Assembly: GCF_000008565.1 (NCBI RefSeq)
Contig: NC_001263.1
Location: 1,263,250-1,275,805, forward strand
Source: Deinococcus radiodurans R1 = ATCC 13939 = DSM 20539
GTDB taxonomy: Bacteria > Deinococcota > Deinococci > Deinococcales > Deinococcaceae
Length of the DNA: 12,556 nt
Direction of reading: 5' to 3'
A model generated the notes under the pieces. The model searched no databases. It had not been told where the DNA came from and saw only the letters and a program-made list of their open reading frames with translations. This document shows, one piece after another, positions 1 to 12,556 of the stretch. Every line of letters starts with the position of its first letter. The first letter of the stretch is position 1. A program made the translations under genes and the position numbers.

Positions 1-3997
<3,997 letters not shown>

Positions 3998-4231
3998 GCG
4001 GGAAAGTCTGACTTTTACCAGGGAAGTGAGTCAGCAAAAGCCTCTGCGCCAGCCTTGATCAAAGTACCTCGCCGCCAGATAGAGAAACGCAGAACGCCAG
4101 GGCCGTCGGGCGCTGAAAGCGCACGGGCCTGACACGACTTGGAACATCTAGCCGTCCAGACCGCCTGTGCAACCGAGAAACCCGATAAAACCAGTGACAT
4201 CACCGCCATTTGCACAGCGCCAGCGTCAAAG

Positions 4232-4259
4232 CCCCTGTCCCCTGTGGGGATAGGGGTTT
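4232..4259 (+). terminator. Possible intrinsic terminator hairpin downstream of the SNF2 gene
   Basis: CCCCUGUCCCC (4232-4242), loop UGU, GGGGAUAGGGG (4246-4256): 11 bp including one G-U pair, followed by UUU and then a G-rich run. It sits about 235 nt after the stop codon. The U-tract is short, so support is weak. Confidence 0.3.
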
Positions 4260-4269
4260 GGGGTTGGGG
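4246..4269 (+). other. Canonical G-quadruplex-forming motif G4-N3-G4-N3-G4-N2-G4
   Basis: GGGG ATA GGGG TTT GGGG TT GGGG, with G-runs at 4246-4249, 4253-4256, 4260-4263 and 4266-4269. The first two runs are also the 3' arm of the 4232-4256 hairpin. Confidence 0.6.
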
Positions 4270-4284
4270 TCAAAAGCTAAGGCC

Positions 4285-4390
4285 TAAAGCATTTGACAGA
4301 AAAAGACACCCTCACCCCTTGCCTCGCAAGGCCCTCTCCCATTAAGGTAGAGGGTCAAAGACAGACCAGATCCTTCTGTCAAATGCTCTA
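4285..4390 (+). repeat. MITE-like small noncoding repeat, copy 1 (resembles the Deinococcus SNR-type elements)
   Basis: Terminal inverted repeat TAAAGCATTTGACAGAA (4285-4301) / TTCTGTCAAATGCTCTA (4374-4390), with a perfect 13 bp core. Internal hairpins are CCTTGC-CTC-GCAAGG and CCCTCT..AGAGGG. It is roughly 70-75% identical by eye to the reverse complement of 11771-11874. Confidence 0.75.
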
Positions 4391-4414
4391 AGCTTCTTCG
4401 CCCTTCCCACCACG

Positions 4415-5149
4415 CTAAATGCCCCCCGTCCCCCGCCCCGTCATCTCCCCACTCTCCAACAGGTGCGCCTCAAAGTCTCCGAACGGCGAGTGCGCCCGCG
4501 CCCAGGCGACGGCTCCAGCAATGTCGTAAGCCACGTTGTGAAACTCCACGTTCCAGCCCCCGCCCCGCCGTTCCAGCAATGTCCAGCGGGCACGCGGATC
4601 ACCATCCACCTGATCGCTGATGGCGCCGCAGTTGACGACCAGAGTGTCGCCCACGCGGGTGGCCCCGGCGCGGTGGGTATGACCGCACACGACGACCTCA
4701 GCGCCCAGCGGCTCGACCATGCGCCGCAGTTCGCGCGGGTCACGGCTGCGGTAAAAGCCGCCCGCAGCGTCCCAGACCCACAGCAGGCTGTCCCAGGCAC
4801 TTTCCGGGGTGCCGTGACAGGCGAACAGCCCCTCCACTCGGGCGGTCAGCGGCAGCGCGGCGAGGCGTTCGCGGTCAGCAGGGGAGACCTGTGCGGCGAG
4901 CCACGCGCCCACCTCCTGAGCCAGCGGGGTGCGGCGGCCATCCGGCCACAGTTTTTCCTCGTTGTTGCCCCGCACTTCCAGGGCGCCGAGGTCAGCTTGC
5001 AAGGCGGCGGCGCGGGCGGGGTCGGCGCAGCCTTCGATCTGGTCACCCAGATTGACAATCAGGTCCGGCGCGGCGGCGTGCACCTCGCGCAAGGTGGCCT
5101 CCAGCGCGTAGGCGTTGCCGTGACTGTCGGTGATGACTGCGACTCTCAT
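4415..5149 (-). CDS. Metallophosphoesterase family protein (calcineurin-like, YfcE/MJ0936-like)
   Basis: 244 aa ORF with the ordered metallophosphoesterase motifs DSHGN (MRVAVITDSHGN), GDQIEG, GNNE, HGTP and GHTH. ATG at 5149. No strong SD is seen. Confidence 0.85.
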   Translation of the reverse strand: MRVAVITDSHGNAYALEATLREVHAAAPDLIVNLGDQIEGCADPARAAALQADLGALEVRGNNEEKLWPDGRRTPLAQEVGAWLAAQVSPADRERLAALPLTARVEGLFACHGTPESAWDSLLWVWDAAGGFYRSRDPRELRRMVEPLGAEVVVCGHTHRAGATRVGDTLVVNCGAISDQVDGDPRARWTLLERRGGGWNVEFHNVAYDIAGAVAWARAHSPFGDFEAHLLESGEMTGRGTGGI

Positions 5150-5187
5150 GTCCGCAGGCTAGAGCATGGCCGCTGGCTATAAGCATC

Positions 5188-5221
5188 ACAAAAAAGCGGC
5201 GAAGGGAATTCCCCTCGCCGC
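5188..5221 (-). terminator. Rho-independent terminator ending the rsr-DUF2171 transcription unit
   Basis: Minus-strand RNA reads GCGGCGAGGGG-AAUU-CCCUUCGCCGC followed by UUUUUUGUG. It lies 18 nt after the DUF2171 stop codon. Confidence 0.85.
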
Positions 5222-5238
5222 TCCGATGTTGAAAAGCT

Positions 5239-5490
5239 TTACTTGATGTCGTTGCGCGAGACGTTGAGGTACACGGCCACATTGTCCATGCTCTCGACTT
5301 GCGAGAGGGCGACGTAGTGGTGCTGGCCGTCGGTGCTGTCGTCGCGGGTCAGCTTGAGCTGGTTGCCGTCGAAGTGGTCCACGGTGCCGACGTGCTCGCC
5401 ATCCTTGTCCTTCACTTGCAGGTGCTCGCCTTCCTGGGCCAGACGGTTCTTGAGGTCTTCGGCAATGCGTCCACTGATGTCGTTCGTCAT
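5239..5490 (-). CDS. Small DUF2171-like (PRC-barrel-like) protein, 83 aa
   Basis: The segment [43 protein letters not shown] matches my recollection of the DUF2171 signature (VGxVDHxxGxxIKLTxxDxxxGxHHxIP..V..VD..V.L). It is on the same strand as rsr, 90 nt downstream, with no terminator between them. Confidence 0.8.
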
Positions 5491-5579
5491 GGAAGTTACC
5501 CTAAGTCCCGTCAGCAGCCCCGGCGTGATAGCAACATCAAGGCGTCGTTAGAGATGGTGCGTGGCTCCCAGGGCAGGTC

Positions 5580-7175
5580 TCAAACCTCGCCCCGCGCAAA
5601 AGCCGTCATCACGTTCGGCGCCGCCGCGTCGAAGCCCACCACGTCGAGCATGTCCCGGCGCTGCGGGTCCGCGATGCTGAATTCGGTGGCGGTCAGGCCG
5701 ACGACGATCAGCTTGGGTGCCCGGCCCATCTTCTGCGCGTACTGGTCGAGGGCTACCGTCGGGTGAACCTGACCAGCCCACGTTTCGTTGTCGGTGTAGA
5801 CGACGAAGGTGTCCACGTCCAGCCGTTCCTGAGCCGCCCACAGTATCGGCTGGGCGCAGTCGGTGCCGCCGAAGCTCATGGACTGCGCCTTTTGCATGGC
5901 GCTTTCCAGCGTGTCGCGCGGCGTGATGCCGAGGGGCCGAAACTGCTCGGCAAAGCCCATCGTCAGCGCGTCGGGCTCAGTGCGCAGGGCAATCAGGCTC
6001 ATCGCGGCGGCGGCCATGTTGGGGGTCAGGCCAGGGACGCCCGCCACGTCACCACAGGTCATGCTGCCCGACACGTCGAGCGCCAGCAGGTGCCGGGTGT
6101 TCGCCGGCTGCACGTTGCCGAAAGCGAGGGTAAACGCCTCTTCCAGCGCGTCCACCACGCGCGGCACCGGCAGCCAGGTGCCCTTGCCGCGCACGCCCTG
6201 GCCCTGCGCGTAGACCAGGCGGGCCTTGAGCGCGTCGAGCGGGTGGATGCGGCCCCGCTTGAGCGCGGCGGGGTCGGTCAGACGCTCTATGACGGCCTGC
6301 ACGGTGGCGCTGTCGTTGGGCGTCAGCACCCCCACCCGGCCCAGGTTGCCGAGGTTGCGCAGCAGCCAGGTTAGGCCGTTGGTCTGCATGGCGGCGCGGT
6401 ACACCTCGGCCCCGCGAACGTGTGTCGGTACGGCTTCCAGCGGGAGGCGGTACTCCTGCATCAGCGCGGCGGCTGCGGCGTCGGTCTGCGCTTCCGTCGC
6501 CTTGAGGTGGCCTTCGATGACACGCAGGGCGGGGGAGTCCACTTTGGGCAGCACGCCGTCCACCATGAACTTCAGCACCGCGTTGCGGGCCGCGTCGTCG
6601 GTCTTGGGGTGGGCCTTACGCAGCGCGTCGGCCTGGGACCAGCCGTCGCGGGCCTTGTACTTCACGGCCCACAGCGCCAGCTTGTCCACGTCCGCCGTTT
6701 CGTACACGTTCGCCACGCCCCGGCGCGTCAGGCGGCCCCAGCCCCCGAGCGCGTCGGCAAAGGCCAGAAAGTGCAGCAGCATCGTGCCGGTGCGGGCGAC
6801 CTCAGGCAGCGCGTCCCAGGCGGCCTTGCGGTCCGCCGCGTTCGGCGCGGTCTTGGCAATCAGCGCCAGCACCAGCAGCGCGGGGTCGGCCTTCGGCGCC
6901 CGCTGGCCGCGCACCACGTCCAGCGTGACGCGCAGGGCGAGGGCCGCGTCACGCTGTACCAGCTCGCGCACGAAGTCGGTGGCCTGCACGGTGTGTTTCT
7001 GCGCGGAGGCGTAGAAGGTGCCGCCGTCCACGCCCAGCACCAGAAACCGGGTCAGGCGAGACTCGTCGCTGACGGTGTACACGAAGCCGCCCGCGTTGTT
7101 CCTGACCTGGCGCTCGTCGAGGCGCTCGGTCTGGGGGCGGTTCAGGGGGTTGATGGCACGGAGCAAGTTCTTCAT
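5580..7175 (-). CDS. rsr: Rsr, bacterial ortholog of the Ro60 (TROVE domain + vWA domain) RNA-binding ring protein, 531 aa
   Basis: The sequence MKNLLRAINPLNRPQTERLDERQVRNNAGGFVYTVSDESRLTRFLVLG is typical of a Ro60/TROVE N-terminus. The C-terminal vWA domain has the MIDAS motif DVSGSM. I chose the ATG at 7175 because AAGGAGGG (minus strand, 7182-7189) sits 6 nt upstream. The 38-codon extension to 7289 in the track has no RBS and overlaps structured leader RNA. Confidence 0.95.
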   Translation of the reverse strand: MKNLLRAINPLNRPQTERLDERQVRNNAGGFVYTVSDESRLTRFLVLGVDGGTFYASAQKHTVQATDFVRELVQRDAALALRVTLDVVRGQRAPKADPALLVLALIAKTAPNAADRKAAWDALPEVARTGTMLLHFLAFADALGGWGRLTRRGVANVYETADVDKLALWAVKYKARDGWSQADALRKAHPKTDDAARNAVLKFMVDGVLPKVDSPALRVIEGHLKATEAQTDAAAAALMQEYRLPLEAVPTHVRGAEVYRAAMQTNGLTWLLRNLGNLGRVGVLTPNDSATVQAVIERLTDPAALKRGRIHPLDALKARLVYAQGQGVRGKGTWLPVPRVVDALEEAFTLAFGNVQPANTRHLLALDVSGSMTCGDVAGVPGLTPNMAAAAMSLIALRTEPDALTMGFAEQFRPLGITPRDTLESAMQKAQSMSFGGTDCAQPILWAAQERLDVDTFVVYTDNETWAGQVHPTVALDQYAQKMGRAPKLIVVGLTATEFSIADPQRRDMLDVVGFDAAAPNVMTAFARGEV

Positions 7176-7333
7176 GGTCGGCCCTCCTTGTCGTGGGCGA
7201 TGTGATTCAATTCGAGCGGATGTGAGTAGGGGGAATGGGTTCCGGACGTAAAGTCGGCAAACCGGTGGTGTTCGGGTGGGCTGACGCAACAGACGGAACC
7301 CGTGGATGACGCTCGCGGCGTCTAGTGGGACGG

Positions 7334-7440
7334 GTGGGACTCAAACCCCACCCTCGGCATTCGGCTTACGGAGGTGAGGAGCGCAAGGGGCCGTTTGACG
7401 TACTCTGTACGCTGAGCTTTCGTTCCAGAACGTGCCGAGA
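7334..7440 (-). ncRNA. Decayed Y/tRNA-like module (module A) in the NADAR-rsr spacer
   Basis: The minus-strand RNA contains CCCCUUGCG..CGUAAGCCGAAUGCCGAGGGU. This parallels chimera C (GGGCCGAACGCCGAGGGU). It is followed by a T-arm-like hairpin GUGGG-GUUUGAGU-CCCAC (7351-7334), which is one nt longer than a canonical T-loop. A closing helix pairs CUCGGCA (7439-7433) with UGCCGAG (7359-7353). There is no intact basal Ro helix and no acceptor stem. Confidence 0.35.
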
Positions 7441-7459
7441 AAGTTGAGGAAATCAGGCG

Positions 7460-7939
7460 TTACTCGTCGCGCAACCGCTCGCGCACCTGCATCAGTGCCT
7501 GTCCCAGCAGGTTCTCGCCCCACTGGTCGCGGTGTTCCCAGGCGTCCTGTTCGCTGTAGCCGATGCCCCAGATGCGGTCATTGGGTGCGGCCTCGACTAG
7601 AATCAACTCTCCGGTGTCCAACAAAAACTCGCGGAGTCTGCGGCTGCTGCGAAACTTGTGCCACGCGGCGTCGAAGGCCACTTGCCCGCGCACCTGCGCC
7701 CAGTGGCTTTCGCTGAAGCCCTGCACCCGGCGTCCGAGCGCCTTGCATTCGGCGGGCGTGCGCGCCTGCAAAATGGCCTTGGCGCTGGCGTGGTCGCCGA
7801 ATTCCTCGGCCTTGCGGTGCATGATGTACTGCTCGGCGGTGTGAAATTGCCGCCCACTGGCGCTGAACGGCGACGGATGAAAATTGGAGAACGGATGCGC
7901 CGTGCGGTAGAAAAACAGGTATTCGGTTTTCTGTGTCAT
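7460..7939 (-). CDS. NADAR domain protein (YbiA/DUF1768 family), 159 aa
   Basis: Family hallmarks run along the whole length: FFYRTAHPFSNFHPSPF, FHTAEQYIMHRKA, TPAECKALGR, LLDTGELILVEAAPNDRIWGIG and GENLLGQALMQVRERL. The ATG at 7939 is preceded by GAGGAG 7 nt upstream. The 93-codon N-terminal extension of track ORF 7460..8218 runs through chimera B and is rejected. Confidence 0.85.
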   Translation of the reverse strand: MTQKTEYLFFYRTAHPFSNFHPSPFSASGRQFHTAEQYIMHRKAEEFGDHASAKAILQARTPAECKALGRRVQGFSESHWAQVRGQVAFDAAWHKFRSSRRLREFLLDTGELILVEAAPNDRIWGIGYSEQDAWEHRDQWGENLLGQALMQVRERLRDE

Positions 7940-7980
7940 GGCGCTGCGCTCCTCGAATCTGGATTTATGGGAAGCAAAAA

Positions 7981-8126
7981 GGGGTGGGGACAGGCGGGAT
8001 TCGAACCCGCGAAGTCTTGCGACGAATGGAAATAACCCTGACCTGTCGGCCCAATCTGGGCAAGGGGGCGGCAGGGAAACGCCCTGACGGGCACATTTGC
8101 GTTCGGCCAGCTCCGCCACTGTCCCC
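7981..8126 (-). ncRNA. Y/tRNA chimera B: a class II tRNA-Leu-like scaffold whose anticodon loop is replaced by a ~64 nt insert carrying a hairpin-capped Ro-binding-type helix
   Basis: Minus-strand RNA. Acceptor: GGGGACAG (8126-8119) pairs with CUGUCCCC (7993-7986). D-arm: UGGCGGAGCUGGCCGAACGC, close to the bacterial tRNA-Leu sequence UGGCGGAAUUGGUAGACGC. An AAUG/CAUU stem sits at the anticodon-stem position. Variable arm: GUC-GCAA-GAC. Canonical T-arm: GCGGG-UUCGAAU-CCCGC (8010-7994). Insert core, 8066-8031: CCCUU-GCCCA-GAU-UGGGC-CGACAGGUCAGGGUUAUUU. The 3' tail is ACCCCUUUUU, with no CCA. Confidence 0.6.
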
Positions 8127-8145
8127 ATGTTGTGTGTCGTCCTCA

Positions 8146-8275
8146 TCGCGGGGCGGGACTTGCACCCGCATCTTCCACGTGACAGGTAACCCTCGGCGTT
8201 CGGCCCGCAGCCGGGCAAGGGATTGCCCAGGGAAAGGCTTTCGCCTTGGATATTTTGCTCTTAAACTACCCGCGT
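8146..8275 (-). ncRNA. Y/tRNA chimera C: a tRNA-Gly-like 5' half and T-arm with a Ro-binding-type helix in the variable-arm position
   Basis: Acceptor: ACGCGGG (8275-8269) pairs with CCCGCGA (8152-8146), giving 6 bp plus an A-A mismatch. It has U8-A9 and a D-arm GUUU-AAGAGCA-AAAU containing A14. Stem-loop: AAGGC-GAAA-GCCUU. Core, 8221-8186: CCCUU-GCCCG-GCUG-CGGGC-CGAACGCCGAGGGUUAC. T-arm: GCGGG-UGCAAGU-CCCGC (8169-8153). No CCA. Confidence 0.55.
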
Positions 8276-8282
8276 GCAGGAC

Positions 8283-8367
8283 TGGTGGATGGGGTCAGAT
8301 TCGAACTGACTCAGCTTGAGCGTCCGGTTTACAGCCGGGTGCGACTCTCCCGCGTCGCCGCCCATCC
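8283..8367 (-). tRNA. Class II tRNA-Tyr(GUA)-like gene with encoded CCA and a non-canonical D region; either a functional tRNA or a tRNA mimic
   Basis: RNA sequence: GGAUGGG CG GCGAC-GCGGGAGA-GUCGC A CCCGG-CUGUAAA-CCGGA, then a long variable arm (CUCA-AGC-UGAG), then GUCAG-UUCGAAU-CUGAC CCCAUCC A CCA. The acceptor is a perfect 7 bp. The anticodon loop is CUGUAAA, with the anticodon at 8332-8330. Deviations from a canonical tRNA: C at position 8, no A14, a 5 bp D-stem, and a C-A mismatch at the base of the anticodon stem. Confidence 0.6.
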
Positions 8368-8404
8368 TCGTGTCCGGGTTTAGAGTCGCCGGACGCGACT
8401 GGGG

Positions 8405-8500
8405 TGGGGTGGGCGCCTGGAATCGAACCAAGTTTCGCCAAATAACCCTTACGCTTCGGCCCAGCTGGGCAAGGCATGGCAAGGGATCGAAAGCGCCCAC
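8405..8500 (-). ncRNA. Y/tRNA chimera D: acceptor stem, T-arm and CCA framing a hairpin-capped Ro-binding-type helix, with no D-arm
   Basis: Acceptor: GUGGGCG (8500-8494) pairs with CGCCCAC (8415-8409), followed by C and then CCA (8407-8405). T-arm: CUUGG-UUCGAUU-CCAGG. Stem UUGCCA/UGGCGA encloses the core at 8474-8441: CCUU-GCCC-AGCU-GGGC-CGAAGCGUAAGGGUUAUU. Confidence 0.6.
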
Positions 8501-8579
8501 CACGTGAAACTCCGAGCCAGCGTTGAACTGACACGGACACAGCTCTGTGCCGTGTTTCTCTGCGTCTTGGACCGGAGGG

Positions 8580-8654
8580 TGGAGCAGGTTCACCGGAATT
8601 GCACCGGGGTCTCCCGACGGTTGCCGGGCATCTTGCTGACTAGAAGAAACCTGC
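8580..8654 (-). ncRNA. Degenerate 75-nt tRNA-like module (tL2) with encoded CCA
   Basis: Acceptor: GCAGGUU (8654-8648) pairs with AACCUGC (8590-8584), then U and CCA (8582-8580). D-like arm: UCUU-CUAGUCAGC-AAGA, with no GG. The anticodon-position hairpin is CCCG-GCAACCGU-CGGG, with an 8-nt loop. T-like arm: CCGG-UGCAAUU-CCGG. It is not a plausible decoding tRNA. Confidence 0.45.
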
Positions 8655-8659
8655 ATAGT

Positions 8660-8782
8660 GCTCTGGACAAGGGTTCGGGTCACGGACGGGCCACTTCATG
8701 CCGGGAATCGAACCCGGAACGGCTTGCACCGCTTCCGCCCATTGAGGTTGGAGAAGTAACCGTGACCACTTCGGCCCAGAGC
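8660..8782 (-). ncRNA. Y RNA (YB) with an ends-paired Ro-binding helix and an internal tRNA-like cloverleaf; a candidate for the tRNA-like Y RNA class (Yrn1/YrlA-type)
   Basis: Basal helix: GCUCUGGGC (8782-8774), bulged C8773, then GAAG, paired to CCCUU-GUCCAGAGC (8668-8660). That gives 9 bp with one G-U. Second helix: GGUCACGG (8767-8760) pairs with CCGUGACC (8685-8678). Inner 7 bp helix: UUACUUC/GAAGUGG. D-like loop: AAUGGG. Short hairpin: GCGG-UGCAAG-CCGU. Canonical T-arm: CCGGG-UUCGAUU-CCCGG (8717-8701). Confidence 0.8.
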
Positions 8783-8788
8783 CAAATC

Positions 8789-8863
8789 TGGCGGTCCCAG
8801 CGGGACTCGAACCCGCGTCCTCCCGCAGACAACGGGGCATCCTGGCCGCTGGACGATGAAACC
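8789..8863 (-). tRNA. 75-nt tRNA-like gene with a GUC anticodon loop, a Glu/Asp-type D-arm and encoded CCA; either a functional tRNA or a mimic
   Basis: RNA sequence: GGUUUCA U C GUCC-AGCGGCCA-GGAU G CCCCG-UUGUCUG-CGGGA GGAC GCGGG-UUCGAGU-CCCGC UGGGACC G CCA. The acceptor is 7 bp with two G-U pairs. Canonical U8, A14 and GG are present. The anticodon GUC is at 8830-8828. Deviations: U at position 37, U32 and G38 in the loop, and a C27-A43 mismatch. Confidence 0.6.
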
Positions 8864-8874
8864 GTAAGAGGGCG

Positions 8875-8959
8875 AAAAGGGGAAGGGCTGGGCAAGGGAT
8901 GAACCTGGAATGTTTTGTTCTACTGGGAAAGTAAATAATCCAGATTCTTCGGCCCAGCC
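8875..8959 (-). ncRNA. Y RNA (YA), a simple stem-loop type with a metazoan-like Ro-binding basal helix
   Basis: The 5' strand GGCUGGGC-C-GAAGAAUCUGGAUUAUUUAC (from 8959) compares with human Y1 GGCUGGUC-C-GAAGGUAGUGAGUUAUCUC. The 3' strand CCCUU-GCCCAGCC (8893-8886) compares with CACUU-GACUAGUC. The basal helix is 8 bp with a bulged C. The middle helix GAAUCUGGA/UCCAGGUUC is 9 bp with one G-U. Apical hairpin: UUUACU-UUCCC-AGUAGA. The 3' tail is CUUCCCCUUUU. Confidence 0.8.
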
Positions 8960-9137
8960 GGGCTTGTGGCGAGGCGAGTGCGCTCACCTGGCACAGAGAT
9001 TACCAAGCGGGAGCGGCGGCGTACACTCGCCATCTGGCGCAGATTGGGGGTAGGCCAAACGGCGGAGGGGGTCTTCCCGGAAGCGCAGGTCATCCTGTTT
9101 CAAGCCGGGGAGCTTCAAACAATGGTATGGAACAGCC

Positions 9138-9944
9138 TCAAAGACTCCTGAAGTACAGCTGCTGTGCCCTGGGCTCGCTCGCGTTGCGCTCGAAAATCCG
9201 CCGCATCGCGTGATTGCTGGCCTCCGTCCGGCCCGCGTGGTGCGTGAACCGCTCGGCGGCGCGGGCAAGCAGGTGCGCGTGCAGCCGGGTGCCGAGGCCC
9301 TGGCCACGCTCCGACTCGCGCACGCCAAGCATGTTGATGCTGGCCCAGCCGGGGCGTCCGCTCGGGCCGACGGCTCCCAGCGCCACGGGCTCGCCGTTCT
9401 CGTTCGGCAGGGCCACGACGAGCCAGTCCGGGTCCGTCTCCCAGTCCGCCTGACCGAGTTCGGCCAGCAGCACGGCCATCTTGGGAGGTTCCAGCAGTTC
9501 GGCGCCGCCTTCTAGGACATTCGGGGCGAGGGCCCAGGGCCGGACGGTCAGGTCGGTTTCGTACATGACCTGTTCGTCGTCCAGGGTCCAGCCTGCGGAC
9601 AGCACTGGGGCGGTGTTCAGCTGGGTCAGGCTGCTGTCGAGCAGCAGCGTCCGCTCCGGCGCAACCTCGTGCAGGAAGGCGAAAAACTGTGTCAGGCCCA
9701 CGCCTGGGGTGTCGGCCCGTGCACGAGGAATCAGTGGCACCTGCGGGTTCTGGGCGATGAGAACCACCCCTTCCACGCCGCGTTCTGAGCGCAGAAGGAC
9801 GAACTGTTCGGGTCTCGCTTGGCCCGCCGCCATTCGTTCCCGGAACTGGGCCAGGCGCTGCTCGGCGTCGGCGCGGTCAGGGTGCAGGGCGTAGGCGTCC
9901 GGCAGGGTGCTGTCAGTGGCGCGTTCAACGGTAAAGCTGTTCAA
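9138..9944 (-). CDS. GNAT-family N-acetyltransferase, 268 aa
   Basis: The C-terminal acetyl-CoA-binding motif A reads MLGVRESERGQGLGTRLHAHLLARA. The TTG start at 9944 is preceded by GAGGU 4 nt upstream. No alternative upstream start was found. Confidence 0.75.
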   Translation of the reverse strand: MNSFTVERATDSTLPDAYALHPDRADAEQRLAQFRERMAAGQARPEQFVLLRSERGVEGVVLIAQNPQVPLIPRARADTPGVGLTQFFAFLHEVAPERTLLLDSSLTQLNTAPVLSAGWTLDDEQVMYETDLTVRPWALAPNVLEGGAELLEPPKMAVLLAELGQADWETDPDWLVVALPNENGEPVALGAVGPSGRPGWASINMLGVRESERGQGLGTRLHAHLLARAAERFTHHAGRTEASNHAMRRIFERNASEPRAQQLYFRSL

Positions 9945-10265
9945 GGTGACCTCAAGTCAGGGCCGGGCCACAGGCACGCGGGATTCAACCGCGACGGGCA
10001 GCCCGGAGAAGGGTGGACAACAGAAAAAATGCGGGGTGCTGGGGCATATGGGCCCTCCTTGTGCTGGGGTCAGCTTGAGATGAGGGCAGGAGAGCGGGCG
10101 GAGCCGTAAACAGGCGTAAGCAGCTTGGCTTAGCGACTGGGCTGGCTTCGCGCATCTCGCACGAGGTCGTGCTCAGGAGCGACGGTTGCGGCTTTGGTGA
10201 CAGGCACGAACGCTTAGGCCAGGCGGCTGAGCCGCAGCGCTCTGTCCGGGCTATCCTAATCAGCG

Positions 10266-11765
<1,500 letters not shown>

Positions 11766-11770
11766 GCGCC

Positions 11771-11874
11771 AGAGCATTTGACCAAACAATGGCTTTGCAC
11801 TGTTTGACCCTCTACCAAGGGGAGAGGGCCTGCCAAAGGCAGGGGTGAGGGGTCTTTGTTACGTCAAATGCTCT
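11771..11874 (-). repeat. MITE-like small noncoding repeat, copy 2, inverted relative to copy 1
   Basis: Perfect 12 bp terminal inverted repeat AGAGCATTTGAC (11771-11782) / GTCAAATGCTCT (11863-11874). Its reverse complement aligns with 4285-4390 through GACCCCTCACCCC, GGCCCTCTCCC and GGTAGAGGGTCAAA. It sits between the proS stop codon and the proS terminator. Confidence 0.75.
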
Positions 11875-11888
11875 AAAGAACGCGAACT

Positions 11889-11919
11889 CCGCCCCAGCTT
11901 CGGCTTGGGGCGGTTTTTT
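11889..11919 (+). terminator. Rho-independent terminator of proS
   Basis: CCGCCCCAGC-UUCG-GCUUGGGGCGG, about 10 bp with one bulged U and a UUCG tetraloop, followed by UUUUUU (11914-11919). Confidence 0.85.
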
Positions 11920-11974
11920 AGGCCATAGAGCCGATGTGCCGTGTTGGTTTGGGCGCTAGCGTGGCGTGGGGCCT

Positions 11975-12466
11975 ATGACAGAAATGGTCACCTGGGAGGA
12001 GCGCCTGGCCTCGCTCTGGGAGCAGTTGGACACTCTCCCCGCCGCCGACTTCGTAGCCCGCATGGACGCCCTGGCTGCTCAGGCTCCCACCGAAAGTGTG
12101 GCGCTGTTCGAGCGAGCTGGGGCGCGGGATTCGGTCGGCAGGGAGGCCGAAGCAGTTCAGCTCTATGAGCAAGCCCTTGCCGCCGGCCTCAGCGGCGTTC
12201 GGCGCAGGCGGGCCGTCATTCAGCTCGCCAGTTCGCTGCGGAATGTGGGGCAGGTGGAGAGGGGACTGGCCTTGCTGGAAGCCGAGCAACAACGCGGCCC
12301 GGATGAACTGAGCGACGCCCTGAGCGCCTTTCTGGCCCTGATGCTGGTGGATACTGGCCGCGAACGGGAAGCGGTAGCGACCGTGTTGACCGCCCTCGCG
12401 CCGCATCTGCCACGTTATCAGCGCTCGGTGACGAACTATGCGCGACTGTTGACCGAGCCGGCGTAG
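11975..12466 (+). CDS. Small helical TPR-like protein (annotated in relatives as a tetratricopeptide repeat protein)
   Basis: Ala/Leu-rich helical ORF. The block GREAEAVQLYEQALAAGLSGVRRRRAVIQLASSLRNVG...LPRYQRS matches a conserved small TPR-like family that I recall from actinobacteria and deinococci. The start is taken at the first ATG (11975). GTG at 11966 and ATG at 11984 are alternatives. Confidence 0.6.
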   Translation: MTEMVTWEERLASLWEQLDTLPAADFVARMDALAAQAPTESVALFERAGARDSVGREAEAVQLYEQALAAGLSGVRRRRAVIQLASSLRNVGQVERGLALLEAEQQRGPDELSDALSAFLALMLVDTGREREAVATVLTALAPHLPRYQRSVTNYARLLTEPA

Positions 12467-12475
12467 AGTCGGGCC

Positions 12476-12556
12476 ATGTCCGATGACCACGCCCTGCGCG
12501 AGCACCTGCGCGCCCTGCTCACCGAGCCTCAGGCGCACGCCACCCTTGATGACGTG
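12476..12556 (+). CDS. 3'-truncated ORF, possibly a DinB/YfiT-like family protein
   Basis: The ATG at 12476 lies 9 nt after the upstream stop, and the frame is open to the window edge. The sequence MSDDHALREHLRALLTEPQAHATLDDV resembles the first helix of DinB-superfamily proteins. Only 27 codons are visible. Confidence 0.3.
   Translation, partial: MSDDHALREHLRALLTEPQAHATLDDV

What the first reader, a model, noticed from the sequence alone, without database searches (positions are those of the whole stretch)
7981..8959. Head-to-tail array of eight structured-RNA modules (2 Y RNAs, 3 tRNA look-alikes, 3 Y/tRNA chimeras) leading into NADAR-rsr
On the minus strand between the GNAT gene and the NADAR start codon, nearly every nucleotide belongs to a module closed by a 7-9 bp terminal helix. 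The modules are YA 8959-8886, tL1 8863-8789, YB 8782-8660, tL2 8654-8580, chimera D 8500-8405, tL3 8367-8283, chimera C 8275-8146 and chimera B 8126-7981. Spacers are 5-7 nt (tL1/YB, YB/tL2, tL3/C), 19-22 nt, or 37-79 nt. The long spacers contain hairpins, for example 8555-8531. Seven modules carry a T-arm with a 7-nt loop (UUCGAAU, UUCGAUU, UUCGAGU, UGCAAGU or UGCAAUU). Four end in an encoded CCA. The ORFs the track draws across this 1 kb (7460..8218 extension, 8261..8683, 8640..8987 and others) have no RBS and read through these helices. The layout suggests a polycistronic precursor. In that model the tRNA-shaped units would direct RNase P / RNase Z-type cleavage to release the Y RNAs, as in tRNA punctuation. 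One transcript would then carry up to five Ro-binding-type helices. Y RNAs next to rsr are established in Deinococcus. I cannot tell from memory whether the full array and its chimeras have been described.
Basis: partly seen in the sequence, partly recalled or inferred. Interest (0 to 1): 0.85.

Follow-up and report, generated by a model that had tools for sequence, protein, structure and literature searches.

The report
Array of tRNA-shaped Y RNAs
The 1 kb in front of the Deinococcus radiodurans Ro60 gene (rsr) encodes a back-to-back series of small RNAs: two classic Y RNAs, several tRNA look-alikes and three tRNA bodies that carry the Ro60-binding helix as a capped arm. Some of these RNAs were detected on gels years ago, but I found no description of this tRNA-with-a-Ro-arm design in the papers I could read.

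Summary
The window is D. radiodurans: both published Northern probes match it exactly. All eight modules exist at the stated coordinates. YA is Yrn2 and YB is Yrn1, which scores 163 bits against Rfam RF01053. tL1 is the published tRNA-Asp. The 79-nt "spacer" is a decayed ninth module. A tenth, decayed module lies between NADAR and rsr.

Eighteen Deinococcales rsr loci keep the same module order. Every family shows compensatory base changes. The three chimeras are tRNA bodies: one tRNA-His-like, one type I, one class II. Each carries the Y-RNA Ro60-binding module (CCUUGCCC-cap-GGGCCGA...GGGUUAY) as a capped arm at or beside the anticodon arm. A covariance model of that arm found 49 copies, all upstream of rsr and on its strand. 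The chimeras are therefore the unpermuted counterpart of the circularly permuted tRNA mimic YrlA.

Already published (Chen 2000, 2014): Yrn1, Yrn2, the Yrn2-tRNAAsp-Yrn1 precursor, and UV-induced RNAs a, b and d. I found no description of the Ro-arm architecture, the tL2/tL3/Leu* families, the genus-wide array, or the link between rsr and large tRNA arrays.

RNase P/Z processing and Rsr binding to the capped helices are inferred, not shown.

The parts
8886..8959 (-). YA = Yrn2 (RNA e): an open Y RNA. Its Ro-binding helix is formed by the termini (GGCUGGGCCGAAG / CCCUUGCCCAGCC).
   Evidence: Rfam Y_RNA 27.6 bits, E=0.006. The Yrn2 probe of Chen 2014 matches 8910-8938. MFE z-score -4.9. Orthologues occur in 14 loci.
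8789..8863 (-). tL1 = tRNA-Asp(GUC) variant. It has the anticodon loop UUGUCUG (U37, G38) and an encoded GCCA end.
   Evidence: Rfam tRNA 43.8 bits; ARAGORN tRNA-Asp. 12 of 20 pairs are compensatory in 11 orthologues. U37 is found in 10/10 Deinococcales and 9/12 distant array Asp genes. Chen 2014 calls it tRNAAsp.
8657..8782 (-). YB = Yrn1 (RNA c): an open Y RNA with an internal T arm.
   Evidence: RF01053 163.4 bits. Yrn1 probe match at 8727-8751. MFE z-score -3.4.
8580..8654 (-). tL2: a tRNA-shaped RNA. It has a 5-bp 'anticodon' stem with a conserved 6-nt loop CAACCG (8628-8613), a T loop UGCAAUU (G55), a D loop without GG, and a UCCA end.
   Evidence: 14-member family including the deep Deinococcales loci L011 and L013. 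The RNAalifold cloverleaf has 12 of 20 pairs compensatory. No Rfam or ARAGORN call.
8505..8578 (-). Decayed ninth module: a remnant of the type-I 'Leu*(CAG/UAG)' tRNA-like family. G1 is lost, the anticodon arm is replaced by the hairpin 8554-8532, the T loop is UUCAACG and the 3' end is UUCA.
   Evidence: End-to-end alignment with 9 orthologues that occupy the same position in other loci.
8405..8501 (-). chD: short chimera. It has a tRNA-His-type acceptor (G-1:C73, GGUGGGCG...CGCCCACC, then CCA), a UUUCG/CGAAA stem, a capped Ro arm (8485-8442) and a T arm (8432-8416). There is no D arm.
   Evidence: R1 45.1 bits. Six-member family; RNAalifold predicts acceptor, stem 2, Ro core and T arm. Weak tRNA-Sec-like hit.
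8283..8367 (-). tL3: tRNA-Tyr(GUA)-like RNA with C8 instead of U8, a long variable arm and an ACCA end.
   Evidence: ARAGORN calls it. No Rfam tRNA hit even at E<10. 15 of 24 pairs compensatory in 8 orthologues. C8 in 5 of 7 Deinococcales copies.
8146..8275 (-). chC: type-I chimera. It has a 6-bp acceptor, a degenerate D arm, an extra hairpin, a capped Ro arm (8232-8186), a residual CUGUCAC loop and a T arm with loop UGCAAGU (8169-8153). There is no CCA.
   Evidence: R1 46.5 bits. R2 77.1 bits. It aligns with 22 type-I chimeras.
7986..8125 (-). chB: class-II chimera. It has a 7-bp acceptor GGGACAG/CUGUCCC, a tRNA-Leu-like D arm, a retained anticodon stem (AAUG/CAUU) whose loop is replaced by a small hairpin plus the capped Ro arm (8076-8032), a variable-arm hairpin GUCGCAAGAC and a T arm.
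   Evidence: R1 48.5 bits. R2 72 bits. An orthologue at L012 4565-4712 scores 44.8 bits as Rfam tRNA with a large insertion. RNAalifold on 6 members.
7463..7939 (-). NADAR-domain gene lying between the array and rsr.
   Evidence: Pfam PF08719 176.6 bits. Found at the same position only in L003 and L012.
7323..7390 (-). Decayed chimera copy, with a broken Ro helix (CCCCUUGCGC...AAGCCGAAUGCCGAGGGU) and a T-arm-like hairpin with loop GUUUGAGU.
   Evidence: Direct reading: 15 of 16 identity to the Ro5+stem-2 segment of chC. Not detected by R1 at E<1.
5583..7175 (-). rsr (Ro60 orthologue). The longest ORF starts at 7289, but homologues align only from about residue 39.
   Evidence: Pfam TROVE and vWA_Ro60. 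tblastn ranges.

Best explanation
This is the non-coding RNA operon that precedes rsr in Deinococcus radiodurans. It is a reduced version of an rsr-linked tRNA array.

Contents. Nine modules lie head to tail on the rsr strand.
- Two are conventional Y RNAs (Yrn2, Yrn1), whose Ro60/Rsr-binding helix is formed by their 5' and 3' ends.
- Four are tRNA-shaped RNAs of array-specific families: an Asp variant with U37, tL2 with a 6-nt loop and a GUGC T loop, a decayed Leu*-like copy, and a Tyr-like RNA with C8.
- Three are tRNA bodies in which the same Rsr-binding module sits as a capped arm. That module is stem 1 (UUGCCC / GGG-C-CGA with the bulged C), an internal loop, stem 2 and GGGUUAY. It sits in place of the anticodon arm or loop (chD, chB) or beside a short anticodon-like hairpin (type I, chC).

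The chimeras are therefore Y RNAs whose effector module is an unpermuted tRNA, with an open acceptor stem and (in chD) an encoded CCA end. YrlA is the circularly permuted version of the same design.

Proposed mechanism.
- Shown for Yrn2-tRNAAsp-Yrn1 by published Northern blots; inferred for the rest: the array is made as one or more multi-module precursors after UV or other stress.
- Inferred from the 12-bp acceptor/T-stem stacks, the 5-7-nt spacers and the encoded CCA ends: the tRNA-shaped units are cut out by the tRNA end-processing machinery (RNase P at the 5' ends; RNase Z or exonucleases plus the CCA enzyme at the 3' ends). This also sets the ends of the neighbouring Y RNAs.
- Shown for Yrn1/Yrn2 and, weakly, for RNAs a, b and d in the literature; inferred for the capped helices: Rsr binds each of the five conserved helices.
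- Inferred: the tRNA bodies give nuclease-resistant ends and/or present Rsr (and through it PNPase) to proteins that handle tRNA.
For: Identity of the locus.
- RF01053 scores 163 bits.
- Both published probes match exactly.
- NADAR and rsr have clear Pfam matches.

Literature (Chen 2014).
- Yrn2 is made as a polycistronic precursor with tRNAAsp and Yrn1.
- Yrn1 and Yrn2 need Rsr for stability and are UV-induced.
- RNAs a, b and d are encoded upstream of rsr, are UV-induced and bind Rsr weakly. RNAs a and b have T arms, and the T arm of a lacks U55.

Conservation.
- The module order Y2-Asp*-Y1-(Gly*)-tL2-Leu*-short chimera-Tyr*-chimeras-(tRNAs)-rsr recurs in 16 other Deinococcus loci.

Ro arm.
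- 40 of 41 chimeras share [CCYUY]-~7 nt-UUGCCC-cap(3-37 nt)-GGGCCGA-4-5 nt-[RARGG]-UUAY.
- Model R1 found 49 hits at E<0.008 in 230 kb searched on both strands, all upstream of rsr and on its strand.
- 88.9% of cells pair against 83.2% in shuffles (0/500). There are 44 double-change cells against 17 (0/500). Slid controls give 27-63%.
- The Ro helix changes C-G to U-A in L011 and L013.

tRNA bodies.
- De novo RNAalifold recovers acceptor, D, Ro core and T arm, with compensatory changes in 11 of 20 pairs for type I, 6 of 23 for the short type and 11 of 31 for class II.
- Rfam's tRNA model hits ten such modules full-length with 50-100-nt insertions.
- Bodies resemble the neighbouring tRNA-Arg(ACG), tRNA-His (G-1:C73) and class II tRNAs.

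tRNA-like families.
- Cloverleaf structures have 12/20, 12/20 and 15/24 compensatory pairs.

Transcription.
- No terminator-like site lies on the array strand.

Unpermuted chimeras outside Deinococcales.
- L027 scores 84.7 bits and L049 80.8 bits with R2.
Against: - No transcript ends, cleavage sites or Rsr binding were measured here. I could not map the published RNAs a, b and d onto chB, chC, chD, tL2 or tL3, because Chen 2000 and the supplement of Chen 2014 are not held.
- Chen 2014 reports that RNAs a, b and d bind Rsr less strongly and do not look like Y RNAs. The authors detected no RNase P cleavage of Yrn1.
- chC has only a 6-bp acceptor, a damaged D arm and no CCA. chB has no encoded CCA.
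- Folding energies of most modules are not better than shuffles.
- Stem 2 is purine/pyrimidine-biased, so non-cognate strands also pair well: 4.7 against 5.5 of 6.
- No promoter was identified. A separate promoter for rsr or for parts of the array is not excluded.
Confidence: 0.72

Rival explanations
1. The tRNA-shaped units (tL1, tL3, perhaps tL2) are working tRNAs, either spare or housekeeping. On this view the locus is simply a small tRNA gene cluster into which Y RNA genes are interleaved. The tRNAs would serve translation, for example as stress-induced back-up tRNAs like the long tRNA arrays of cyanobacteria, and would not act only as processing signals or mimics.
For: - tL1 passes Rfam's tRNA threshold (43.8 against 29 bits). 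It keeps GUC, G73 and CCA.
- Chen 2014 treats it as tRNAAsp.
- tL3 keeps the anticodon loop CUGUAAA, A73, a long variable arm and CCA.
- Relatives carry up to 25 canonical-looking tRNAs (50-73 bits) in the same arrays.
- Santamaria-Gomez 2021 show that an L-array is induced under translational stress together with rtcB.
Against: - U37 in the Asp variant, C8 in Tyr*, and the 6-nt loop plus G55 in tL2 break near-universal tRNA features.
- tL3 gets no Rfam tRNA hit even at E<10.
- The Asp loop UUGUCUG is shared by rsr-linked arrays of distant phyla (9/12), which points to an array-specific lineage rather than each host's own tRNA-Asp.
- Array tRNA families diverge fast between species: 71-81% mean identity.
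- This rival does not explain the chimeras.
Confidence: 0.3
2. The tRNA-like RNAs and chimeras are decoys or nuclease-resistant substitutes. Their altered or missing anticodon loops would make them immune to damage-induced anticodon nucleases. They would then either titrate such nucleases or replace cleaved tRNAs, while Rsr/PNPase clears the fragments.
For: - Anticodon loops are exactly what is altered: U37/G38 in Asp*, a 6-nt loop in tL2, a Ro arm in the chimeras.
- Hughes 2020 propose that YrlA's tRNA-like domain, which the anticodon nuclease does not cut, could inhibit it, and show tRNA cleavage after DNA damage.
- Related islands carry RtcB ligases.
- The deep Deinococcales arrays open with His-Tyr-Asn-Asp, the four GUN-anticodon tRNAs.
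- From my own knowledge, not checked here: phage tRNAs with anticodon-loop mutations that escape host nucleases are a published precedent.
Against: - No anticodon nuclease is known or was looked for in D. radiodurans.
- There is no RtcB in this window.
- The idea is purely circumstantial.
- Most array tRNAs in relatives have normal loops: purine 37 in 515 of 537.
Confidence: 0.15
3. Most of the array is evolutionary debris: decaying pseudogenes of an ancestral tRNA array, with only Yrn1 and Yrn2 functional.
For: - Two modules are clearly decayed (8578-8505 and 7390-7323).
- chC has a damaged D arm and acceptor.
- D. radiodurans lacks the canonical-looking terminal tRNAs of its relatives.
- RNAs a, b and d bind Rsr only weakly.
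Against: - tL2, Asp*, Tyr* and all three chimera types keep their helices through compensatory changes across species whose Rsr is only 56-86% identical.
- The Ro-arm sequence is nearly invariant in 49 copies.
- Small RNAs from this region accumulate after UV.
Confidence: 0.06
4. The region encodes proteins (ORFs 7460-8218, 8261-8683, 8640-8987).
For: Open reading frames of 115-252 codons exist, as expected by chance in 60-65% G+C DNA.
Against: - No Pfam match for 8264-8683 or 8643-8987.
- The NADAR homology starts at the ATG at 7939.
- The substitution pattern is that of paired RNA helices.
- Rfam and ARAGORN call RNA genes here.
Confidence: 0.01

Closest known systems
Deinococcus radiodurans Y RNAs Yrn1 and Yrn2 with tRNAAsp (Chen et al. 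2000; Chen et al. 2014, PMC4201824; Rfam RF01053)
   Same: This is the same locus. YB is Yrn1 and YA is Yrn2, shown by exact probe matches and the 163-bit hit. tL1 is the tRNAAsp of the published polycistronic precursor. The chimeras carry the same Rsr-binding sequence, GGGCCGAAG / CCCUUGCCC / GGUUAY.
   Different: In the chimeras the two strands come in the opposite order and are joined by a cap, and the RNA ends lie in a tRNA acceptor stem. Chen 2014 describe RNAs a, b and d as lacking the terminal Ro stem and as unlike Y RNAs. tL2, tL3 and the Leu* remnant are not mentioned in the text I could read.
YrlA (Y RNA-like A), the tRNA-mimicking Y RNA of Salmonella, Mycobacterium and more than 250 species (Chen 2014; Wang 2018 bioRxiv 10.1101/312249)
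   Same: Both have two modules: a Ro60-binding helix with GNCGA(A) on the 5' strand, plus a tRNA-like domain with T and D arms. Both are encoded on the rsr strand within a few kb and often occur in several copies. I saw tandem YrlA-type units next to rsr in distant metagenome loci.
   Different: YrlA is a circularly permuted tRNA. Its ends lie in the Ro stem, its acceptor stem is closed by a loop, and it has no free CCA. The Deinococcus chimeras are unpermuted: open 7-8-bp acceptor, discriminator, CCA encoded in chD, and a capped Ro helix. [quoted passage not shown]
[quoted passage not shown] 2021, PMC8421152)
   Same: Related loci hold 11-25 same-strand tRNA genes next to rsr. One distant island also holds two RtcB genes and an HNH endonuclease. 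These recall the homing endonuclease and the rtcB co-regulation described for the Anabaena array.
   Different: The D. radiodurans window has only two ARAGORN-callable tRNAs. That paper does not mention Ro60, Rsr or Y RNA. In their survey, Deinococcus-Thermus fell among the phyla with short accretion arrays only.
tRNA punctuation, or tRNA-guided release of neighbouring RNAs from a polycistronic precursor (mitochondrial transcripts, bacterial rRNA-tRNA operons; my own knowledge)
   Same: tRNA-shaped units are separated from neighbours by 5-22 nt, so RNase P or RNase Z cuts would define the neighbours' ends. A precursor containing tRNAAsp between two Y RNAs is documented.
   Different: Here the tRNA-shaped units are themselves conserved specialised RNAs, and three of them carry the protein-binding site. 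They are not just spacers.

Membership tests
Y RNA (Ro60/Rsr-bound ncRNA) | Conserved bulged helix with a GGUCCGA-like 5' strand (bacterial GNCGAA) pairing with a UUGAC/UUGCC 3' strand | tested here: met
   All five helices have GGGCCGA opposite UUG(C/U)CC. R1 hits for chB, chC and chD score 45-48 bits. The helix is 95% paired in 49 copies.
Y RNA (Ro60/Rsr-bound ncRNA) | [quoted passage not shown] | tested here: not met
   Met for YA and YB.
Y RNA (Ro60/Rsr-bound ncRNA) | Physical association with Ro60/Rsr and dependence on it for stability | not testable with these tools
   Published for Yrn1 and Yrn2. RNAs a, b and d bind 'less strongly'. Their mapping onto the chimeras is unresolved.
Y RNA (Ro60/Rsr-bound ncRNA) | Encoded next to the Ro60 gene on the same strand | tested here: met
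   All modules lie 0.7-1.7 kb upstream of rsr on its strand. All 49 R1 hits are likewise placed.
YrlA | tRNA-like domain with conserved T arm and D arm | tested here: inconclusive
   chB has both. chC has a T arm (with G55) and a degenerate D arm. chD has a T arm only.
YrlA | Permuted topology: termini in the Ro stem, acceptor-like stem closed by a loop, no free CCA | tested here: not met
   The acceptor stems are open and covary between the module's 5' and 3' ends. chD ends in CCA. The 3' acceptor strand of chC and the 5' acceptor strand of chB are not complementary (direct reading).
tRNA (RF00005) | Scores at or above the Rfam gathering threshold, or is called by ARAGORN | tested here: inconclusive
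   tL1 meets both (43.8 bits). tL3 is called by ARAGORN only. tL2 meets neither. The window's chimeras are not hit, but ten orthologous chimeras are hit full-length with insertions.
tRNA (RF00005) | 7-nt anticodon loop with U33 and purine 37; U8; G18-G19; T54-Psi55-C56 | tested here: not met
   tL1 has U37 (11 of 11 family members). tL2 has a 6-nt loop CAACCG, G55 and no GG in the D loop. tL3 has C8.
tRNA (RF00005) | Aminoacylation and use in translation | not testable with these tools
   Not tested. Whether D. radiodurans has other Asp or Tyr tRNA genes could not be checked, because no whole-genome access was available.
Long tRNA array (L-array) | Ten or more co-oriented, closely spaced tRNA genes, supernumerary to the housekeeping set | tested here: not met
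   The window has 2 ARAGORN tRNAs. The feature is met in the relatives L008 (11), L015 (14), L011 (23) and L013 (25), and in many distant rsr contigs. Supernumerary status was not tested.

The most novel reading that the evidence does not exclude
rsr sits in an ancient, horizontally spread RNA-repair island built around a tRNA array, often together with RtcB. Within such arrays, tRNA genes of several identities (His-, Arg- and class-II-like) have repeatedly been converted into Ro60-tethered tRNAs by grafting the Ro-binding helix onto the anticodon region.

These unpermuted chimeras would be processed, CCA-tailed and perhaps even charged like tRNAs; chD keeps the tRNA-His G-1:C73 identity pair. 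They would thereby couple Rsr/PNPase to the tRNA-handling machinery, or act as damage-proof tRNA surrogates.

Because they occur in tandem, simple duplication and truncation across a junction would yield the permuted YrlA/Yrn1 topology. That would make the Deinococcus chimeras the ancestral form of bacterial tRNA-like Y RNAs.
Probability: 0.2. Interest if true: 0.8.

Novelty: new variant of a known kind. Interest (0 to 1): 0.6.

Why it matters
Why bacterial Y RNAs mimic tRNA is an open question. The known mimic, YrlA, is a permuted tRNA without a free CCA end. That has made it hard to say which tRNA-binding factors it could engage.

The Deinococcus chimeras put the same Ro60-binding module on ordinary tRNA bodies with open acceptor stems. 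Some of these bodies keep identity elements. This makes direct tests possible in an organism where Rsr genetics, RYPER biochemistry and UV induction are already established. The tests are RNase P cleavage, CCA addition, charging and EF-Tu binding.

It would also:
- reinterpret the long-unexplained RNAs a, b and d;
- link Rsr to tRNA arrays and RtcB islands across phyla;
- offer a simple evolutionary route, through tandem arrays, between unpermuted and permuted tRNA-like Y RNAs.

The core of the locus, however, is already known.

Tried and rejected
- Thermodynamics as evidence. MFE z-scores are significant only for YA (-4.9) and YB (-3.4). The tRNA-like modules are indistinguishable from shuffles, so I relied on comparative data instead.
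- Promoter, terminator and RDRM search. No sigma-70-like promoter was found. There is no terminator on the array strand. Matches to the radiation/desiccation response motif do not exceed chance (6 found, 7.5 expected). The one 1-mismatch site, at 7298-7282, has no counterpart in 17 other loci.
- Viral origin. A viral-contig scan with Rsr found no relative.
- First MAFFT alignments of the Ro arm (A1, A3) mis-registered stem 2 because the internal loop varies in length. This was resolved by building model R1 and realigning.
- My first guess that tL2 is a tRNA-Gly(GCC) with a collapsed anticodon loop was wrong. Its true orthologues form a separate family with a conserved 6-nt loop, and the Gly*(GCC) RNAs are a sister family absent from the window.
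- R2 hits of 40-55 bits in other phyla looked like more unpermuted chimeras. On reading, they are tandem permuted YrlA units matched in a shifted register. Only L027 and L049 are genuine.
- Literature. Chen 2000, Chen 2007, Chen 2013, Sim & Wolin 2018, Boccitto & Wolin 2019 and Sim 2020 are not held. The supplement of Chen 2014 is not held either. As a result, the mapping of RNAs a, b and d, and any later description of the chimeras, could not be checked.
- Protein-coding reading of the overlapping ORFs was rejected.

Full report
WHAT THE WINDOW IS

The minus strand of 5.5-10 kb reads GNAT acetyltransferase (9944-9141), a 1-kb non-coding stretch, a NADAR-domain gene (ATG at 7939, ending at 7463; Pfam 176.6 bits), and rsr (TROVE plus Ro60 vWA domains).

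Rfam's Deinococcus_Y_RNA model matches 8782-8657 at 163.4 bits. The tRNA model matches 8863-8792 at 43.8 bits. ARAGORN calls tRNA-Asp(GUC) at 8863-8789 and tRNA-Tyr(GUA) at 8367-8283.

The two Northern probes published for D. radiodurans Yrn1 and Yrn2 (Chen et al. 2014, PMC4201824) occur exactly at 8727-8751 and 8910-8938. The window is therefore D. radiodurans or a near-identical strain. YB is Yrn1, YA is Yrn2, and tL1 is the 'tRNAAsp' of that paper.

WHAT WAS ALREADY KNOWN

Chen 2014 report four small RNAs a-d (c = Yrn1), encoded upstream of rsr and induced by UV (citing Chen 2000), plus a fifth, e = Yrn2. They also report that:
- Yrn2 is made as a polycistronic precursor with tRNAAsp and Yrn1;
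- Yrn1 and Yrn2 depend on Rsr;
- unlike Yrn2, they lack the terminal stem with the Ro-binding sequence;
- a and b have T arms, and that of a lacks the U of Psi55.

I could not read Chen 2000, the supplement of Chen 2014, or the 2018-2020 reviews. I therefore cannot say which modules are a, b and d.

Modules whose T loop lacks U55 are tL2 (UGCAAUU) and chC (UGCAAGU). RNA a is probably one of these. That is an inference.

Full-text searches returned no paper that describes a Ro-binding helix inside a tRNA body in Deinococcus, or that links tRNA arrays with Ro60.

CHECK OF THE OBSERVATION

Seven T arms with 7-nt loops, four encoded CCA ends and the spacer lengths are confirmed by reading the sequence.

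Folding energy alone is weak evidence. Only YA (z = -4.9), YB (-3.4) and marginally chB (-2.0) beat dinucleotide shuffles.

The ORFs across the region have no Pfam match. No terminator-like site lies on the array strand and no sigma-70-like promoter was found.

COMPARATIVE EVIDENCE

A genome-contig scan with Rsr gave 17 Deinococcus/Deinococcales loci with Rsr 56-86% identical. A metagenome scan added one more Deinococcus locus and one more Deinococcales locus, plus about 78 from other phyla.

In the Deinococcus loci the same modules recur in the same order on the rsr strand. The order is: Yrn2-like, Asp*, Yrn1-like, (Gly*), tL2 family, Leu*, short chimera, Tyr*, 2-4 further chimeras, a block of canonical-looking tRNAs (His, Arg-ACG and others), then rsr.

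The window fits this order exactly. It lacks the terminal tRNAs and has NADAR inserted, as do L003 and L012.

The 79-nt 'spacer' 8579-8501 aligns end to end with the Leu* family and is a decayed copy. A further decayed chimera lies at 7390-7323.

THE tRNA LOOK-ALIKES

RNAalifold recovers a cloverleaf de novo for each family, with compensatory changes:
- 12 of 20 pairs for Asp*;
- 12 of 20 pairs for the tL2 family;
- 15 of 24 pairs for Tyr*.

Each family departs from near-universal tRNA features.
- Asp* has the loop UUGUCUG, with U37 in 11 of 11 members.
- tL2 has a 5-bp stem with a conserved 6-nt loop CAACCG, a T loop UGCAAnU (GUGC in place of GTPsiC) and no GG in the D loop. These features hold from D. 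radiodurans to the deep-branching L011 and L013.
- Tyr* has C8.

Across 537 ARAGORN tRNAs from all rsr-linked arrays, position 37 is a purine in 515. The pyrimidine cases are almost all tRNA-Asp. The same UUGUCUG loop occurs in 9 of 12 Asp genes of arrays from distant phyla. tL1 therefore belongs to an array-specific tRNA-Asp lineage.

I could not test whether tL1 is also the cell's only tRNA-Asp gene.

THE CHIMERAS

I listed 41 tRNA-shaped modules of 92-175 nt by a T-arm plus acceptor search. Forty of them contain the same arm:
- a pyrimidine-rich strand (CCYUY);
- about 7 nt;
- (C)UUGCCC;
- GGGCCGA;
- 4-5 nt;
- the complementary purine strand (RARGG);
- UUAY.

This is the Y-RNA Ro-binding module, with its two strands in hairpin order. 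The module comprises stem 1 with the bulged C, an internal loop, stem 2 and the GGGUUAY motif. It is seen in open form in Yrn2 (GGCUGGGCCGAAGAAUCUGGAUUAU...CCCUUGCCCAGCC) and in Yrn1.

A covariance model of the arm (R1) found 49 matches at E<0.008 in 230 kb searched on both strands. Every match lies upstream of rsr on its strand.

On that alignment:
- 88.9% of cells pair against 83.2% in shuffles (0 of 500 reach it);
- 44 cells change on both sides against 17 expected (0 of 500);
- sliding the partners drops pairing to 27-63%.

In L011 and L013 the core pair changes from C-G to U-A (UUGCUC/GAGCCGA). Stem 2 is compositionally biased, so it is weaker evidence: 23 of 40 cognate arms pair 6 of 6, against 15% of non-cognate combinations.

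THREE BODY PLANS

(i) Type I. This has a 7-bp acceptor, a D arm GCUCAGUGGUAGAGC, the Ro arm, then a short hairpin with a 7-nt CUNNNRA loop whose 'anticodon' varies freely, a variable loop, a T arm and often ACCA.
- RNAalifold finds acceptor, D, Ro core and T arm, with 11 of 20 pairs compensatory.
- Rfam's tRNA model hits ten of these full-length with a large insertion.
- The bodies are closest to the neighbouring tRNA-Arg(ACG) genes. One (L012 4854) still has the loop CUACGGA.
- chC is a degraded member (R2 77 bits).

(ii) Class II. This has a tRNA-Leu-like D arm GUGGCGGAAnUGGUAnACGC and a variable-arm hairpin.
- The anticodon stem is retained and covaries (AAUGU/ACAUU, UAUGU/ACAUA, CAAGA/UCUUG). 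This is by direct reading.
- Its loop is replaced by a small hairpin plus the Ro arm.
- chB belongs here (R2 72 bits).

(iii) Short type. The ends are GGUGGGYG...CRCCCACCCCA, that is G-1:C73 plus CCA, which is the hallmark of bacterial tRNA-His (established knowledge). There is no D arm. A UUUCG/CGAAA stem carries the Ro arm where the anticodon arm would be, followed by a T arm. chD belongs here.

The alternative, permuted reading is excluded for the window, for three reasons:
- the caps are 4-6 nt;
- the acceptor strands covary within a module;
- the 3' acceptor strand of chC and the 5' acceptor strand of chB are not complementary.

RELATION TO YrlA AND THE WIDER CONTEXT

YrlA is a permuted tRNA. 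Its termini lie in the Ro stem, its acceptor is closed by a loop, and it has no CCA (Chen 2014; Wang 2018).

In distant-phylum loci I found tandem YrlA-type units. Each reads Ro 5' strand, T arm, capped acceptor hairpin, D arm, Ro 3' strand (for example L050, L086, L040). R1 and R2 match these only across junctions or in a shifted register.

Two distant lineages have genuine unpermuted chimeras: L027 1359-1487 (84.7 bits) and L049 3563-3694 (80.8 bits). Both topologies therefore exist. In a tandem array one topology contains the other across each junction, which is a simple route to permutation. That is an inference.

rsr is also embedded in large same-strand tRNA arrays:
- 23 and 25 tRNAs in the deep Deinococcales L011 and L013;
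- up to 22 in other phyla;
- two RtcB ligases and an HNH endonuclease in one island examined.

This recalls the L-arrays that are co-regulated with rtcB in Anabaena (Santamaria-Gomez 2021). That paper does not mention Ro60.

HOW IT MOST LIKELY WORKS

Shown in the literature:
- UV induction;
- a Yrn2-tRNAAsp-Yrn1 precursor;
- Rsr binding and stabilisation of Yrn1 and Yrn2;
- weak Rsr binding of three more RNAs from this region;
- Yrn1 tethering Rsr to PNPase.

Shown here:
- five copies of the Rsr-binding helix on one strand, three of them as capped arms of tRNA bodies;
- conservation with covariation of all module types.

Inferred:
- The tRNA-shaped modules are excised by RNase P and 3'-end tRNA enzymes. 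Each offers a 12-bp acceptor/T stack, and spacers to neighbours are 5-22 nt.
- This excision sets the ends of Yrn1 and Yrn2.
- The excised chimeras bind Rsr through the arm, while the tRNA body gives protected ends and a surface for tRNA-binding partners.

Rivals:
- working back-up tRNAs, plausible for tL1 and tL3;
- nuclease decoys or damage-proof surrogates (compare Hughes 2020);
- evolutionary debris, true for two modules only.

NOVELTY AND SCORE

The locus, two Y RNAs, the tRNA-Asp, the precursor and the existence of further small RNAs are known.

I did not find the following in the papers I could read:
- that three of the modules are tRNA bodies of different identity classes carrying the Ro-binding module in unpermuted topology;
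- the tL2, Tyr* and Leu* families;
- the genus-wide conserved array;
- the array-specific tRNA-Asp loop shared across phyla;
- the rsr-tRNA-array-RtcB linkage.

I rate this a new variant of a known kind (tRNA-mimicking Y RNAs), with interest 0.6. A specialist would find the architecture informative and directly testable. It is not a new category, and key reviews could not be checked.

Noticed in passing
window 8578-8505 (-): The '79-nt spacer' is a decayed copy of a conserved 78-nt type-I tRNA-like family. ARAGORN calls members of this family tRNA-Leu CAG/UAG, although they lack a long variable arm. The family occupies this position in 9 other loci.
   Followed up: yes
window 7390-7323 (-): A decayed paralogue of chimera chC lies between NADAR and rsr. 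Its Ro helix is broken (CCC>CGC, GGG lost) and it has a T-arm-like hairpin with loop GUUUGAGU. In L012, intact tRNAs (His, Trp, Arg) lie between NADAR and rsr.
   Followed up: partly
window 7298-7282 and rsr start: The longest rsr ORF starts at TTG 7289, but homologues align only from about residue 39, so the likely start is near 7175. A 1-mismatch match to the radiation/desiccation response motif (TTCCGTCTGTTGCGTCA) sits at 7298-7282. Overall the motif is not enriched, and there is no counterpart in 17 other loci.
   Followed up: partly
L011 750-5500, L013 600-5415, L090 650-4350: Deep-branching Deinococcales have 20-25 co-oriented tRNA genes directly upstream of the chimeras and rsr. In L011 and L013 the array opens with His-Tyr-Asn-Asp, the four GUN (queuosine-family) anticodons.
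   Followed up: partly
L023, L025, L033, L040, L042, L053, L054, L057, L062, L080 and others: In metagenome contigs from other phyla (Rsr 35-48% identical), rsr is embedded in same-strand arrays of 15-22 tRNA genes. A recurring order is seen (...Phe-Thr-His/'SeC' - rsr - Cys ... Arg-Leu-Leu-Leu-Ile-Leu-Gln-Gln). The L054 island also encodes two RtcB ligases and an HNH endonuclease.
   Followed up: partly
tRNA-Asp genes of all rsr-linked arrays (e.g. window 8863-8789; L033 607; L042 441; L062 3764): Array-encoded tRNA-Asp carries the unusual anticodon loop UUGUCUG (U37, G38) in 10/10 Deinococcales and 9/12 distant-phylum arrays. Position 37 is a purine in nearly all other array tRNAs. This suggests a shared, array-specific Asp variant and common ancestry or transfer of the arrays.
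   Followed up: partly
window 8654-8580; L012 4119-4193, L015 3726-3800, L014 4866-4941, L008 4300-4374: tL2 and its sister family Gly*(GCC) replace GTPsiC with GUGC in the T loop and lack G18-G19. From memory, not checked: the non-proteinogenic tRNA-Gly species used for staphylococcal cell-wall bridges have the same GUGC substitution, and Deinococcus peptidoglycan has a Gly-Gly bridge. The Gly*(GCC) gene is absent from the D. radiodurans window.
   Followed up: no
L050 60-330; L086 870-2200; L040 2860-3330: These are tandem repeats of permuted YrlA-type units: Ro 5' strand, T arm, capped acceptor hairpin, D arm, Ro 3' strand. They lie directly upstream of rsr, with Ro strands of adjacent units only 9-12 nt apart.
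   Followed up: partly
L027 1359-1487; L049 3563-3694: Genuine unpermuted tRNA/Ro-arm chimeras occur outside Deinococcales (R2 84.7 and 80.8 bits). L027 keeps the anticodon stem CCUGU/ACAGG and replaces the loop. L049 lies just downstream of rsr.
   Followed up: partly
L040 2432-2507, L063 440-515, L054 4094-4167, L037 3641-3717, L085 4011-4086, L045 166-241: A conserved tRNA-like family (..CCCGUAGUUCAACUGCGAUAGAAC.CCCGGAU..) lies next to rsr in distant arrays. Its anticodon loops are aberrant: ARAGORN calls members tRNA-???, SeC(uca) or Stop(uua). It is not related to the tL2 family.
   Followed up: no
L003 5493-5945; L012 5029-5501: The NADAR gene lies between the RNA array and rsr in only two of the 17 other Deinococcales loci. 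In L012 it is split over two frames and may be a pseudogene.
   Followed up: partly
Array tRNA families His, Arg-ACG, Glu across L001-L017: Even the canonical-looking tRNAs next to rsr diverge strongly between Deinococcus species (mean pairwise identity 71-81%). Some have odd acceptor ends: Glu has G1.U72 and A73, and shares its acceptor with Leu*. This hints that the whole array is supernumerary rather than housekeeping.
   Followed up: partly

What the first reader, a model, noticed from the sequence alone, without database searches (positions are those of the whole stretch)
8031..8474. Ro-binding helix in a strand-swapped, hairpin-capped form, grafted into tRNA scaffolds three times
In YA and YB the Ro-type helix is formed by the RNA ends: the 5' strand is CUGGGC-C-GAAG and the 3' strand is CCCUUG(C/U)CCAG. 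In chimeras B, C and D the same two conserved strands occur in the opposite order and immediately adjacent. B reads CCCUU-GCCCA-GAU-UGGGC-C-GACAGGUCAGGGUUAUUU. C reads CCCUU-GCCCG-GCUG-CGGGC-C-GAACGCCGAGGGUUAC. D reads CCUU-GCCC-AGCU-GGGC-C-GAAGCGUAAGGGUUAUU. So the helix is closed by a 3-4 nt loop, and the RNA termini move to a tRNA acceptor stem; in D this stem carries CCA. The closing pair covaries: A-U in B (and potentially in D) versus G-C in C. The outer pairing CCCU(U/G)/(A/C)AGGG is kept in all three. The GGGUUAU element downstream of GAAG parallels GAGUUAU of metazoan Y RNAs. The helix replaces the anticodon loop in B, which keeps its own class II variable arm. It sits at the variable-arm position in C, which keeps an AAGGC-GAAA-GCCUU arm. 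By contrast, YB attaches its cloverleaf to the Ro helix through the acceptor-like stem. So this one locus shows two different connectivities between a Ro-binding helix and a tRNA-like body. This may reflect how tRNA-like Y RNAs arose from tRNAs, or it may be a set of Ro decoys or tethers with tRNA-type ends.
Basis: partly seen in the sequence, partly recalled or inferred. Interest (0 to 1): 0.85.

Follow-up and report, generated by a model that had tools for sequence, protein, structure and literature searches.

The report
tRNA-shaped RNAs carrying a Ro-binding arm
Upstream of the Ro60 (rsr) gene of a Deinococcus radiodurans-type genome lie three RNA genes built like tRNAs that carry the Ro60-binding Y-RNA stem as an internal hairpin arm. 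The same design recurs across Deinococcus, in many distant bacteria and in one phage contig, so it looks like a widespread form of Y RNA not described in the papers I could read.

Summary
On the minus strand, CCUUGCCC-loop-GGGCCGA-N-GGGUUA occurs three times (B 8030-8079, C 8184-8234, D 8440-8487); shuffles give none. It is the two-helix Ro-binding stem of Yrn1/Yrn2 with its strands swapped and capped by a loop.

Each copy sits in a tRNA-like body:
- B (7983-8126): a class II cloverleaf with the stem in the anticodon loop.
- D (8405-8501): an acceptor/T-arm minihelix with encoded CCA.
- C (8147-8274): a decayed member of a conserved cloverleaf family.

A covariance model finds 52 copies in 13 of 15 Deinococcus rsr loci plus the window. 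It finds 36 more in 24 of 80 distant rsr loci. All lie on the rsr strand, with strong covariation. A phage contig carries two chimeras, found by ARAGORN and reading.

In the commonest types the arm is inserted between nt 28 and 29 of the anticodon stem, and a 7-nt anticodon-like loop is kept.

The D. radiodurans RNAs are probably the UV-induced, weakly Rsr-bound "RNAs a, b, d" of Chen et al. (2000/2014), which those authors did not count as Y RNAs.

Best reading: Rsr-binding Y-like RNAs with ordinary tRNA topology, the unpermuted counterpart of circularly permuted YrlA. Rsr binding and the RNA ends were not tested here.

The parts
8882..8959 (-).
   Evidence: Rfam Y_RNA scores 27.6 bits, below the gathering score, and covers the full model. 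It folds with z = -4.7. The Yrn2 Northern probe of PMC4201824 matches 8911-8939 exactly.
8789..8863 (-). tRNA-Asp(GUC), with CCA encoded.
   Evidence: ARAGORN. Rfam tRNA scores 43.8 bits.
8657..8782 (-).
   Evidence: Rfam RF01053 scores 163.4 bits. The Yrn1 probe matches 8727-8751.
8580..8654 (-). 'X': a conserved 75-nt tRNA-like RNA with a 7-bp acceptor stem, three arms, a T loop UGCAAUU and an encoded U-CCA end. It has no Y stem.
   Evidence: It is nearly identical in 12 Deinococcus loci. RNAalifold predicts a cloverleaf with 5 compensatory pairs. ARAGORN does not call it.
8405..8501 (-). Chimera D. It has an acceptor stem G-1+GUGGGCG/CGCCCAC+C73, the Y-stem hairpin (8440-8487), the T arm CUUGG-UUCGAUU-CCAGG and an encoded CCA (8407-8405). 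It has no D arm or anticodon arm.
   Evidence: Model R1 scores 35.8 bits. RNAalifold on 8 sequences from 7 species finds an 8-bp acceptor, both Y helices, the T arm, an invariant CCA and 4 compensatory pairs. A weak Rfam tRNA-Sec hit covers the acceptor and T arm.
8283..8367 (-). tRNA-Tyr(GUA), with CCA encoded.
   Evidence: ARAGORN.
8147..8274 (-). Chimera C, a decayed member of the C-type family. It has a 6-bp acceptor CGCGGG/CCCGCG, a truncated D arm, an extra hairpin AAGGC-GAAA-GCCUU (8246-8233), the Y-stem hairpin (8184-8234) and the T arm GCGGG-UGCAAGU-CCCGC, which lacks U55. No CCA is encoded.
   Evidence: Model R1 scores 60.9 bits. It was aligned with 11 orthologues and the pairs counted.
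7983..8126 (-). Chimera B, a class II (Leu-like) cloverleaf. It has the acceptor GGGGACA/UGUCCCC, a 3-bp D stem and the anticodon stem AAUG/CAUU. The anticodon loop is replaced by a small hairpin (GCCC-GUCA-GGGC) plus the Y-stem hairpin (8030-8079). It also has the long variable arm GUC-GCAA-GAC and the T arm GCGGG-UUCGAAU-CCCGC. The 3' end reads A-CCC, not CCA.
   Evidence: ARAGORN in intron mode draws a cloverleaf with a 58-nt insert. Model R1 scores 53.2 bits. RNAalifold on 9 orthologues finds 13 of 27 pairs with compensatory change. Its orthologue L004 4550-4697 reaches the Rfam tRNA gathering score at 44.8 bits.
7460..7942 (-). NADAR-domain protein gene, lying between the RNA array and rsr.
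   Evidence: Pfam PF08719, E 6e-52. A NADAR gene sits in the same position in L017 (Pfam call); in L004 (D. lacus) an ORF in the same position was read by eye and not scanned.
7178..7201 (-). rsr leader AUCGCCC-ACGACAAGGA-GGGCCGA. It could form the same bulged-C helix in hairpin form, overlapping the Shine-Dalgarno sequence.
   Evidence: Sequence. GGAGGGCCG is kept before the rsr start in 15 of 16 Deinococcus-type loci, followed by A in all but L012. The helix is invariant, so there is no covariation evidence.
5580..7175 (-). rsr (Ro60 orthologue, 531 aa).
   Evidence: Pfam TROVE and vWA_Ro60. The start codon was read.

Best explanation
B, C and D are three members of a conserved family of Ro60/Rsr-linked RNAs that have ordinary tRNA topology.

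Anatomy:
- The 5' and 3' ends pair in a tRNA acceptor stem.
- A T arm is present, and in B and the C type a D arm as well.
- The complete Y-RNA stem is carried as an internal, loop-capped arm. Helix 1 is UUGCCC/GGGC-C-GA with the bulged C. An asymmetric internal loop follows, then a 7-9 bp helix 2 and GGUUAY.

How it most likely works:
- They are transcribed with Yrn2, tRNA-Asp, Yrn1, X and tRNA-Tyr as part of the RNA array upstream of NADAR and rsr.
- They are released by the tRNA end-processing machinery (RNase P, 3' trimming, CCA), which gives them nuclease-resistant tRNA-type ends.
- The tRNA body is the second, effector or protective module, as in YrlA.

Relation to known forms: they are the single-chain, unpermuted counterpart of circularly permuted YrlA. 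They are also the single-chain counterpart of the RNase P-cleaved, CCA-tailed two-piece YrlA of M. smegmatis.

Shown here: the sequence anatomy, conservation, covariation, linkage to rsr on the same strand, and the distribution.

Inferred: processing at the acceptor ends, Rsr binding through the capped helix, and the role of the tRNA body.
For: 1. The module is not a chance match: 3 matches against 0 in 200 shuffles.

2. Model R1 finds 52 copies in 208 kb of Deinococcus-type loci and 36 in 480 kb of distant rsr loci. Every hit is on the rsr strand and none is on the other strand. A regex gives 0.93 hits per kb upstream on the same strand against 0.003 per kb elsewhere.

3. The hairpin reading is supported by covariation.
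- On the 52 copies, 93.3% of cells are paired against 78.6% in shuffles; 118 cells change on both sides against 42; the score is 0.397 against 0.162; all 0/500 shuffles. Slid controls reach at most 62.5%.
- The 3' strand of helix 2 pairs better with its own unit than with permuted partners (6.85 against 6.08 of 8; 0/5000 permutations).
- It also pairs better with its own unit than with the next unit downstream (16 cases against 1; p = 2.5e-4).

4. The tRNA bodies are real.
- ARAGORN in intron mode draws cloverleaves.
- The Rfam tRNA model at its gathering score calls L001 5274-5407 and L004 4550-4697, and about 18 metagenomic chimeras full length with spans of 104-136 nt.
- Acceptor, D, T and split anticodon stems covary in the C type (91.8% against 82.4%; 17 against 7.7 pairs), the E type (28-42 pair UA:4 AU:1 CG:1 GC:1), the B type and the D type.

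5. Literature (PMC4201824).
[quoted passage not shown] RNA c is Yrn1.
- RNAs a, b and d bind Rsr less strongly. RNAs a and b have T arms, and the T arm of RNA a lacks U55, as window C does.
- Yrn2, tRNA-Asp and Yrn1 come from one polycistronic precursor.

6. The probe sequences in that paper match the window exactly.
Against: - Nothing here shows that B, C or D accumulate, where their ends lie, or that Rsr binds the capped helix.
- The mapping of B, C, D and X onto RNAs a, b and d could not be made, because Chen et al. 2000 and Supplemental Fig. S3 of the 2014 paper are not held.
- The 2014 paper reports that RNAs a, b and d bind Rsr 'less strongly' and that their predicted structures are 'less similar' to Y RNAs.
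- Below the bulged C only 4-5 bp remain before the cap, against 8-9 bp in Yrn1. This may weaken binding.
- Window C is degenerate in its D arm, anticodon arm and T loop, so in this genome it may be on the way to decay.
- B does not encode CCA.
- Single-sequence folding z-scores are weak (-1.9, -0.35 and -1.75).
- Alignment A9 was fitted to the model, which favours the structure.
- No sigma-70-like promoter or terminator was found that would define the transcription unit.
Confidence: 0.65

Rival explanations
1. The modules act mainly in cis or as a titration sink. They would be Rsr-binding sites embedded in the long tRNA/Y-RNA/NADAR/rsr precursor, and, together with the Y-helix mimic over the rsr Shine-Dalgarno sequence, would set Rsr levels by feedback. 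They would not act as free effector RNAs.
For: - Every module lies upstream of rsr on the same strand.
- The rsr leader keeps YCGCCC...GGAGGGCCG(A) in 15 of 16 loci.
- No terminator-like site separates B from NADAR and rsr.
- The literature reports only weak Rsr binding.
Against: - Full tRNA bodies with covarying acceptor stems and encoded CCA are not needed for a cis site.
- RNAs a, b and d were detected as discrete small RNAs.
- In several loci many ordinary tRNA genes lie between the chimeras and rsr.
Confidence: 0.15
2. They are decayed pseudo-tRNAs or recombination debris from duplicated Y RNA and tRNA genes, and have no function.
For: - Window C has a truncated D arm, a degenerate anticodon arm and a non-canonical T loop.
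- A further decayed T-arm/Y-like remnant lies at 7332-7390.
- Folding z-scores are weak.
Against: - Conservation in 13 of 15 Deinococcus loci, in 24 distant loci and in a phage contig.
- Compensatory changes in every helix.
- A conserved insertion site at nt 28/29 across distant lineages.
Confidence: 0.07
3. They are precursors that are rearranged. The capping loop would be cut, and perhaps the acceptor ends ligated, to give conventional Y RNAs whose Ro stem is formed by free ends (YrlA-like permuted molecules).
For: - rsr is linked to the RtcB ligase in many bacteria, and permuted tRNA genes are matured through circular intermediates in other organisms (discussed in bioRxiv 10.1101/312249).
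- The capping loop varies freely in length and sequence.
Against: - No rtcB gene lies in the window.
- Encoded CCA after the acceptor stem points to free tRNA-type ends.
- Some caps are extended stable stems rather than loops (L001 4700-4760).
Confidence: 0.05
4. They are working tRNAs with an intron-like insert that is tolerated or spliced out, and they decode in translation.
For: - The C and E types keep a perfect 5-bp anticodon stem and a 7-nt loop with U33.
- Several encode CCA.
Against: - The 'anticodon' triplet is not conserved among orthologues: GUU, CUU, UGU, UCU, ACG, CCA in the C type, and UCU, GUU, UGG, CCG, GCG, UUU in the E type.
- B and D have no anticodon loop.
- To my knowledge no bacterial enzyme is known that removes such inserts.
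Confidence: 0.03

Closest known systems
YrlA (tRNA-like bacterial Y RNA; Chen et al. 2014; crystal structure by Wang et al. 2018)
   Same: - A Ro60-binding stem with the GNCGAA-type 5' strand is joined to a tRNA-like body with D arm, T arm and acceptor stem.
- It is encoded next to rsr on the same strand.
- The Ro stem emerges from the anticodon-stem region.
   Different: - YrlA is circularly permuted. Its ends lie in the Ro stem, its order is T arm, closed acceptor stem-loop, D arm, and it has no free CCA end.
- Here the order is the normal tRNA order, the acceptor stem is open (often with CCA) and the Ro stem is capped.
- In the C and E types an anticodon-like stem-loop is kept beside the Y arm.
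[quoted passage not shown] 2014)
   Same: The mature particle has tRNA-type acceptor ends, with a 5' end made by RNase P and a CCA 3' end, together with a Ro-binding stem.
   Different: It consists of two RNA pieces (82 + 65 nt) held together by pairing, and the Ro stem has free ends. The chimeras would be one chain with that stem closed by a loop.
D. radiodurans Yrn1 and Yrn2
   Same: - The stem anatomy and sequence are identical: CUUGYCC / GGGC-C-GAAG, a 5-nt against 2-nt internal loop, helix 2, then GGUUAY.
- They lie in the same locus, on the same strand, and probably in the same transcript.
- Yrn1 also has a T arm.
   Different: Yrn1 and Yrn2 form the stem from their termini. The Rfam models for them do not hit B, C or D, apart from a 17-bit partial T-arm match.
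RNAs a, b and d of Chen et al. 2000 (as summarised in PMC4201824)
   Same: - They are encoded upstream of rsr, are UV-induced and are weakly Rsr-bound.
- RNAs a and b have T arms, and RNA a lacks U55, as C does.
- They are very probably the same molecules, at least in part.
   Different: - They were described as structurally unlike Y RNAs and were excluded from the Y RNA definition.
- In the text I could read there is no mention of an internal Ro helix, an acceptor stem with CCA, or conservation.
- The exact mapping is unverified. Four tRNA-like candidates (B, C, D, X) compete for three names.
Intron-containing and permuted tRNA genes (archaeal and eukaryotic introns; Cyanidioschyzon permuted tRNAs)
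   Same: A tRNA cloverleaf interrupted in or near the anticodon arm by a structured insert. ARAGORN's intron mode detects the chimeras.
   Different: - There is no bulge-helix-bulge motif.
- The insert is a conserved protein-binding stem.
- The insertion sites (28/29, the anticodon loop, the D loop) and the context (bacteria, rsr loci) differ.
- There is no evidence of removal.

Membership tests
Y RNA (Ro60-binding ncRNA, as defined by the Wolin laboratory) | A conserved helix with a bulged C: 5' strand GGNC-C-GA paired to UUGNCC, followed by an internal loop and a second helix. | tested here: met
   Seen in the sequence. Model R1 hits at 35.8-60.9 bits. Covariation on 52 copies.
Y RNA (Ro60-binding ncRNA, as defined by the Wolin laboratory) | [quoted passage not shown] | tested here: not met
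   The two strands are adjacent, in reversed order, and closed by a 3-4 nt loop. Pairing within the unit beats pairing with the next unit by 16 to 1.
Y RNA (Ro60-binding ncRNA, as defined by the Wolin laboratory) | Bound and stabilised by Ro60/Rsr in vivo. | not testable with these tools
   The literature reports only weaker binding for RNAs a, b and d. Their mapping to B, C and D is unverified.
Y RNA (Ro60-binding ncRNA, as defined by the Wolin laboratory) | Encoded close to the Ro60 gene on the same strand (bacterial Y RNAs). | tested here: met
   The modules lie 0.8-1.3 kb upstream of rsr on the same strand. The same holds for all 88 model hits in other loci.
YrlA subfamily | A tRNA-like domain with a T arm, a D arm and an acceptor stem. 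| tested here: inconclusive
   B meets it fully. In C the D arm is truncated. D has only the acceptor stem and T arm.
YrlA subfamily | Permuted order (Ro 5' strand, T arm, closed acceptor stem-loop, D arm, Ro 3' strand) with no free CCA end. | tested here: not met
   The order is acceptor 5' strand, D arm, Y hairpin, T arm, acceptor 3' strand, and D encodes CCA. Compare the descriptions.
YrlA subfamily | The GNCGAAN0-1G motif. | tested here: met
   C has GCCGAACG and D has GCCGAAG. B has GCCGACAG, one mismatch.
tRNA (Rfam RF00005 / ARAGORN) | A cloverleaf with a 7-bp acceptor stem, D arm and T arm that reaches the detection threshold. | tested here: inconclusive
   - Window B is called only by ARAGORN's intron mode, and no Rfam tRNA hit appears at E<=10.
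- Its orthologue L004 4550-4697 scores 44.8 bits against a gathering score of 29.
- C and D are not called.
tRNA (Rfam RF00005 / ARAGORN) | A 7-nt anticodon loop with an anticodon conserved among orthologues. | tested here: not met
   B and D have no such loop. The C and E types keep a 7-nt loop, but the triplet varies freely.
Rfam RF01053 Deinococcus_Y_RNA (Yrn1) | A match to the family model at its gathering score (80 bits). | tested here: not met
   There is only a 17.3-bit partial match to the T arm of B.

The most novel reading that the evidence does not exclude
There is a widespread class of Ro60 partner RNA that the papers I could read do not describe. Its members are genuine tRNA cloverleaves, matured like tRNAs, that carry the Ro60-binding stem as a fifth arm. 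The arm is inserted at a fixed site (nt 28/29 of the anticodon stem) and leaves an exposed anticodon-like loop right beside the bound Ro60 ring.

On this reading they would be baits or sensors for enzymes that attack or inspect tRNA anticodon loops, such as anticodon nucleases. They would couple such damage to Ro60-dependent decay or repair. The free variation of the 'anticodon' triplet among orthologues would reflect that conflict.

Tandem copies of such chimeras would also be the evolutionary source of circularly permuted YrlA, by duplication followed by permutation.
Probability: 0.25. Interest if true: 0.88.

Novelty: new variant of a known kind. Interest (0 to 1): 0.72.

Why it matters
Every held account of Y RNAs says that the Ro60-binding stem is made by the RNA's own 5' and 3' ends, and that tRNA-like Y RNAs are circularly permuted. 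If these RNAs bind Rsr, four things follow.

- That rule is not general.
- The three 'other' Rsr-associated RNAs of D. radiodurans, unexplained since 2000, get a structural rationale.
- Homology searches built on the permuted YrlA model have probably missed a large share of bacterial and phage Y RNAs.
- The origin of YrlA becomes testable. The proposed path runs from a tRNA, to a tRNA with a Y arm, to a tandem copy, to the permuted gene. Tandem chimeras exist, for example in L031 and L042.

The conserved 28/29 insertion site, with an intact anticodon-like loop beside it, also gives a concrete handle on what the tRNA-like module of bacterial Y RNAs is for. It could protect against nucleases, recruit tRNA-binding factors, or act as a decoy for anticodon nucleases.

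Tried and rejected
- **Chen et al. 2000, related papers and the 2014 supplement.** I tried to read them to map RNAs a, b and d. None is held, so the mapping stays open.
- **Rfam scan of the region at E<=10.** B, C and D match no family apart from weak partial tRNA-Sec and T-arm hits. There is no YrlA-type hit anywhere.
- **MAFFT alignment of 22 modules (A2).** The 5' strand of helix 2 came out of register. I replaced it with an alignment-free permutation test and with a seed of modules that share equal internal-loop lengths (A8).
- **Model M1 for the C type** (GGAAA paired with UUACC, so that the Y stem replaces the anticodon loop). That helix is only 75% paired, with an A-A clash in 11 of 12 sequences. 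I rejected it in favour of the split anticodon stem, which is 96-97% paired and covaries in the E type.
- **A generic 'bulged-C hairpin' detector.** It fired on 21% of shuffled inserts and on 24% of ordinary tRNAs, so I discarded it.
- **A strict regex for metagenomic Y stems.** It missed most cases and was replaced by model R1.
- **Promoter and terminator scan, and an RDRM-like motif search.** Neither was informative.
- **The viral DNA-pattern hit.** It turned out to be the junction of two tandem end-form Y RNAs, not a hairpin module. This shows the pattern alone is not enough. The same contig does, however, carry two true chimeras.
- **The genome-contig scan with Rsr.** It returned only 5 loci, so the remaining Deinococcus loci were fetched one at a time by exact protein look-up.
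Full report
**What the window is.**
The minus strand carries an rsr (Ro60) locus of the Deinococcus radiodurans type.
- Pfam finds TROVE and vWA_Ro60 in the ORF ending at 5580, and a NADAR-domain protein at 7460-7942.
- Rfam finds the D. radiodurans Y RNA (Yrn1) at 8657-8782 with 163 bits, and tRNA-Asp at 8792-8863.
- ARAGORN adds tRNA-Tyr at 8283-8367.
- The Northern probes that Chen et al. 2014 published for Yrn1 and Yrn2 (PMC4201824) occur exactly at 8727-8751 and 8911-8939.
- Read 5' to 3' on the minus strand, the order is: Yrn2, tRNA-Asp, Yrn1, a tRNA-like RNA 'X', D, tRNA-Tyr, C, B, NADAR, rsr.

**The observation.**
- CCTTGCCC-N2-8-GGGCCGA matches three times, and none of 200 dinucleotide-preserving shuffles gives any match.
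- The three copies share CCUUGCCC, GGGCCGA and AGGGUUA in register.
- The anatomy is the same as in Yrn1 and Yrn2. Helix 1 is UUGCCC(N) paired to (N)GGGC-C-GA with a bulged C. An asymmetric internal loop follows, with about 5 nt on the CUUG side and 2 nt on the GA side. Then comes a 7-9 bp helix 2, and then GGUUAY.
- The difference is the order: the strand that is 3'-terminal in Yrn1/Yrn2 comes first, and a 3-4 nt loop closes the end where those RNAs have their termini.

**Related loci.**
One genome scan with Rsr gave four Deinococcus loci and one Phenylobacterium locus. A protein search and twelve exact look-ups brought the set to L001-L017.
- Most Deinococcus species have long non-coding stretches upstream of rsr that are packed with tRNA genes, end-form Y RNAs and hairpin-form modules.
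- A regex for the hairpin form gives 43 hits in 46 kb of same-strand upstream sequence. A few of these are false: two come from the Yrn2 5' strand preceded by a chance CTCGCCT.
- The same regex gives one hit in 378 kb elsewhere on both strands. That one hit lies in the same RNA cluster, cut off from rsr by an IS66 insertion.

**A covariance model of the hairpin form.**
I built model R1 from 13 modules with equal internal-loop lengths.
- In the window it hits only C (60.9 bits), B (53.2) and D (35.8).
- In the window plus 16 loci (208 kb, both strands) it gives 52 hits at E<=0.01. All are on the rsr strand and all are upstream of rsr.
- L002, L012 and the Phenylobacterium locus L005 have no hits.
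- On the resulting alignment, 93.3% of cells are paired against 78.6% in shuffles. Cells changed on both sides number 118 against 42. The covariation score is 0.397 against 0.162. All three are 0/500 shuffles, and slid controls reach at most 62.5% paired and 0.10.
- Seven of the eight helix-2 pairs show compensatory change. The closing pair is GC:16, AU:9, GU:4.

That alignment was fitted to the model, so two model-free tests matter.
- The 3' strand of helix 2 pairs with its own upstream strand better than with those of other modules: 6.85 against 6.08 of 8, 0 of 5000 permutations.
- It also pairs better with its own unit than with the next unit downstream: 16 cases against 1, Wilcoxon p = 2.5e-4.
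- The second test rules out reading the modules as junctions between tandem end-form Y RNAs. Such junctions do exist: the one viral DNA-pattern hit was one.

**The tRNA bodies.**
ARAGORN in intron mode draws cloverleaves around most modules. The anticodon labels it gives are arbitrary.

*B type.* The window copy is 7983-8126.
- It is a class II, Leu-like scaffold: acceptor GGGGACA/UGUCCCC, a 3-bp D stem, an anticodon stem, a long variable arm and a canonical T arm. A small hairpin plus the Y stem replace the anticodon loop.
- RNAalifold on nine orthologues, with no structure supplied, recovers the acceptor, D stem, both Y helices and the T arm.
- Thirteen of 27 pairs show compensatory change, and the closing pair is AU:4/GC:4.
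- The D. lacus orthologue reaches the Rfam tRNA gathering score.

*D type.* The window copy is 8405-8501.
- It has only an 8-bp acceptor (G-1:C73 plus 7 bp), the Y stem and a T arm, followed by an invariant CCA. It is conserved in seven species.

*C type.* It aligns across twelve loci.
- The consensus is acceptor, GCUC-D loop-GAGC, A, GG, [AAA..Y stem..UUA], CCA, CUNNNAA, UGGCC, GGGUC, T arm, acceptor. CCA is often encoded.
- The Y arm therefore interrupts the 5' strand of a perfect anticodon stem (GG|CCA / UGGCC) between nt 28 and 29, and a 7-nt anticodon-like loop remains.
- This model is 91.8% paired against 82.4% in shuffles, with 17 compensatory pairs against 7.7.
- It is better than a model in which the Y stem simply replaces the loop.

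*E type.* A related type from seven loci settles the point.
- Pair 27-43 is CG:5/UA:2.
- Pair 28-42 is UA:4, AU:1, CG:1, GC:1.
- Both pairs are 100% paired.

*Further variants.* Some scaffolds carry the module in the D loop (L003 about 5075-5210; L009 3646-3701), and other scaffolds also occur.

**Window C.**
Window C (8147-8274) is a degenerate C-type copy.
- Its D loop is truncated.
- An extra hairpin AAGGC-GAAA-GCCUU has been inserted 5' of the module.
- Its anticodon arm has decayed.
- Its T loop is UGCAAGU.

**Beyond Deinococcus.**
A metagenome scan with an Rsr alignment returned 80 loci with 36-50% identity. That is the range of the alphaproteobacterial locus L005, at 47%.
- R1 gives 36 hits at E<=0.01 in 24 of these loci, all on the rsr strand.
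- ARAGORN's intron mode 'intron' tRNAs among 300 tRNAs. By inspection about 36 of them have a Y-stem hairpin as the insert, and they often occur in tandem.
- The Rfam tRNA model at its gathering score independently calls about 18 of them full length, with spans of 104-136 nt.
- The 28/29 insertion site recurs, for example L020 CC|CCG/CGGGG, L025 CU|CGA/UCGAG, L031 GC|CGA/UCGGC and L054 CG|CCA/UGGCG.
- One viral contig (L098) encodes a Ro60 homologue (41% identity). It is preceded by two ARAGORN intron-mode tRNA calls whose inserts hold a Y-stem hairpin, and by two short end-form Y RNAs. I traced the 28/29 insertion only in the first of the two.

**Literature.**
- Chen et al. [quoted passage not shown]
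- RNA c is Yrn1. [quoted passage not shown]
- RNAs a and b have T arms, and the T arm of RNA a lacks U55.
- The authors' definition of Y RNAs excludes these three RNAs.
- That paper and Wang et al. 2018 say that all characterised Y RNAs form the Ro60 site by pairing their 5' and 3' ends, and that YrlA resembles a circularly permuted tRNA with a closed acceptor stem.
- M. smegmatis YrlA is cut by RNase P and receives CCA, which gives a two-piece RNA.
- In the held library I found no description of the unpermuted, capped form.
- Key papers are not held: Chen 2000, the 2018 and 2020 reviews, and the 2014 supplement. So prior description cannot be excluded.
- C fits 'RNA a' because it lacks U55. 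B or D fits 'RNA b'. X also lacks U55. The mapping is open.

**Mechanism.**
*Shown:* the anatomy, conservation, covariation, strand and locus linkage, and the distribution.

*Inferred:*
- The RNAs are cut out of the tRNA/Y-RNA array transcript by tRNA end-processing enzymes.
- The Y arm binds the outer surface of Rsr as in Yrn1.
- The tRNA body serves as the effector-binding or protective module.

The shorter lower stem (4-5 bp and a cap below the bulged C, against 8-9 bp in Yrn1) could explain the weaker binding reported.

*Rivals:* a cis-acting or titration role in Rsr feedback; decay products; precursors of permuted RNAs; and working tRNAs. They are weighed in the rival section. Decay is contradicted by the covariation. 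A decoding role is contradicted by the unconserved triplet.

**Verdict.**
One structural claim, the position of the helix in C, is corrected. The feature turns out to be a member of a broad family. I rate it a new variant of a known kind, namely tRNA-like Y RNAs. The caveat is that expression and Rsr binding rest on older literature that I could not map precisely.

Noticed in passing
window 8580-8654 (-); L001 4463-4537, L003 4358-4432, L004 4180-4254 and others: 'X' is a 75-nt tRNA-like RNA just 3' of Yrn1. It has a 7-bp acceptor GCAGGUU/AACCUGC, three arms, a T loop UGCAAUU without U55, and an encoded U-CCA end. It is nearly identical in 12 Deinococcus loci. ARAGORN does not call it and it has no Y stem. 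It may be one of RNAs a, b or d.
   Followed up: partly
window 7178-7201 (-); the same place before rsr in L001-L017: The rsr leader reads YCGCCC-N8-11-AAGGA-GGGCCGA-N3-6-AUG in 15 of 16 Deinococcus-type loci (L012 has GGGCCGC). UCGCCC/GGGC-C-GA would form the Ro-binding helix in hairpin form over the Shine-Dalgarno sequence. It is a candidate site for autoregulation by Rsr. The helix is invariant, so covariation cannot test it.
   Followed up: partly
window 7460-7942 (-); L017 1189-1668 (Pfam NADAR); L004 about 4997-5490 (read by eye only): A NADAR-domain protein gene is wedged between the RNA array and rsr in the window and in its 95% relative L017. D. lacus (L004) has an ORF in the same position that I did not scan. 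Most other Deinococcus loci lack it.
   Followed up: no
window 7332-7390 (-): Between NADAR and rsr lies a T-arm-like hairpin, GGGUGGG-GUUUGAGU-CCCACCC. It is preceded by a degenerate Y-like stretch, CCCCUUGCGCUCC...AAGCCGAAUGCCGAGGG. It looks like a decayed chimera. R1 gives no hit and there is no acceptor partner.
   Followed up: partly
L001 4100-5950, L003 3750-5940, L009 2260-4800; L044 and L053 (metagenomes): rsr is preceded by tRNA gene arrays in many species: 7-16 tRNAs in Deinococcus and more than 20 in L044 and L053. Y RNAs and chimeras are interspersed among them.
   Followed up: partly
L014 4544-4691: D. koreensis has an otherwise normal tRNA-Ala(UGC) gene in the array with a 72-nt insertion between anticodon-loop positions 32 and 33. 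The insertion lacks a clear GGGCCGA motif. It could be a degenerate or different insert.
   Followed up: no
C- and E-type chimeras (A3 columns 117-123; A4 columns 116-122); L018, L020, L025, L029, L031, L098: The retained 7-nt loop keeps C32-U33 and a purine at position 37, but its middle triplet varies among orthologues. GUU, CUU/UUU, UCU and GAU are frequent. These triplets are of the kind that decode ANN codons.
   Followed up: partly
L020 3718-3783, L037 3837-3900, L091 2628-2697: Short bacterial end-form Y RNAs next to rsr reach the gathering score of the Rfam nematode stem-bulge RNA family ceN72-3_ceN74-2 (RF01656).
   Followed up: no
L008 2178-3551: An IS66-family transposase splits the D. 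arcticus Y-RNA/tRNA array into two parts.
   Followed up: no
L003 3917-4005: In D. yunweiensis a tRNA-Asp-like gene seems to be interrupted by about 20 nt inside its T arm, and ARAGORN does not call it.
   Followed up: no
window 31-3997 (+): There are two overlapping ORFs with SNF2-family helicase domains. The second also matches a LAGLIDADG_3 domain near its N terminus, which suggests an intein or homing-endonuclease remnant.
   Followed up: no
L031 206-331, 405-526, 570-675; L042 528-1233: Chimeras occur as tandem, near-identical copies in some metagenomic loci. That arrangement is the one needed for a duplication-permutation origin of YrlA-type genes.
   Followed up: no
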